Assembly (NCBI GenBank): GCA_963833575.1
Contig: CAWHXY010000004.1
Location: 512,001 to 576,000, forward strand
Length of the DNA stretch: 64,000 nucleotides
From: Candidatus Bathyarchaeota archaeon
GTDB lineage: Archaea; Thermoproteota; Bathyarchaeia; Bathyarchaeales; Bathycorpusculaceae
Direction: 5' to 3'
Made by a program: the position numbers and the translations under genes
Shown: one piece after another, positions 1 to 64,000 of the stretch
Position numbering within the stretch: the stretch's first letter is position 1
Layout of the letters: every line of letters begins with the position of its first letter
The notes under the pieces: generated by a model
What the model was told of the DNA's origin: nothing
Seen by the model: only the letters and a program-made list of their open reading frames with translations
Databases searched by the model: none

Positions 1-61
1 CAAAGACTAAAGATACTGCAAAAATTTTTGGGTCTATTTTGATTTTCATTGTTTTCTCTCC

Positions 62-1126
62 TTATTTGGTTATTGTAACTCGAAAAGTTAGCGTGGCATT
101 CTGGAAAGCATAACCCGTTCCTATTGGCTTGATAGTCATCACTGGATTGGCCACGCCGACAGATTTAGCCTCTAAATTCCAACTTAGAGTAAGACCAGTA
201 TTAGGGGGCAAAATCACGGGTGCATTGTTGGTCGGACCCAATAATACAACTTTATTGGTACCAGAACACGAAACTTCACAACCAAACGTACTTGGAATTA
301 CTGTGTGATTCAATGTTTCGTAATCTGCGACTTTAATAATTAACGTGGAATTTTGTCCTACACTCATCGATACGTCTGGGATTTTTTCGGATGGTGCGCC
401 GCTTCCGAAATTATAAGTTTTGTTGTTGAAAGTTACTGAAGTAATTACTGTTGTAGCTGATGGAAGGGGCTTAGGAGTTGGAGTTGGCGGAATCATTGTT
501 GTTGGAGTAGGATTTGAGGTCCAAACTGGCGTTATAGTCCAATTTGTAACAGTTCCATGGTGAAAAATACCTAAAATGACTGTAACGTTTTGGCCACTGT
601 ATAAATTTCCGAGTAGTAATGACTCATTGCCATAAATTTGAGTTGACGCATCTGTTCCGAAAACTGGAGCGAAATCAGTGTTTTCATTGGTAGTTTCGTT
701 CTGCCCATTGTCCAGAGGAATAGTCATGTTTATTTGAACTTTCCCGTCGGCTTGATAGGCAACCACGTGCAATCCTGCGTTGTAGGCTGCGGTTAGACCC
801 ATATTTGTGATCGACCCCATAATGAGAAGGTGATTATACAGAAGCGGTGTGGGATAGTTATGCGGCGAATTATATGGTACTTCGGTTACGCCCAGTGAAG
901 TTACAATATTTGGTGAAATCAGATTTGTTATCTGGCTGCTGACATTTGATGCTTGACTTTTCAGGTCAGAAACCTTGCTGTTAAGATTGGCTATTTGGCT
1001 ATTTAATGATGCAATTCTATAATTTCCGTCATTTATTACTCCGTTACAATAAATTACTGTTCCCGCAATTGCAGTAGCGAAGAGTATTGCAATCAAAACT
1101 GAGGTAGCAATTATTTTTTTATCCAT
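62..1126 (-). CDS. Membrane-anchored/secreted hypothetical protein (N-terminal TM, coiled coil, Pro/Thr linker, beta-rich domains)
   Basis: Hydrophobic N-terminus, heptad stretch LNSQIANLNSKVSDLKSQ, PTPTTMIPPTPTP linker, many N-x-S/T sequons. Confidence 0.7.
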   Translation of the reverse strand: MDKKIIATSVLIAILFATAIAGTVIYCNGVINDGNYRIASLNSQIANLNSKVSDLKSQASNVSSQITNLISPNIVTSLGVTEVPYNSPHNYPTPLLYNHLLIMGSITNMGLTAAYNAGLHVVAYQADGKVQINMTIPLDNGQNETTNENTDFAPVFGTDASTQIYGNESLLLGNLYSGQNVTVILGIFHHGTVTNWTITPVWTSNPTPTTMIPPTPTPKPLPSATTVITSVTFNNKTYNFGSGAPSEKIPDVSMSVGQNSTLIIKVADYETLNHTVIPSTFGCEVSCSGTNKVVLLGPTNNAPVILPPNTGLTLSWNLEAKSVGVANPVMTIKPIGTGYAFQNATLTFRVTITK

Positions 1127-1173
1127 TTGTTTTCAATCAACAAATGTTACTAACGGCTTTTAGTTCTACTCAT

Positions 1174-1211
1174 GGAACAGATACGGAACAAACTGTTCCC
1201 ATTTTGGAACA
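1174..1211. promoter_or_regulatory. Cluster of four GGAACA/TGTTCC half-sites, putative transcription-factor operator
   Basis: GGAACA at 1174, 1185 and 1206 and TGTTCC at 1194, upstream of the minus-strand gene starting at 1126. Confidence 0.35.
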
Positions 1212-1292
1212 CTGATAAACAGTTTATTTTGATTAATAAAATTACGGTCTTTCTAATTCCTTAAGTTTTGAAGCTAAAAAACAAAAAATAGC

Positions 1293-4193
1293 TTACAAAT
1301 TTCGATCAGGAATAGTTATGATGAATTTTGTGCCTTTGCCCTGCTCTCCTTCTTCAACTATGCTCCAACCGTAAACATCTATCATCTTCTTAATCAAAAA
1401 CAACCCAAAGCCAGTGCTGCCACCCGTGCTGAAACCTTCTGTAAAGAGTCTTGATTTGTTCTCCGCAGAGATGCCAATACCATCATCCTCATAGATCAAA
1501 TTCAGCTTGCCCGATTCTTCTTGCTGACAATACATTTTTATGGTTGTAGCTTTTACCCCGTATTTTCTTGTATTATCGATAAAGTTATAGAACATCTGCC
1601 TGAGAAGTGAATCCGCCAGTACGCTTCTGCCGTGGCAGTCGTTAAGAATCTTGATGGTTAGACCTGAGAAAAGTGCCGAAGCCTCATCTACTGCTTTTCC
1701 AAGATCAATGGAAGTTAGTTCTTCAACGCCCAGTTGTTCATACATTTTGGCAAACTCAAAAATCTTTACTGAATCCGCAACAGCCTGTTCAATCTTACCC
1801 AATCCCTCAACGATGTCAGCTTGATCCTTATGTTTCTTTTTCAGCAAATACGTGTAGCCATTCATTGTTGAAAGTTTGTTTCGAACATCATGCCTAGTTA
1901 AGCTACCTACAACGCCGAGTTTCTCATTCACACTAACCAGTTCATCCATTGTTTGGTTCAGAGCTGCTTGGGCTTTCTTGAGTTCAGAAATATCAGTCAC
2001 TATTCCAAGAATCGCTTTATCTCCATCGTAATTTATCAACTTCGACGTAGTCATTACATCAATTCTTTCGCCACTTTTGGTTATGAGTTCGTAATCGTAA
2101 GGAGGAGAGTCTTCGCCTCTCATGTGTTTAGCATAAGAGGAACGCATAATCTCAACATATTCAGGCGCGCAAAGAGAAAGAAAATTGAAGTTAGGAGAAT
2201 AGAGCTCTTCTCTAGTGTATCCCGTCATATCTTCGCATTTCTTGTTGGCGTATAGAACTTTGCCTCGTTTGTTTATGAAAATTACGTTAGGCGATTCTTC
2301 GGCGAGGTTTCTGAATTTTTCCTCGCTTTCTTTCAAAGAATCTTCGATCTTCTTGCGCTGGGTAATGTCTTCAAATACAGCTGCAAAATAGCCTTTTCTT
2401 GGGCAATAAACTGAGACAGATAGCCAAAGGCTTAGAGGTTTGAAGAACACTTCGAACCTTTCTTTTTTGCCCGTAAGCGCAACTCTTCCGTAAATTTCAA
2501 AAAGTTCAGGATTGGCTTCTTTGATGTCAGGTATTGCCTGTGTTACTCTCTTTCCAAGAACCAGATCTCTTTTTAGGCCAGTTATTCTTTCAAATGCATC
2601 ATTAATTTTAAGATAAACAAAGTCAACGGGCTTTTCTGTTTCGTCGAATATCATTTGACAGTAAGCTAAGCCATCAATCATATTAGCGAAAAGAGAATTA
2701 TGTTCTTCCTCACTTCGTCTCAGCGTCTCCTCAGCTTTCTTCAACTCATCAATGTCAATTGTATATACTCTGATATTATCGGTTTCAGGAACAAAATAGA
2801 AAGTTTCGTGATACCAGTGACCAGCAACCTTTACGTCCCTTCCAAATCTATTTTTGGTTTTATCCACAAAGGGTCCAACAATTTGATTCCAATCAGAAAG
2901 GAACGGATGGCTCAAACCTAAGTCTTCGAAGTCAGGAAAGAGTTTTTTCGTTGCAGGGTTACAATAGATTATTTTGCCGCTTAAATCGGCTTCAAATATT
3001 GCGTTTGGATTTAGTGTTGGAAATGAAGCTAAACGTGAAATTTCTTTTTCTGCCTTTTTGCGTTCAGTAATGTTTCTGGCGATTGCTAAAATTGCCGGTT
3101 TTTCCTGATAATTTATGAGGCTTGAGCTGATCTCGACTGGAATTGCCGTTCCATCTTTGGAGGTGTGTACCGTTTCGAAAATTTGATTCTTGCCAGAAAC
3201 GACACGACTCATCACATTTTTAACTTGCTCTGTACTCAGATAATTGTCAATGCCTTTAATTCCCAAAGAAAGCAACTCTTCTCTACAATACCCTAACATC
3301 TCGACAGCGGCGTTGTTCACTTCTATAAAGTTGCCTTCAAAATCAACAACCCAAGCCGATTCACCCATGCCATTAATTAAGTTTCTATAGTTTTTCTCGC
3401 TTACAATTAGGGCTTCTTCAGCTTTCTTGCGCTCCGTAATGTCTTTGCAAACAGCTACGTTGCCGAGGAATCTGTCATTGTCTGACACAATTGAAATAAT
3501 GTTGAGTTCGCCATAGCGTTTTTGTCCGTTTTTGTTCTGGTAAACTACTTCTCCTTGAAATTGACCAGTGGTCTTCAACTGTCGGCTTAATTCTTCTTGG
3601 CTAGGCTTCACCTGTATTTTTTGGAAAACATCATCAATCTTTTTCTGCAACACTTCACAGGAACTAAATCCGAATAATTCTTCTGCAGCTTTGTTCCAAG
3701 CGGTAATTATGAAGTTTGCGTCCGACGAAACTATGGCATCATGAACATTATGAAGTGCCAAGGAATCATTTTCATTCGTTAGTTTTGCACGGGATTTTTC
3801 TACTGCTGAAGAAACTAAATGTTTCAATTCACTGTAGACTGTTTCAGGTGAACCATGTTTGTTAACGTAGTAGTCCGCACCTAAATTTAGAGCCTGTATA
3901 ACAACTTCTTCTCTACCTTTACCAGTGAATAAGATAAATGGAATTTCGTTTTTCCCGTCACGTAACTCCTTTAGAAACTGCAAGCCATCTTTTTGAGGCA
4001 TCTCATAATCAGAAATAACAATGTCATATTGCCCCGTTGATAGTTTCTTGAAGGCTTCATCCACACAGCAAGCGCTGTCAAACTCAAAGCAGCTATCTAA
4101 ATCCAGCAGAATCTGTTTTGAGATCTCGAGCATGGCTAAGTCATCATCAACATGCAAAACTCGAATAGCATTCATTTTGTTCGAAGCAGCCAA
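1293..4193 (-). CDS. Cytoplasmic hybrid sensor kinase (REC - multiple PAS - histidine kinase/HATPase)
   Basis: REC (LHVDDD...SDYEMP), repeated PAS-PAC ends (DITERKKAEE), H-box RHDVRN, N/G boxes (NFIDN, DDGIG, GFGL); no TM segment. Confidence 0.9.
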   Translation of the reverse strand: MAASNKMNAIRVLHVDDDLAMLEISKQILLDLDSCFEFDSACCVDEAFKKLSTGQYDIVISDYEMPQKDGLQFLKELRDGKNEIPFILFTGKGREEVVIQALNLGADYYVNKHGSPETVYSELKHLVSSAVEKSRAKLTNENDSLALHNVHDAIVSSDANFIITAWNKAAEELFGFSSCEVLQKKIDDVFQKIQVKPSQEELSRQLKTTGQFQGEVVYQNKNGQKRYGELNIISIVSDNDRFLGNVAVCKDITERKKAEEALIVSEKNYRNLINGMGESAWVVDFEGNFIEVNNAAVEMLGYCREELLSLGIKGIDNYLSTEQVKNVMSRVVSGKNQIFETVHTSKDGTAIPVEISSSLINYQEKPAILAIARNITERKKAEKEISRLASFPTLNPNAIFEADLSGKIIYCNPATKKLFPDFEDLGLSHPFLSDWNQIVGPFVDKTKNRFGRDVKVAGHWYHETFYFVPETDNIRVYTIDIDELKKAEETLRRSEEEHNSLFANMIDGLAYCQMIFDETEKPVDFVYLKINDAFERITGLKRDLVLGKRVTQAIPDIKEANPELFEIYGRVALTGKKERFEVFFKPLSLWLSVSVYCPRKGYFAAVFEDITQRKKIEDSLKESEEKFRNLAEESPNVIFINKRGKVLYANKKCEDMTGYTREELYSPNFNFLSLCAPEYVEIMRSSYAKHMRGEDSPPYDYELITKSGERIDVMTTSKLINYDGDKAILGIVTDISELKKAQAALNQTMDELVSVNEKLGVVGSLTRHDVRNKLSTMNGYTYLLKKKHKDQADIVEGLGKIEQAVADSVKIFEFAKMYEQLGVEELTSIDLGKAVDEASALFSGLTIKILNDCHGRSVLADSLLRQMFYNFIDNTRKYGVKATTIKMYCQQEESGKLNLIYEDDGIGISAENKSRLFTEGFSTGGSTGFGLFLIKKMIDVYGWSIVEEGEQGKGTKFIITIPDRNL

Positions 4194-4420
4194 ATTAGCT
4201 ACTTCTACCTCTATTCTATCCTGATCGAGGTGCTGTTGTATTAGCCATACCCCGCTTTGAATAGCAAAGTTGATTATAAGTCAGTTATGTACCGCGAATA
4301 CTGATTCATCAAACTCTTAAATGACTCTTTAAGCGGAAACCATTGTTTTATTTTTTATGAAAGCTTTTAATGTTTGAATCAGAAATGGTAGATACATCAA
4401 TATTTAGAAGGTTCAAATGC

Positions 4421-4837
4421 ATGGTAAAAGTTGAAGCATACGAAGTGCCAGAAGGCCTTTACTTCTCCAAAGATTTTGAATGGATAAAAATTGAAAGCGA
4501 TAAAATTCGCATGGGTATCACCGATTATGCGCAGAAAGCTCTGCGAGAAATCGTTTATGCTGAATTACCCACTGTTGGAACAGAAGTGAAGCAAAATGAG
4601 CCTTATGGAACATTGGAGTCTGTCAAAGCAGTTTCAGACCTCGTGGCAGCCGTAAGCGGCACAATCGAAGAAGTCAACGATGAAGTCCAGTCTAAACCTG
4701 AGACTCTCAATGAAGATCCTTATGAAAAAGGCTGGTTAATTGTTGTTAAGCCTTCAAACTTGCAGAGCGAACTTGCAAACTTGATGGATTTTAACGCAGC
4801 TGTTGAGTGGCATAAAGCTCAAACTCAATCTAAATAA
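4421..4837 (+). CDS. gcvH: Glycine cleavage H-protein-like lipoyl carrier
   Basis: GITDYAQ and ESVKAVSD (lipoyl-Lys) motifs, LNEDPY..GW; ATG at 4421 preferred over 4370. Confidence 0.9.
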   Translation: MVKVEAYEVPEGLYFSKDFEWIKIESDKIRMGITDYAQKALREIVYAELPTVGTEVKQNEPYGTLESVKAVSDLVAAVSGTIEEVNDEVQSKPETLNEDPYEKGWLIVVKPSNLQSELANLMDFNAAVEWHKAQTQSK

Positions 4838-4853
4838 GTTGAAGGCAAATTGC

Positions 4854-6200
4854 ATGGTTAGACGCGTAATTGTTGTTGGAGCAAACGCTGCAGGTGTAGA
4901 GGCGGCTTCTGCAGCACGCAAAAAAGATCGGACAGCCGAAATCACATTGGTTACTCAGGAAAAGAATGCTGGGTACTCTCGTTGTGGTCTACCGTTTGTT
5001 ATTGGTGGCCAAATAGCGAAATTTACCGATTTAATTGTTTATCCGCCTGCATATTTTCAAATGCTGAAACTCAATTTACGCTCTGAAACAAAAGCCACTG
5101 CAATTAACACCAAAGAGAAAACCGTTAGCATAGTTACCAAAGACGGGGTGACGAAGACATTACCATATGACAGCTTAGTGATTGCTACAGGTGCTGACTC
5201 GTTTATGCCGCCGATCAAAGGTAAAGATAAACAGGGAATACTAAGCCTACGAGGAATGGAGGACGGGGAAAAAATCGATGCAGCGGTTAAAGCTGGTGCA
5301 AAATCTGCTGTTATTATGGGAGCAGGCTTAATTGGGCTCGAGGTGGGAGTTGGCCTAATTGAACGTGGATTAAAAGTTACTATAGTTGAAATGTTGCCCC
5401 AGATTCTGCCTCAGTTACTTGATGCTGATATGGCAAAACAAGTTCAAGAACATTTAGAGTCCAAAGGCATGCGTATTCTAACAAGCAAGGGTGTTGAAGA
5501 ATTTCTTGGCGAAGAAAAAGTTACTGCTGTAATGGCTGGCGGCGAAAAGATTGAAGCAGACCTATTCATCAGCGCGTTCGGCGTTCGAGCAAACACAAAG
5601 CTGGCTGCTGACGCTGGAATTCCTCTGGGTGAGACTCGAGCAATCAAAACCAATGGACGTATGGAAACAGATGTTAAAGATGTGTATGCAGTTGGCGACT
5701 GCGCTGAAGCGCCAAGCATCATTACCCATCGCCCCATGTGCGCTCAACTAGGAACCATAGCTGTTCGTCAAGGCAAAGTTGCTGGAGCAAACGCGGGAGG
5801 CGACTATTCACAATTCTCAGGAATTTTAGCTTCAGCTGTCACAATGCTTTTTGAGATTCAAGCAGGAAACACAGGATTGACCGAAACTGCAGCAGCACGC
5901 AATCGGATTGAAGTTATTACTGGAACGATTAGCAGCAAAACCAAAGCAGACTATTTCCCAGGAGCTAAACCAATAAAAATCAAACTGGTCGTCGAAAAAG
6001 AATCCCAGCGCATCATAGGCGGGCAAGTCATAGGCGGAGAAGAAGTCACCCAACGCATAAACTGCCTCAGCTTCGCCATCCAAAAAGGCATGACAGTAAG
6101 AGAACTTGCAAAAGCCGACACAGCTTACGCACCTCCACTATGCGAAACATGGGAACCCATGGTTCTAGCAGCAGAAATGGTCCTAATGAAACTGCGGTAA
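4854..6200 (+). CDS. FAD-dependent NAD(P)H oxidase / CoA-disulfide reductase family flavoprotein
   Basis: GANAAG FAD motif, YSRCGLP redox Cys, GAGLIGLE NAD motif, C-terminal AYAPP; ATG at 4854 (MVRRVIVVG). Confidence 0.85.
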   Translation: MVRRVIVVGANAAGVEAASAARKKDRTAEITLVTQEKNAGYSRCGLPFVIGGQIAKFTDLIVYPPAYFQMLKLNLRSETKATAINTKEKTVSIVTKDGVTKTLPYDSLVIATGADSFMPPIKGKDKQGILSLRGMEDGEKIDAAVKAGAKSAVIMGAGLIGLEVGVGLIERGLKVTIVEMLPQILPQLLDADMAKQVQEHLESKGMRILTSKGVEEFLGEEKVTAVMAGGEKIEADLFISAFGVRANTKLAADAGIPLGETRAIKTNGRMETDVKDVYAVGDCAEAPSIITHRPMCAQLGTIAVRQGKVAGANAGGDYSQFSGILASAVTMLFEIQAGNTGLTETAAARNRIEVITGTISSKTKADYFPGAKPIKIKLVVEKESQRIIGGQVIGGEEVTQRINCLSFAIQKGMTVRELAKADTAYAPPLCETWEPMVLAAEMVLMKLR

Positions 6201-6233
6201 CCACAATTTCTTTTTTCTTTTTCAAGTTATTGG

Positions 6234-6671
6234 TTAAGATTGTTGTTGTCTTATCTCGTAGGATGTCGTGATTTCTGCTGTTTTCTTAAGCATCGCCCCG
6301 ACCGAACAATATTTGTCGTATGATAGTTGGATTGCTTTCTCAACAGCATCTTTGCTTACGTCTTTTCCTTCGATGATGTATTTGATGTGGATTTTGGTGA
6401 AAACCGTTGGGGGCTCATCATTCATTTCAGCTTCAGCCTCAACGGAGTAATTTGAGATATTTTGTCTTTTCTTTTTCAGGATTGTAACGACATCAAAACT
6501 AGTGCATCCCGCTAGACTCGCCAAAACTGTTTCCATAGGTGTTAACGCTGTTTCTTCTCCGCCATACTTTGCAGAAGCGTCAAAATTCACCGAAAGCCCT
6601 TTCTCGTTTTTAGCTTCGAAACGAAAATTCTTTTTCCAATTCAAAACTATTTTCCTTTTGTTCTCAGACAT
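6234..6671 (-). CDS. OsmC/Ohr family protein (YhfA-like)
   Basis: TPMETVLASLAGC...KYCSV two-Cys signature. Confidence 0.85.
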   Translation of the reverse strand: MSENKRKIVLNWKKNFRFEAKNEKGLSVNFDASAKYGGEETALTPMETVLASLAGCTSFDVVTILKKKRQNISNYSVEAEAEMNDEPPTVFTKIHIKYIIEGKDVSKDAVEKAIQLSYDKYCSVGAMLKKTAEITTSYEIRQQQS

Positions 6672-6818
6672 AATCACTACTTTGAAATTGACTCTAAAAA
6701 GTCTTTGTTAAATAATCTACCTTGATAGATTACCAGAAAAATATGCCTTTTACTATTGATTTCTTTTCTACCCTAAACTCTTATATTGCTCACCGCGAAA
6801 TCAAGAATTGGTGTCTTT

Positions 6819-7034
6819 TTGACTTGTTGGAAATGGTTTAATAGTGTTTTAAAAGAAGCGGATGTACAATTAACAGCCCACAATCAAGAAAAGATCGACG
6901 AAATTATTCACAAATACATAGGCGAACAATCTGTTTTAGGACGATGCTCAGCGGATTGGAAGAAGGCCAGCAAAGAAATCAAAGCAAATCCAGAAATGAA
7001 AAACGAGCTCATCTCAAAGCTGAAAGCAACATAG
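6819..7034 (+). CDS. Small hypothetical protein
   Basis: Compact helical ORF; likely TTG start at 6819 after ggtg; T-rich tract downstream. Confidence 0.55.
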   Translation: MTCWKWFNSVLKEADVQLTAHNQEKIDEIIHKYIGEQSVLGRCSADWKKASKEIKANPEMKNELISKLKAT

Positions 7035-7156
7035 TGAGCCCTTAGTGCTAACAAATAACTTTTTTCTTTTCAGTTAAGCATTAGTCTGGAACGGACCTAA
7101 AAGATGTCAAAAGATCAGGTGAACTTTTTAGAGAAAGAAAAACAACTGAAGAAAAA

Positions 7157-7735
7157 TTACTTCTTCGAAACGGGTTTATCGATTAACGTTTTTCCAATGT
7201 TCCAAGCTTGGGCAAACTTGCTTCCGAGTTTCCAATAGCTTCTATCATTCATTACGAACAGGATAGGTTGCACTTTTTCAAAATCAACTACACCATCCGT
7301 TAAAATGGTTTCATCACAATAAGTTGCCTCTATTTGGCCAACGAAAACTTCGTGACTTGGAAAATCAACCGTTTTAATCAATTTGCATTCCATGTTAATT
7401 GAGCATTGATCAATCATTGGCGCGGTTTTCAGTTTTCCATAGAAGATTTTGAAAAGGTCTGACTTATCTTGTGTTTTACCGGAAACTAATCCGCAATAAT
7501 CGGTTTCTTTAACCATTTTAACTGAAGGAATGTTAACGCTAAAGGTACCGTTTGCTCTTATTCCAGCATTTGTATGATGCGCTTTCCCCATGCCCAGAGA
7601 AATTGAACCTAAATCCATAATTCCCACATGAGCAATTGTTATGTAATTCGGTTTATCGTTAACCAAAGCACCAATCAAAGTTGTTGGCAATGGATAAAGA
7701 CAGTTTTTGGCTCCAATTTCAACCTTCATATTCAT
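7157..7735 (-). CDS. Flavin reductase-like protein (flavoredoxin family)
   Basis: LYPLP, FSVNIP, DYCGLVSG, APMI..C..NMECK, HEVFVG motifs. Confidence 0.85.
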   Translation of the reverse strand: MNMKVEIGAKNCLYPLPTTLIGALVNDKPNYITIAHVGIMDLGSISLGMGKAHHTNAGIRANGTFSVNIPSVKMVKETDYCGLVSGKTQDKSDLFKIFYGKLKTAPMIDQCSINMECKLIKTVDFPSHEVFVGQIEATYCDETILTDGVVDFEKVQPILFVMNDRSYWKLGSKFAQAWNIGKTLIDKPVSKK

Positions 7736-7779
7736 TATTCCTAGTTGTTTAGTCTTTTAGGAAGTATAAAATGAAAAAC

Positions 7780-7971
7780 TTAGGTTTTTTGTTTCTTGTT
7801 TTGTTTTGCAGGATCTTTTTTTGGTTCTTCTTGAGCACTTTTGCCAGCGCATTTTATACAGCAAGCGGTGTATTTTTTGCCGTCGATTATGGTTGTAGCT
7901 GTTGACAGTTGGCACAATTCGGGTGTGCTTTCTGAGCTGCAGAATTCGCATTTTGTTGTCTTTGTCTTCAT
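7780..7971 (-). CDS. Cys-rich metal-binding microprotein (TRASH/YHS-like)
   Basis: CEFC...C...IDGKKYTACCIKC; start overlaps the iscU stop (ATGA). Confidence 0.65.
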   Translation of the reverse strand: MKTKTTKCEFCSSESTPELCQLSTATTIIDGKKYTACCIKCAGKSAQEEPKKDPAKQNKKQKT

Positions 7972-8357
7972 TTTTTCACCTCGTGGGTTGCTTCTTGTTT
8001 TTTGTAGAAATCCTTTATTGCTTCATGTAGTGCATCTGCAGCTAAGTTTGAACAGTGCATTTTGACCGGTGGTAATCCTCCTAATGACGTTGCAACGTCG
8101 GCCCGCGTTATTTTTAGGGCTTCTTCAAGCGTTTTTCCTTTAGCCATTTCTGTCGTCATGCTGCTAGTGGCTATTGCAGCTCCGCAACCAAAAGTTTTGA
8201 ATTTGATATCGGTTATTTTGTTATCTTTAACTTTGATGTACATTGTCATTAAGTCGCCGCAGACAGGATTCCCTACGGTGCCTACACCGTCTGCATCAGG
8301 GATCTCTCCTGTGTTTTTGGGGTTTTTAAAATGTTCCATAACTTTTTCCGAGTACAT
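7968..8357 (-). CDS. iscU: Fe-S cluster scaffold IscU/NifU-N
   Basis: YSEKVMEHF.NP, GNPVCGD, FGCGAAIA, PPVKMHCS. Confidence 0.95.
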   Translation of the reverse strand: MYSEKVMEHFKNPKNTGEIPDADGVGTVGNPVCGDLMTMYIKVKDNKITDIKFKTFGCGAAIATSSMTTEMAKGKTLEEALKITRADVATSLGGLPPVKMHCSNLAADALHEAIKDFYKKQEATHEVKK

Positions 8358-9541
8358 TATAATTTCAACTCCTTAGGTGTCAATGGTGACATTGCCCTTA
8401 ATCGATTAATTATACTAGGCATCAAGCCTATAACATATTCGACATCTTCCAAAGTGTTTTCCCTGCCCAAAGAAAACATTATTGATCCATGAGCTTCTTC
8501 GTGTTTTAGTCCAGTTGCAAGTAATACATGTGAGGGTTCTAAGGTCTTTGATGCGCATGCAGAGCCAGAGGACACTGAGACCCCGTTCATTTCTAAGCTA
8601 AGCAGCATGGATTCCCCTTCTATGAAGCTGTATCTGACTGATACATTGTCGGGAACTCGATTAGTTGGGTGACCGTTTAGGAATGTGTAGGGAAGTGGTT
8701 TGAGTAAACCTTCTATTAGTCTATCTCTTAGTTTAGTCAAATGTTCGATGTTGGTTTGCATTTCTTTTTTAGCTATTTCTGCTGCTTTCCCAAATGCTAC
8801 AATGCTAGGTATGTTTTCGGTTCCAGATCGGAGACCTTTTTCTTGTCCTCCACCATGAAGCAGAGGCTCTATGCGTACTCCATCTTTCATATAGAGTGCT
8901 CCAACGCCTTTGGGGCCATACATGTCATTTGAGGAAATAGTGAGAAGATCAATACCTAAGGCTTGTACGTCAATTGGGATTTGACCAGCCGCGACTGTTG
9001 CGTCCACGTGTAAGATAGCGTTTGTGGTGTGTACTATTTTGCTTATCTCTTGAATGGGTTCAATTGTGCCTATCTCTCCATTAACGAATACAATGGATAC
9101 AAGGGTTGTTTTGTCGTTTAATTCCCTTTTTAGGCTGGCTAAGTCTAAAGTGCCAAATTTATCCACGGGAAGAAAGACCGCTTCAAAGCCTTTTGTTGTC
9201 AAAAATTTTATTGGGTTAACTACAGACATGTGTTCTACGCTTGAGGTTATGATTTTTGTTCCCTTGTCTTTGCTGCGGTTGGCAACTCCTTTAATTGCCA
9301 AGTTGTTGCTTTCGGTTGCGCCAGATGTAAAAATTATTGATTCAGCTTTTTCAGCATTAATCAAATTTGCAACTTTAACTCTTGCTTCATCAAGTGCACG
9401 CTTTGCTTCTTGACCAGAAACATGTAGCGATGAGGGGTTGCCGTATGATGTTTTCATAAAAGGCAGCATTGCTTCTATTGCTCGGGGGTCAACGGGTTTT
9501 CCCGATGCGTAATCCATATTTACTTTTTTTGTTTTTGACAT
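8357..9541 (-). CDS. iscS: IscS/NifS-family protein, variant with PLP Lys replaced by Asp
   Basis: GNPSS, FTSGATES, SSGSAC(329); SSND(206)MYGPKG in place of SxHKxYGPKG. Confidence 0.9.
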   Translation of the reverse strand: MSKTKKVNMDYASGKPVDPRAIEAMLPFMKTSYGNPSSLHVSGQEAKRALDEARVKVANLINAEKAESIIFTSGATESNNLAIKGVANRSKDKGTKIITSSVEHMSVVNPIKFLTTKGFEAVFLPVDKFGTLDLASLKRELNDKTTLVSIVFVNGEIGTIEPIQEISKIVHTTNAILHVDATVAAGQIPIDVQALGIDLLTISSNDMYGPKGVGALYMKDGVRIEPLLHGGGQEKGLRSGTENIPSIVAFGKAAEIAKKEMQTNIEHLTKLRDRLIEGLLKPLPYTFLNGHPTNRVPDNVSVRYSFIEGESMLLSLEMNGVSVSSGSACASKTLEPSHVLLATGLKHEEAHGSIMFSLGRENTLEDVEYVIGLMPSIINRLRAMSPLTPKELKL

Positions 9542-9651
9542 TTCTCTTCACTTTAATAATAAAATTATTTTGTTCTCAAAACTTGGATGGAAAGAATTAA
9601 TGGTAAACTGTTTCCTAAGGATCCTTCTTTGGTTTTCTCACTGTTAAACTT

Positions 9652-9888
9652 TTACTTTATTTTCTTGATAACTATCCGAGTTGCATTGCCCTCTTTGTTG
9701 CTGCTAACTATTTCCTGACCTAAATTCTTCACGAGGCTGCGTATATCTGAATCAGCAGCGGGATCATCAGCAACAACTTCTAATGTCTCACCTATCGCTA
9801 ACTCGTCCAAAGCTAATCTCGTCTGGAATACTGGTTCGGGACAATATAATCCCAAACAATCAAGTTTTTTGTCTATTTTGGCAGTCAT
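9652..9888 (-). CDS. tusA: Sulfur carrier TusA family
   Basis: LDCLGLYCPEP motif, VADDP; ATG at 9888 (alternative 9906). Confidence 0.9.
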   Translation of the reverse strand: MTAKIDKKLDCLGLYCPEPVFQTRLALDELAIGETLEVVADDPAADSDIRSLVKNLGQEIVSSNKEGNATRIVIKKIK

Positions 9889-9930
9889 TAAATCCACTCT
9901 AAACATATCTACGAGCTGCTTTGTTTCTTT

Positions 9931-10293
9931 CTAAAACCACATGGTAGCATTTGCGCTTAGTACTAAGTCGTTTAATGTCGCGGCGCCTACAATTTTCACT
10001 CCCGGAATTAAGGTTACGGTATCCCATCCAAGCATCCGTTTAGACGCTTCACATACGTTGATTTCAATTCCCATTTGAAGAGTTTCTTGAATCATTTCTG
10101 CAACAGTAGGGAAAGATCCTAGCTTTATTTTCTCAGCTGCACCCGGAAGCAATATTCTGAGTCCTTGACCTAGAAAATACACTTTTGGGTTTAAGTCCAT
10201 AGCTTTGGCAGTTTGAGCTAAAACCAAAGGAGAGTATTGTCTTTCAGGATTGTCACTGGTTTGAACATATAAAATAAATTTTTCATCTTTCAC
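9931..10293 (-). CDS. DsrE/DsrF family sulfur relay protein
   Basis: VYFLGQG, INVCEAS conserved Cys, IVGAATL; GTG start. Confidence 0.8.
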   Translation of the reverse strand: MKDEKFILYVQTSDNPERQYSPLVLAQTAKAMDLNPKVYFLGQGLRILLPGAAEKIKLGSFPTVAEMIQETLQMGIEINVCEASKRMLGWDTVTLIPGVKIVGAATLNDLVLSANATMWF

Positions 10294-10368
10294 AAAAATC
10301 GCTCTCTATTTTTCTGCTACAGTATTCATAATGCGTGCTTTGCTTTAAACATAATTATTTTAAGTGAT

Positions 10369-11097
10369 TCATTTGGGATGACCAACTACGGTAAGGTAGA
10401 TTACGCTTTCTTCTGCTCCGTCTAAGCCTAAGGTTGAGTTAATTTCGTCGTCAAAGAAAGCTCCGATTTGGCAGGACCCACAGCTGATACTTACTGTTGC
10501 TAACGCCAGATTCTGGGCAATGTGCCCAGCATCCAAGTAAACATATCTGTATGCTCTTTGTGAGTATTTCCATTTTGACCTGTTAAATATTGCTGTCCAG
10601 ATGAAAACCACAGGTGCAATTGCACATATCGTTTGGTCTAAGGCTGCGTGAGCTATGACGTCACCAAAATTTCCAGTCTTAACTTCTTCAAGCGAATGAT
10701 CTTTTATGTTGTAATGGTAAATGCCATTATCCAATTCTTCGACGTTATTTACAGCAACGTATGTCTCGATGGGGTATAACGCGCCGGCTGAAGGAGCATT
10801 ACGAAACTCGTAGCCATGTTCTATTCTTTGGATACCTGTAGACGCCCAAAGCAGAAAAGACAAATCTAATTTGCTCAATGGTTGAGGTGAGAAGGCGCGA
10901 GTACTTCTGCGTTTTTTTAGAGTATCGGTGAATGTAGTAGTTGTCTCTTTTAACTCGCTTGGCAACTTTACTGTTTTGCAGTGTGGATAGCTCTTGTAAG
11001 TTTCTGGTTTCTTCGACCAATCCAAGTTGCCACCAAAACCTTGGTTTCGAATGTATTTAGTCTCTTTCTGGAAATCGTCTCCAACGGGTGCTCCCAT
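10369..11097 (-). CDS. SagB/ThcOx-type nitroreductase family protein
   Basis: RRSTRAF, APSAGALYP, DAGHIAQN, IGAFFDD. Confidence 0.85.
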   Translation of the reverse strand: MGAPVGDDFQKETKYIRNQGFGGNLDWSKKPETYKSYPHCKTVKLPSELKETTTTFTDTLKKRRSTRAFSPQPLSKLDLSFLLWASTGIQRIEHGYEFRNAPSAGALYPIETYVAVNNVEELDNGIYHYNIKDHSLEEVKTGNFGDVIAHAALDQTICAIAPVVFIWTAIFNRSKWKYSQRAYRYVYLDAGHIAQNLALATVSISCGSCQIGAFFDDEINSTLGLDGAEESVIYLTVVGHPK

Positions 11098-11346
11098 AAT
11101 TTAGCCTCTTTTTGAATTAATCCTATGCTGAGCTGGAACCAGTTTATTCAATACAAATGACGTCAAATAATTCGCCAATTATCTCTGTATGTAAAGTAAT
11201 ATTTAATCGAATTGCTTTCAACGCATTTATTTGATTTTATCTTTGATCGAGCAGTGATCACGAAAGTAAAATACCAAATTTTTCGAGGTTAACACCTTGC
11301 CTTCCTAGTGGAAAGCTGTTATATTCTTTTCTGACACATTGAATTT

Positions 11347-11898
11347 ATGAACCCTATTGAAAAAAATAGCAAAGCCAATTTTATTGTCAGAGACCTCAAG
11401 CCAGAGGACTTTGAAGAAGTCATTGATAACTACTACAGTATTTATGACGAAGTAAAACAAAATCCTTGGGCTGTTGGAATCTTGCTTTTTGAGAAAAAGC
11501 CTTCGCTTAAGGATGAACGCAAATGGTTCAAAGAAGCGCTTGAAAAAACAAGAAAAGGCGATGGATTCGCGCTAGTCGCTGAAGTCAATGGCAAAGTAAT
11601 TGGAATGTGCGAAGTGAGGAACAAGACACCTCAACAAGAGCAGAAGCACATTGGCAATGTCGGAATATACACAAGAGAAGGATACAGGTCGATGGGAATT
11701 GGAAGTGCACTTCTCAGCGAATTGATCAACAGAGCTAAAACAAAATACAAAAGCCTGATTTTGACAGTTTTTATTAGCAATCAACCTGCAAAAAATCTCT
11801 ATAAGAAATTTGGCTTTGTTGAATACGGCATTTTGCCCGAAGGGATATTAAGGAGTGGGAAGTATGCAGATGAAATTTACATGTATCTGAAGCTTTAG
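11347..11898 (+). CDS. GNAT family N-acetyltransferase
   Basis: YRSMGIGSALL acetyl-CoA motif, N..AKNLYKKFGF. Confidence 0.85.
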   Translation: MNPIEKNSKANFIVRDLKPEDFEEVIDNYYSIYDEVKQNPWAVGILLFEKKPSLKDERKWFKEALEKTRKGDGFALVAEVNGKVIGMCEVRNKTPQQEQKHIGNVGIYTREGYRSMGIGSALLSELINRAKTKYKSLILTVFISNQPAKNLYKKFGFVEYGILPEGILRSGKYADEIYMYLKL

Positions 11899-11942
11899 AA
11901 TCGAATATAACAGCTCGAGCAAAAGTGGAGTGTATACTGGTT

Positions 11943-13799
11943 TTAAATAAGGTAGGCTTCCGTGATGTATCTTCGCACTACCCATTGTGTCTGGAAGTAG
12001 TAGGCTATTTTTGCGATTGAGTTCTTCATTAGAGTTATCCAAGCGTCTTTTTGACTGTAAAAAGCTGGAGCGATCAGGTATTCGAGTTTGCTATATAGGT
12101 CTTGGATTTCTGCTTCTCTTCTTTGGCTTTCTGTTAATAGTGTTGTCGGATGAGGACCTATTGCCCAACCGGTAACACCTTCGATGCAACCTTCCATCCA
12201 CCAACCATCCAGTACGCTGAAGTTAATGACGCCATTGTGGGCGGCTTTCATTCCGCTCGTTCCTGAGGCCTCCAGAGGCGGCAAAGGTGTATTGAGCCAG
12301 ACGTCGACGCCTGAGGTGAGTTTGGCTGCGGTATCCATGTTGTAGTTTTCTATATAAACGACGCTGATTTGATCTTTCAGTTTATTTGCGTAATCATGGA
12401 TTTGTTTTATGAGGGATTTGCCGTCTGTGTCTCGTGGGTGTGCTTTCCCAGCAAATATCATTTGGATTTTTGCTTTTCGATTAATGTCCGTTAACCTGTG
12501 AAGGTCAGAGAAGATTAGGGTTGCACGTTTGTAACCTGTGGCTCGTCTAGCAAAACCTATTGTCAAAGCCTGTGGGTCCAATGTTACTCCGCTTGCTTTT
12601 TCCACGAAAGTTAGTAAGTCTGTTTTTGCTTTAGTGTGAGCGTCCCAAACTTCTCTGTTGGGAATTTCACTAGCTTTTGCTAAAAGTATGGGTTCGTTTG
12701 TCCAACCTGGGATGTATTTGTCGAAAAGTTGCCTGAAATGCAGGCTTGTCCAAGTAAAGGAATGCACCCCGTTCGTGACGGCTCGGATGTAGCGACCTGG
12801 AAAAAGTTTTCGGGAATAATCCACATGTGCCAGAGAAACGCCATTTATGTACTTGCTTAAGTTTAGTGCTAGATAGGCCATGTTTAGGTTTTCTGTTCCC
12901 GCGTATAGTTTCATGTCAGCCAGCGGGTAAATGTTGTCTAGAACTTGTTGGACAAGGTCATATGGAAACTGATCAAACGCAGCTTCTACCGGGCTGTGTG
13001 TAGTGAAAACGCAGAGGTTTTTGACTTTCTCTGCGTCCATGCCGTTTTCTTTCAGCAGTTCAAGTGTTAAAAGACTTGAGTGTCCTTCATTCATGTGATA
13101 CTTTCTGATTTTGAAGGGAAGGCTTTTCAGGATTTTAGTGCCGCCTATGCCCAGAACAATTTCTTGTTTCAGTCTGTAGGTTTTGTCTCCACCGTACAAG
13201 AAATCTGTGATTCTTCTGTCTTCGGGAGTGTTACCTTCCACATCTGTGTCTAGAAAGAGTATTGGCACCATTCCGCCCGTGATGCTCTGGTACTCATAGA
13301 GCCAAGCTTGCACTTTAACTAAGCGTCCTTCGATGGTTACTGTGACTGTGCTGGGCATACGAGTCAACGTTTTAGCTGGATCCCATTCTTCAGTTAACTC
13401 AATTTGCTCGCCTTGCTCAGTTATTTTTTGCATGAAGTAGCCTTTTCTACTTACAAGTGTGATGGCAACCATTTGGAGCCGAAGATCTGCACTGGATTTA
13501 ACAATGTCACCAGCCAAGACACCTAAGCCACCACTATAAGTGGGCATTTTGCTGATTACACCTATTTCCATCGAAAAGTAGGCGATTCTGGGGTCTTCAT
13601 GGAAGTGACCCCGGCAGTTCTCGCTGCAAAAACAGTATTTTTTACCACCGAAACTATCAGATGTTACTTCGATGCTTGTTGCCAGGTTCTCTGGATCGAT
13701 TTGGATTCCGCAAACTGGACATCTTAAAGAGACTGGCAAACTGGTACCACTTAGAGAAGAGCCTTCTCCGCCAACTGATATATGTGTATTGCTGTACAT
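11943..13799 (-). CDS. glgP: Alpha-glucan (glycogen/maltodextrin) phosphorylase with N-terminal YHS/TRASH domain
   Basis: YFSMEIG, YSGGLGVLAGD, HMNEGH, EASGTSGMK (PLP Lys); N-terminal CPVCG...YCFCSENC. Confidence 0.9.
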   Translation of the reverse strand: MYSNTHISVGGEGSSLSGTSLPVSLRCPVCGIQIDPENLATSIEVTSDSFGGKKYCFCSENCRGHFHEDPRIAYFSMEIGVISKMPTYSGGLGVLAGDIVKSSADLRLQMVAITLVSRKGYFMQKITEQGEQIELTEEWDPAKTLTRMPSTVTVTIEGRLVKVQAWLYEYQSITGGMVPILFLDTDVEGNTPEDRRITDFLYGGDKTYRLKQEIVLGIGGTKILKSLPFKIRKYHMNEGHSSLLTLELLKENGMDAEKVKNLCVFTTHSPVEAAFDQFPYDLVQQVLDNIYPLADMKLYAGTENLNMAYLALNLSKYINGVSLAHVDYSRKLFPGRYIRAVTNGVHSFTWTSLHFRQLFDKYIPGWTNEPILLAKASEIPNREVWDAHTKAKTDLLTFVEKASGVTLDPQALTIGFARRATGYKRATLIFSDLHRLTDINRKAKIQMIFAGKAHPRDTDGKSLIKQIHDYANKLKDQISVVYIENYNMDTAAKLTSGVDVWLNTPLPPLEASGTSGMKAAHNGVINFSVLDGWWMEGCIEGVTGWAIGPHPTTLLTESQRREAEIQDLYSKLEYLIAPAFYSQKDAWITLMKNSIAKIAYYFQTQWVVRRYITEAYLI

Positions 13800-13883
13800 G
13801 GGCGAACACTCAAAGCCCCGCCTTAAACTAGAATTGTCCCAGATACTTCAAATCAATATTTTTGACAGTAAGTAGGCAAATGT

Positions 13884-14342
13884 TTATCCTATTTTGGATG
13901 TTCCTGGTTGAGTAAATGGTTCAGTCATACCGACGAGAAGTTTGCCGAAAGTGTTAATGTGAGTTTCTTCTTCAGCCAAAATTTCCTCCAACATACGCCT
14001 GGTTGTGTAATCGCCTTCCATTGCCGCAATCTGAATTGCCTGCTTGTAGAGGCTAATAGCTCTTTCTTCATCCTGCTCGTCTTGCTCAAGCATTTCTATA
14101 AGGCTACCCATCACGAAAATAGGATCAGGCTTTGTTGAAGGTACACCGTTGAGATAATCAAGGCGTTCCGCAAGACGTTCAGCATGCTTCATTTCAGCTA
14201 TAGCCGTCTTACGGAAAATATCTTCCACCGTAACACCATCCATTCCTGTGACCTGCACATGTTGCCACATATACTGAATGCTAACTTGAAGTTCACGCGC
14301 AATGGCATTGTTTAAGAATTCTAAAAGTTTTTGAGAAGCCAA
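13884..14342 (-). CDS. Ferritin-like di-iron protein (bacterioferritin-related)
   Basis: E..SIQY, EMKHAE, EERAI..Y, EETH ferroxidase ligands; TTG start. Confidence 0.85.
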   Translation of the reverse strand: MASQKLLEFLNNAIARELQVSIQYMWQHVQVTGMDGVTVEDIFRKTAIAEMKHAERLAERLDYLNGVPSTKPDPIFVMGSLIEMLEQDEQDEERAISLYKQAIQIAAMEGDYTTRRMLEEILAEEETHINTFGKLLVGMTEPFTQPGTSKIG

Positions 14343-14535
14343 AATTAATCCCTATAAAAAAGAGGGTTAGTTGATATATAAATTAAGCTCTAGCTTAAGC
14401 GTCATCTATTTTTCTCGTCCATTTAATTCTTCAAGGCAAATTCAGGAAAATGCTGGAAACAAAATTCTAATATTAACCGAGTGCAATTCATAAATCCAAA
14501 CAGCTTAAATCGAGCTGAAGAATAGCAAAAGATGC

Positions 14536-14610
14536 GGGCCGATCGTCTAGCCTGGTTAGGACGTTGGCTTTACACGCCAAAGGTCGCCGGTTCAACTCCG
14601 GCTCGGCCCA
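14536..14610 (+). tRNA. tRNA-Val (anticodon TAC), intron-less, CCA not encoded
   Basis: Acceptor stem GGGCCGA/TCGGCCC plus discriminator A, anticodon stem TTGGC/GCCAA around TTTACAC, T-arm GGTTCAACTCC. Confidence 0.95.
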
Positions 14611-14660
14611 CTTTAATTTCCCAAAAGCAGCTTGATTTAACGATTTTTGCTTGCTAATTG

Positions 14661-15179
14661 TTAGTGCTGGCTTGTAACTATGTTTGTGTGGAAATTGAAA
14701 TCTGAAATTCCATATATTGATGCATTGACTATTAGGGTTATTTCTGTGGGAATAACTTCGTTTACGTTAAGGACTTGGCCAGAGTAATTCCAATTTAGAG
14801 ATATGTAGTCTGCTGAGGCTGATGGATTCCAATTTGACGTTTCTAACGTTAACATGACTGGGAAACTGCATTCGTTTCTAACATAAGTCGTTAAAGTTTT
14901 GTTCGATCCTGGGTTTATCTGTCCAAATTCAAACGCCAAAGTTGTGTTTGTACATGCTTGGTCCCAGTAAATCCCCACTCCAGTGCCTTTTACATAATCT
15001 GCTCGAACGAAACTTTTGAACGAACCAAAACCTCCCGTAATTGTTGCGAGAACAACTATGGTTAATAGGCATAATGTTGCCGACAAAACTTTGCTGTTGC
15101 ACTTTTTGAATATTTGGAAAGTGGAAATGAACCGACGATTTGTTTGTTTTTTACCCGGCATTTCAGACACTTCGTTCAT
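14661..15179 (-). CDS. Secreted/membrane-anchored hypothetical protein (Ig-like beta domain)
   Basis: Basic then hydrophobic N-terminus, beta-rich body with N-glycosylation sequons. Confidence 0.6.
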   Translation of the reverse strand: MNEVSEMPGKKQTNRRFISTFQIFKKCNSKVLSATLCLLTIVVLATITGGFGSFKSFVRADYVKGTGVGIYWDQACTNTTLAFEFGQINPGSNKTLTTYVRNECSFPVMLTLETSNWNPSASADYISLNWNYSGQVLNVNEVIPTEITLIVNASIYGISDFNFHTNIVTSQH

Positions 15180-15377
15180 TATTCATTAATATACAATATA
15201 TTGAGTCTTGAGATAAATAATGATGTGATTGTGATGACACAACTACAACCACATTCCGAAAAGTCAAAACTTGAATTACCGCGTTCAAATTTTTGATTGA
15301 AGAAACGATCAAACAATAATTTCAAATGTTTACAATATGTCCACATTAATAGCGAAATAAAAAAAGAAAATTAGGTG

Positions 15378-16655
15378 TTAGCGTCGTCTTCTGATCACAA
15401 CAACAGCCACAGCGATTACCACAACTAACACGGCTATGATAATCACATAAACATAGACAGGTAAGGCATTTCCGCTTGAAGTACCAGTTGAGCTAGCGTT
15501 TTGACCGATTGCATAAACGTTACCATCGTAAGAGCCAAAGTAAGCAACCCCGTTAGCGACTGCAGGTGACGAATAAGTGTTACCTCCCGTTTGGAAACTC
15601 CACATAAACGCGCCTGTTTGAGAATTAAGAGCATATGTTGCATTACCTAAAGCAGTAGTAACATAAACTGCATTGCTTGCCACTGCTGGAGCCATCTCTA
15701 CACCTGCATTAGTCGTGTAGGTCCACTTTGATGCACCAGTTGCAGCATCTAAAGCATGAACGTTATAGTCGAAAGCACCACCAGTGTAAATTACACCGTT
15801 TGCAAAAGCTGGGGAAGACTGAATGCATTGGTCGTAACCGACCAAAACCTTCCAGACTAATGTGCCAGTGTTAGCGTTTAATGCGTAAGTTTGGTTGTCA
15901 AAGCTGCCAAAGTATACGTTACCATCAGCAACAACTGGTGAGGATTCTACAACACCACCTGTCGTGAAATTCCACTTTTCAGCCCCTGTTAAAGCATTAA
16001 GTGCATAAAGCGTGTGATCATACGAACCAAAGTAAACTATCCCGTTTGATACAGCTGCAGAAGAGATAACAATGCCGCCAGTAGTAAAATTCCACATCGG
16101 CATTCCACTGATAGCATCTAACGCATAAAGGTGATTGTCGCTTGAACCAACGTAAACCATGTTTCCTGAAACTGTTGGATTAGACTGAACGTCACCGCCT
16201 GTAGTGCATTTCCAAACTTGAGCGCCGGTGGTGGCGTTTAATGCGTAGATATTGTGGTCATCAGATCCTATGTAAACTAAACCGTTTGCTACTGCGGGGG
16301 AACTAAATATTTCGACAGAACTGGGTACACTCCAGATTTTTGCCCCTGTTGTGGCATTTATCGCATAAATGTTATTGTTAGATGAGAATTCGTGGTTTGA
16401 AAGACCGGGGCTTGAAGCGATGTAGACGATTCCATTGGCGACAGCAGGAGAAGACCAGATTTCGCCGCTTGTTTGGAAGACCCAAAGAGTCTGATTGGTG
16501 GTTGGTCCTGATCCAGTTGAGTAACCTGTGTGTGCTGCATCATTATGGAACATTGGCCATGAGCTTTCTTGCTGAGCATCAGTTGTTACTGCAAAAAATG
16601 AAACGAGTGAGAGACATAAAACAGCCAAAATAAATATGCCATAAAATCTTTTCAT
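15378..16655 (-). CDS. Cell-surface PQQ-like beta-propeller repeat protein
   Basis: Signal peptide, about eight SSPAV.NG.VY.GS.D..YAL.A.TG...W repeats, C-terminal TM followed by RRRR. Confidence 0.9.
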   Translation of the reverse strand: MKRFYGIFILAVLCLSLVSFFAVTTDAQQESSWPMFHNDAAHTGYSTGSGPTTNQTLWVFQTSGEIWSSPAVANGIVYIASSPGLSNHEFSSNNNIYAINATTGAKIWSVPSSVEIFSSPAVANGLVYIGSDDHNIYALNATTGAQVWKCTTGGDVQSNPTVSGNMVYVGSSDNHLYALDAISGMPMWNFTTGGIVISSAAVSNGIVYFGSYDHTLYALNALTGAEKWNFTTGGVVESSPVVADGNVYFGSFDNQTYALNANTGTLVWKVLVGYDQCIQSSPAFANGVIYTGGAFDYNVHALDAATGASKWTYTTNAGVEMAPAVASNAVYVTTALGNATYALNSQTGAFMWSFQTGGNTYSSPAVANGVAYFGSYDGNVYAIGQNASSTGTSSGNALPVYVYVIIIAVLVVVIAVAVVVIRRRR

Positions 16656-16837
16656 AATTATCTAACCTATTCTATTCTAATAGTATCTTATAAGTCATTT
16701 ACTACGAATATCTGTTGCCCCTAAAATGTTAGGGTTTTCAAGATTGAAACTAAATCCCAAAACAAAACACTATCCAAAGAAACTATGAGAAAGTTTAAGA
16801 AAACCGCGAGTTTTCTATCTCTGGTTGACTTGGAAAG

Positions 16838-17248
16838 ATGAAAAAGAAAGTGTTCATAGCTGGCCCCATCCTAGGCAGGGAAACCAATCAAGGCTACCGC
16901 CAAGAAATCACCGACATTCTCCTACGACAAGGGTTGGATGTAATTGATCCCTGGAAGCGAGAAAAAGTCCTCTATAACGGAGATGAGAGATGTTGGTGGG
17001 ACAAAGTCCCTACATTTGACTTTATCCAAAGGGACCTGGATGATGCTAAATTATGCGATGTAATGGTTGTTTATTTGCCTATTTTGTCGGCTGGAGCATG
17101 CATGGAATTATTTTATGCTAAGCGTAAAGGCAAGAAAATTATCGTAGTATCGGAAATCGAATGTTTAAGTCCATGGATCGTTGCACATTCTGACATAGTT
17201 CTGAAGGATTTTTCCCAACTTGAAGACGCACTGAAAAAAGTTTGTTGA
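16838..17248 (+). CDS. Nucleoside 2-deoxyribosyltransferase-like protein
   Basis: VFIAGPI, RDLDD...CD, SAGACMELFYA motifs. Confidence 0.75.
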   Translation: MKKKVFIAGPILGRETNQGYRQEITDILLRQGLDVIDPWKREKVLYNGDERCWWDKVPTFDFIQRDLDDAKLCDVMVVYLPILSAGACMELFYAKRKGKKIIVVSEIECLSPWIVAHSDIVLKDFSQLEDALKKVC

Positions 17249-17384
17249 CAAAATAGTATTGAATAGGGGGTAATTCTCAGTCATAAGCAATCTATTGGTG
17301 GGTAGGTGCAGTCACATAATTTTAATAATTATTACCGTTAATAGCTATTGTTTTAGAGTTCGGTTTTGATTGGAGGTGATTGTT

Positions 17385-17537
17385 TTGTACGAAGAGCGTT
17401 CAAAAAAAGATAACATTACTGTTCCTAAGCCTGAAATGACTAAAGACAAGAAGTACAAGTGTCCTCTAGATCAGGCGGTATATGATAACAAAGAGGATTA
17501 TGAGGCGCATTGCAAAGAAGAACATGATGTACTCTAG
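17385..17537 (+). CDS. 50-aa C2H2-like zinc-finger microprotein (C-x2-D...H-x4-H)
   Basis: Manual translation MYEERSKKDNITVPKPEMTKDKKYKCPLDQAVYDNKEDYEAHCKEEHDVL; strong GGAGGTGA RBS before TTG; below the ORF-track cutoff. Confidence 0.7.
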   Translation: MYEERSKKDNITVPKPEMTKDKKYKCPLDQAVYDNKEDYEAHCKEEHDVL

Positions 17538-17566
17538 ATTACAATGAAAAAGTAAACGCTATAGTT

Positions 17567-17740
17567 TTATCTTATAGCTTCATCTATTTTTTGGTCACGC
17601 TTGGTTCTGGTGACTTCTTTGAAAAGCTCCAAGCACTCTTCTTTTGTCGGTGCTTCAATGCCTATACTGCCATAAGCGCCTATGTCTATCCTGTATTTCC
17701 TATCGCGCCTATCGCGATCATCAACTGGTTGTTCCGTAAA
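17567..17740 (-). CDS. Putative small protein lacking a canonical start codon
   Basis: Open frame TEQPVDDRDRRDRKYRIDIGAYGSIGIEAPTKEECLELFKEVTRTKRDQKIDEAIR* preceded by GAGGGGGAG; no in-frame ATG/GTG/TTG upstream of this sequence. Confidence 0.35.
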   Translation of the reverse strand, partial: FTEQPVDDRDRRDRKYRIDIGAYGSIGIEAPTKEECLELFKEVTRTKRDQKIDEAIR

Positions 17741-17804
17741 CTTCTCCCCCTCTCTTATTATCTCTATTCGGATAATGATTATGGTATCTAATAATGTACA
17801 ATAT

Positions 17805-18584
17805 TTATAAGGTTAATGACAACTTACCGATGCCATTTACCTGTTTTTTAGGGTTAAAAACGATAAATCTCGAATTCCGCATGTACCTGCCAACCATAGA
17901 AACCAAACCTGCAGCGTCAGTTCCAAGTTTACAGGTTAAAGCATGCTCAAACATACCTAACGCTTCAACGCCAATAATGTCCCTGTTTAACCTGGTTCGT
18001 TCCAGCACTATCTCAATCTCGCCAATTGACGCCCCCAAAATAATTAACCTATCCAAAAGCAATTGCCGCCATAAATTGATTTTTTCAACTTGCTCAGGCG
18101 ACAATTCAGCTTGCAACACGAACTCTTCCGAATCATTTACCTGAACCACCTTGATGATTAGAGGAAGATTTTCGTTAAAACCATAGATCTCAACAATTTT
18201 TTGCAAAGTAACTTTTTGGCCATCGGCAAGTTGGGCTTGCAAACATGCCAAAGGTATGGTTGCTTGAATTATTTTTGGTTCAAAAACTCCAATGTCAACT
18301 ATTAATGCTTGGTTAGTTGTGTCAACTTTGGAGATGTAACCTTTTAGAATAGAAAAATTGTTTATTTTTTTTATGCTTATGGGGCAGGTGCCTATTTTCT
18401 TGTTGATGTAGCTTGTAGCTATAACCTCGTCTTCCCCTGAAATCGAAATACGCACCCACTTGTGGGGTGAATCCAATACTTTTACGTCAACGTCTAAGTT
18501 CTCAAACTCTGATTTTAAAAGGTCATCTATTTGTTTTAGTTGCCGTAAACTAGAAGTTTTGATAAGCAAGGTTAAATCTGTCAT
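17805..18584 (-). CDS. DUF2110 family archaeal protein
   Basis: Sequence style (GEDE..A..Y, VDIG, LG.FEHAL.CK.GTDA.GL) and conserved position after tfe and the HD gene. Confidence 0.7.
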   Translation of the reverse strand: MTDLTLLIKTSSLRQLKQIDDLLKSEFENLDVDVKVLDSPHKWVRISISGEDEVIATSYINKKIGTCPISIKKINNFSILKGYISKVDTTNQALIVDIGVFEPKIIQATIPLACLQAQLADGQKVTLQKIVEIYGFNENLPLIIKVVQVNDSEEFVLQAELSPEQVEKINLWRQLLLDRLIILGASIGEIEIVLERTRLNRDIIGVEALGMFEHALTCKLGTDAAGLVSMVGRYMRNSRFIVFNPKKQVNGIGKLSLTL

Positions 18585-19111
18585 TTTGGCTTGTCCATCA
18601 AGGTTACTATTTCTTCATGAAGCTTTCTAACTCTTTCTGCTGCCTCAGCCTTATTATCCATTTGAAGCCGCCTAATTTCTAAGTCAATTGGAACGCGTTT
18701 TGACTTGTCAATTAGTTTATCTGCGTATGAAACAATTTTCTCCTCCAACGTAAGAGGCACATAAACGTCTTTTGGCCAACCAAACGCTTCGGCTTCTTGA
18801 GCTGTAATTCCACCGCCTACATGCCTCCTAATTATCTTAACCACTGGCTCAGGCAACCCGGCTGATTCAGCTAACTTAGCACCGACAACCCCATGATCAA
18901 CCCCGTGTGTTCTTGAGCGACCAAGGTCATGTAAAAGGGCACCAGCTTCAACCAGTTCGCGGTTTATTTTCAGGTTTTCTTTTTCCAGTTTGTCTGTGAT
19001 TTCTAAGGCCAATTCAGCAACTGCTTCAGCGTGACGAATAACGTTTGGCGAACAATGGTTTTCGCGGAGAAGTCCGATTGCTTGCTCCCTTGAAGGAAGC
19101 TTATTACTCAC
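18581..19111 (-). CDS. HD-domain phosphohydrolase (TIGR00295-like)
   Basis: H...LLHDLGR, HGVVG, RHVGGG, EEKIVSYADKL. Confidence 0.85.
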   Translation of the reverse strand: MSNKLPSREQAIGLLRENHCSPNVIRHAEAVAELALEITDKLEKENLKINRELVEAGALLHDLGRSRTHGVDHGVVGAKLAESAGLPEPVVKIIRRHVGGGITAQEAEAFGWPKDVYVPLTLEEKIVSYADKLIDKSKRVPIDLEIRRLQMDNKAEAAERVRKLHEEIVTLMDKPK

Positions 19112-19616
19112 CGAGCTCTTTCCTCAGCGTATCGACTTTCTCAGATAGTTTATCTACCATTTTTTCGTTTGCAAAATGCTCAAGAGGTTTGCTACAGTTG
19201 GAACAGTGGAAAACTAGTTCAACAGCCTCTTCAAACGGAACCCGTTTGCATTCTGGACTACCGCAATAATAGAAGTCATGGTTCTTTTCATATTCCAAAC
19301 GGACATTAAGCTTCTCTAAAACGCGGCGTTTTTGACTTAAAATAAATCCTTCCAGCTGATCCGGCTGAAGCTTCCAATGAAAAATAAACCATCCAGTTTT
19401 TGGATCACGCGTCCTTCTAAGACTTACAAGGGAATGATCATAAAGTTTGTAGAGAATTTTACGGACGGTATTGAGTCGAATGCCTGTTTTATTGGCAATC
19501 TCGTCATCAGTTATTTCATCTACACCTTTGAGGTGCTCGATGAGAATTACGGCTTCTTGGTCGCCTAGCGCCAAAGCAACTTTCAATAAGGTAGCATCAT
19601 CAATTGTTGATAACAT
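19104..19616 (-). CDS. tfe: Transcription factor E alpha subunit
   Basis: wHTH TDDEIA...VRKILYKL, GWFIFHW, Zn ribbon C..C...FHCSNC. Confidence 0.9.
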   Translation of the reverse strand: MLSTIDDATLLKVALALGDQEAVILIEHLKGVDEITDDEIANKTGIRLNTVRKILYKLYDHSLVSLRRTRDPKTGWFIFHWKLQPDQLEGFILSQKRRVLEKLNVRLEYEKNHDFYYCGSPECKRVPFEEAVELVFHCSNCSKPLEHFANEKMVDKLSEKVDTLRKELGE

Positions 19617-19685
19617 AATCCAATATTTCCTTTTAATATACCCTTATTATTGGAGCAGGGTGTAATAAAAACTCTTCTTGCAAAA

Positions 19686-20276
19686 TTACTCAAATTCCTC
19701 ATTACTTGTAATTTCCTTGCCTCTTTGTTTAGGAACAATTTTAATTTTTGCTTTCTCAAAATCTCTAGCTAACTCTTTACCCTCAAATAATCTGTCTAAA
19801 AATATTGCAAGCGCAGAACATTCTGAGTGAGGCTGGTTCCCAACAGACACGTTAAAGTCAGATACATCGCTTGAATAGAATTCGCCCGGAACCTTCTGGC
19901 TACCAACAACCACAAGAATATCTTTCTTCAAACTTTTAATTCTGCTCAAAATATCGGTTGTTTGAATGTTTTCTCCATAAGCAGTTAAATGAACAACAGC
20001 GCCACCTTCTGATTTCCAATTTCTAACAGCTTTCTTCCAAGAGGTTCCCATTTCAAACTGAAAATTTCCACCCCAACGAGCAGTGATCTTCCTTATTGTT
20101 TGTTCTATATTGGAGTCTTCCACATCTGAAAGGATAAATCCTGAAGCACAAAGTGCACGTGCAGTTAAAGCGACATGAGTAGTTAACCGAACATCCCGCT
20201 GTGGCCTATGACCCCATCTTAAGACAACAACTTTAGGTAATTCACTTGATTTTTGGGTCTGTTTCGAATTTTCCAT
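19686..20276 (-). CDS. trm56: tRNA (cytidine56-2'-O)-methyltransferase
   Basis: LRWGHRPQRD.RLTTHV, HLTAYG, VGSQKVP, NQPHSE; exact start uncertain. Confidence 0.9.
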   Translation of the reverse strand: MENSKQTQKSSELPKVVVLRWGHRPQRDVRLTTHVALTARALCASGFILSDVEDSNIEQTIRKITARWGGNFQFEMGTSWKKAVRNWKSEGGAVVHLTAYGENIQTTDILSRIKSLKKDILVVVGSQKVPGEFYSSDVSDFNVSVGNQPHSECSALAIFLDRLFEGKELARDFEKAKIKIVPKQRGKEITSNEEFE

Positions 20277-21519
20277 GTAAGTCTTCCACTTTTCGTCTCA
20301 CTTGCTCAGTTATGTCTAAAGGCGCTCCAAAAACAACATCAATGGAATCATTAGTGTAGTTTTCTTTCAGGACATCAGTTTTCCCATGAAGCCACGAGAT
20401 AAAAGGCATGCTTTTGCCAGTTAAAGGAACGGAAAGCTGCGCTTCAACATAATTCTCAAGAATTTTCAGAATTTCTTTTTTCAATAAGTCAAGATTCAGC
20501 ATGCATTTAGCTGAAATGAGAATGGGATTTTTCGTTTTTTCTCTAAGAATTTCCAATTTTTGATTTCGCTCATCTTCCGAGATCAAGTCAATCTTGTTTA
20601 GAGCAGTTATAGTTGGAATGCCTGAAGCGCCCAAACGATCTATTGTTTCTAAGCAGACATTTAATTTCTGCTCAATTTTCTCTATGGGGTCGCTTAAATC
20701 CAAAAGAAGAACAATAAGGTCTGAAAAGATTGTTTCTTCAAGAGTAGAATGAAATGCTTCAATCAAAGAGTGGGGTAAACGATCAATGAAGCCAACAGTG
20801 TCGGTTAAAAGAAACTTGCGGTTAGAAAACTCCACCATTCGCGTAGTGGTTGATAGAGTAGTAAATAATGCTTTATCAACTTCAACGCTCGCTTGTGTTA
20901 AAACGTTAAATAAAGAGCTCTTTCCGGACTTTGTATATCCAGCAAGTGAAATAGTTAGAAAGCCAAGTTCCGTTCGCCTATCACGTTGAAGAACCCGTTT
21001 TTCCCTGATTTTTCTTAGTTTTTTGAGGATTGTTTGAACTTGCCGTTTTATAGCGTCACGGTAAACATCTGCTTCGTACGCTCCAAGACCCATGAAACCC
21101 GGTTGCTCGCTGCCTTTGGCTAACTTCACTTTTTCTTTGGCATGTTTAAGTTCATTTCTAACAGTTGCCAACTGAATTTGTAGTTGAGCTTCAGTTGTGG
21201 TGGCTCTTTTTGTGAAGATTTCTAGAATAAGTTGAAAACGGTCGATTACCTCTACGTGTGTTGCTTTTGCCAGATTGTATGTTTGACGAGTTTTTAGATT
21301 ATTATCAAAAATTACTTTTCCTGCGCCTGTTTCATCAACCAGCTGGGTGAGTTCTTCTACTTTGCCTGCGCCTATTTGGTAGCGTGCGTCAGGCGGTCTT
21401 GTTTGCTCTAATGTGCCGACAACGGTGTAACCCGCAGCTTCGGCTAATCTTTTAAGTTCATCTAGACTTGATTCTTCTCGGTTTAGCCTACGTTGAACTA
21501 TGACGGCTTTCGTTTTGAC
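20242..21519 (-). CDS. hflX: Ribosome-associated GTPase HflX; the frame extends 116 codons beyond the ORF-track start
   Basis: G1 GYTKSGKS, DTVGF, NKID; upstream in-frame N-domain (ELKRLAEAAGY...IGAGKVEE...VIDRFQLILEIF) without ATG/GTG/TTG; start placed tentatively at GTC 21519. Confidence 0.85.
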   Translation of the reverse strand, partial: VKTKAVIVQRRLNREESSLDELKRLAEAAGYTVVGTLEQTRPPDARYQIGAGKVEELTQLVDETGAGKVIFDNNLKTRQTYNLAKATHVEVIDRFQLILEIFTKRATTTEAQLQIQLATVRNELKHAKEKVKLAKGSEQPGFMGLGAYEADVYRDAIKRQVQTILKKLRKIREKRVLQRDRRTELGFLTISLAGYTKSGKSSLFNVLTQASVEVDKALFTTLSTTTRMVEFSNRKFLLTDTVGFIDRLPHSLIEAFHSTLEETIFSDLIVLLLDLSDPIEKIEQKLNVCLETIDRLGASGIPTITALNKIDLISEDERNQKLEILREKTKNPILISAKCMLNLDLLKKEILKILENYVEAQLSVPLTGKSMPFISWLHGKTDVLKENYTNDSIDVVFGAPLDITEQVRRKVEDLHGKFETDPKIK

Positions 21520-22019
21520 GCCGTCTCCTCGTCTCTATCTATCTCGACGATATCACCCAAAGTTAAGTCTTGGCTGGCAGACTTTGGAATCTGATTTACC
21601 TTCTCTTGAGAAATTGGCACAAGCAACTTGATTTTTAACATATGTTCAAGTTTTGAGGCAAGCTGATTATTTGGAGCCATCTTGCCAACTTCCAGATTTC
21701 TTAAAACCGAAGCTTTCTCATTTATTTTCTTACCCAGTTCCTCATGAGTAAGCATCAACTTTTCCCGAGCGACCCTAATCTTACTTGAATAGTCTTCGGC
21801 AACTTCTTGAGTGATTTGAACTTCAGCAGTCATAGGTTTTCTTTGGACCATGGTGACCGGCGCCTGCGGTTTCTTGAGAGCTTGTCTAGGAGCAGCGGGT
21901 TCAGCATAAACTATTTTTCCATGCTTAGAACATTCAACACAAACAGTCATTCTAGCCCCTTCAATAACAGCCATAATTGGTTCATCATGAATTTTGTGTC
22001 CGCAGACTTCACATCTCAA
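21498..22019 (-). CDS. mbf1: Archaeal multiprotein bridging factor aMBF1
   Basis: CEVCG...IEGA...VCVEC Zn ribbon, HTH (IRVAREK...LE.G), TLGD; TTG start. Confidence 0.9.
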   Translation of the reverse strand: MRCEVCGHKIHDEPIMAVIEGARMTVCVECSKHGKIVYAEPAAPRQALKKPQAPVTMVQRKPMTAEVQITQEVAEDYSSKIRVAREKLMLTHEELGKKINEKASVLRNLEVGKMAPNNQLASKLEHMLKIKLLVPISQEKVNQIPKSASQDLTLGDIVEIDRDEETASKRKPS

Positions 22020-22104
22020 TGTTAACTTTCACCCTTTAACTGTCTTTATTATATTGTTATGTTTATACTTGTCGAAACAACAAAAATGTATCGATGGTGA
22101 AAAT

Positions 22105-22572
22105 GTGGAGAACCCGCTTGGCAAAGTGAGGGCTGTCGCCGATTACCAGTTTGGAAAAGGGGTTGGCGAAAAGCTGTTTCCAGAAAACATACAAATAGAA
22201 TATTCACCGAGGACAGGTAGAATACGTTTCATTAGTCTAGACGGAAAAAGACTTGCAACTCTGCGCCCAACTGACGGGTTACTTTCTTTAAGTATTAAGG
22301 CAGCCAAGTTCATGGCAGAAAATACACCCTTCGCACAATGTTTCGTTACGGCAAAAAATGACGTTTCCAAATTTATCGCTAAAGGCGGAGACGTTTTTGC
22401 CGTCCACGTAGTCAAAGTTGACAGCGAGATTTGCGCAAAAGATGAAGTCATCTTAAAAGATGAATCGGGAAATGTTTTAGCTGTTGGAAGAGCATTGCTT
22501 TCAAGTGCAGAGATAACCGTTTTTAAAACTGGACCAGCAATTAAGGTAAGACATGGAGTCAATGAAAGTTAA
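22105..22572 (+). CDS. PUA-domain protein (archaeosine TGT C-terminal-like)
   Basis: ADYQFGKG, TGRIR, ATLRPTDG, GDVFA.HV, AVG.A.LS, KVRHG; GTG at 22105 after ggtga. Confidence 0.8.
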   Translation: MENPLGKVRAVADYQFGKGVGEKLFPENIQIEYSPRTGRIRFISLDGKRLATLRPTDGLLSLSIKAAKFMAENTPFAQCFVTAKNDVSKFIAKGGDVFAVHVVKVDSEICAKDEVILKDESGNVLAVGRALLSSAEITVFKTGPAIKVRHGVNES

Positions 22573-22670
22573 TTTTCCCAATGCCTTCAACTTAATTTTA
22601 GTTTAAGTTCGTTTGGCAAGTCCTTATTCTTATTTACATACAAAGGAAATCTAGCAATACATCTCTGTCT

Positions 22671-23368
22671 TCAGGAAATCCGAACTTCTAATTTTTCATA
22701 ACACAAATCCAATCTATATTTCTCCCCCAAAACTCTTTGAATGATTTTTCTGTATTTTGGTAATATGGATCTTCCTCGCCAAGTACTCTTATCAGCAAAC
22801 TTTTTTATTTCGGTCGATGGCTCGAAATAAGGAAAAGCGTTTCTGACACTGAGAACAAAAGGAGGATACCCATAATACATATCGATTCAACTAGAGATTA
22901 TGCTACCGGTCCTTTGATTGCCTTCAATAATAATTGAGGATGCCCCAGAACAGCGACATACACCTCTGCCGCCACTTTCAAAGGATGAGGCTCTTTCTTC
23001 AAATGATTTGAGTACAAACGAGCAATTGGACCAATGTTTTTGTGATATTTTTCTGAATTAGCATCAATTGCTTTTGCATACTCTTTTCTTAATCGAAAAT
23101 CTAAGCCATAATGAACCAAATTATTTAACTTGCACATTTCTTCAAAACTTTCCTCGAAAATGGTTCAATGCCCTCCGTAAATAAAATATCTAAAAAACCA
23201 TAGGCACTCATCATTTTAGCTCTAATATCAGCATTAAATGGAGTGTCCTTTCTACCTATCTTTCTCAAATCTAATTCATCATCAATCTTTTTCTAATTTT
23301 CCTCTACGTGGTCAAAGATTTATCAATTTTCTCCAAATTTAATCGCAGTATTTCCTTTTTTTATTCAT
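22671..23368 (-). pseudogene. Decayed gene with a Fic/Doc-like motif
   Basis: Frames rejoin across several 1-nt indels and two Trp-to-stop changes: MNKKEILRLNLEKIDKSL/VEEN*KKIDDELD...PFS/FEEMCKLN...LGHPQL/IEGNQRTGSIISS*IDMYYGYPPFVLSV. Confidence 0.65.
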
Positions 23369-23535
23369 CTAACCTATCTGGTGTATTCTCATATCTAAAA
23401 TAGATTACCTGAATCAAACAATCTCATCACTCGAAAAAATACAAACAGCAAAAACCAAAAGAATTAATATTTTTTTAATCCGTTAACCATTATTGAAAAG
23501 CGATTGCACTCGCTACTATAGTTATTAGATTCTTT

Positions 23536-24201
23536 CTAAATCTTTTGAAATGTCAGTTCCCTTCCCTTTTTTCCAGTGATTCGAATAATGTCACTTTTTC
23601 TTAGGCAGTAGGTTATTTGCTGTGCAGTCCTTACTGGAATCTTGGTTAACTTCGCTAACTCTTTGTTAGTGAAAACTTTGTTTAGGCTATGTGGAAATAT
23701 TTTAATATAATCCGTCTTGTTTTGAAAGAGAATTCGATCGTTTACTTTCAATAGTCTTCTGTCTATGATGCTAACCCCTCTTCTTCTCCAACTTCCTTTT
23801 CCATCGTCACGTCTTATCTCTTCTTCATCGATGAATAAAACTTCTAAAGAAAAGTTCTCTTTTCCGATTATTTGCGGGATCATAATCAGTTCTTGAAATA
23901 GATCGGTTAACTTTCCTTTTCGGGGGGATATGCTTTTTTTCTCGACTACATTGTCTTTGTTAATGTAGGTTATCAATTTCTTTTCTGCTATAGGATAGAC
24001 TAGCCTTACTTGGTGTTTTTCTGTAAGTGTTTGGAGTTTTTCCTTGAGGAGTGAAAAATTCTTGGTCTGAACTTCTATGATTAAATTTCCCCTTAAGATA
24101 TCGACAATGTACTTCCCTAATTTGACCTCAAATTGGTCTCCAGGAAGTGAATATACTTTCTTGATTTTTGAATGAAGGGAGCACTCGTTCATTATCCTCA
24201 A
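23536..24201 (-). CDS. Putative PD-(D/E)xK nuclease-fold protein with C-terminal wHTH
   Basis: E.SLH, EV...YIVDI...IIEVQT core; FTNKELAK...AQQITYCLRK HTH. Confidence 0.55.
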   Translation of the reverse strand: MRIMNECSLHSKIKKVYSLPGDQFEVKLGKYIVDILRGNLIIEVQTKNFSLLKEKLQTLTEKHQVRLVYPIAEKKLITYINKDNVVEKKSISPRKGKLTDLFQELIMIPQIIGKENFSLEVLFIDEEEIRRDDGKGSWRRRGVSIIDRRLLKVNDRILFQNKTDYIKIFPHSLNKVFTNKELAKLTKIPVRTAQQITYCLRKSDIIRITGKKGRELTFQKI

Positions 24202-24319
24202 ATGATTATCTGTAACTAATAAGCCTGATTTTCATATTGCATGCGTGAACAAGAAGGCTCACATTTACTATTCGAAAAGATCTGGAAATTAATTAATTGT
24301 TCCTTTCTTTTGTTTTGGC

Positions 24320-24808
24320 TTATACTTTCAGTTTTGAAGCGAACTCTTCCGCATGTTTAAGGTCTTCAGCGTTAGGTCTACCTTTGTTGATTCCACCGAA
24401 CCATTTGAGGAATTTGTTAGTATTAAAACCAGCACAACCAAACTCATCAACAATCAAGCAGCCTTTAGATTGAAGTTTTTCTTTAAGTGTTAAGTGACAT
24501 TTTCGAGTGTACTCTTCTAATCGTTGTTGTCCAGAAATTCCCACGGGCATTCCACTAGTTGAGAAGAGAAAGGCTTTCATATCGGTCATTTGCGGGAGTT
24601 TATCTGCAAGTTCAAGCAGACTTTCGTGGTGTTTGCCAACATATACTCCAGAGCCAAATCCTACAAGGTCATATTGGGTAAACTCTTCGGGGTTAACTTG
24701 TTGCGGTGATTTTATTTGTGCGTCAAGCATTTTTGCCATGACTTCCGCTATTTTTTGGGTGTTGTTGTGATGATAAGAAACTAAAACAATCAAAGACTTG
24801 ATGGACAA
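24320..24808 (-). CDS. Flavodoxin family protein
   Basis: SYHHNNT.KIA, DLVGFGSGVY, FSTSG, NKGRPN. Confidence 0.8.
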   Translation of the reverse strand: MSIKSLIVLVSYHHNNTQKIAEVMAKMLDAQIKSPQQVNPEEFTQYDLVGFGSGVYVGKHHESLLELADKLPQMTDMKAFLFSTSGMPVGISGQQRLEEYTRKCHLTLKEKLQSKGCLIVDEFGCAGFNTNKFLKWFGGINKGRPNAEDLKHAEEFASKLKV

Positions 24809-25051
24809 CTCGACCTTTCCAATTTCAATTTTTATTTCTTAATTACTCCAGATAAAGCGATAGAACCTTTTAAAAGTCGCTATTGGCACTTTTTCGAGAG
24901 AGATTGACAAGAAATCGTTAACCTTCTTCGACAATAGAAAGCTTTGTAAAATTTTTGCTAATCTATTTATAATTAAAATCAAAAAAAGCTCCCTTGGAAA
25001 AGTTAAGTATATCAAGTTCTTCTGTAGAATAATTGGTATAAGTGAAAATCT

Positions 25052-25417
25052 ATGCATAAACGCATGAATCCTCGAGAGCAAAAACGTATGATGCAGCGTA
25101 TGGGCATGAACATGGACACAGTTGCTGACGTCCAACAAGTAATAATTAGAACAGCTAGCAAAGACATCGTAATTGATGAGCCAGAAGTTGCAATTTTACA
25201 AGTGCAGGGACAAAAAATGTACCAGGTTATCGGGGGACAAGTTTCAGAGCAATCGCCATCACAGCTCCAAACAGCACAAGTTGCTCAACCTACATTTTCG
25301 GAAGAAGACGTTAGGTTAGTGGCGGATCAAACTGGGAAAAGCTTGGAAAAAGCAAAAGATGCTCTTGAGGAATGCCAGGGAGATTTGGCTAAAGCAATCT
25401 TGCTTCTTCAATCTTAA
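25052..25417 (+). CDS. nac: Nascent polypeptide-associated complex protein
   Basis: MNPR...MMQRMGM, NAC domain, C-terminal UBA (EDV.LVA.QTG...GDLAKAI). Confidence 0.9.
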   Translation: MHKRMNPREQKRMMQRMGMNMDTVADVQQVIIRTASKDIVIDEPEVAILQVQGQKMYQVIGGQVSEQSPSQLQTAQVAQPTFSEEDVRLVADQTGKSLEKAKDALEECQGDLAKAILLLQS

Positions 25418-25469
25418 TTTTAAGGTTATATCTAAGATGCCTTATTTATCTTCATGAAGGGCTTGGGCA

Positions 25470-26393
25470 GTGCTTCAGAACGTAGACATAGCGGTAATTG
25501 GACATCTCTCAATCGATACAATTTTATTACCCACAAGAAAGCTCCCGTTTGTAGTACTAGGCGGAGCTGCAACCTACACTTCGTTTGCTGCTAAACGTTT
25601 GGACGCGACAGCTTCCGTTATCTCTAGAGTTGGGGGAAATTTTCCAGAAGCTTATTTGTGGTGGCTGAGGCAAGAAGGCATTGATCTTTCAGGCGTAACC
25701 AAAAAAGCTGATGAACCGTCCACATGTTTTGAACTCAAATATAATGATGACTTGTCTGAGAGAGTTCTGAAATTGAAAAGCAAAGGCGCACCAATAAGCT
25801 TGGATGATGTTCCAACAGATTTGCAGGCCAAAGCCATTCATATTGCGCCAATAGCCAACGAAGTGTCGCTTGAAGTAGTTGAGCATATAAAACAATGTGC
25901 AGATATTCTCTCAATTGACCCTCAAGGTTTACTTCGAAGCTTCGACGAAGCAGGAAACGTCACCGAAAACGCTTCAGTTGATACTACAATATTTAGTTTA
26001 ATCAACATTTACAAGTCATCACAGAACGAAATTTATAAACTGACTGGCGAGTCAGACCTAAAGCAAGCAATAAAAGCGATTCATGACGTTGGAGTTGAAA
26101 CCGTAATCGTGACCATGGGAGCTAAAGGGTCAGTTCTCTCAGTTGAAGGAGCACAATACAATATTGCTGCTTGCCCTTCACAGGTGCTAGTTGATCCAAC
26201 AGGTGCAGGAGACGTTTTCATAGGCGGCTTCTTAACAGAGTACCTGCGACAAAAAGATTCAACATGGTGTGCCTGTGTCGGTTCGGCTGCAGCTTCTGTA
26301 GTTGTTGAAGGTTTAGGTCCAACTTATTTTGGCAAGAAAGAAGAAATCTATCGGAGAGCCAAAACGTTGTATGAAAAGGAACTTAAGCAATAG
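25470..26393 (+). CDS. PfkB family carbohydrate kinase
   Basis: LGGAATY, IDPQG, VTMGAKGS, DPTGAGD. Confidence 0.85.
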   Translation: MLQNVDIAVIGHLSIDTILLPTRKLPFVVLGGAATYTSFAAKRLDATASVISRVGGNFPEAYLWWLRQEGIDLSGVTKKADEPSTCFELKYNDDLSERVLKLKSKGAPISLDDVPTDLQAKAIHIAPIANEVSLEVVEHIKQCADILSIDPQGLLRSFDEAGNVTENASVDTTIFSLINIYKSSQNEIYKLTGESDLKQAIKAIHDVGVETVIVTMGAKGSVLSVEGAQYNIAACPSQVLVDPTGAGDVFIGGFLTEYLRQKDSTWCACVGSAAASVVVEGLGPTYFGKKEEIYRRAKTLYEKELKQ

Positions 26394-26434
26394 CAGTATA
26401 ATTACGTATTAAACTAATTACCGAGGCTTCAATT

Positions 26435-26644
26435 GTGGGTCGTATAGAAAAAGGGCAAAAATGCAATGTGTCAGGTTGCAGCCAAGAAGCTGCCCGTTCA
26501 ATTTCAGCTGACAAAGTTAAGGCTGCTGGCTTAAATGTTAGCAGCAAAGAAAGCCGAGCTTACATTTGCAAAGAACATTATAAAGAATTTAAGAAAAAGA
26601 CTAAAAAAGATAAAACGATTGATAAGTGGCGTTACGGCCGCTAG
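26435..26644 (+). CDS. Small Zn-binding conserved archaeal protein upstream of thrS
   Basis: C..SGC...YICKEH, basic C-terminus; GTG start. Confidence 0.7.
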   Translation: MGRIEKGQKCNVSGCSQEAARSISADKVKAAGLNVSSKESRAYICKEHYKEFKKKTKKDKTIDKWRYGR

Positions 26645-26659
26645 AAAGGGTGAAGCGCT

Positions 26660-28558
26660 ATGCGAATATTACAGTTACATTCTAACTTTATAGTTTTTAA
26701 GCCTGTTCAGAAAGAAATAGCGATCGCAGAAGAAGCAGAACAGAAAGAAAACCGAGTAGAAGAAGTCGTAGTCTTATTTACTGCAATTGAAGAAGGCGAC
26801 ACCATACAAGTTGGGCAAAAAGCAATTGATGATGTTCGGGCATTTTTGGGGAAACAGAAAACCAACCGCATACTGATTTATCCTTTTGCTCATTTGAGCA
26901 GCAACCTTTCTCAGCCATCAGAAGCCCTCAGAATTATTAAAGACATGGAAACCTACGCTAAAGGGAAAGGCATAGAAACTTACCGCGCCCCGTTTGGGTG
27001 GAATAAACAATTTACTATCGCCATTAAAGGTCACCCGCTCGCTGAGCAAGCACGATCATATGCTCCTACGCCAGTTTCAACTGAAGCGCAACCTGAAGGC
27101 GTATGCAAAAAAGAAGAAGAACCGGTTTCAGCGGCTTTGAAAGCTGAAGATAAGATGCAGTCGTTCTGGCACGTTATCTTACCTGACGGATCTTTGTTGC
27201 CGATTGAAGACTTCAAATTCAAGGGACATACCAACCTACAAAAGTTTTCGCAATACGAAATTAAGAAGGCTAGAGCAGTTACTCAAATGCCACCTCATGT
27301 TACATTAATGAAGAGGTTGGAAATAGCGGATTATGAACCGGGAAGTGACCCTGGAAATATCCGTTGGTATCCTAAAGGGCGCATGATCAAGTCCCTGCTT
27401 GAGCAATATGTCAGTACTAGAGTAGCTGCTTACGGCGGCATGGAAGTAGAAACTCCTATAATGTATGACTTTAATCATCCAAGCCTCAAAAGTTACTTAA
27501 ACCGTTTCCCAGCACGCCAGTACGTGCTGAAATCGGAGGACAAAGAACTTTTCCTGCGTTTCGCCGCATGTTTTGGCCAATTCTTAATGGCCCACGACGC
27601 TCAATTCAGCTACAAACAGCTCCCAATCAAACTGTACGAACTAACCCGCTACAGTTTTAGGCGTGAAAAAAGCGGCGAAGTCGTTGGCTTAAAACGTCTT
27701 AGAGCTTTCACCATGCCTGACTGCCATGCGTTCTGTGCTGACCTTGACCAAGCTAAAAAAGAGTTCATGGTTCGCTTCAACCTCTGCATAGATGTTCTAA
27801 GCAACATAGGCTTTACAAAAGATGATTACGAAATTGCCATGCGATTCACCAAAGGCTTCTATGATGAGCATAAAGATTTCATTGCTGAATTGGCAAAGCA
27901 ATTTGGCAAACCGATGTTGGCTGAAGTTTGGAATGAACGGTTCTTCTATTTTGTGCTCAAATGGGACCTGAACTTTGTTGACAACCAAGACAAAGCGGCT
28001 GCACTTAGCACTGATCAAATTGATGTGGAAAATGCACAACGATATGAAATAACCTTTGTAGACGAGAAGGGCGAAAAACAATACCCACTAATTCTCCATT
28101 GTTCACCCAGCGGCGCAATTGAACGAGACATCTACGCTTTGCTTGAGAAGGCTTATCGTGAGCAAATGGCTGGCAAAGCACCAATGCTTCCACTTTGGCT
28201 CTCACCCACACAAGTGAGGCTGATTCCTATATCAGATAAGTTCCTTGACAAGGTAGGAGAAATCGCTAATCAAATAGGTTCACATTGCATCCGTGTAGAT
28301 ATCGACGACAGTTCATCAACGCTGCAGAAGAAAATCCGTGAAGCAGAGCAGGAATGGATACCGTACATTATTGTTGTCGGTGAAAAAGAAGTTGAATCAT
28401 GTATGCTGTCCGTTAGAGACCGCGAGCTTAAAGGTCACCAGCAAAACATGACCACAGACCAATTAATAATTAAGGTATCTGAGAAAATCGCTGGCAAACC
28501 GTTTAAACCTCTGCCGCTGCCAATGAACCTTTCTAAGAGACCACAGTTTCACGGTTGA
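26660..28558 (+). CDS. thrS: Threonine--tRNA ligase (archaeal type)
   Basis: MRILQLHS editing domain (YPFAHLS, APFGW.K), LRFAACFG, RLRAFTMPDCH, LHCSPSG. Confidence 0.95.
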   Translation: MRILQLHSNFIVFKPVQKEIAIAEEAEQKENRVEEVVVLFTAIEEGDTIQVGQKAIDDVRAFLGKQKTNRILIYPFAHLSSNLSQPSEALRIIKDMETYAKGKGIETYRAPFGWNKQFTIAIKGHPLAEQARSYAPTPVSTEAQPEGVCKKEEEPVSAALKAEDKMQSFWHVILPDGSLLPIEDFKFKGHTNLQKFSQYEIKKARAVTQMPPHVTLMKRLEIADYEPGSDPGNIRWYPKGRMIKSLLEQYVSTRVAAYGGMEVETPIMYDFNHPSLKSYLNRFPARQYVLKSEDKELFLRFAACFGQFLMAHDAQFSYKQLPIKLYELTRYSFRREKSGEVVGLKRLRAFTMPDCHAFCADLDQAKKEFMVRFNLCIDVLSNIGFTKDDYEIAMRFTKGFYDEHKDFIAELAKQFGKPMLAEVWNERFFYFVLKWDLNFVDNQDKAAALSTDQIDVENAQRYEITFVDEKGEKQYPLILHCSPSGAIERDIYALLEKAYREQMAGKAPMLPLWLSPTQVRLIPISDKFLDKVGEIANQIGSHCIRVDIDDSSSTLQKKIREAEQEWIPYIIVVGEKEVESCMLSVRDRELKGHQQNMTTDQLIIKVSEKIAGKPFKPLPLPMNLSKRPQFHG

Positions 28559-28638
28559 TAAACGAAATACATGTATCGTTGACGCAAAATATATCAAACA
28601 ATCTTGCAGTATGAATCATTGTAAGAAGTGGAAATCAA

Positions 28639-29523
28639 ATGAACAATGAATTGCAAGTCTACATAGACGGCCAATTTTACCCAAAATCGCAGGCTAAGAT
28701 TTCAGTCTATGACCATGGGTTCCTTTACGGAGACGGCGTTTTTGAAGGAATCCGAGAATACAACGGCGTAGTTTTTAAGCTAAAAGAGCATATTGACCGT
28801 CTTTACCGTTCAGCACATGCCGTAACATTGGAAATACCGTTAACTAAAGAAGAAATGATTCAAGCTGTAGTTGAAACCTTAAGAAAAAACAAAATGAAAG
28901 ACTCATACATACGCTTGGTAGTAAGTAGAGGAGTGGGAGACCTCGGTTTAGACCCGCGCAAATGCCCCAAACCCACAATCATAATCATAACTGACACAAT
29001 TAACATAAAAGCAGGAGACGCTAAAGAAACAGGAGTTACAACCATGTTCTCTTGGGTCCGCAGAAACCCAGTTGACGCAACAACACATGAGATAAAATCT
29101 CTCAATTACCTAAACAGCGTGTTGGCAAAAATTGAAGCAAACGCTTGTGGAGTTGATGAAGCCATATGCTTGGAAAGCAACGGTTGTATAGCTGAAGGTG
29201 TTGGTGAAAACGTTTTCATAGTCAAAAACGGCGAACTCTTAACCCCGCCAACATCAACAGGTGCACTTGCAGGTATCACCGCCGAAGTCTTAGAGAAACT
29301 TGCAGCTAAACTAAAAATAAAACTAACAGTAACCAATCTCACTCCATTCATGATGTTCACTGCAGACGAAGCCTTTTTCACAGGAACAGCCATGGAAATG
29401 GTGCCTATAAGAGAAGTCAACAAACGCACAATCGGCACAGGCAAACCTGGACCAATCACAAAGAAGTTGATGGTTGAATTCCAAAAAATAATCGAAGATC
29501 CAACACAAGGCACAATAGTTTAA
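28639..29523 (+). CDS. ilvE: Branched-chain amino acid aminotransferase
   Basis: YGDGVFEG, KSLNYL, EGVGEN, LAGIT, FFTGTA. Confidence 0.9.
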   Translation: MNNELQVYIDGQFYPKSQAKISVYDHGFLYGDGVFEGIREYNGVVFKLKEHIDRLYRSAHAVTLEIPLTKEEMIQAVVETLRKNKMKDSYIRLVVSRGVGDLGLDPRKCPKPTIIIITDTINIKAGDAKETGVTTMFSWVRRNPVDATTHEIKSLNYLNSVLAKIEANACGVDEAICLESNGCIAEGVGENVFIVKNGELLTPPTSTGALAGITAEVLEKLAAKLKIKLTVTNLTPFMMFTADEAFFTGTAMEMVPIREVNKRTIGTGKPGPITKKLMVEFQKIIEDPTQGTIV

Positions 29524-29651
29524 TTTTTCCTTTCTTTAATTATGTTGTTGATAATCCTAATTCGGCTTTTAGTTTGGAATTAGAGGATAAGTAGGTCTTG
29601 TTATTGAATTCTATTAACAAGAATTAGGGATTGGTTGGTAGAATAGTTTTG

Positions 29652-30884
29652 TTAATTAGCTTTGAGTTTTTGCGGTTTTTTGCTTTTGCTTTTCTTCATG
29701 AAGGCTTCCAGTGCATTGAAAGCTTCTTCTAGCTCTGGAATTGGTGGTAGAAATACTGCTCGGGCATGGCCTTTGCCGTAAACTGGGTCGAACCCTGAAC
29801 CGTTGACTATCAACACTCCGGTAGCTTTTAGCAAGTCAACGACGAAGTCCATGTCGGTTTTCCATCTTGTGCCTACGTCGTGGATTTTTGGGAAGATGTA
29901 AAATGCTCCTTCAGGCTTGGTGGTGCTTATGCCTTCAATCTCGTTAAGGCGCTTGCATGAGTAATCTCTTCTTTGGCGTAGTTTTTCGACGACACCTTTG
30001 ATGTGGTCTTGTGGTCCGTTAAGGGCTGCGGCACCTGCTTTCTGCACGGGCGTATTGGCACATAGGCGAATGCGGCATTCTTTTTCGATTCCCTGCCTGA
30101 GTTCATCAAGTTCGCCTTTTTCGTCTTTAAAGTACAAGTACCCCAGTCGTAGCCCTGTCATTTGGTAGGCTTTGGAAAAACCGTTAAACCCTAAAACCGG
30201 AACATCTTTGGCTAAACTGGCGGTGCTGACAAAATTGTCGGAGTAGGTGATTTGGTCGTAGATTTCATCCGACAATACCAGTAGCTTATGTTCTGCGGCA
30301 ACATCTAGCATTTCCTTTATCATTTTTCTGCCGTAAACGGCACCGGTTGGGTTGTTTGGGTTTATGATTACGAGCGCTCGGGTTTTTTTGGAAATTTTTT
30401 TGCGCAAGTCATCCACATTGGGTTGCCAGCATTCGGATTCGACGGTTTCATAAGCGACTGGTGTGCCATCGAAAAATTTGGTGTAAGAAATGTATGGTGG
30501 GTAGGTTGGTCCAGGAAAGAGGATTTCGTCGCCTCTCTCTACGATGGCTGCAAGGGACATTTGTATGCCTTCCGAGATACCTTCGGTGATAAGGACATCG
30601 TCGGCTGTAATGTTAACGTTGTTGACTCTTTTTTCTTTCTTGACAACCGCTTCTCTGAGTTCCAGAATTCCTTCTGAAGGCGAGTAGTAATTGTTGTCTT
30701 CTTGCAGGGCTTTACAGAGGGCAGCTTTAACATGGGAAGGTACGGTTAAGTCGAATGCTGCAGGGTCGCCAATGTTTAAGTAATAGATTTTTTTGCCGTC
30801 TTCAATTAGCTGCTTAGTATGCACTATAACATCACGTATAGCGTATTCAATGTTTGAAGCTCTGCTGGTTACTTTGAAAGCCAA
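29652..30884 (-). CDS. Class I/II PLP aminotransferase (alanine aminotransferase-like)
   Basis: YAIRD, LNIGDP, NPNNPTG, DEIYD, GFSKAY..TG.RLG. Confidence 0.85.
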   Translation of the reverse strand: MAFKVTSRASNIEYAIRDVIVHTKQLIEDGKKIYYLNIGDPAAFDLTVPSHVKAALCKALQEDNNYYSPSEGILELREAVVKKEKRVNNVNITADDVLITEGISEGIQMSLAAIVERGDEILFPGPTYPPYISYTKFFDGTPVAYETVESECWQPNVDDLRKKISKKTRALVIINPNNPTGAVYGRKMIKEMLDVAAEHKLLVLSDEIYDQITYSDNFVSTASLAKDVPVLGFNGFSKAYQMTGLRLGYLYFKDEKGELDELRQGIEKECRIRLCANTPVQKAGAAALNGPQDHIKGVVEKLRQRRDYSCKRLNEIEGISTTKPEGAFYIFPKIHDVGTRWKTDMDFVVDLLKATGVLIVNGSGFDPVYGKGHARAVFLPPIPELEEAFNALEAFMKKSKSKKPQKLKAN

Positions 30885-30994
30885 GTTTTGTTACCTGTAA
30901 CCCAAACACTTGCTAACGGAAAAAATAAATGTTCCTAAGATAATACGGCATGAAATGGCTAACGTATCCTTATCACGCAAAAAAATTGTGCTTG

Positions 30995-32437
30995 TTAGTA
31001 CGACCTCGCAAAATACACCGTTTCTTCAGCTTTTTGTCCGCAGTAAACGCAGTTCGCTGTTGGTTCTTCTTTCTTGAAGGGTCGAACTCTGATGGTTGCG
31101 CCGGTTTCATCTTTTATCTTTGCTTCACATTCGGGGCTGTCGCACCATGCTGCCTTAATGAAACCGCCTTTTTCCTCGAGAACCTTCTTGAATTCCACAT
31201 AGCTTTCTACAGAGGTGGTTTTGTCTTGGAGGATAGCTTTAGCTTTTGCATACATGTTGTCCTGTATTTCCCTCAGCATCTTCTCTACAGTGGCGACTAA
31301 TTCAGCTTCTACTACGGGGGTTTTCTGCCCCGTATCGCGTCGGACCATAACGACTTGGCCCGCTTTGAAGTCTCGTGGACCCAGTTCAATGCGGATTGGG
31401 ATGCCTTTTAGTTCCCACTGGTGAAATTTCCAGCCCGGCGTGTATTCGTTGCGGTCATCGAGGATTACGCTGACACCATGGGTTCTGAGTGTCTCTGCGA
31501 TTTCTTTAGTTTTTGCGGCGATTGCTTCAGCTTCAAGACCCTTGAATGGAATTGGAACGATAACCACCTGGGTTGGTGCAACTTTGGGTGGCATAATCAA
31601 GCCTTTGTCGTCGCCGTGAACCATAACCATGGCACCAATTAGTCGCGTGGTTATGCCCCAGCTGGTCTGCCAAACATGATGGTCCTGTTTGTCTTCACCA
31701 ATAAATTTCACATCAAACACTTTGGCGAAGTGTTGACCTAGGTTATGGCTGGTTCCCATCTGTAGTGCTTTGCCGTCGGGCATAATGGATTCGAGCGATG
31801 TAGTGTAGAGTGCACCAGCGAACTTTTCACTATCACTCTTGGTGCCGACAACCACTGGGATTGCCAAGTAATTCTCCATTATATCTTTGTATTCGCCAAG
31901 TGCGTACATGACCTCTGCTTCAGCTTCCTCACTGGTTGCGTGTGCGGTGTGGCCTTCCTGCCAAAGAAACTCGCGTGTCCGCAAAAACAGCTTCGTCGCT
32001 TTAGTTTCCCAACGCACTATGTTGCACCATTGGTTAATTTTCAATGGCAGGTCTCTCCAGCTGCGTATCCACTTGCTGAACATTGCGTACATTATGGTTT
32101 CGCTGGTGGGACGAACCGCTAGTTTCTCCTCTAGCGGTGTGTTCCCGCCTTGAGTAATCCATGCCACCTCAGGAGTAAACCCTTCAAAGTGCTCAGCTTC
32201 TTTTTTGAGGAAGCTTTCAGGGATAAACATAGGAAAGTAAACGTTTTTGTGTCCTGTTGCCTTGATTTTTTGGTTTAAGATTTCCTGGATTTTCTCCCAA
32301 ACCGCGTAGGCGTCTGGACGGATTATCATGCAGCCTTTGACGGGTGCGTAATCTGCAAGCTCAGCTTTCAAAACGACCTGGACGTACCATTCGTTGAAGT
32401 CTTGGTTTTTCTTTACGGTTACTCCGGTGTCTGACAT
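30995..32437 (-). CDS. proS: Proline--tRNA ligase (archaeal/eukaryal type)
   Basis: RPTSET, FLRTREFLWQEGHT, QMGTSHNLG, C-terminal Zn Cys, ARSY terminus. Confidence 0.95.
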   Translation of the reverse strand: MSDTGVTVKKNQDFNEWYVQVVLKAELADYAPVKGCMIIRPDAYAVWEKIQEILNQKIKATGHKNVYFPMFIPESFLKKEAEHFEGFTPEVAWITQGGNTPLEEKLAVRPTSETIMYAMFSKWIRSWRDLPLKINQWCNIVRWETKATKLFLRTREFLWQEGHTAHATSEEAEAEVMYALGEYKDIMENYLAIPVVVGTKSDSEKFAGALYTTSLESIMPDGKALQMGTSHNLGQHFAKVFDVKFIGEDKQDHHVWQTSWGITTRLIGAMVMVHGDDKGLIMPPKVAPTQVVIVPIPFKGLEAEAIAAKTKEIAETLRTHGVSVILDDRNEYTPGWKFHQWELKGIPIRIELGPRDFKAGQVVMVRRDTGQKTPVVEAELVATVEKMLREIQDNMYAKAKAILQDKTTSVESYVEFKKVLEEKGGFIKAAWCDSPECEAKIKDETGATIRVRPFKKEEPTANCVYCGQKAEETVYFARSY

Positions 32438-32540
32438 TGAGGATTTCTCTTCTTTCCACTTCTACGCGCATAGAATATAAAACCATAACGGGAATAATTA
32501 ATGAGAATAGTGGTATAAGATAGCAAAAAAAGAATAAAAA

Positions 32541-32708
32541 TTACTTTCTGAAAAGTCCCTTTTTTTCAGGATAGTCTTTGCATTCGTAGATTCGCAGTTG
32601 TCTTTGAGGTTCGATGCGGCATCTTTTGCGGGCGTTTTTTCGTCTTATCAGTGGGGCAAGTTGGAAGAAGGGACATTTTGAACAAAGCGTACTCGTTTTC
32701 TTCTCAGT
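32541..32708 (-). CDS. Putative Cys4 microprotein lacking a canonical start (or a remnant)
   Basis: Open frame TEKKTSTLCSKCPFFQLAPLIRRKNARKRCRIEPQRQLRIYECKDYPEKKGLFRK* directly after the ABC permease stop. Confidence 0.3.
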   Translation of the reverse strand, partial: TEKKTSTLCSKCPFFQLAPLIRRKNARKRCRIEPQRQLRIYECKDYPEKKGLFRK

Positions 32709-32712
32709 TCTC

Positions 32713-33912
32713 CTATCGTGTCATCATTCTTCTGAATACAGGTAGCGCAATCGCAATCATGACTACGCCGAAGACTATCAGCACGATGAGGTCCGTAGAT
32801 ATCTGCGATACGCCTGAGCCGAGCACCATAACTTTCCGTAGAGCATCGCTAGCGTAAGTTAGGGGTAGAGCTTTGCTTATGTCCTGCATGTACCATGGCA
32901 TCTGCTGTATGGGGAAGAACACTCCAGACAGGAACATCATTGGGAACATCAGTGTCATCATGAGCATCTGCGCGGTTTCCTGGTCTTTGGTGAATGACGT
33001 TATGACTATGCCTAAGCCGACAAAGCTAAACACACCCAGCAACAGCAACGCAAACACCAACAACAAGCTGCCCTGCACGGCGACCCCAAATATTCCGATA
33101 GCTAACCCTAAGATTATTAGACCTTGAATTAAGCCTCTGGCTGTCTGCGCTACAGTCTTACCTAGTAGGATGGAAAGTCTGTTTACTGGTGCAACCATCA
33201 TGCCATCCATTGTTCCGATTTCCTTCTCCTGCGAGATAGCGACGGGTAAACCTGTCATAACACTCATCATTACGGTCATAGCCATTATGCCTGGTGCGAT
33301 GAAGTCAAAGTAGCTAGGGTGACCTGAAATTACACCTTGAGTTTGTACATTAAAGGGCTGTATCACTGCAAGAGGGTTTGTAACTGTTGAATTCAGTGTC
33401 TGAACGTTGTGCATGGCTATCTGTTGACCCATTACGTTGAATACGCCGCTTAATGCAGCTTGAATTGTCGCAGATATCTGGGGGTTCGATTCATCGGTGA
33501 CTATTAAGAGGGTACTTTGTTGCCCCGTTAGCGTGCTTTGGGAGAAGTTGCTGGGTATTACGATACCGCCTTCAAGGTCTCCACGCTGCACCATATCCTT
33601 GAGGCTCGCCGTGCTTGACACGTTAGTTATTACGAGCATGTGTGTCTGTCCGTTGATTGCTTCCAAACTCTGGATGAAACCCCCATGAGTCGTGTTTGAC
33701 ATAAATGCTCCGTTGAAGCCTGAGTCCTCGTTAACTAAGCCCACTTGCAAACCACTGATTGTACCGTTGGATGGGTAAATGAACCCGACCATAACCATCA
33801 TGAATAATGGCATGACAATTAAGAGAACTAATCCAAGCCTGTTACGGAAAAGTTCAGTCAAGTCTTTTTTAGCAATTCTAAGGCTGTGTTGGAGAATTGT
33901 TTTTACTGTCAT
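32713..33912 (-). CDS. ABC-2 type exporter permease
   Basis: N-terminal TM, large extracellular loop, EKEIGT, FLSGVFFP, PLTYA. Confidence 0.9.
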   Translation of the reverse strand: MTVKTILQHSLRIAKKDLTELFRNRLGLVLLIVMPLFMMVMVGFIYPSNGTISGLQVGLVNEDSGFNGAFMSNTTHGGFIQSLEAINGQTHMLVITNVSSTASLKDMVQRGDLEGGIVIPSNFSQSTLTGQQSTLLIVTDESNPQISATIQAALSGVFNVMGQQIAMHNVQTLNSTVTNPLAVIQPFNVQTQGVISGHPSYFDFIAPGIMAMTVMMSVMTGLPVAISQEKEIGTMDGMMVAPVNRLSILLGKTVAQTARGLIQGLIILGLAIGIFGVAVQGSLLLVFALLLLGVFSFVGLGIVITSFTKDQETAQMLMMTLMFPMMFLSGVFFPIQQMPWYMQDISKALPLTYASDALRKVMVLGSGVSQISTDLIVLIVFGVVMIAIALPVFRRMMTR

Positions 33913-33914
33913 TT

Positions 33915-34943
33915 TTATCCCCTCACTCTACTTCTTGACGCTCCGCCAAACTGCCTTGGCCCATGTGCCATCGGGATTTTCTGATCCGCACTGTCTCTAA
34001 CTTCGTGCCCAGTTATGTGTAGAAATACGTCCTCAAGCGATGGCTGCAGATTTTCCATGGAGACTATTTTTCCGTTTCTTTTTCTAACAGCGTCTATAAT
34101 GTTGTCGAATGCTTCTTCACCGTGAACGATTAAGTGAAGTCGCGTAGAGTTTTCTTGCGTTACAGCATCTGCGCAATTGAGGGCTTTTATAGCGCTCAAT
34201 ATGTCTGGTAATAGGTTTGCTACTTCGAGTTTAATAATCATGGTATCTCCACCTGAAATTATTTTTTTAAGATTTGTAGAAGTGTCAAGAGCAATGATTT
34301 TTCCGTGGTCCACTATGGCTATGCGATCACATAGCAAATCAGCATCAATCATCATGTGAGTTGTAATGATGACTGAGGTGCCATTATCTTGATTAAGTTT
34401 TTTTACAAAATCTCTGATTTCAACTGATGATTGGGGATCTAAGCCTAATGTGGGTTCATCTAAAAAGAGGACCTGAGGCATATTTAGTAATGCACGTACA
34501 ACGTTCATTCTTTGTCGCATACCCGTTGAAAACGTACCGACTTGTGCGTTCTTCCATTTTGTAAGTTGAACCAGTTCAAGTAATTCATCAATTCTCTTGT
34601 TTAATGTTTCTTTTGGAATGTTGAAGAGGCTACCGAAAAACCAAAGGTTCTCTTTGGCGGTTAAACGATTGTAGATTATCATTTTTTCAGAAACTATACC
34701 GATGAGTTTACGTACATCAGTATCGTTTTTTACCGTATCGTAGCCGCCGATGGTTGCAGTTCCTTTTGTTGGTCTTGATAGTGTTGAGAGCATCCGTAGT
34801 GTTGTGCTTTTGCCTGCTCCGTTTGGTCCCAGAAGGCCGAATATCTCGCCTTTCTTCACATTAAATGAAATGTCATCTACGGCTGTAAACTTTCCAAACA
34901 CTTTAGTAAGGTTCTTCACTTCAATTATGTTACCGTTATCCAT
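33915..34943 (-). CDS. ABC exporter ATP-binding subunit (DrrA-like)
   Basis: GPNGAGKST, FSTGMRQR, LDEPT, TTH; likely ATG at 34943. Confidence 0.9.
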   Translation of the reverse strand: MDNGNIIEVKNLTKVFGKFTAVDDISFNVKKGEIFGLLGPNGAGKSTTLRMLSTLSRPTKGTATIGGYDTVKNDTDVRKLIGIVSEKMIIYNRLTAKENLWFFGSLFNIPKETLNKRIDELLELVQLTKWKNAQVGTFSTGMRQRMNVVRALLNMPQVLFLDEPTLGLDPQSSVEIRDFVKKLNQDNGTSVIITTHMMIDADLLCDRIAIVDHGKIIALDTSTNLKKIISGGDTMIIKLEVANLLPDILSAIKALNCADAVTQENSTRLHLIVHGEEAFDNIIDAVRKRNGKIVSMENLQPSLEDVFLHITGHEVRDSADQKIPMAHGPRQFGGASRSRVRG

Positions 34944-35029
34944 TTGCAGACAACTCTTAATATTATTCAGTGCAATATATTGCGGTAAAATATAAGTATT
35001 ACCCAAATATAATATAGATTCGAAATAAA

Positions 35030-35620
35030 ATGGCCACAGAAAAAGAAGAAAAGACCACAGAGAATTGGATGAAAGAGGCTCAGAAAGGCTACATACGAAT
35101 GGGAGTCCTCATCCTTCTTAACAAGAAACCATTCCATGGCTACGAAATAATGAAAGAAATCAACAAACGAACGAAAGGGTTCTGGCAACCGACCGCCGGA
35201 GGCGTATATCCAATTTTGCGCGACCTAGAAAAGTCAGGTTACATTAAAGGTGAATGGCAAACCCAGAAAAATAGAAAAATAAAAGTTTACAAAATTACTG
35301 AATCAGGAGAACTGATTCTACGACGAGCTATAGTAAAAGAAGCTGAAATCTTCAATAACATCGGAGGTCTTTTCAAGGAATTCGCCAAAGATGTCCTTAA
35401 CATTGAGACAATCACGATTATGCCGAATATGCCATCCCCCTTCAAACCTTTCTTAGAAGAAAACCCCAACAGTGAAGAAAATCTCAAACAACTGGTACAT
35501 CAACGAAAACACGTTTACGAATCAGCAAAAATGATGCAGGAAAAACTAAAACAGTTAGATGATAGAATTAGAGAAATCAAGAAGCAACCACAAAATGACT
35601 CTGCCACTTTATCAAAATAG
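35030..35620 (+). CDS. PadR family transcriptional regulator, divergent from the ABC exporter
   Basis: HGYEI, GGVYPIL..LE, KVYKITESG. Confidence 0.9.
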   Translation: MATEKEEKTTENWMKEAQKGYIRMGVLILLNKKPFHGYEIMKEINKRTKGFWQPTAGGVYPILRDLEKSGYIKGEWQTQKNRKIKVYKITESGELILRRAIVKEAEIFNNIGGLFKEFAKDVLNIETITIMPNMPSPFKPFLEENPNSEENLKQLVHQRKHVYESAKMMQEKLKQLDDRIREIKKQPQNDSATLSK

Positions 35621-35709
35621 CGAACACAAAAACTTTTGGGGAAAAATCTCGACCGATTAGTCTAAAGAATTAAATTCAGGACCGATTATTTCTAGATAGA
35701 GTGATGTCA

Positions 35710-36033
35710 ATGTTCCGCGTTAGAGTAAGCAAAATTGAGTCAAATCGTGATCTAGATGGCAATCTTGGAAAGAGAATTGAATTGCTTGAAGAACGAGAAG
35801 TTAACCCCTACGTTTTGAGGCCACAATCAGATGAAGCTAAAATGGCTCAAGATATAATGCAAGCACTCCAGCAACAAATGCCTTTCTTGCCACAAAAAGC
35901 GCAGCTTGCCACTCCTAAAATAATACTGTTCCTCACTGAACAGGAATGCGATAGTTTTGGTATAACGTTTGATGTGAATCAGGTTTACGAAGTAATGCTT
36001 GAAAACCAGGCGATTCGCTTTAGGAAAGTTTGA
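35710..36033 (+). CDS. Arcadin-1-like protein
   Basis: Pattern V.K...D..G...KRIEL.EE, Q-rich helix, PKI.LFLTE.E...G...V resembles Pyrobaculum arcadin-1. Confidence 0.7.
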   Translation: MFRVRVSKIESNRDLDGNLGKRIELLEEREVNPYVLRPQSDEAKMAQDIMQALQQQMPFLPQKAQLATPKIILFLTEQECDSFGITFDVNQVYEVMLENQAIRFRKV

Positions 36034-36358
36034 GGATTTCTTTTCTTATTTGCCTTAGCGCCGAATGCTTGGGGTGAAAAGATAAAACAAACATCATGCT
36101 TCTCAACGCTGAACTTATTCCTTCTAAATCTGATATTTTGCCTTCATCGCAGTATAACGGAATAGGTTCGTCGCCATCGGTTTCTTCATAGTAAACATAA
36201 ATTGGTGAACCAGCTCTATCCAATTTTTTCATTTCAAAATCTAAATTCAGCCGTTTAGCTGTTTCCTCTGCAGCATTTCTAACTGATTCCAGGCGTTTCC
36301 TAAAAGGAACACCACTTGAAGCGTAAACCATCAGTTTTCCACAATTTTCCTTAAACAT
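36020..36358 (-). CDS. Conserved hypothetical protein
   Basis: Clean ORF with a globular composition (PIYVYY, MFVLSFHP). Confidence 0.6.
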   Translation of the reverse strand: MFKENCGKLMVYASSGVPFRKRLESVRNAAEETAKRLNLDFEMKKLDRAGSPIYVYYEETDGDEPIPLYCDEGKISDLEGISSALRSMMFVLSFHPKHSALRQIRKEILKLS

Positions 36359-36536
36359 GATATATTACCAATCATTGTGTGTGCAATAATCTCTTTTAAA
36401 ACAAGCCTTGAAACGACTTTCTTAATCAGTGGAGGGGTGATTGAAAGTGAACCAGGCAAATTGTTGCTGTGCAAGGGCAACCACAACGGCTTATATGTTT
36501 AGGAAAAAATCAAACCTTATTGTGAGGTGAAAAAAA

Positions 36537-36962
36537 ATGGCGATTGGCGAAAAACTTTGGGAAGGCAAAGGCAAAAGTGGCGCAGGTTTCATAAAGTCAG
36601 TCGGAATGGATGGAGTTACTTCAGTTTATACCTGGACTGCTCAAATGAAAGGAATGGGGAAAGCGAAAGGCGTTGACCTCAACCTCAATGTCACAGGTAT
36701 GAGCATGGCTCCGCCTAAAGGCGTAGCTTGGTCTAAAGATCAAGGACAGATGATGTCAATGACTGGTGATATGGGCATATTGAAAGGTGTTTCTTTGATG
36801 AAGATGGTGATGGGACAGAATCCTACAAGCGTAGGCTTATGGACCTTCATGACTATGTCCGAGAAACTAGGCTGGCTCAATGACACGATTGCGGTTGTCA
36901 CTTTTGAAGCAACAGACCCAATGTGGACGGAACTAAACATTACAATCTGGGAATGGAAGTAG
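36537..36962 (+). CDS. Hypothetical Met/Gly-rich beta-barrel-like protein
   Basis: GAGGTGA RBS, TTATAT box upstream, alternating beta pattern, ends WEWK. Confidence 0.7.
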   Translation: MAIGEKLWEGKGKSGAGFIKSVGMDGVTSVYTWTAQMKGMGKAKGVDLNLNVTGMSMAPPKGVAWSKDQGQMMSMTGDMGILKGVSLMKMVMGQNPTSVGLWTFMTMSEKLGWLNDTIAVVTFEATDPMWTELNITIWEWK

Positions 36963-36978
36963 AAACCGAGCGATTCTT

Positions 36979-37440
36979 ATGCAAGAGCATAAAGAATGGC
37001 AAATGCCTGAATGGTGGTATCGAGAAAAACGCCCAACCAACGACGGAGCTTATTTTGAAAACATGTGCCGAGTTATTTTCCAAGCAGGCTTAAATTGGAA
37101 AGTAATCGACAACAAATGGTCCTCAATCAAAAAAGCATTATTAAACTTTAAAATAGAAAAAATATCATGTTTTACAGAAGCTGATATTGAAAGACTCATG
37201 AAAGATCCAGGAATCATAAGGAACAAAGGCAAAATAAAAGCCATAATACAAAACGCACAAAACTTCAACGCCATAGAAAAAAGGTACGGTTCTTTCCAAA
37301 AATACCTCGATAGCCTAGATAAATCAAACAACTATGAAAACGCAATTAAAGATTTAGTGAACAAGTTTAAGTGGCTAGGTCCGCCTTCAGCAAGCCTTTT
37401 CCTGTACACCGTTGGAGAAAAAATAAGCGTATGGGATTAA
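36979..37440 (+). CDS. DNA-3-methyladenine glycosylase I-like protein
   Basis: FQAGLNW, GIIRN.GKI.A...NA, FKWLGP. Confidence 0.8.
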   Translation: MQEHKEWQMPEWWYREKRPTNDGAYFENMCRVIFQAGLNWKVIDNKWSSIKKALLNFKIEKISCFTEADIERLMKDPGIIRNKGKIKAIIQNAQNFNAIEKRYGSFQKYLDSLDKSNNYENAIKDLVNKFKWLGPPSASLFLYTVGEKISVWD

Positions 37441-37507
37441 AACCAATTTTTTCTTTTTTATAAATTAGATTTTTAAATTTGAACCTCTCAACTTAATTGA
37501 GAAAGCT

Positions 37508-37783
37508 ATGGTCAAAACTAGAGTTCATGTGTTTGTAAGCGGCATAGTTCAAGGTGTGTTTTTTCGGCAAAAAACTAAACAGCAAGCCGAGAGTTTGGGT
37601 GTCATAGGATGGATTCGCAATTTGCCCGATGGCAGGGTGGAAGCCGTTTTTGAAGGGGAAGAAGATGTCGTTAATACTCTTGTGAAATTTTGCAGGAAGG
37701 GGCCAAAGGGAGCATCAGTCACGGGCTTAATTGTGAATCGTGATACCTTCAGAGATGAGTTTGAAAGTTTTGAGATAGTTTGA
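37508..37783 (+). CDS. acyP: Acylphosphatase
   Basis: GIVQGVFFR, GWIRNLPDGRVE. Confidence 0.9.
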   Translation: MVKTRVHVFVSGIVQGVFFRQKTKQQAESLGVIGWIRNLPDGRVEAVFEGEEDVVNTLVKFCRKGPKGASVTGLIVNRDTFRDEFESFEIV

Positions 37784-37839
37784 TAAAACATTTTCAGTTT
37801 AAATCTTAGATTTGTCTTTATTCGAGGCGAGGCAGATTT

Positions 37840-38373
37840 ATGAAAATACTTGGTTTAGTTGGAAGCCCTAGAAAAACAAGCAACACGGATATTCTCTTAA
37901 GCGCTATCTTAGACGGTGCACGTGGAAATCGCCATTCCACTGAAAAAGTTTACCTCTATGACTTTGACATTGGATCTTGCGTGGACTGCAAATCCTGCAA
38001 AAGGGGTAATTATAGATGCGGGTTAAGTGACGACATGCAGACGCTCTATCCAAAGCTAGAAGAAGCTGACGTGATAATTTTTGGGACCCCTCTATACTGG
38101 TATGGGCCTACAGCCAAAATGAAACTGTTAATCGACAGGTTGCGTCCATTTGTAGAGTCAAAAAAGCTGAAGGGCAAAAAAGCCATTTTGGTTGTTCCTT
38201 CAGAAGAAGGAGCAGAAGCCTGCAACTTTATTGTAGGCATGTTTAATCTTTCCTTCAAATACTTGGAGATAGATCTGATTGGAAAGTTGCTACCGAAAGC
38301 CTCTGAAAAAGCAGAAGTAAGAGGGCAACCTAAAACGCTAAGCGACGCACTTGCCCTTGGAAAATCCATTTAA
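37840..38373 (+). CDS. Iron-sulfur flavoprotein / NADPH-dependent FMN reductase
   Basis: GSPRK..NT, CxxCxxC...C, GTPLYW. Confidence 0.85.
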   Translation: MKILGLVGSPRKTSNTDILLSAILDGARGNRHSTEKVYLYDFDIGSCVDCKSCKRGNYRCGLSDDMQTLYPKLEEADVIIFGTPLYWYGPTAKMKLLIDRLRPFVESKKLKGKKAILVVPSEEGAEACNFIVGMFNLSFKYLEIDLIGKLLPKASEKAEVRGQPKTLSDALALGKSI

Positions 38374-38407
38374 GTCACGATTTCATGTTTAGATATCAGT
38401 AAACGCT

Positions 38408-38812
38408 TCAAGCTTTTTTCTTGGGTACTCTAAAATGTGAATCTTTTCCGGCGCTAATGTATTCTCCACCCATCCCTCGAACTGCAGATGCTATTTTGGC
38501 AAAGTTTTCTGAACCTAAAAACTGCTTAGGTTTAATGATTATATAGTCGCCTTTGTCCTCAAAGCTTAATCTGGCTTCTAACTCTTCGGGAAAGGACATA
38601 CGGATGTCATCAAGCGACCTCTGCTTAGAACCAGCTTCACGTAGCGGTGCAGGTGCTGCTGGAACCGTTGGAGGTTGGATAATTTGACCTACTGCAAGCG
38701 ACTTCAGTGACGCTGAGACAGAACGCAGTTCTTCTGAGGTCTTGTTTAACTCCGCAGCAAGTTTGTCAACCTTTTCCAATATTTGATTAAGCTTTTCTTT
38801 GTCAGTGCTCAT
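38408..38812 (-). CDS. Hypothetical protein (coiled coil, Pro/Ala linker, small C-terminal domain)
   Basis: ATG at 38812; C-terminal FLGSENFAKIA...GGEYISAGK. Confidence 0.65.
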   Translation of the reverse strand: MSTDKEKLNQILEKVDKLAAELNKTSEELRSVSASLKSLAVGQIIQPPTVPAAPAPLREAGSKQRSLDDIRMSFPEELEARLSFEDKGDYIIIKPKQFLGSENFAKIASAVRGMGGEYISAGKDSHFRVPKKKA

Positions 38813-38891
38813 CCAAACGCTCCTCAAACTCCTAAATAAAACAAGACGCTTATTAATTATTTGCAATAGCTATGCTTGGAAGAAAAAAGGC

Positions 38892-39929
38892 ATGATTGAA
38901 ATCGATGGCAGTGAAAAAAGCGGAAGCGGCACAATACTTCGTCTTTCCATAGCGTTAGCAGCAATCACAAAACAACAACTACATATCTTTAACATTAGGC
39001 AAAACCGCCCGCAGCCAGGCTTAAAACATCAACATTTAGAAGCAGTGCTTACAGCAGCCAGACTATGCAATGCCAAAGTGCAAGGGGCAAGCCTGGGTTC
39101 AAAAGAACTTTGGTTCAAGCCTCAAATAGTAACTGGCGGCAATATTGAAGCTGAAATTCAAACAGCAGGAAATATTCCAATGCTATTATTGGCGACATTG
39201 CCCATTTGTTTGTTCGCCGATAATCCCGTACGTTTACATGTAGCTAAAGGAGGAACAGATACCAGTCATGCACCCACGATCAACTATATGCGGTACGTTC
39301 TTCTACCCGCGTTAAAACAAATGGGAATTGAGGCAACGATAACGGTCCAAAAATACGGCTATTACCCTAAAGGAATGGGTGAAGTGACGATGATTGTCAA
39401 GCCTAATCGTAATCTAAAGCCTGTACAGCTTGAAGATTTTGGCAGGATCAAACGCATAATGGGTGTTTCAGTATGCACTTTTTTGGCTGACAGGCAGGTA
39501 GCAGAGAGGCAAGCTAAAACAGCACAAGATTACCTTTCACAAAAAGGCTATAACGCTACTGTTCAAATTATAAATGATGAGTCGAATCTCTATCAAAAGG
39601 GAAGCTCGATCGTGTTGTGGGCTGAAACGGAAACAGGAGTAATCATTGGCACTGATGCCATAGGTGAACTCCGTAAATTAAGTGAAGATGTGGGAAAAGA
39701 AGCCGCTGAAAAACTTTCCACTGAATTAGCTGCTAAGTCAACAGTTGATGTTTATTTAGCGGATATGCTGATCCCTTATATATCCTTGGCACAGGGCAAA
39801 TCAATATTTTTGACAAGATCAATTTCTGAGCATATTGAATCAAACATTTGGCTGATAGAAAAAATGTTAAATGTCAAATTCACCATTCAGAAAATAAACA
39901 ACCTGTACCGAATTGAAAAAAGTCGCTGA
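38892..39929 (+). CDS. rtcA: RNA 3'-terminal phosphate cyclase
   Basis: IEIDGS, R..PGLK.QHL, GGTD, GYYPKG.G, LADML, H..SN. Confidence 0.9.
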   Translation: MIEIDGSEKSGSGTILRLSIALAAITKQQLHIFNIRQNRPQPGLKHQHLEAVLTAARLCNAKVQGASLGSKELWFKPQIVTGGNIEAEIQTAGNIPMLLLATLPICLFADNPVRLHVAKGGTDTSHAPTINYMRYVLLPALKQMGIEATITVQKYGYYPKGMGEVTMIVKPNRNLKPVQLEDFGRIKRIMGVSVCTFLADRQVAERQAKTAQDYLSQKGYNATVQIINDESNLYQKGSSIVLWAETETGVIIGTDAIGELRKLSEDVGKEAAEKLSTELAAKSTVDVYLADMLIPYISLAQGKSIFLTRSISEHIESNIWLIEKMLNVKFTIQKINNLYRIEKSR

Positions 39930-39933
39930 TTTC

Positions 39934-41004
39934 ATGCCTAAATCAAGCATTTGCGTTAAAGTTCCTAAAAACCAAGGCCAGAAAACACTAGCCTTAGCAA
40001 ATAAACTTCAACTAACCGACAAATTATTAGAAATCCAGCGAAATGAAGACAATCTCTGCATCCCTTTAATTAGACAGCCTCAAGAGAACGAGTTAGTAAC
40101 AATTAGAAACCAGATACCTGAAATGCAAATAGCCACGGCAGTTTTCCTTGAAAAACAGTTACCATCAAAAACTCTCACTCAAGTTCTATCCAACGAATTG
40201 CCGCCGAATTTGCTGGCAACCTTACCTCAAGCACTAGACGTTGTGGGAGACATAGCTATTATAGAGATTCCAACAGACCTTAAACCATATGAAAACCTAA
40301 TCGGTGAAGCCATCCTGAAAACGCATCGAAACATAAAAACTGTGCTTGCAAAGGCTGGCGCAATAAGTGGAACCTACCGAGTCCGCGACTACAATTTTAT
40401 CGCTGGAGAACAAAAAACCAAAACAGTCAACAAGGAATTCGGAGTCACATACCATGTTGATGTAGCGAAAGCCTATTTTTCTCCCAGACTTTCACATGAA
40501 CATCAACGTGTGGCTTCTCTTGTTCAAGCGGGTGAAACTGTAGTGGATTTGTTTGCTGGAGTGGGACCATTCTCTGTTTTGATTGCGAAAAAAAACCCGA
40601 AAGTGAAAGTTTATGCGATTGATATTAATCCTGAAGCCGTTGAGTTACTAAAAGTTAACGCGAGGGTTAACAGGGTTGAAAACCGAGTCGTCCCTATTTT
40701 GGGAAACGCAAGGCAAATTGCCGCAACTACACTTAAAAATTCAGCTGACCGGGTTATAATGAATTTACCTGAAACGGCAATAGAATTTGTGGATGCCGCT
40801 TGCCAAGCGATCAAGCCAAAGGGGGGAATAATACATTTTTACGGTTTCGTTCGCTCACCCGACTCCATAGAAGATCTAAAACTACTCTTTTCTGGAGCCG
40901 CTGAGAAAACTGAAAGAAAATTAGAATCGTATATTTATGCAAAAAGTATCCGTGAAACCGCTCCCTACGAGTCGCAGATTGTTTTAGACGCTAAAATTGC
41001 TTAA
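39934..41004 (+). CDS. trm5: tRNA (guanine37-N1)-methyltransferase Trm5/Taw22 family
   Basis: DVVGDIA, YFSPRL, DLFAGVGPF, DINP, IMNLP. Confidence 0.85.
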   Translation: MPKSSICVKVPKNQGQKTLALANKLQLTDKLLEIQRNEDNLCIPLIRQPQENELVTIRNQIPEMQIATAVFLEKQLPSKTLTQVLSNELPPNLLATLPQALDVVGDIAIIEIPTDLKPYENLIGEAILKTHRNIKTVLAKAGAISGTYRVRDYNFIAGEQKTKTVNKEFGVTYHVDVAKAYFSPRLSHEHQRVASLVQAGETVVDLFAGVGPFSVLIAKKNPKVKVYAIDINPEAVELLKVNARVNRVENRVVPILGNARQIAATTLKNSADRVIMNLPETAIEFVDAACQAIKPKGGIIHFYGFVRSPDSIEDLKLLFSGAAEKTERKLESYIYAKSIRETAPYESQIVLDAKIA

Positions 41005-41435
41005 CTCTCAACAATTAGCGTAATGTTAACTTTTTGTCTTGGATTTTTTAATTTCTCTACTAGCGCTCTTAACAGATCGTTTGATGATTTATCAGCGTAA
41101 ATTGCTAAAGTTCGGTCTGAGATGAAATCGCTTTTTCTAATCACCACATCGTTTTGATTAGTTAAAGTCAACTCAGAGGACCCTAAAGCGATTATTTGAT
41201 CGGTTAAGCCTCCAGCTTCAATAATTATGGTTAGTTTAGCATTTGGCTTTCTCAGAGCGTCCTTGAATTTTTGGTTTAAGTCTGTTCCTGCCTTATCTGC
41301 TGCTACACCGATTATACAATCGCCAGCGTTTGAAAGATATTTTTCCTTGGTAAACATCAAAGTTGAAGGGTGAATAGCTTGAATGTTTTCATGACCAAAA
41401 GCTACTATGTGTTCTTGAATGAGTTTAGCATTCAA
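41001..41435 (-). CDS. DUF371 family protein
   Basis: GHENI.A.H, GDCIIGV, VIRKSDF...RTL. Confidence 0.8.
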   Translation of the reverse strand: MNAKLIQEHIVAFGHENIQAIHPSTLMFTKEKYLSNAGDCIIGVAADKAGTDLNQKFKDALRKPNAKLTIIIEAGGLTDQIIALGSSELTLTNQNDVVIRKSDFISDRTLAIYADKSSNDLLRALVEKLKNPRQKVNITLIVES

Positions 41436-42398
41436 TTACTCGTTAACCTCAATTGAATCTACTTTGCCATCGCCATCCAGGTCAAAACCTTGAATCGCAA
41501 CCGCGAAGGTGTCCTCAGTATTGTATTTTTGCAAGGTTTTCTTCCAAAAATTAGTCAGCGCAAGAACGCACGCTTTTGTTCCTACCGCTTTGTTCCCTGC
41601 TAAAATAACAATACACTTGGTTTTATCCCATGGATTAGGGATTTTAGCAACTAATCCTGAAGCATCCGAAGTGTAAACCTGCATAGATCTTTTTGACGAC
41701 AACCCCCCGAGCAGGAAACCTTGCTCTGATGACTGCATTATGAACTTAATTGGTAAATACTCGTTAATTTCCTGCGTGAGAAGATTTGTACCTGGACCTC
41801 CAACAAGGATTAAATTATTTTTTTCTTCTTTCTCTACTTTCACGTCAACATCTAGCTTCACTGCAAATTCGGTAGGCATTTGAGCGAATTGTCCCAAGAA
41901 AAGAGCTAGATGCGCTGCATAGTGACCGTCTCGCGCGCTGGTTTTAAATGGCCCATGAGGTTGAGGGCTACCTACAACTATTTTTCCATCAAAGACGCCA
42001 TTTGATATGAATTCTTTGAAGAAATCTTGAAGTTGTTTGTCAGTGCTTAAGAGACAAACGTTTTGGATTGGTTTGTAGCCAAAGGGGAACTCGATTCCAA
42101 AAGCTGGTGAGACAGTTTTGTAGTACTTCGCTATCGCGCCCTTCTTTTTTTCTTCCCGTTGGACCGTTATGGCTCCTGCTTTGGCCAGTTTTCTTATGTG
42201 GTAGTAGACTTTTTGCTCATGCATACCTAGTTGCCTCGCGAGTTCTAAGGGGTACATTTCTTTCTTGGATAGTAAGGTTAGGATTTTCCAGCTTAGGCTA
42301 CCTAGTATCATTTTTAACTTTTGGGAATCTTCTGTTATGCTGATTTCTTTTACCTCTAGAATGTTTCCTTTGTCGTGCAGAAGCAGTTTTTTGTCCAT
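41436..42398 (-). CDS. ArsR-type HTH regulator fused to a C-terminal alpha/beta domain
   Basis: YP.ELAR.LG..EQKVYYHIRKL HTH; NLILVGGPGTN; DLDGDGKVD tail. Confidence 0.75.
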   Translation of the reverse strand: MDKKLLLHDKGNILEVKEISITEDSQKLKMILGSLSWKILTLLSKKEMYPLELARQLGMHEQKVYYHIRKLAKAGAITVQREEKKKGAIAKYYKTVSPAFGIEFPFGYKPIQNVCLLSTDKQLQDFFKEFISNGVFDGKIVVGSPQPHGPFKTSARDGHYAAHLALFLGQFAQMPTEFAVKLDVDVKVEKEEKNNLILVGGPGTNLLTQEINEYLPIKFIMQSSEQGFLLGGLSSKRSMQVYTSDASGLVAKIPNPWDKTKCIVILAGNKAVGTKACVLALTNFWKKTLQKYNTEDTFAVAIQGFDLDGDGKVDSIEVNE

Positions 42399-42618
42399 TT
42401 GCGGTCAGAAGGAAGTTATATGAAGGTACTATAAAAAATTTATTTATAACGGTTATCAAATTTTTTGTTTTCCGCGTGCAATCTATGCTTACACTTGCGT
42501 GAAAAGACGTATAATCTGCTAAAAAAAAATTTGTAGTGGTCACACTCAAATGCTAAAAATCCTTATTAGCAAAACAAATGTTGATATTTATAACTTTAAG
42601 AAAAAGAGGCACTAATAA

Positions 42619-44448
42619 ATGTGTGGAATATTCGGCTGCGTTTTAAAAGAAGGAAACGCCGCACCTTTAATACATTCATCACTCAAACGGCTAGAATACC
42701 GCGGATACGATTCAGTAGGTATAGCAACACTCTCGGATGGAAAAATTTTTCTAAAAAAGGATTCGGGAAAAATTGACGAAGTCCATAAAATTGTAAACCT
42801 TGATGACTTACCAGGCAGCATAGGTATTGGCCATACACGTTGGGCAACGCATGGTGCACCCCTAAAAGTTAATTCTCACCCTCATTCCGACTGCGCAGGA
42901 GAAATAGTCGTTGTTCACAACGGAATCATCGAAAACTTCATGGAACTCAAAAACGAACTACAAAATCTTGATCACACGTTTGTTTCAAAAACAGACACCG
43001 AAGTGATTCCACATCTTATCGAGCAAACCATCAAAGATAACCCGAAACTCGCATTAGTAGATGCAGTTCAAGCAACCCTCAAACGTCTCGAAGGCTCCTA
43101 TGCACTTGCCATAATCTCCACAAAAGAGCCAGACAAAATCATATGCGCCAGAAATGAGAGCCCCCTGGTTTTAGGCATCAATGGCAAAGGCGTTTTTTGC
43201 GCCTCAGATATTCCAGCATTCTTGCCTGTTACAAACAAAGCAGTCATGATAAATAACGGCGAACTGGTTATTCTGACGACCCAAGGATATGAAATCAGAA
43301 AAATCCAAGATTCCAGCCCTGTCAACCGCGAACCAATAACCATTGACTGGACGGCTGAAATGGCGGTCAAACAAGGGTATCCACACTTCATGATTAAAGA
43401 GATCCACGAGCAACCTGAAACCCTACGCAACACTCTTCGCATGCAGGAACATTACTTAGAATTAATGTCAACATTTCTAGATCGGGCAAACGAGGTTTTT
43501 CTCGTCGCTTGCGGAACAAGCTACCACGCGTGTTTAGCAGCTTCATACATGTTTTCTAAACTTGCATTTTTGCCAACTTATCCAGTATATGCTTCAGAAT
43601 TTATAGAACAACATGGCAAATCAGTAAGCATTGACAGCACCATTTTAGCGGTTAGTCAATCAGGCGAAACAGCCGACACTATCGCAGCCGTTACCTGCGC
43701 CCAACAACGTGCAGCTACCATTCTAAGCTTAACTAACGTGATTGGCTCTAGTTTGACACGTATTTCTCGTGTTTATATTGGCACGCAAGCTGGTCCAGAG
43801 ATTGGAGTTGCAGCAACCAAAACTTTTACGTCTCAGCTTTCCGTGCTAGCGCAACTTGCGCTTCGATTAGCAAAGAAAAGAGGCAAAGTTTCACAGGATG
43901 AAATAGATAGTCTTGAAGCAAATTTGGATAAATTACCTGAAATTGCTGATAAAATAGTTAAGACGCAAGAAGAAAAAGTTAAGCGAATAGCCAAGAAATA
44001 CAAGGATTCGAAAGTGTTCTTTTTCTTAGGCAGAGGAATCAGCACCGCCACTGCTTATGAAGGCAGATTGAAACTAATGGAAATTGCTTATATTCCATCG
44101 ATAGCGTTTCCCGCAGGCGAAAGCAAGCACGGCCCAATTAGTCTGGTCGAAAATGGTTTTCCTGTAGTTTTCGTTTGCCCAAAAGATGATTGCCACAAGA
44201 CGCTAGTTGGTAACATTATGGAGATGAAAGCCAGAGGAGCCAACATAATTGCTATCGTCGAAGAAGGAGATGCAGACATCAAATCGTTAGCTGATGAGTA
44301 CATTGAGGTCCCCAAAGGAATCCCAGGCGTTCTGTCGCCAATTCCATATGCAGTCCCCCTGCAGCTTTTAGCGTATTATATTGCCCTCGAGAAAGGATAC
44401 AATCCAGACATGCCAAGAAACTTGGCAAAATGCGTTACTGTAAAGTAA
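42619..44448 (+). CDS. glmS: Glutamine--fructose-6-phosphate aminotransferase
   Basis: MCGI N-terminal Cys, LEYRGYDS, GHTRWATHG, SQSGET, PRNLAK.VT. Confidence 0.95.
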   Translation: MCGIFGCVLKEGNAAPLIHSSLKRLEYRGYDSVGIATLSDGKIFLKKDSGKIDEVHKIVNLDDLPGSIGIGHTRWATHGAPLKVNSHPHSDCAGEIVVVHNGIIENFMELKNELQNLDHTFVSKTDTEVIPHLIEQTIKDNPKLALVDAVQATLKRLEGSYALAIISTKEPDKIICARNESPLVLGINGKGVFCASDIPAFLPVTNKAVMINNGELVILTTQGYEIRKIQDSSPVNREPITIDWTAEMAVKQGYPHFMIKEIHEQPETLRNTLRMQEHYLELMSTFLDRANEVFLVACGTSYHACLAASYMFSKLAFLPTYPVYASEFIEQHGKSVSIDSTILAVSQSGETADTIAAVTCAQQRAATILSLTNVIGSSLTRISRVYIGTQAGPEIGVAATKTFTSQLSVLAQLALRLAKKRGKVSQDEIDSLEANLDKLPEIADKIVKTQEEKVKRIAKKYKDSKVFFFLGRGISTATAYEGRLKLMEIAYIPSIAFPAGESKHGPISLVENGFPVVFVCPKDDCHKTLVGNIMEMKARGANIIAIVEEGDADIKSLADEYIEVPKGIPGVLSPIPYAVPLQLLAYYIALEKGYNPDMPRNLAKCVTVK

Positions 44449-44489
44449 CCTTCTTTTTAATTTTCGTTGTTCTAAACAAATTTACTGCT

Positions 44490-45524
44490 TTACCCGAACC
44501 ACTTTTCCAATGATACCTTAGCCTTCTGTTTTTTAGAGCCTTCCATCATTTTATCTAAAGATTTTCTTACCCTATCTTCAGAGAATTCCTTTTGTCGGCA
44601 CATGAAATCTATCACACTTTCAACATTTGGCTCTTTCCAACATAAGGTGTAGTTGTCTGTGACTTCAGGATGCAGAAAGACAGCTCTTATGCAATTTGGA
44701 TCAACTGGAAAACTCGCATTCTTTACATATGGAAGAGCTTTCTCCAATGTTCCATATTGCTTGATTAGTTTGAGAGCAGTTTTTGGTCCTAGCCCTTTTA
44801 TGCCATTTGGATTAAAGTCTGTGCCAATTAAAATACCAATATCAATGAGTTGTTCGTAACTTAAACCCAATTCGTTTAATGTTTTTGAAAGTTCCATTAC
44901 TTCAGGCAAAACTTCAACGTAAACATTTTTGCTTGGTACCTTCCGTCTACCAGAAATTGTAATGTTTCGCAGCATTTTGGGGGCTCCAAACAAAAGGCTA
45001 TCGTAATCCTGGCTTGCGCAGTAATCTGCATGGCCGCGTTTGGTCATGTGGGCGGCTTGGGCTTCACCTTCGCTTGGCGCTTGAATCCAGGGCAATCCCA
45101 TGAAGCCCAACAGTTTCATGGCATCATCTTTCATGTAGTCCTTCATTGTCATGGAAGCCTGCGCAAACATCCTCATTTTGGCTGTGTCACCTTTTGCAAC
45201 GGCTTTGTCATAATGCACTGATGCCTCCACCTTGACTTGCCTACGCCGTTCGATCTCAGCTGCTTTCAAAGTTGGTGGAATGCCGTCGAAAACGTAGATT
45301 GGCTTTATGCCCATTTCTACAAGGTTGCTAGTGCGATAGAATAAGCCGCTTAGATGACTAGTGATTTTACCCAGACTGTCTTTCAAAGGTGTACCGTCAG
45401 GTTGCCGTATGATCGCAAGGAATTGGTATATTGCATTATAAGCGTCAATAGCTATGATTTTACCGCTCAGATCCTCTAATTTAACTGGAGTTTTAGGAAC
45501 AAGGTCTTTGAAGTCTACGCCCAA
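44490..45524 (-). CDS. fen: Flap endonuclease 1
   Basis: MGV, DAYN, EGEAQ, SQDYD, GTDFN, PIP-like SLEKWF; TTG start. Confidence 0.95.
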   Translation of the reverse strand: MGVDFKDLVPKTPVKLEDLSGKIIAIDAYNAIYQFLAIIRQPDGTPLKDSLGKITSHLSGLFYRTSNLVEMGIKPIYVFDGIPPTLKAAEIERRRQVKVEASVHYDKAVAKGDTAKMRMFAQASMTMKDYMKDDAMKLLGFMGLPWIQAPSEGEAQAAHMTKRGHADYCASQDYDSLLFGAPKMLRNITISGRRKVPSKNVYVEVLPEVMELSKTLNELGLSYEQLIDIGILIGTDFNPNGIKGLGPKTALKLIKQYGTLEKALPYVKNASFPVDPNCIRAVFLHPEVTDNYTLCWKEPNVESVIDFMCRQKEFSEDRVRKSLDKMMEGSKKQKAKVSLEKWFG

Positions 45525-45669
45525 AACTTATCACGAAATAAATAGGAAAGCAACTTTCTTAATAAACTTCATGAAAACTATTCCTATTAAAACTACCGTG
45601 TTATTGTTACGCCCTAAGCATAGCAGATATAAGGAACCCTTACAATTAAAACCGCAAGAGATGTAGATT

Positions 45670-45849
45670 ATGACAGAAAGACTGTCCTTAGTTACATGTA
45701 CAAGCTGCGGCAAACCTATTCCGCCAGGCAGCGAATCAACAAAATTCCTCTGCCCTAACTGTGGAGAAATCCAAATTAAACGGGACGGAAAATGCCGCAA
45801 ATTCGGTCGTCTATACAAGTGCCCAAAATGCGGTTTCACTGGACCATAA
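45670..45849 (+). CDS. DUF1610-type zinc-finger microprotein (HVO_2753-like)
   Basis: 59 aa: CTSCG...CPNCG...DGKC...CPKCGFTGP; conserved position before EF-1beta; below the ORF-track cutoff. Confidence 0.85.
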   Translation: MTERLSLVTCTSCGKPIPPGSESTKFLCPNCGEIQIKRDGKCRKFGRLYKCPKCGFTGP

Positions 45850-45861
45850 AGGCGATAATAA

Positions 45862-46140
45862 ATGGGAAGCGTTATTGTAACATACAAAGTTTTTCCAGAA
45901 GATATCATGGAAAGTTTTGACGGTCTCAAAAAACAAATTGACAACATTAAACCCGAGTTCGCTTCAATTGAGGGATACGGCGAGGAACCCGTAGCTTTTG
46001 GATTAGTAGCGCTTCTTGTTCAACTGAAATTTCCGGAAGATAAAGGTGGCGTTGTTGACGAGTTTGAAGAAAAACTCGGCAAAATCCCTGGCGTCAGCCA
46101 AGCGCAATGCATGTTTGTTCGCAGAAGCAGCAGAGATTAA
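45862..46140 (+). CDS. ef1b: Elongation factor 1-beta
   Basis: KVFPED, EPVAFGL.AL. Confidence 0.9.
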   Translation: MGSVIVTYKVFPEDIMESFDGLKKQIDNIKPEFASIEGYGEEPVAFGLVALLVQLKFPEDKGGVVDEFEEKLGKIPGVSQAQCMFVRRSSRD

Positions 46141-46287
46141 CCAAGCCTTATTTTATTTCAAGAAGCCTTCAATCTTGTTGCTTACAAGCACCTGAATGTT
46201 TTAGCCGTTACGCTTTAAAGTTTATATAGGAACTAAATGTTCTTTTCAAACATAACCGTTAGCTTCAGATTATTTGGAGGATTCTGA

Positions 46288-48495
46288 ATGAGTGAAATTC
46301 AATTACGCGTTGGAGACGCAAGGCAAAGAGATGTGGGCAGAGGAATCGCCCGCATAGACCAACGAACAATGCAGAAATTAGGCATAAGCGCAGGCGACGT
46401 AATAGAAATAATAAATAAACGCACAACCTCAGCCATCGCTTGGCCAGCTTACAGTGAAGACCAAAACCGCGATATAATCCGCATTGACGGATACACGCGC
46501 AAAAACACCGGCGTTGCCATAAATGAGTACGTTGTTGTTCGACCAGCAAAAGTCAAAACTGCATTAAGCATAACACTTGCACCAGTAGATATGCGATTAA
46601 ATGTTGACGAAGACTTCACCAACTTTGTCAAAAACCGCCTAATGGAACGCACCTTGGTGGAAGGTGACACTACCTTAGTCATGATGCTGGGACATGCCAT
46701 ACCATTCACAGTTTCAAAAACTCGACCTCATGGCATAATAAAAGTAACAGCTGAAACACGCTTAACTATACTAAACGAGCCAGCACCTGAAGGCAAGGGA
46801 TTACCAAGAACAACATACGAAGACATTGGAGGTCTACATGAAGAAATCCAACGGGTACGCGAAATGGTCGAATTGCCACTGCGGCACCCAGAACTATTCC
46901 AACGTTTAGGAATTGAACCTCCAAAAGGAGTACTGCTTCACGGTCCACCAGGATGCGGCAAAACCTTACTAGCCAGAGCAGTCGCCAACGAGTCAGAAGC
47001 CAACTTTTACTCCATTAACGGCCCCGAAATCATGAGCAAATTTTACGGTGAATCCGAAGCTCGCTTACGAGAAATCTTCCAGCAAGCACAACAAAATGCT
47101 CCGAGCATAATTTTCGTGGACGAACTCGATGCAATAGCACCTAAACGAGAAGAAGTCACAGGCGAAGTTGAAAGACGTGTTGTTGCACAACTCCTTGCAT
47201 TGATGGATGGATTAGGTGGAAGAGGAAACGTCATAGTTATCGGCGCAACTAACCGTCCAAGCGCATTAGATCCCGCATTGCGAAGACCAGGAAGATTCGA
47301 CAGGGAAATAGAAATCGGAGTTCCAGACAAGAAAGGGCGTTACGAAGTTCTTCAAATCCACACAAGAGGTATGCCTCTTCACGGAATTGAGAAAAGTGCA
47401 TCAGCAGAAAAGTCTCCAGAAGACGTCGATCTCAAAAAACTTGCCGACATGACACATGGCTATACAGGTGCAGACCTATCAGCGCTAGGAAGAGAAACAG
47501 CAATGAAAGCTCTCCGCAGATACTTGCCACAAATAAACCTTGAAGAAGAACGAATTCCTCCGGCAGTTTTGGAGAAGATGGAAGTTTTAATGAGCGATTT
47601 CCTTGGCGCTTACAAAGAAGTGACACCCACAGCGATGCGCGAAGTCTACATAGAAGTTTCAACCGTGCACTGGGAAGACGCAGGTGGACTTGAAGAGGTA
47701 AAAGAACATCTCAAAGAATCTGTAGAGTGGCCAATTAAGAATCCTGAAATGTTCACTCGACTTGGAATTAGACCGCCAAAAGGCATATTGCTTTATGGTC
47801 CACCAGGATGCGGCAAAACCTTACTAGCCCGAGCAGTCGCGACTGAAAGTGAAGCTAATTTCATATCCATCAAAGGTCCCGAAGTATTCTCTAAATGGGT
47901 TGGAGAGTCAGAAAAAGCTATACGTGAAGTGTTCCGCAAAGCGCGTATGGCAGCTCCTGCAGTCATTTTCCTTGACGAGATTGATTCTCTTACGCCTAGA
48001 CGCGGCATGGGTATGTCTGACAGCGGTGTCTCAGAACGTGTCATAAGCCAACTCCTAACAGAAATGGATGGAATAACCACCTTGCAAGATATTGTGGTTA
48101 TCGCGGCAACAAACCGCCCAGACATGGTGGATTCTGCAGTTTTGCGTCCTGGAAGATTCGATAGGCTAATTTATGTGCCTGAACCAGATGAAAAGAGCCG
48201 CTTGCAAATACTCAAAATCTACACGAAAGGCATGCCAGTTAGCAAAGACATTGATTTAAACCAGTTAACAACATGCACTAAGTACTATTCTGGTGCGGAC
48301 ATTGAATCTTTGTGTAGAGAAGCTGCGATGCACGCGTTAAGAAGGGATGTTAACTCCACAGAAGTGACCATGAAGGACTTCTTAGATGCTTTGAAAGAAA
48401 TGGGTCCATCAATTTCGGCCGATATGGAGAAATGGTACAAGAGTTTCATGCAACAAGTCCGACAAGTACAAAAGCCCCAGACACCAGTTGCATAA
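46288..48495 (+). CDS. cdc48: CDC48/VCP AAA+ ATPase
   Basis: N domain plus two AAA modules ([10 protein letters not shown] Walker B, RPGRFDR). Confidence 0.95.
46942..46985 (+). repeat. Copy 1 of an intragenic direct repeat (D1 Walker A); copy 2 at 47797-47840
   Basis: GGTCCACCAGGATGCGGCAAAACCTTACTAGCC identical over 33 nt, 43/44 nt overall. Confidence 0.8.
47797..47840 (+). repeat. Copy 2 of the intragenic direct repeat (D2 Walker A)
   Basis: Matches 46942-46985 with one mismatch. Confidence 0.8.
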
Positions 48496-48508
48496 AGAAG
48501 GAACGCTT

Positions 48509-48739
48509 ATGCCACAGATAAAAATTTGGAAAACACGGCCCGCTTACTTTGTTGCATTGGAAATTCTTACCAAAAAAGGCGACTTGACTGATGATGAATT
48601 GTTTAGTCAGATAAAAAGCGAATTTGAAGATTTAGGGTTTAAAGACTTCAACGACTTACTGCTAAAGCTGGAGGTAAGCGGCAAAGTCCGCACTTCATCC
48701 ATGGCGCGGGGAAAACGCCGAATCGAGTTAGTCCAGTAA
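48509..48739 (+). CDS. Small winged-helix protein downstream of cdc48
   Basis: LTDDELF...LLKLEVSGKV wHTH pattern; ATG at 48509. Confidence 0.65.
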   Translation: MPQIKIWKTRPAYFVALEILTKKGDLTDDELFSQIKSEFEDLGFKDFNDLLLKLEVSGKVRTSSMARGKRRIELVQ

Positions 48740-48746
48740 AATAACG

Positions 48747-49997
48747 ATGATTACACATACATTTCAGTCAACGGGCAGTACTCCAGAAGCCGTAATTATC
48801 GGGGGCGGCCCTGTTGGTTCATATGCAGCGCTAAACTTAGCTAAACTAGGCGTTAGAGTCACAGTTTTTGAAGAACATTCCGAAATTGGATTTCCTTCCC
48901 ATTGTGCAGGGCATCTTAGTATTCGAAGTTTACGAAGCATGGGTTTGTATCCCCTTCCAGACGGCATTGTTGAAAACACTTTTGACACTGCTAACTTTTA
49001 TTCGCCAACTGGCACCAAATTTTCACTCCACCTTTCACAGCCAGTAACGACTACGTTGAATCGGGCACTCTTTGACCAGTATTTGGCCAAACAAGGAAAA
49101 GCAGCTGGGGCACAATTCGTTTTAAACGCCCGTGTCCAATCCCTGATAAAAGCTGATGGTTTTGTCAAAGGAATAAATGTCCAAAGAAATTGTCAAAAAG
49201 AAGAGGAAGTTCACTCAAAAATCACTTTAGATGCTGAAGGGATTTCATCTAGACTTTTGAGGAAAGCAGACTTAACTGCACTTAAGCCAAAAGGACTCAT
49301 CTACGCTGTTGAAGCTGAAGTAGAAAACGTAAAAGACATTGAGCGTAACGCAGTTGAAGTTTATTTTGGCAAATCTTACGCACCTGGATTCTATGGGTGG
49401 CTAATTCCAAAGCTTGACGGAACAGCGAAAGTTGGTTTAGCAACAAACTATGGAAACCCCAATGAATTTCTTCGCAGGCTTGTGTCTAAGCATCCAGTTG
49501 CTTCAAAACAGCTTGACGGCGCCAAAATAACCAAAATTAGCTATCACCCGATAACTCTGGGCGGTCCAATCGAAAAAACTTATGCCAACGGGTTTCTCGC
49601 AGTGGGCGACTGCGCTTCTCAAGTTAAACCGACTACAGGCGGCGGAGTAATTTTCGGGTTAACATGCGCCAAAATAGCAGCACAAACCGCCAATGAAGCA
49701 CTGCAGAAAGGCGACGTTTCCTCTGATTTCCTGCGGATTTACCAAAAACGATGCTCCGACCTGTTACGTTTCGATTTCTCTGTTATGCGTAGACTTAGAC
49801 GTTTTCTTGATTCTTTGTCTGACCAAAAAGTGGATGAAATGTTACGGGTATGTGGAAAACTGGGAGTCGATAAAGCGTTGAGCAATGTAAACGAAATTGA
49901 TTTTCAGGGAAAACTAATGCTTCAAGTTCTAGGGAAACCAGCGATAATGGCAGCTATGGCTTACTTTGCAATGCTTTACTTGTCTGCAAACCCTTAA
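48747..49997 (+). CDS. Geranylgeranyl reductase family FAD oxidoreductase
   Basis: GGGPVG, P.HCAG, APGFYGWLIP, VGD.A..VKPTTGGG. Confidence 0.85.
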   Translation: MITHTFQSTGSTPEAVIIGGGPVGSYAALNLAKLGVRVTVFEEHSEIGFPSHCAGHLSIRSLRSMGLYPLPDGIVENTFDTANFYSPTGTKFSLHLSQPVTTTLNRALFDQYLAKQGKAAGAQFVLNARVQSLIKADGFVKGINVQRNCQKEEEVHSKITLDAEGISSRLLRKADLTALKPKGLIYAVEAEVENVKDIERNAVEVYFGKSYAPGFYGWLIPKLDGTAKVGLATNYGNPNEFLRRLVSKHPVASKQLDGAKITKISYHPITLGGPIEKTYANGFLAVGDCASQVKPTTGGGVIFGLTCAKIAAQTANEALQKGDVSSDFLRIYQKRCSDLLRFDFSVMRRLRRFLDSLSDQKVDEMLRVCGKLGVDKALSNVNEIDFQGKLMLQVLGKPAIMAAMAYFAMLYLSANP

Positions 49998-50034
49998 AAT
50001 CTTCGACTGCCAAGATAGAGACGGGATAAAGATA

Positions 50035-50397
50035 ATGGGCGAATTCGAATACAAACAAGTCCTCGTTTTCCGTACCGATTTGCAGATGAGTAAAGGAAAA
50101 ATTGCAGCCCAAGCCGGACACGCCGCAGTTTCAGCTGCTCAAGCCGCTTTCAACCAGCACAAAAAATGGTGGGAAGCATGGATGTATGAAGGACAAAAAA
50201 AGGTCGCCGTTAAAGTCGCTGACGAGAAAGAGCTTGGTGAATTGGAAGAAGCCGCTGATCAGTTAGGTTTGCCTCATGCGTTAATTGTTGATAGAGGGTT
50301 AACACAAGTGCCTGAAGGTACAGTGACTTGTTTGGGTATTGGACCTGCTCCTGCAGAAAAGATTGACCGCTTAACTGGTAAACTGAAATTATTGTAG
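50035..50397 (+). CDS. pth2: Peptidyl-tRNA hydrolase Pth2
   Basis: KQV...R.DL.MSKGKIAAQAGHA, D.GLTQ, GIGP. Confidence 0.95.
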   Translation: MGEFEYKQVLVFRTDLQMSKGKIAAQAGHAAVSAAQAAFNQHKKWWEAWMYEGQKKVAVKVADEKELGELEEAADQLGLPHALIVDRGLTQVPEGTVTCLGIGPAPAEKIDRLTGKLKLL

Positions 50398-50406
50398 GGC
50401 GATTGC

Positions 50407-51780
50407 GTGCCTGTTTCACCACTTGACAAGCAACTCGGCATAGAAGTTTACGCCACCAAAAGTTTAGGTATTGTGGGCACCATCCGTGAAGCTGTTGAGG
50501 ATTTTATCGTTGAAGAAGTGCTCGTCGATGGATCAAAAGCAAGCGTAAATGGCGGTGTTCCAGGCAAAGTGTTAGGTTCTTCTTTTCAAAGGCAGAGGTT
50601 TCTACTATGCATATTAATTAAACGCAACTGGGACACATTCATAGCCATAAAAAACGTTGCAAAACAACTCGGCATAGAACAAAGATGTATACAGATTGCA
50701 GGCATTAAAGACGCTAAAGCCGTAACAGCTCAACACTTAACCATTGAGGATTGCTTGATGGAGGATGCTTCGAAAGTCAACGTTAAAGACATCCAACTGC
50801 AACCTGTCGGCTACCTTCGTGAAGCGCTTTCACTGTACTACCTGCTTGGCAACAACTTCACAATAAACATTAAATCTTTAATGCTTGAGGAATCCACTGT
50901 TAAAACAAGAATCTCTAAAATTGCTGATGAACTTGAAGCCTTAGGAGGCATTCCGAACTTTTTTGGTCACCAGCGCTTCGGCACCACACGTCCAATAACG
51001 CACCTGGTTGGCAAAGCCCTTGTTAGGGGTGACTTTCGAGAGGCAACGATGCTTTTTTTGGCTAAACCAAGCGTTCATGAGCATCCAATGTCGAGGCAAG
51101 CACGCCAAGAATTGCAATCAACGGGAGATTTCAAGCGGGCACAGGAGAATTTTCCTAAGCAGCTCCGTTTTGAACGGTTAATGTTGAACCATTTAGTTGA
51201 TAATCCCGATGATTTTGTTGGTGCTTTTCAAAGGTTGCCGGTTAAGCTTCAGGAACTTTTTGTTCAAGCTCATCAGTCCTTCCTGTTTAACCGATTTCTA
51301 AGCGAGCGGGTAAAGCACGGTCTCTTTTTGAATAAAGTGGAGATCGGGGATTATGTGGTTGGCGTTGAGCGTTCAGGATTACCTGTAACCAAAATGTCCA
51401 AAATGGTGGTTGCCGAAAACATAACTGAAATTAATGAGAAAATAATATCGGGAAAAATGCGGGTTGCCTTGCCTATAGTTGGGGTAAAACAGAAGTTTTC
51501 TGAAGGGGTTATGGGGCAAATTGAAAAAGAGGTCCTTGCAGAAGAAGGAATCAACTTGGAGAACTTGAAGGTTAATGAGTTGTCAAGGGTTGGTGGCAGA
51601 GGCGGGTTACGAACAGCAATTACCCTAATCAAAGACTTTAAGATTCAAACCATTTCAAAAAACGAAAACGGCATAGGCTTTCAAACAAAGTTGAGTTTTA
51701 TGTTGCTCAGAGGTTCTTACGCAACCGTGCTTCTAAGAGAAATAATGAAGCCGATGGACCCTATAACGGCTGGCTTCTGA
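50407..51780 (+). CDS. truD: tRNA pseudouridine(13) synthase
   Basis: EDFIVEE, AGIKDAKAVT.Q, PNFFG.QRFG, RGSYAT. Confidence 0.9.
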   Translation: MPVSPLDKQLGIEVYATKSLGIVGTIREAVEDFIVEEVLVDGSKASVNGGVPGKVLGSSFQRQRFLLCILIKRNWDTFIAIKNVAKQLGIEQRCIQIAGIKDAKAVTAQHLTIEDCLMEDASKVNVKDIQLQPVGYLREALSLYYLLGNNFTINIKSLMLEESTVKTRISKIADELEALGGIPNFFGHQRFGTTRPITHLVGKALVRGDFREATMLFLAKPSVHEHPMSRQARQELQSTGDFKRAQENFPKQLRFERLMLNHLVDNPDDFVGAFQRLPVKLQELFVQAHQSFLFNRFLSERVKHGLFLNKVEIGDYVVGVERSGLPVTKMSKMVVAENITEINEKIISGKMRVALPIVGVKQKFSEGVMGQIEKEVLAEEGINLENLKVNELSRVGGRGGLRTAITLIKDFKIQTISKNENGIGFQTKLSFMLLRGSYATVLLREIMKPMDPITAGF

Positions 51781-51793
51781 ACCCAGTTTCTTT

Positions 51794-52276
51794 TCAGGTA
51801 TTCTTTGTTGCGTCTATGGAAAATTTTTTCTTTAGACTTTGAGCGAATTCTTCTGCCTGCTTTATGTCTTCTTCGTTAGGTCTCCCCTTGTTCAGTCCTC
51901 CAAATATTTTCAAAGCCCCGAAAGTATCGAATGCAGCACAATTGAATTCACTAACTATATCAAAACCTTTACTCTGAAGTTTTTCTCGAAGTTTTTTGTG
52001 GAATTTGCTCATGTTTCCCGATTGACCACTTGTGGAGAATATGAATGCTTTCTTGTTAGAAACTTGAGGAAGTTTATCGGCAAAGTCTATGAGAACCTTA
52101 TGAAGTTTTCCAAAGTAAACACCAGAGCCGAACCCTACTAAATCATAATTTGAAAGACTAGTTGGGTCGACTTGATCGGGAGTTTTTATTTCTGCGCCAA
52201 TATTACTTGAGATGGCTTGGGCTATTTTTTCAGTGTTTTTGTGATGATATGAAAATAAAATAATAATTGCGTTCAT
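51794..52276 (-). CDS. Flavodoxin family protein (paralog of 24320-24808)
   Basis: SYHHKNTEKIA, DLVGFGSGVY, FSTSG, NKGRPN. Confidence 0.8.
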   Translation of the reverse strand: MNAIIILFSYHHKNTEKIAQAISSNIGAEIKTPDQVDPTSLSNYDLVGFGSGVYFGKLHKVLIDFADKLPQVSNKKAFIFSTSGQSGNMSKFHKKLREKLQSKGFDIVSEFNCAAFDTFGALKIFGGLNKGRPNEEDIKQAEEFAQSLKKKFSIDATKNT

Positions 52277-52388
52277 TTTTCAAGCAACCTTGTTTGCTTA
52301 TTGTCAGCTACCCTTATTTAGAGTCTATGGTCAGTGATAAGGTTGATAAGGAAGCGGTAAATTCCTTTAAATTGGGAAGTACATTTTT

Positions 52389-52946
52389 ATGGAAAATGAA
52401 CGCCAATGCGTTATACCAATTCATAAACCAAGCTACAGAGAATTAAGCTTCTTTTTTGCATCCGGAATCCTTGTCAGCATCCCATTTACACTTTTCTTTT
52501 CACAGCTTTACCCATTTTTCCCTGCCGCGTTAACGGTGATAGTCTTTGCGCCAATTATAGAAGAGTTAGCAAAAGTTTTCCCATTATTTTACAGGCATGG
52601 AGAAACCGAAAGATCATACGTAACATTAGGAATTTTGATCGGGCTTGGTTTTGGCATCTCCGAGCTGGTATTGTATGTTTTCTTTATGGGCGTGCCACTG
52701 ATTGATAGAATTCCAGGCGTTATTTTTCATGCTTCAAGCGCAGCCATAACGGCGTATGGTATATCGAAGAAAAACCCTTTGCCTTATTATGTGACAGCGG
52801 TGTTACTTCATTTGACCAATAACCTTTTTGCTTTTGAGTCTGTGGTGCCTTTTGGTTTGTTTGCTGAATTGATAGTTTTAATTGTTGCTTATCTTTTGGC
52901 TTGGCGCTTCTACCATCTGAGTTCAAAAGAAAAAATTGTTGTTTAA
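52389..52946 (+). CDS. PrsW family intramembrane glutamic protease
   Basis: APIIEELAK, GLGF..SE, FH, LLH..NN in a TM-rich protein. Confidence 0.75.
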   Translation: MENERQCVIPIHKPSYRELSFFFASGILVSIPFTLFFSQLYPFFPAALTVIVFAPIIEELAKVFPLFYRHGETERSYVTLGILIGLGFGISELVLYVFFMGVPLIDRIPGVIFHASSAAITAYGISKKNPLPYYVTAVLLHLTNNLFAFESVVPFGLFAELIVLIVAYLLAWRFYHLSSKEKIVV

Positions 52947-53470
52947 CATCCTCTATCTGTTTTAGCTAAATCTCTAAGTCTGTTAACGCCATCAATTTCT
53001 TTGATGAAACCAGCAACGCTTTTTGGAACAAGTTCAGTCCAACTTTCGTCTTTAAGCATTTTTTCCCTGACAATAGTTGACATGTACTGTTGCCTATCGA
53101 AGAATGGAATATTTTTAACTGGATATCCTTTTTCCATGAAAAGCCTTTGAGTCAACGGTTCATTAGAAAAAACAACATTAAACTTCGGTGTATAACCTTC
53201 AAGAGCGCTGACCCAAAGCATATGCAAATGCACATCTGGAACAGGAACAATCCAAAGCTTTGAATAATCCACCTTGGCTTCTTCCAAAGCTTTACGAATC
53301 ATAACTAATCTTTCGCCCGCGGTGAACGGATTATTGCCGTTATGGCTATACTGCGCGCTGCCAATAACTATAACAAGTTCATCAACTTGTTTTAGTACTG
53401 TCTTGATAGCGCCAAGATGACCTAAATGAAAAGGTTGAAACCTACCAACGTATAGACCTCGATTAAACAA
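52943..53470 (-). CDS. nadM: Nicotinamide-nucleotide adenylyltransferase
   Basis: GRFQPFHLGH, IGSAQ, NPFTAGER. Confidence 0.9.
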   Translation of the reverse strand: MFNRGLYVGRFQPFHLGHLGAIKTVLKQVDELVIVIGSAQYSHNGNNPFTAGERLVMIRKALEEAKVDYSKLWIVPVPDVHLHMLWVSALEGYTPKFNVVFSNEPLTQRLFMEKGYPVKNIPFFDRQQYMSTIVREKMLKDESWTELVPKSVAGFIKEIDGVNRLRDLAKTDRGC

Positions 53471-53519
53471 CGGAATTCCTCGCCTTTGAGGTTAAGCTCG
53501 CACGCTTTTATGATTTGCG

Positions 53520-54116
53520 TTAACTAAAAAATGCAGCTGAATTTCTTAGTGAATATTCAACTGGAAAAACCTGAAGCTGGCGACCGTTGACTTCAATATC
53601 TTTGGATGTTAAAAATCCCCTCTTCTCTTTGACTAAGAGTTCAAATTTAACTTTTAAGCCTCCACCATAACCACCTAGTGTAAAATCAGATTTTACAACT
53701 CTGTGGCATGGAATGATCGGCGCAAAAGGGTTAGATGCCATAACGTTTCCAACAGCCCTGGGACCTCCACCCACCGCCTTAGCAATTGCGCCATAAGAAG
53801 CTACATATCCGATAGGAATCTGAGCTGTTGCTTTAAGCGTTTCCTGAGTATAAGAGGGCAAACGAGTTAAGGCTAAAGAAAAATTTGCGTTAACATTTTG
53901 CCCATCGTAAATAGCTTTCAGAGAAGAAAGAATAGTTTTAGCGAAGGCTGAAGGCTTATGGAAAACCTCAAAAGGAACATTGAACGGTAAATTTTCTAAA
54001 ATGTTGCCTAATGTTAACTGTTGACTTACACCAAACGATGTTGTGATGATTTGCTGTTGAGAGCAGGCAACGCTGAACCAAACGTCGTCAAAGTTTTGAG
54101 AATAAATTTCTATCAT
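53520..54116 (-). CDS. ogt: Methylated-DNA--protein-cysteine methyltransferase
   Basis: RAVGN..A.NP...IIPCHRV, GGYGGG. Confidence 0.9.
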   Translation of the reverse strand: MIEIYSQNFDDVWFSVACSQQQIITTSFGVSQQLTLGNILENLPFNVPFEVFHKPSAFAKTILSSLKAIYDGQNVNANFSLALTRLPSYTQETLKATAQIPIGYVASYGAIAKAVGGGPRAVGNVMASNPFAPIIPCHRVVKSDFTLGGYGGGLKVKFELLVKEKRGFLTSKDIEVNGRQLQVFPVEYSLRNSAAFFS

Positions 54117-54164
54117 CCGCTTCGACCTTGGGCCTATTTGCCAGTGTAAACAGCAAAGGGTTTG

Positions 54165-54335
54165 TTAAAAGTTTCTGCGAAATAAACTTGATTTGCCTGA
54201 GCATTCCAAGCATGTAGCAATCAATTTAATATTATCTGACGATTAAGTATTGACCAAAAAGCTCTTAGCCGTAACAGATATGTAGCCGACTGGTTTTCCG
54301 CATTTTTGCCATTTTATTGGTTCAGAATCAGTCAT
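54165..54335 (-). pseudogene. Decayed zinc-ribbon microprotein gene
   Basis: MTDSEPIKWQKCGKPVGYISVTAKSFLVNT*SSDNIKLIATCLECSGKSSLFRRNF*; in-frame TAA at 54243-54245; first CxxC reads WxxC. Confidence 0.45.
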
Positions 54336-54418
54336 AAACGAGTCACTCGCCTATTCTATAATGGTTATAAGCAACCTTAATAATTTGTTTTGTGTATAAC
54401 AACGAAAAGGCGAAATTT

Positions 54419-55105
54419 ATGGAAGGATATGGACCACAATTACCACAAATACCCCAAATTCCACAAATGCCAATGCCGCAAGATCAACAGCAACAAGCGC
54501 AACAAAGCGGCTATGCATGGATGCCGGGCGCAACTACAGTTGGTGTTGTCTTTGCTGACGGAGTAGTTTTAGCATCTGAAAAAAGAGTAACTTACGGTTA
54601 TTTCGTTATGAGCAAAGGAGGCAAAAAAGTATTCAAAGTAACTGACCAAATAGGCGTTGCTTGTGCAGGACTTGTTGGAGACATGCAAATCCTTGCTAAG
54701 GAAATGGAAGCTCAAGCAAACCTGTACAGCATGGACACGGGAAGAAAAATCAGCGTTCGTTCAGCATCAAAACTTTTGGCAACTGTCCTCTTCAATCGTA
54801 GATATTCACCATTAATTACTCAAACAATTGTCGGTGGTTTAGACGAAGAAGGCCCCTCACTTTATGTTCTTGATGTTTTAGGCTCGCTTATACCTGATAA
54901 ATACGCGGTTGTGGGGACAGGAACAGAACTAGCCATTGGTGTTTTGGAAGAAGGCTACAAAGAAACCATGAATACAGAAGAAGCTAAAGATCTCGTGACG
55001 CGCTCGATAAAATCAGCTATAAGCAGAGACTCAATGAGCGGCGACGGTATAGACTTCCTTATAATAACTAAAGATGGCATAGCTGAAGATTCCATAAAGT
55101 TTTAA
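54419..55105 (+). CDS. psmB: Proteasome beta subunit, non-catalytic type (Ala at the Thr1 position)
   Basis: MPG-ATTVG, ASEKR, AGLVGD, RD.MSGDG; Pro/Gln-rich N-terminal extension. Confidence 0.9.
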   Translation: MEGYGPQLPQIPQIPQMPMPQDQQQQAQQSGYAWMPGATTVGVVFADGVVLASEKRVTYGYFVMSKGGKKVFKVTDQIGVACAGLVGDMQILAKEMEAQANLYSMDTGRKISVRSASKLLATVLFNRRYSPLITQTIVGGLDEEGPSLYVLDVLGSLIPDKYAVVGTGTELAIGVLEEGYKETMNTEEAKDLVTRSIKSAISRDSMSGDGIDFLIITKDGIAEDSIKF

Positions 55106-55179
55106 ACAATTCCCCAACTCTTTAATTTTCGTAATTAAGCAGTAAAGTAGAGCATAATTCGTTCATAAGAGGCAGCATT

Positions 55180-55803
55180 ATGTCGTTTGAACTAACAGAT
55201 GAAGAAGGAAAATTTTTAATTCACCTCGCAAGAACAACGGTAAAAATATATCTAGAAAATGGAGAAAAAATTGGGTCGCCAAAAGAGACCCCGAAAAAGT
55301 TTTTTGAGCATTGTGGAGTCTTCGTAACCATAAGCAACCTAAGACGGGGCAAAAAGGAACTTCGCGGCTGCATCGGTTACCCTTACCCTACAAGTCCACT
55401 TGTGGAAGCAGTGATTGATTCTGCCATTAACGCCGCAACACAAGATCCACGATTTGAACCTTTATCTTTGGATGAGTTAGGCAAGGTCGTGTTTGAAATA
55501 AGTGTACTAACGCCGCCGGAGGCTGTGGAAGTTGCGAATCCAAAGGAATATCTAAGTGAAATTAAGGTTGGCGAAGATGGTTTAATTGTTGAAAAAGGCT
55601 ACCACAAGGGTTTGCTTTTGCCTCAAGTACCTGTTGAGTGGGGATGGTGTGAAGAAGAATTTTTGTGCCAATGCTGCGTCAAGGCAGGAGTCCCGATGGA
55701 TAGTTGGTTAACAAAAGGTGTTAAAATTTACAAATTTAAAGCGATAGTTTTTGAAGAAGAAACCCCGATGGGTGAAGTTAAACGTGTCCAGCTTCACAAA
55801 TGA
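55180..55803 (+). CDS. AMMECR1 family protein (TIGR00296)
   Basis: GVFVT, LRGCIG, DPRF, EISVL, GLLLPQV. Confidence 0.9.
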   Translation: MSFELTDEEGKFLIHLARTTVKIYLENGEKIGSPKETPKKFFEHCGVFVTISNLRRGKKELRGCIGYPYPTSPLVEAVIDSAINAATQDPRFEPLSLDELGKVVFEISVLTPPEAVEVANPKEYLSEIKVGEDGLIVEKGYHKGLLLPQVPVEWGWCEEEFLCQCCVKAGVPMDSWLTKGVKIYKFKAIVFEEETPMGEVKRVQLHK

Positions 55804-55812
55804 CAATCGGCA

Positions 55813-56952
55813 TTAATCTAGTAAGGTTTCGATGATTGTAACTGCTCGGTCTAAGCCATTAAATTTGCTTGAGAACTCGCTTAGCGTCAACACATTTCTA
55901 TCGAAGGTTTCTTGATCTGAGTCCATTTTTGCTATGGCTTTTTCCAATTCTTTCTTGTTCTTAACGGTTATTGAACATTTTAGATCTTGAAGTTTAGCTG
56001 CGTTGCCTTCTTGTTCGGGCTGCGTTGGAATGCAAATGGTTGGTTTAGAATGTTTGATGGTTTCAAAGCATGTTGCATGGCCACCGCTGAAGATTACGAA
56101 TTTTGCATTTTTCATCGCTTCTTGCCGCTCTTCAGCCGTTAGCCAAGTGTGAAGTTCGCAGTTTCCAATTTTGGCGGTTACTTTTTTTCCAGGTGTTCCT
56201 AGACTAATTACGCATTTAGTTTTGAGTTTTTCAAGGACAGGAATGAGAGTTTTTATTAGTTTTGCTCTTGTGCCTGGTGGTCCGCTGATGGGAGCAAAAA
56301 TATGTTGATGTGGACCTTTAAGGGGTGTTGTGTCAACGAAGCTTCCTGTGTACTCTACTTTCGCATTTAATCCTAAGTGATCTAAGTCTCCAATGCTGTA
56401 TTCTGAGATTGTGTAAGGTGGCGGATTGTCAGGAATGATTATTTTTGAACACTGTTTGACATATCTCTCAACCACTCGTTCGCCTGGGCTGAGGAAAGCG
56501 GAGAACCCATAGCTTGGTCTAATCATATTAGCAATGTAAACTGAAGGAATTCTCCATCTTTGAGCAAGCCGAAGCGCGTTTATATCGCCGTCAGCAATGA
56601 GAAGATCAGGCGCAATATCATGAATATTTTCTCGAAGATCATAATATCGATGTATGGTTTCCCATGCATTGGAATTTTTTATTTCAAGCCTATTTCTCTC
56701 CATATTAAATAATGGGAGAGGAAAAAAAAGATTAACTAGAGAGGCAGAAGTAATGATGCCATGTGCGTTTTCATACCAAGAAATTGGAGTGCACTTTGAA
56801 ACGTTCTTAAACTCATTCTTTAGCATGTCGTGTGCTTTGCCGCCAGAGAAAAAGAACATTTCATGACCATGTTTCTCCAGCTTTTTCCCTAAGGGAATGA
56901 TACGGGAAACATGACCTAAGCCAAGCTCTGAACAGCTTATGAGTAGACGCAT
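55813..56952 (-). CDS. GT28/MurG-like glycosyltransferase
   Basis: LGLGHVSR, GGH.T..E, P.QPEQ..NA. Confidence 0.8.
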   Translation of the reverse strand: MRLLISCSELGLGHVSRIIPLGKKLEKHGHEMFFFSGGKAHDMLKNEFKNVSKCTPISWYENAHGIITSASLVNLFFPLPLFNMERNRLEIKNSNAWETIHRYYDLRENIHDIAPDLLIADGDINALRLAQRWRIPSVYIANMIRPSYGFSAFLSPGERVVERYVKQCSKIIIPDNPPPYTISEYSIGDLDHLGLNAKVEYTGSFVDTTPLKGPHQHIFAPISGPPGTRAKLIKTLIPVLEKLKTKCVISLGTPGKKVTAKIGNCELHTWLTAEERQEAMKNAKFVIFSGGHATCFETIKHSKPTICIPTQPEQEGNAAKLQDLKCSITVKNKKELEKAIAKMDSDQETFDRNVLTLSEFSSKFNGLDRAVTIIETLLD

Positions 56953-57044
56953 ATACTACAGATAAGCGGCGATTTATTTTAATTATCCCCATGTCTGCTT
57001 GAAAAAAGCAAGCATTTTAAGGCGTAAACGCAACAATAAAAGGT

Positions 57045-57899
57045 ATGTTTATTCCCCGCAGAATCCTGGAAGAAAAGTTAAAACAAATACTTGCTGAAGA
57101 CATAGGGCAAGGCGACGTAACGGCCCAAGCAATTATTCCTCCAAATTTAATTGTAAAAGCAATAGTCTTAGCTAAAGAAGAAGGCGTGGCTGCTGGAATA
57201 GAAGAGGCAACTATTCTGGCTGAATATTTAGGATTAAAAGTTAAAACGAAAGTTGCTGATGGCGAAAAAATCAAGAATAAACAGGTTTTAATAGAGATTT
57301 CAGGTGATGCTCAAACCATCCTTTCCAGCGAGAGAACACTGCTTAATCTTCTTTCAAGAATGAGCGGTATCGCAACCACTACACGAAGATTAACAGAGAA
57401 GCTTGAAAAGACTAGTTCAAAAGCAAGAATTGCTGCCACGCGAAAATCAGCGCCAGGGCTACTTTATTTTGACAAAAAAGCCGTAATAATTGGGAACGGA
57501 GACCCTCATAGACTTCATTTAGATGATATGATTTTGATTAAAGATAATCATTTAGCTATTTTGGGAAATGTTGAAGCTGCAGTTAAGAAAGCAAAAGTGA
57601 ACGCTTCTTTTGCCAAAAAAATCGAAGTTGAAGTAACAATAGCGGAGGATGCGGTAAAAGCGGCGAAGGCAGGTGCTGATATTGTTATGCTGGATAATTT
57701 CTCTCCTAAACAAGCAAAAGAAGCTAGCCAAATGTTGTTGAAGGCGGGGTTTGACAAGGTGATGCTGGAAGTGAGCGGTGGAATTAAAGAAGAAACGTTG
57801 CTGGAGTATGCGGCGGCGCATGTTGATATAATTAGTATGGGCGAGCTTACTCATAGCGTTAAAGCTTTAGACATTAGCTTAGAAATAGTTAAAGATTGA
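57045..57899 (+). CDS. nadC: Nicotinate-nucleotide diphosphorylase (quinolinate phosphoribosyltransferase)
   Basis: ED.G.GDVT, ATRK, HRL.L.D..LIKDNH, EVEV, LDN, EVSGG. Confidence 0.95.
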   Translation: MFIPRRILEEKLKQILAEDIGQGDVTAQAIIPPNLIVKAIVLAKEEGVAAGIEEATILAEYLGLKVKTKVADGEKIKNKQVLIEISGDAQTILSSERTLLNLLSRMSGIATTTRRLTEKLEKTSSKARIAATRKSAPGLLYFDKKAVIIGNGDPHRLHLDDMILIKDNHLAILGNVEAAVKKAKVNASFAKKIEVEVTIAEDAVKAAKAGADIVMLDNFSPKQAKEASQMLLKAGFDKVMLEVSGGIKEETLLEYAAAHVDIISMGELTHSVKALDISLEIVKD

Positions 57900-57919
57900 A
57901 AGGAAAAAGTGATGCTGCT

Positions 57920-58492
57920 CTAGATACCGGCGTTTATCAGCAGAACTTCTACTATTGCGCCTACGATAAGTATGCCAGCGCAAATCCCGATGAAAATTAA
58001 TGCATTTCTAAGTTCATGTCTGATTATGGGCCATTTATATTTAAGTATTCTACGTACTAGCCAAATGCTCTCTGCAATGGCAATTGAGTAGGCAGTGAAT
58101 TCTAGCCAAAACACAGGTGTTAACACTAAACTTAACAAGCCTATCCATACTGGGTAGCCTTGGACGGAAGCTATAGCGCCTAGCGCAACGCCAGTGTTGA
58201 AAAGTATAGTTAGACCTAAAACAACTCCAAGAACAGGAACGAACATTAGCAAACAGATTCCAAAATTGTTTAAGAAAATGTATTCTGTTAGAGTATTATC
58301 GGATTTATGTTGGTTAAGAGTTGAGTTTAGATTGCTACTTATCGTCTGAGCATCTTGATGATTGAGAGGAATGAAACTTCCAACAACAGTAAGTACAAAC
58401 GCAATAACGAAAATAAATATGATCGAGTAGATTCTCTTGCGTTTTGAAGAAGCGTTTCTCCAGAAAGCAGGATACTCAAGTTTCAATGGCAT
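57920..58492 (-). CDS. SpoIIM-like membrane protein
   Basis: IFLNN, P..G, N.G, LE..AY, A.VE pattern across TM helices. Confidence 0.7.
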   Translation of the reverse strand: MPLKLEYPAFWRNASSKRKRIYSIIFIFVIAFVLTVVGSFIPLNHQDAQTISSNLNSTLNQHKSDNTLTEYIFLNNFGICLLMFVPVLGVVLGLTILFNTGVALGAIASVQGYPVWIGLLSLVLTPVFWLEFTAYSIAIAESIWLVRRILKYKWPIIRHELRNALIFIGICAGILIVGAIVEVLLINAGI

Positions 58493-58502
58493 ACCTTCAG
58501 TT

Positions 58503-59195
58503 TTAGTTTATTATCTTAATTCTTATGGCACGAAAACCTCGTGCACAAGGATTTAAGGTTTCTGCCAATTTAACCTTTGTCAATACCTTTTCAGCGTCAA
58601 CCGCGTAATTACGTACATCATGCTCAGCGGCTATAAGTGAATTAAGATAAATGCGGTCTTGATGAACTATTGGTTGACACATATAGGGCAAACCTAACAA
58701 GATAGGCTCTTTTTCAGCCAGCACTTTCTTGCATGCAAATAAAATTGCTTCCGCCCCAGCTGTTAATTCCGCAATTCGCACGGGAACACTTTCCTTCCCA
58801 ATAGCCAACATGTCGATATCATGTAAACGTTTAACTTCTCCAGCGATCTTTCTAAGTCTGGGCAGAATCTTGAGAATGTTTTGCCTTCCAGTTCTAGATG
58901 CTCGCAGGTTTGTAAGCTCAACTGGCGACAAGTCCTCAATCGAGACGCCGCCAAGCGTCATATCGAGATGGATAACATCAGCTTTCATTTTATCAAGCAA
59001 GGTCCTACAAAGCTCCGCTTCATGCACGATCACATCAAACCCAGTTTCAACTTCCTTAAAAATTGGTTCAGCCAACCGGTAAGATGGCTCACGAAATGGC
59101 GGCTCAACGAGCACGGAAGCGGAGGCAACAAGGTACAGTGGCTTAGACTGCTGGTCCAATATTGCTGCTGCAGAATCCGCTGATATAACTCTCAA
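58503..59195 (-). CDS. DUF4152-like RNase H-fold archaeal protein
   Basis: MRVISADS.AA, HLDMTLGG, AIGKES.PVRIAEL. Confidence 0.65.
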   Translation of the reverse strand: MRVISADSAAAILDQQSKPLYLVASASVLVEPPFREPSYRLAEPIFKEVETGFDVIVHEAELCRTLLDKMKADVIHLDMTLGGVSIEDLSPVELTNLRASRTGRQNILKILPRLRKIAGEVKRLHDIDMLAIGKESVPVRIAELTAGAEAILFACKKVLAEKEPILLGLPYMCQPIVHQDRIYLNSLIAAEHDVRNYAVDAEKVLTKVKLAETLNPCARGFRAIRIKIIN

Positions 59196-59233
59196 GTCTC
59201 CACACCATTAACAATAGTGGCTAAAACAAGAAA

Positions 59234-59875
59234 TTAGCTTTCCCCTTCGCATTTAAGCTTGGATTTCAGACCCAAAGCCAAAAGATACATCTCTGAACTT
59301 TTTTGTCGGCTAGCCGGAGGCTTCACTATCTTAACAGTATCAAAAAGTTCCTTAACCTTCAGGATGTACTCGTTGAACATTTCGCCTTCGAAGAGTTTAA
59401 CAAAAAAGTTTCCACCGGGATGAAGTATGCGTTGGGCTATTTCTAATGCCTGGGTGGCCAATTCGATTTGACATGCGTGGTCAACTTCCCAAACACCCGT
59501 TATGTTTGGTGCAGCATCAGAAATTACTGCATCTGCTTCTCGAGGAAGAAAAGAACGTATTTGTTCAACTGTGTCTGGTTCGGTGAAGTCTGCAATTATG
59601 GTTCGGACATATTCCTGGGTGAAGGGGTCAATTGGTTTCAGATCAATTCCCAAAATGAAGCCGTTTTTTCCAGTCATTTTTCTTGCAGCTTGAATCCAGC
59701 CGCCTGGCGCTGCACCTAAATCAACTAGTACGCTGTTTCTTTTAATGAATCCGTATTTCTCGTTAGCTTGAACTAGTTTGTATGTGGCTCTAGAACGGTA
59801 GTTTTCTTCTTTAGCTTTCTTGTAGTAGTATTCACGTTTTCTATCTCGGATCCAAGCTTTCGGCAGCGGAATCAT
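59234..59875 (-). CDS. rlmE: 23S rRNA 2'-O-methyltransferase RlmE/FtsJ
   Basis: YRSRA.YKL, DLGAAPGGW, SDAAPN, VK.F, SSE.Y (K-D-K-E tetrad). Confidence 0.9.
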   Translation of the reverse strand: MIPLPKAWIRDRKREYYYKKAKEENYRSRATYKLVQANEKYGFIKRNSVLVDLGAAPGGWIQAARKMTGKNGFILGIDLKPIDPFTQEYVRTIIADFTEPDTVEQIRSFLPREADAVISDAAPNITGVWEVDHACQIELATQALEIAQRILHPGGNFFVKLFEGEMFNEYILKVKELFDTVKIVKPPASRQKSSEMYLLALGLKSKLKCEGES

Positions 59876-60299
59876 CCTCCTCTATGCTCGCCTCGCTTGG
59901 CGCCTTTGGTTCGTTTGGATCCTCGGGAGTTACGGGAGCAGCAGTTGCTTCTTTTCCTAAACCAAGTATCCAATCAGTAAGTTTGGGGCAGGTTTTAGGA
60001 GAAAGCGCGGTTGTTGGATCACATCTTGCATTGTCTGGGCACAATAAGCATGGGCAATCTACGATAGTTTCTATTGATGCTGGAAGCCTTTTTGGGTAAA
60101 GCCTATAGGTCCATCTGCCTTCTTGAAGTTCTTTTTCCCGTCGAATTAACCCTTTTTCTTCTAGTTTGATGGAGACGCGTGAGCCTTCTCGACTGCTTGC
60201 GCCTAGTTCACGCCATAAATCTGATTGAAGCACGCCTTGATAGCCCGTGTTTACCACATAATGGAGTGCTTTCTGTTCAAGATCATTACGTTTAGGCAT
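59841..60299 (-). CDS. Transcription factor E beta subunit (RPC34/C39-like wHTH with Fe-S Cys cluster)
   Basis: GVLQSDLW..L...LEEKGLI wHTH; CPCLLCPDNARC...SPKTC..L.DW matches the RPC34 C-terminal pattern. Confidence 0.75.
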   Translation of the reverse strand: MPKRNDLEQKALHYVVNTGYQGVLQSDLWRELGASSREGSRVSIKLEEKGLIRREKELQEGRWTYRLYPKRLPASIETIVDCPCLLCPDNARCDPTTALSPKTCPKLTDWILGLGKEATAAPVTPEDPNEPKAPSEASIEEDDSAAESLDPR

Positions 60300-60381
60300 C
60301 GTATCAATTCCAAATAATGCAATTAGAATATAAGCGTTGAATCCAGATAAAAATATGTATCCCTTAAAAATGTGGAATCAC

Positions 60382-61416
60382 ATGAAAAAACCGCCAAAAC
60401 AAAATCAGAAAGAAGAAAGCTATTGTTTAGGGATAGAATCTTCTGCAGATGACTTCGGCATCGGAATTTCTAGCTTTAAAGGAGAAATACTTGCAAACAA
60501 ATATGACAGCTACATTCCTGTGGAAGGTGGAATTCACCCCAGAGAAGCAGCAAGGCATCATTCGGAAGTGGCTGATAAAGTGCTACATGACGCGTTGACC
60601 TTTGCTGGTTTGAAACCGGATGATTTGTCAGTTATTGCATTTTCTCAAGGTCCAGGCTTGGGTCCAAGCCTGCGAACTGGCGCTACAGTTGCCCGAGCCT
60701 TGGCTTCTTACCTTGATATTCCGCTCGTAGGCGTTAACCATTCTGTAGCTCATATTGAGATTGGAAAACTCAAAACAGGCGTTGCCGATCCAGTGACGCT
60801 TTATGTCTCCGGAGGCAACACTATGGTTACTGCTTTTGAGGCTGGCCGCTACAGAGTTTTTGGCGAAACCTTAGACATTGCCCTTGGAAATTGTCTCGAT
60901 GTTTTCGCAAGAGAAGCAGGGCTTAAACATCAAAAAGGGGTGCCGCTTGGTGCTGCCGTGGAACGTTTAGCGGCTAGAGGCAAAAACTTAGTTTCTTTGC
61001 CCTACGTTGTGAAAGGCATGGATCTTTCGCTTAGCGGCTTATTGACGTCAGCTACTGCTCAGCTGCACTGTGATAATTGTTGCTTGGAGGATTTGTGTTT
61101 TAGTCTCCAGGAGTATGCTTTTTCTATGGTTGCTGAAGTTACTGAGCGAGCTTTAGCTCATACCGAAAAAAGACAAGTTTTGCTGACTGGAGGAGTAGCG
61201 GCAAATAAACGACTTCAATCTATGCTCGCCATTATTGCTGAGGAGCATGATGCACAGTTTAATGTGGTTCCGATTGAATTTGCGACCGATAATGGCGCTA
61301 TGATCGCGTGGACTGGTGTTTTAGCTTACCAACATGGGTTAGTTACACCTTTAGATGAAAGTTTTGTAAAACTTCGCTGGCGTGTGGATAAGGTAGATGT
61401 GCCATGGATACAGTGA
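60382..61416 (+). CDS. kae1: KEOPS t6A synthase Kae1
   Basis: LGIES, GGIHP, GPGLG, VNH..AHIE, LYVSGG, GGVAAN, DNGAMIA. Confidence 0.95.
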   Translation: MKKPPKQNQKEESYCLGIESSADDFGIGISSFKGEILANKYDSYIPVEGGIHPREAARHHSEVADKVLHDALTFAGLKPDDLSVIAFSQGPGLGPSLRTGATVARALASYLDIPLVGVNHSVAHIEIGKLKTGVADPVTLYVSGGNTMVTAFEAGRYRVFGETLDIALGNCLDVFAREAGLKHQKGVPLGAAVERLAARGKNLVSLPYVVKGMDLSLSGLLTSATAQLHCDNCCLEDLCFSLQEYAFSMVAEVTERALAHTEKRQVLLTGGVAANKRLQSMLAIIAEEHDAQFNVVPIEFATDNGAMIAWTGVLAYQHGLVTPLDESFVKLRWRVDKVDVPWIQ

Positions 61417-62063
61417 CTGAAAAAACACTGTTTAAGAAGGGTGCAGAAGCAAGCCTTTATGCTGCCAACTGGAATGGCCAAAAAGTGATAATTAAAATCC
61501 GAATCCCCAAAAAGTACCGTCCAGAAGCGATGGATAAGCAAATTCGAAGTTACCGCACCGTTCATGAACCACAATTGATGCACGAAGCGAAAGTCGCCGA
61601 GGTACCAACGCCACTGATTTACATGGTTAATGTTCCTGAGGCTTCGATTACAATGGAGTTTGTAGAAGGGCAACAGATTAAGCATTTATTAAACAAAGCA
61701 TCGTCGGATAAGCGCAAGGAAATTTGCATTGCAATTGGCGAATTAATCGGTAAGCTCCACAGACACGGCTTAATCCACGGCGACTTAACAACTTCAAACA
61801 TGATTCTTAGCCCTGAAGGCAAAATCTTCTTCGTGGACTTCGGATTAGGAGAAAAAAACATGGAAGTGGAGGCACAGGGAGTGGATTTGCATTTGATGAA
61901 GCGAGCGTTACAGAGTACGCATTACTTGTTTTGGGAAGAATGCTTTAAGGCCGTGATGTGCGGTTACTCCTCAGTTTTGGGCGCTGAGACTGCTGAGAAG
62001 GTTTATGAGAAAATAAAAGAAATAGAGAGGCGTGGTCGATACGTCGAAGAAAGAAAACAATAA
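61404..62063 (+). CDS. bud32: KEOPS kinase Bud32
   Basis: GAEA, K.R.PK.YR, HGDLTTSN, DFGL, RGRY. Confidence 0.9.
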   Translation: MDTVTEKTLFKKGAEASLYAANWNGQKVIIKIRIPKKYRPEAMDKQIRSYRTVHEPQLMHEAKVAEVPTPLIYMVNVPEASITMEFVEGQQIKHLLNKASSDKRKEICIAIGELIGKLHRHGLIHGDLTTSNMILSPEGKIFFVDFGLGEKNMEVEAQGVDLHLMKRALQSTHYLFWEECFKAVMCGYSSVLGAETAEKVYEKIKEIERRGRYVEERKQ

Positions 62064-62667
62064 AAAAGCATGCAACATCGATAGCAAGGTTGTCTTTTTC
62101 GCCACAGGCAACATCAACAAGTTCAATGAAGCCAGAAGCATCCTAAGTCCCTATGGCATCTCAATTGGATTATTACGCATGAAAGGCGACGAGATACAAA
62201 GCGACGCCCTCGTAGAAATCGCAAAATCCAGCGTCGTTAACGCATACAAGCGAACGCACTTGCCTATTTTTGTTGAAGATGCAGGTTTATTCATTGAAAC
62301 CCTAAACGGTTTTCCTGGTCCATATGCAGCTTACGTTTACAAGACAATTCTCAATACTGGCATACTAAAGTTGATGGAAAAGACATATAATAGGCAAGCT
62401 GAATTCCAGTCAGTCATAGCTTATTGCGATCAAACCCTCAGTGAACCGCAAGTTTTCGACGGCGAATCCAAAGGCGAAATAACCCTGTCCGAACGCAAAC
62501 CTAAGGGCAAAGCCCATTTCGGCTTTGACCCGATTTTTCAGCCAGATGGAAGCGAAAAATCTTTTGCAGAAATGACAACTGAAGAGAAAAACGGTTTTTC
62601 GCACCGAGCAATGGCAATACGGAAATTTGCTAAATGGTTCAAGAATAATATAAGAAACGAAATCTAA
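62032..62667 (+). CDS. Non-canonical purine NTP pyrophosphatase (Ham1/RdgB)
   Basis: ATGN..K..E, EDAGL, GFPGPY, FGFDPIF, SHR; start uncertain. Confidence 0.9.
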   Translation: MVDTSKKENNKKACNIDSKVVFFATGNINKFNEARSILSPYGISIGLLRMKGDEIQSDALVEIAKSSVVNAYKRTHLPIFVEDAGLFIETLNGFPGPYAAYVYKTILNTGILKLMEKTYNRQAEFQSVIAYCDQTLSEPQVFDGESKGEITLSERKPKGKAHFGFDPIFQPDGSEKSFAEMTTEEKNGFSHRAMAIRKFAKWFKNNIRNEI

Positions 62668-62742
62668 AATTTAATTTTTTATCTTAGGCATTACTTTTAA
62701 ATATTCGTGAACTATGGTTTAGGTGCAGTTTAAGGTGTAAAG

Positions 62743-63183
62743 ATGCCAAAGCAAGAAAAAGGAAAGTCCCATTCGATTCGTCCAGTAAGTAGGCGTCCTC
62801 CAAGCTGGTGCAAATATCAGCCTGAAGAAGTAGAATCATTCATAATAAAATTGGCCAAAGAAGGCCATTCAATGAGTAGCATAGGCACCATCCTTAGGGA
62901 TCAATATGCAATTCCCCTTGTGAAGCCGATTGTTGGTAAAAGCATAAGCGATGTTTTGGAAGCAGCAAACCTTGCCCCAACAATGCCAGAAGACCTATCG
63001 AACCTCATGAAAAAAGCTCAGAGCCTTGCAGTTCATATGGATAAAAACAAGAAAGACCTCCATAACAAACGCAATATGCAAATCATCGAAGCAAGAATTC
63101 ACAAGCTCTCCAGATACTATAAGCGTGAAGGCGTCTTAGCAAAGAACTGGAAGTACGAAGCAAAAATCGCTTCAGTAACCTAA
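62743..63183 (+). CDS. rps15: 30S ribosomal protein S15 (uS15/S13e)
   Basis: GKS.S.RP, IG.ILRDQY, PEDL..L, H...NKKD, IE.RI..L.RYY. Confidence 0.95.
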   Translation: MPKQEKGKSHSIRPVSRRPPSWCKYQPEEVESFIIKLAKEGHSMSSIGTILRDQYAIPLVKPIVGKSISDVLEAANLAPTMPEDLSNLMKKAQSLAVHMDKNKKDLHNKRNMQIIEARIHKLSRYYKREGVLAKNWKYEAKIASVT

Positions 63184-63281
63184 ACCTTTCTTATCTTTTG
63201 TTTTATGTTTTCATTTTGTAAGTCGATACGCCAGCTTTAAATCTAATCAACTCTCTTTAGCCAAAAGAGTGGGAACTTTAC

Positions 63282-64000
63282 ATGGCAGTAGAACAAGTAT
63301 CTATTGAACGTTTTTTAGCTTCAGCGACAGAAGCATCAAAAGTAATTTTGGAAACAGTCCAGAAAGATGGATTTATTCATTGTTTTTCGCATTTGGATGC
63401 AGATGGAATTGCTGCCGCAGGAGTGATAACTAAAGCACTCTTTCGTCTTGACGCAAAGTTTAGGATTAGAATCACTCAGCAGCTTGACGAAAAAATCATC
63501 AGCGAAATTGTCACTGATAAACCGCAACTGGTAATTTTGACGGATTTTGGAAGCGGTTATCTTGACCTTTTAAACGAAAAGATCCCGAATTCAAAAGTTC
63601 TAATTCTTGACCATCATCAAATAAACGGCACGGTAAGCAATGCAAATTTTGTTCAAGTAAACCCTCATATGTTTGGTATTGACGGAGCAAGCGATGTTAG
63701 CGGTTCAGGTGTTGCTTACTTTGTTGCTAAAGCTGTAAACAGGGCAAATGTTGATTTGGCTCCCGTGGCAATAGTTGGCGCTCTTGGGGACATGCAGGAT
63801 AAGTATGAACAAAGAAGCCTATGCGGTTTAAACGAAATAATTGTTAACGATGCAGTAGCTGCGGGTTTGATTAAAGTTGAAAAAGACCTAACATTTTTCG
63901 GTAGAGAAACCCGCCCAATCCATAGAACATTGGCGACTACAACTAACCCGTTTATTCCGGGCTTGAGCGGAGAAGAAGACAAAGCCTTAGCGTTCCTTGA
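63282..64000 (+). CDS. DHH family phosphoesterase (RecJ-like), truncated by the window end
   Basis: Manual translation: SHLDADG, TDFGSG, ILDHH, NPH..G.DG, VGALGD; absent from the track because there is no stop in the window. Confidence 0.85.
   Translation, partial: MAVEQVSIERFLASATEASKVILETVQKDGFIHCFSHLDADGIAAAGVITKALFRLDAKFRIRITQQLDEKIISEIVTDKPQLVILTDFGSGYLDLLNEKIPNSKVLILDHHQINGTVSNANFVQVNPHMFGIDGASDVSGSGVAYFVAKAVNRANVDLAPVAIVGALGDMQDKYEQRSLCGLNEIIVNDAVAAGLIKVEKDLTFFGRETRPIHRTLATTTNPFIPGLSGEEDKALAFL

Follow-up and report, generated by a model that had tools for sequence, protein, structure and literature searches.

A lysine-less IscS encoded with TusA and DsrE: a candidate sulfur adaptor for IscU in a Bathyarchaeia genome

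The window analyzed here, a stretch of 64,000 nucleotides from a Candidatus Bathyarchaeota archaeon, harbors on its minus strand the genes dsrE, tusA, iscS and iscU as well as a short Cys-rich open reading frame (ORF), and the IscS-like product carries an aspartate at the position of the PLP Schiff-base lysine. By conserved synteny, tusA and dsrE belong with Lys-less IscS. We read the five genes as an accessory operon for IscU-based Fe-S assembly in which the IscS-like protein would be a non-enzymatic, TusA-fed adaptor, a reading for and against which we see roughly equal chances. In the literature searched, no report of a linkage of Lys-less iscS to tusA/dsrE was found.

Organization of the operon

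The genes and sites referred to throughout are, in window coordinates:

9931-10293, minus strand: dsrE, 120 amino acids (PF02635, E 1.3e-13)
9652-9906, minus strand: tusA, 84 amino acids (PF01206, E 1.2e-21)
9542-9651, minus strand: tusA/iscS spacer, 110 nt, A+T-rich
8357-9541, minus strand: iscS, Lys-less Asp206 type, 394 amino acids (Aminotran_5 PF00266, E 4.1e-80, residues 9-370)
8924-8926, minus strand: iscS codon 206, GAC (Asp), at the PLP Schiff-base Lys position
8555-8557, minus strand: iscS codon 329, TGC (Cys), loop cysteine
7968-8357, minus strand: iscU, 129 amino acids (NifU_N PF01592, E 7.6e-51)
7780-7971, minus strand: Cys-rich ORF, 63 amino acids with a basic tail; the window copy is without a Pfam family

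The original prediction of five co-oriented genes, with overlaps of 1-4 nt limited to iscS, iscU and the Cys-rich ORF, is borne out by these coordinates. One nucleotide is shared by the iscS stop and the iscU start (TAATG) and four by the iscU stop and the start of the Cys-rich ORF (ATGA), while gaps of 24 nt and 110 nt separate dsrE from tusA and tusA from iscS, respectively. The motifs that had been named were likewise all found, namely SSNDMYGPKG, HVDATV and SSGSAC in IscS, C22-PEP in TusA and VC81EAS in DsrE. The 110-nt spacer may contain an internal promoter or a leader, and no function is claimed for it.

Contigs from RNA libraries of relatives (four studies) span every gene junction of the operon, and one such contig, covering 9447-10200, crosses the tusA/iscS spacer; these contigs stem from relatives rather than from the window strain and may include DNA. 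All but one of the sequencing-run shares are below 0.1, and the contig comparison used four RNA runs. The palindrome TTAAC-N3-GTTAA is not enriched in the window (56 matches with at most two mismatches, 51.7 expected) and does not stand out upstream of the operon. A promoter and terminator scan gave no excess in the window; its consensus patterns are bacterial and uninformative for an archaeon.

The window neighbors of the operon are redox and thiol-stress genes (OsmC, flavin reductase, nitroreductase, CoADR-like and ferritin-like). Near the loci of relatives, SOD, glutaredoxin and FTR-like genes recur in 9 to 13 of 80. Among the 25 most frequent gene clusters at these 80 loci, the commonest non-core neighbor is found at 13, and rhodanese, SQR and YeeE, which could load DsrE, are not represented.

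Active site of the lysine-less IscS

The IscS-like protein has the class-V aminotransferase fold, as indicated by PF00266 and by 59 PDB desulfurase sequences matching at E <= 1e-20. Its best PDB match is A. fulgidus IscS2 (4eb5/4eb7/4hvk, E 1.1e-140), with which the SSND motif aligns as expected for the predicted A. fulgidus-type Lys-to-Asp change. Judged from this likeness, the window protein is an orthologue of the inactive A. fulgidus IscS2. The Schiff-base lysine of type I desulfurases (E. coli Lys206 in S-x-H-K) is absent; a codon check confirms GAC (Asp) at position 206, next to AAT (Asn) at 205, and TGC (Cys) at 329.

Arg354, Gln183, His205 and Asn155 are substrate- and cofactor-pocket residues of IscS. 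In the window protein they are replaced by Met355, Val183, Asn205 and Gly155, respectively, and the same pocket is altered throughout the clade. Site 206 is Asp in 117/117 clade members and Lys in 187/187 Lys-type sequences, the two groups being defined by the residue at this very site; Asp206, invariant across the 117 aligned members, is no chance change. Compared with the Lys types, the Asp types show His205 exchanged for Asn, Trp or Gly, Gln183 for Ala, Val or Pro, Asn155 for Gly and Arg354 for Leu or Met. Their consensus at Arg354/Gln183/His205/Asn155 is L/M, A, N and G (n=117), whereas the Lys types (n=187) have R in 87%, Q in 83%, H in 87% and N in 84%. Retained are His104, Asp180, Ser203, Thr243, Ala327 and Cys328 (E. 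coli numbering). The first four are 93 to 99% conserved in the 117 Asp-type sequences, and the mobile-loop cysteine (SSGSAC329; E. coli Cys328), on which active IscS bears its persulfide, is invariant in all 117. According to the alignment, the Schiff-base lysine and the cysteine-binding and -processing residues have thus been lost, while the cofactor-stacking residues and Cys329 are kept. Some members of the wider Lys-less group have Ala, Ser, Pro, Gln, Gly or Thr at the Lys site. In a homologue search with the window IscS, the best 120 matches were all at least 85% identical and hence gave no breadth.

The preserved cofactor contacts His104, Asp180, Ser203 and Thr243 could indicate that the Asp type still uses a bound B6 cofactor, acting on a non-cysteine C-S substrate and loading Cys329 by itself. 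A. fulgidus IscS indeed binds PMP or PLP (PMC8918507 section 10). The same protein, with PMP bound, is devoid of desulfurase activity, and its D199K variant retains PMP, not PLP (PMC8918507 section 10). Moreover, with the carboxylate-binding Arg354 changed to Leu/Met, an alpha-amino or alpha-keto acid substrate would be without an anchor, and the diversity of residues at the Lys site elsewhere argues against a specific catalysis by Asp. Residual enzymology of this kind is considered highly improbable. PMP-driven desulfuration of 3-mercaptopyruvate was set aside because Arg354 is lost.

Partner proteins and the IscS-TusA interface

The best PDB match of the window TusA is E. coli TusA (1dcj/3lvj, E 1.4e-11). 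Besides the domain match, C22-P-E-P, D48 and D54 are present, and the equivalents of E. coli Cys19, Glu21, Arg27, Asp45 and Asp51 are retained. All TusA partners of Lys-less IscS have the acceptor Cys together with residues equivalent to Asp45 and Asp51.

In the E. coli complex, IscS Glu49 forms a salt bridge with TusA Arg31, as described in the excerpt of PMC2854127 section 7. This pair is charge-swapped in the Asp clade, with Arg, Lys or Gln facing Asp, and is Glu/Asp with Lys in 4/6 pairs of the "NQ" type, a Dehalococcoidia-like group of Lys-less proteins. IscS Arg55 and Asp52 (as Asp/Glu), which belong to the crystal interface according to the same excerpt (PMC2854127 section 7), are retained in the Asp type. 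Counter to an E. coli-like docking, IscS Trp45 is replaced by Gln and TusA Phe58 by Asn.

The solved structure nearest to the window DsrE is DsrE3A SSO1125 (3MC3, E 9.3e-9). Cys81 (VCEAS) aligns with the first cysteine of the DsrE3A motif Cys-X7-Cys (given in the excerpt of PMC4175335 section 21), whereas the second 3MC3 cysteine aligns with Leu, so the motif is incomplete in the window protein. The window DsrE is a putative single-Cys carrier, DsrE3-like by nearest structure only. In vitro, DsrE3-type proteins preferentially donate to TusA, and persulfide exchange among such carriers forms a reversible network, as far as the excerpted texts go (PMC4175335; PMC11094781 section 12 for the direction, PMC11094781 for the network).

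In IscU, Cys33, Asp35, Cys58, His101 and Cys102 are invariant (30 sequences). The Cys-rich ORF, predicted to be translationally coupled to iscU, follows the pattern C8-x2-C11, C20, C37-C38-x2-C41, of which C8, C11, C20, C37 and C38 are invariant (30 sequences). TRASH, YHS and zf-FCS models do not match the window copy, even at E 10. Among eight relatives scanned, weak matches to these models are found. Two relatives exceed a cut-off: the zf-FCS cut-off of 22.4 is exceeded by L023 and L029 (23.7 and 22.8), and L029 also exceeds the PF24273 cut-off (28.6 vs 27); the other scanned relatives stay below the cut-offs. The Atlas points to DUF3330/zf-FCS. By these weak matches the protein may be TRASH/YHS/zf-FCS-like. 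Its AlphaFold model consists of a hairpin and a helix, and the mean pLDDT of 59.6 does not suffice for a fold search. The predicted complex of IscS, IscU and the Cys-rich ORF scored 0.00, a value that speaks neither for nor against binding, the ORF's own fold being uncertain.

Conservation of the gene linkage

The original prediction was to be abandoned if related genomes showed no conserved linkage of tusA/dsrE with Asp-type iscS; the linkage is conserved. In a Thermoproteota sample, tusA adjoins 35/36 Asp-type vs 9/54 Lys-type iscS loci, the 36 having been found with the whole protein and hence free of seed-pattern bias. It also adjoins 74/80 further Asp-type loci, a set that is Asp-biased since one of its six seed patterns is NDMYGPKG. 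Three or four of the six loci lacking tusA lie at contig ends, while L039 and L043 have none despite ample flanks. On metagenome contigs, tusA is next to 7/14 Lys-less vs 0/67 Lys-type iscS genes; the Lys-less loci with tusA include the NQ type, and the NQ-type locus L201 has no tusA within 5 kb.

The other partners follow suit to different degrees. In the sets of 36 and 80 Asp-type loci, iscU adjoins iscS in 36/36 and 76/80, dsrE adjoins it in 27/36 and 54/80 at variable positions, and the Cys-rich ORF comes after iscU in 18/36 and 71/80, respectively. The linkage persists across the gene orders dsrE-tusA-iscS, tusA-dsrE-iscS, iscS-iscU-cys-dsrE and iscS-iscU-dsrE-tusA.

An exclusive association of tusA/dsrE with Asp-type iscS does not hold, as one Lys-type clade adjoins tusA in 7/7 rows and dsrE as well in 6/7, in the layout dsrE-tusA-iscS-iscU of the Asp-type operon. 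The carriers are thus no specific substitute for the lost lysine.

Free trees separate the two Lys-less groups. Nevertheless, a single clade of all Lys-less proteins is not rejected by the AU test (p-AU 0.587), and the tree constrained to Lys-less monophyly is 8.27 lnL units better. An independent loss of the lysine in the two groups was therefore dropped, and the association may rest on very few evolutionary events.

The partners could also be explained without any relay, if the Lys-less IscS merely stabilized the IscU cluster while free sulfide entered directly, and TusA and DsrE buffered or detoxified sulfane sulfur or regulated the IscS-IscU pair instead of acting as donors. The hypothesis published for A. 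fulgidus IscS-IscU is free sulfide, and no other is offered (PMC8918507 section 10). Sulfide-using minimal systems exist in archaea according to the excerpt of PMC13066941 section 11, and TusA and IscU of E. coli are competitors for IscS that steer the flux of sulfur, as stated in the excerpt of PMC11302665. The redox and thiol-stress surroundings of the operon and the recurrence of SOD, glutaredoxin and FTR-like genes near its relatives would fit a buffering role. Buffering alone, however, poorly explains a tusA linkage that withstands rearrangement and that, in Thermoproteota as on metagenome contigs, sets Lys-less iscS apart from most Lys-type iscS; the loop Cys and the catalytic Asp residues of TusA are strictly kept, which suggests real Cys-to-Cys chemistry; and the present data do not mark peat and wetland as sulfide-rich habitats. 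We regard the scaffold-only explanation as unlikely.

Genome context and habitat

The source genome also encodes a SufS-like enzyme with Lys and Cys motifs as well as, about 150 kb from the window operon, an IscS-like/IscU pair that has the lysine; SufB/D gave no match in this genome. The operon is found in 4/21 congeners and is an accessory second Fe-S system in a variable redox-stress gene islet. Operon holders and relatives originate from freshwater sediment, peat, permafrost and wetland. Two parts of the original prediction are consequently not borne out: "cysteine-independent" Fe-S assembly is unsupported in a genome that has another IscS-IscU locus besides a canonical SufS-like enzyme, and these habitats do not support the "sulfidic-sediment archaeon".

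A second DsrE-TusA pair of the genome adjoins a gene for an AIRS-family (SelD/ThiL-like) enzyme, from which it could be argued that these carriers serve other acceptors. Sulfur might then flow outward, with Cys329 acquiring it either from the cluster or from sulfide with the help of an oxidant, and handing it via TusA to DsrE for thio-cofactor synthesis or tRNA thiolation. E. coli provides the precedent with IscS to TusA to the DsrE-like TusD (excerpt of PMC2854127), and in the Lys-type clade with the dsrE-tusA-iscS-iscU layout a forward flow from cysteine is conceivable. With K206, R354, Q183 and H205 lost, however, the Lys-less IscS has no evident means of mobilizing sulfur. In addition, the window DsrE is DsrE3-like rather than TusD-like, and DsrE3 types donate to TusA (excerpt of PMC11094781 section 12), while a thiolation enzyme of the TusE, MnmA or NcsA type does not recur in the neighborhood clusters of the 80 loci. 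Outward flow is accordingly judged improbable.

Proposed mechanism

In the adaptor mechanism, the Lys-less IscS would act as a swinging arm and docking adaptor instead of an enzyme. TusA, carrying a persulfide on Cys22, would dock at the site used by E. coli TusA and pass its sulfane sulfur to Cys329. This cysteine would deliver the sulfur to IscU and then join the nascent [2Fe-2S] cluster as its fourth ligand, a role for which the loop Cys of the A. fulgidus IscS-IscU structure is the precedent (PMC8918507 section 10; excerpt of PMC13066941 section 8). We infer the direction TusA to IscS-Cys329 to IscU. Loading of TusA by the DsrE3-like protein is proposed because DsrE3-type proteins prefer giving sulfur to TusA, and the DsrE3A-class precedent suits this step better than the TusA-to-TusD transfer of E. 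coli does. The ultimate source could be sulfane sulfur from the environment or from metabolism (polysulfide, low-molecular-weight persulfides or sulfur derived from thiosulfate); equally, it could be cysteine, with the SufS-like enzyme of the genome as intermediary. As for the fifth gene, its small Cys-rich, TRASH-like product might donate metal, or else electrons for the reduction of S0 to sulfide; this role is the weakest part of the model.

Tentatively, and with considerable doubt, we further suggest that Lys-less IscS, IscU, TusA, a DsrE3-like carrier and a Cys-rich metal protein could form a distinct Fe-S pathway fed by protein-bound sulfane sulfur, not by cysteine desulfuration or free sulfide. 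Its IscS would be repurposed as a swinging-arm persulfide adaptor, and it would be common to anaerobic Archaea (Bathyarchaeia and MAGs labelled Hadarchaeota) and Dehalococcoidia-like bacteria.

Comparison with known systems

The coupling of Lys-less IscS to TusA/DsrE names specific candidate sulfur donors for this "dead" IscS type. If these donors are confirmed, a sulfane-sulfur-fed route joins ISC, SUF, NIF, MIS and SMS, and an example is gained of an enzyme that evolved into a non-catalytic sulfur adaptor; for the source organism itself the find is more modest, an accessory second system.

The closest known system is A. fulgidus IscS2-IscU (4EB5, 4EB7, 4HVK; D199K variant 4R5F), which has the ISSND-YGPKG motif and the SSGSAC loop in common with the window, where iscU likewise lies adjacent to iscS (1-nt overlap). 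It belongs to another phylum, the window being from Bathyarchaeia of a mesophilic peat or sediment setting, and the excerpted descriptions of the pair (PMC8918507; PMC13066941) are silent on tusA/dsrE and the Cys-rich ORF, the conserved partners in the window.

The E. coli IscS-TusA-TusBCD relay (3LVJ) has a similar TusA with the same key residues. There, an active IscS is the source and sulfur moves outward, whereas the window IscS is predicted to be unable to mobilize sulfur; further differences are Gln at Trp45, the swapped Glu49/Arg31 pair and a DsrE that is DsrE3-like rather than TusD-like.

DsrE3A-TusA of Metallosphaera cuprina and DsrE3B/C-TusA of sulfur oxidizers resemble the window in that a dsrE-family gene lies beside tusA, and these DsrE3 proteins pass sulfur or thiosulfonate preferentially to TusA (excerpts of PMC4175335 and PMC11094781 section 12). 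The window DsrE differs in lacking the second cysteine of C-X7-C, there are no sHdr genes beside the operon, and the sink would be an Fe-S scaffold instead of dissimilatory sulfur oxidation.

Finally, MIS (MisS-MisU) shares with the window a core of two genes, IscS-like and IscU-like, that lacks chaperones, ferredoxin and an A-type carrier, according to the excerpt of PMC13066941 section 11. MisS is described as a cysteine desulfurase, whereas the window IscS is devoid of the lysine and is accompanied by three extra conserved genes.

Operon organization and identity of the Lys-less IscS

The operon lies on the minus strand of the window (G000:C4:512001-576000, G000 being the genome of the window), whose source is a Bathyarchaeia archaeon, a label also carried by nearly all of the 80 closest loci. 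It comprises:

9931-10293, minus strand: dsrE, Pfam-confirmed
9652-9906, minus strand: tusA, Pfam-confirmed
8357-9541, minus strand: iscS, Pfam-confirmed
7968-8357, minus strand: iscU, Pfam-confirmed
7780-7971, minus strand: Cys-rich ORF of 63 aa, no Pfam family

Codon 206 of iscS is GAC (8926-8924). There is a 1-nt overlap of iscS with iscU and a 4-nt overlap of iscU with the Cys-rich ORF, while gaps of 110 nt and 24 nt are found between tusA and iscS and between dsrE and tusA, respectively. Genes, coordinates, codon 206 and overlaps of the original prediction were thus all found to be right by ORFs, Pfam and codon check.

The encoded IscS-like protein, denoted IscS*, had been proposed to be a Lys-to-Asp IscS of the A. 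fulgidus type, and alignment with the E. coli and A. fulgidus proteins bears this out: A. fulgidus IscS2 (4eb5/4eb7/4hvk, E 1.1e-140; 4r5f is its D199K variant) is the solved structure that IscS* matches best, and the SSND motif is common to both. In a review, A. fulgidus IscS2 is described as an inactive paralogue with bound PMP, whose part may be no more than to lend the IscU cluster a Cys ligand (PMC8918507).

Asp-type and Lys-type sequences, named after the residue at E. coli Lys206, were compared using the residue numbering of E. coli IscS (locus L259).

Residues differing between 117 Asp-type and 187 Lys-type sequences.
Position; Asp type; Lys type
K206; D, 100%; K, 100%
H205; N/W/G; H, 87%
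Q183; A/V/P; Q, 83%
N155; mostly G; N, 84%
R354; L/M; R, 87%

Residues H104, D180, S203, T243, A327 and C328 are conserved among the Asp-type sequences as well. The losses are coordinated. The functional roles of these residues are general knowledge from IscS structures, and the Asp-type pattern is that of a protein in which the B6 ring is still held while cysteine binding and processing are gone. IscS* is under purifying selection and is therefore no decaying gene.

Linkage of tusA and dsrE to Lys-less iscS

Three samples were inspected. In the first, consisting of 80 genome-contig loci with 61-92% identity to the window IscS, the residues N-D were read in 80/80 loci, a sample biased to Asp by one of its six seed patterns (NDMYGPKG). 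Adjacent to iscS are TusA in 74/80, DsrE in 54/80, IscU in 76/80 and the Cys-rich ORF in 71/80 loci. Three of the six loci lacking TusA (L015, L034, L054) end at a contig edge and at a fourth (L086) the sequence reaches no more than about 720 bases upstream of iscS, leaving L039 and L043 as the loci of this sample at which tusA is truly absent.

The second sample derives from a whole-protein search of 401 Thermoproteota genomes, 211 of which contain homologues; it holds 90 loci, namely the top 30 by score and 60 hand-picked among the matches listed, with about 150 further matches outside it. Thirty-six loci are of the Asp type (ND, WD or GD), the window's own included, and 54 of the Lys type. 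A conserved linkage of tusA/dsrE with Asp-type iscS, whose absence would have counted against the original proposal, was found here: TusA is adjacent at 35/36 Asp-type versus 9/54 Lys-type loci, DsrE at 27/36 versus 6/54 and IscU at 36/36 versus 26/54, with the Cys-rich ORF at 18/36 Asp-type loci. The sequence of the sole Asp-type locus without TusA, L114, begins at iscS.

The third sample comprises 80 metagenome contigs, found by searching with nine aligned representatives, namely eight Lys-less proteins and their Lys-bearing relative P0124. A Lys-less gene (NQ, DM, DQ, QT, SQ, HN or ND) is present at 14 loci and adjoined by TusA in 7/14, with iscS-iscU-dsrE-tusA as the prevailing order. The remaining seven are for the most part truncated; at L201 no TusA is found within 5 kb of the Lys-less gene. 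TusA occurs at 0/67 loci with a Lys-type main gene. The NQ-type proteins, Lys-less IscS-like proteins with an xxNQ motif, carry the source labels Chloroflexota or Dehalococcoidia; among 120 relatives xxNQ was found by pattern in 104 and the pattern is unmatched in the other 16. The tusA/dsrE link thus reaches across both domains and outlasts repeated gene-order changes. We regard functional coupling of TusA/DsrE with the dead IscS-IscU pair as well supported and highly probable.

Phylogenetic limits of the linkage

The Asp type forms a single clade in the tree (36 rows, SH-aLRT 99) and therefore represents one inherited event within Thermoproteota. A separate Lys-type clade (L157, L158, L161, L163, L164, L166, L168; support 100) also has tusA and iscU adjacent, with dsrE adjacent in 6/7 rows, L166 ending at its tusA; Lys-less proteins therefore do not have the carriers to themselves. 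No Asp-type match was found in these seven genomes (best E about 1e-96 to 1e-100). With Leu at 354 and Asp at 183, this tusA-linked Lys-type clade may be unconventional too.

Among the 150 best 50%-identity representatives 17 are without the lysine, and in free trees these fall into two groups, one with the window protein and one NQ-like. A single Lys-less clade is not rejected by the AU test, the constrained tree being 8.27 log-likelihood units better (p-AU 0.587) for an alignment that retained the trait columns and is thereby biased towards joining the Lys-less groups. Independent replicate losses of the lysine were considered and dropped, since the AU test does not reject one Lys-less clade.

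Possible docking of TusA

The window TusA most closely resembles that of E. coli (E 1.4e-11) and retains the equivalents of Cys19, Glu21, Arg27, Asp45 and Asp51; Cys19, Asp45 and Asp51 are kept in all TusA partners of Lys-less IscS having a complete N-terminus. Residues at the interface between IscS and TusA in E. coli, with a central salt bridge between IscS-Glu49 and TusA-Arg31, are given in the published description (PMC2854127). Compared with the E. coli IscS interface, IscS* keeps Arg55 and an acidic residue at 52, whereas Trp45 is replaced by Gln. At positions 49 of IscS and 31 of TusA the charges are swapped in the Asp clade, with Q/R/K facing Asp in 77 pairs and four E-with-D exceptions; in the NQ type E/D is paired with Lys in 4/6 pairs. 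The swap hints at conservation of the docking geometry, on the basis of very few independent changes.

Small, putatively metal-binding ORFs and iscU inteins

In the Cys-rich ORF C8, C11, C20, C37 and C38 are invariant, at least 90% of sequences also have C41, and the tail is rich in Lys. Its relatives give weak matches to TRASH, YHS and zf-FCS profiles, two of them passing the cut-off, and an Atlas pointer leads to DUF3330/zf-FCS clusters. At NQ-type loci the iscU stop is likewise overlapped by 4 nt, here by a different small ORF of 60-70 aa that contains four CxxC pairs:

L179:3195-3392, CxxC ORF
L182:6573-6767, CxxC ORF
L183:4995-5207, CxxC ORF
L206:4061-4243, CxxC ORF
L206:4321-4488, rubredoxin after the CxxC ORF

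An IscU-coupled, putatively metal-binding small protein therefore recurs in both groups; as a guess, it might be an iron donor or an electron donor.

A YHS-type Cys motif (PF04945, E 1.4e-4, under the cut-off), of the same broad metal-binding class as the ORF after iscU, is found N-terminally in a glycogen phosphorylase homologue of the window (11943-13799, minus strand). In three Thermoproteota genomes (family code f21) the iscU beside Asp-type iscS is interrupted by an intein of about 370 aa, whose middle part resembles a homing endonuclease and whose insertion point is precisely the first cluster-ligand cysteine (GNPVC|...HN|CGD):

L110:1947-3447, iscU with intein
L114:1123-2620, iscU with intein
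L116:1-1497, iscU with intein

Other Fe-S loci and accessory status of the operon

Cysteine-independent Fe-S assembly, as had been proposed, is not supported in G000, which encodes a SufS-like gene and a second IscS-like/IscU locus; judged from gene content, cysteine independence is unlikely to be a necessity there. PF00266 has eight matches in G000. The second Fe-S locus (G000:C4:670203-673181) contains a Lys-bearing IscS-like protein (SSFK, DASD), a long, acidic-tailed IscU of 180 aa and a canonical SufS-like gene bearing the motifs FSGHKMLGPTG and RSGYHCA. The nearest relatives of this IscS-like protein, L151 and L172, have Pro for His104 and Leu for Arg354. It may itself be unconventional. 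No SUFBD_core (PF01458) match was obtained in G000 (94.3% complete) while 14/14 control genomes matched, and the two IscU loci are therefore apparently the sole Fe-S scaffolds found in G000.

In a first draw of congeners ten have the Lys-type homologue only; in a second, Asp-type iscS-iscU is present in 4/12, namely G408 (86% DNA identity) and G401, G410 and G411 (about 70%), so that both draws together give the Asp-type operon in 4/21 distinct congeners. Since in congeners G403, G404, G410 and G411 the CoADR-like and ferritin-like genes lie directly side by side, the region from about 6224 to 13884 of the window, with the operon inside, is a variable insert. It contains OsmC, flavin reductase, the operon, nitroreductase, GNAT and GlgP, and is thus an islet of redox-stress flavour.

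Five further Asp-type genomes with just one IscS-like match were inspected for a Lys-bearing desulfurase: a SufS-like gene with Lys and Cys is present in 3/5 and none was seen in 2/5 (G093 and G125, 95-96% complete). In G000 the operon is thus an accessory second system, and its sulfur could come from SufS via TusA as easily as from environmental sulfane sulfur.

Near the Asp-type loci L009-L088, which are related so that the counts are not independent, Fe/Mn superoxide dismutase is found at 13/80, glutaredoxin at 9/80, an FTR-like protein with a rubredoxin-like domain at 9/80 and NADPH-FMN reductase at 8/80.

Habitat and expression

The supposed sulfidic-sediment habitat found no support: among DNA holders a freshwater sediment metagenome ranks first (share 0.44), and the others, with small shares, are from peat, permafrost, wetland or rhizosphere. 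Metatranscriptome contigs from four libraries of four studies (85% likeness threshold) cover 26 to 28 of 30 bins; X18 record 9 (7700-8485) spans the Cys-rich ORF, iscU and iscS, and X20 record 29 (9447-10200) spans iscS, tusA and dsrE. As these contigs belong to relatives, may include DNA carry-over and do not equal transcripts, they hint weakly at expression of the operon as one unit.

Direction of sulfur flow

Inward flow, towards IscS* and IscU, is plausible, and we rate its chances as about even. It is favoured because IscS* has no means of making persulfide and because the window DsrE is nearest to DsrE3A, a type giving sulfur to TusA. The nearest solved structure is DsrE3A (3MC3 = SSO1125), from which the window DsrE differs in being without the second Cys of the C-X7-C motif. 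According to two studies, DsrE3-type proteins give to TusA and scarcely take from it (PMC11094781; PMC4175335), although in vivo such sulfur carriers form a reversible network (PMC11094781).

G000 encodes a further pair of DsrE (158 aa) and TusA (74 aa) at C7:418672-420420 (equal to L289:5673-7420), after which comes an AIRS/AIRS_C-family gene (SelD/ThiL/HypE-like); upstream there are genes for a LysR regulator and for a Rieske protein, downstream a SudA/NfnB-like pair. With its AIRS-family neighbour, the carrier pair therefore looks like a module with differing acceptors.

At 4370-6200 of the window (plus strand) the start of a single-Cys (SRCGLPF) flavoprotein of the CoADR/NADH-oxidase-like kind is overlapped by a GcvH-like protein of lipoyl-carrier type (PF01597, E 8e-38). 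Nine of 80 related loci have, about 2.5 kb upstream of tusA and on the opposite strand, a dihydrolipoamide-dehydrogenase-like gene of class I (GGTCxxxGC). These lipoyl-carrier and DLDH-like neighbours recall the known links of DsrE3A with DLDH and of DsrE3B with a lipoate-protein.

Comparison with known systems

No report of a Lys-less IscS genetically coupled to TusA/DsrE was found in the open full-text literature; subscription papers might mention such coupling. The Lys-to-Asp IscS itself is already known.
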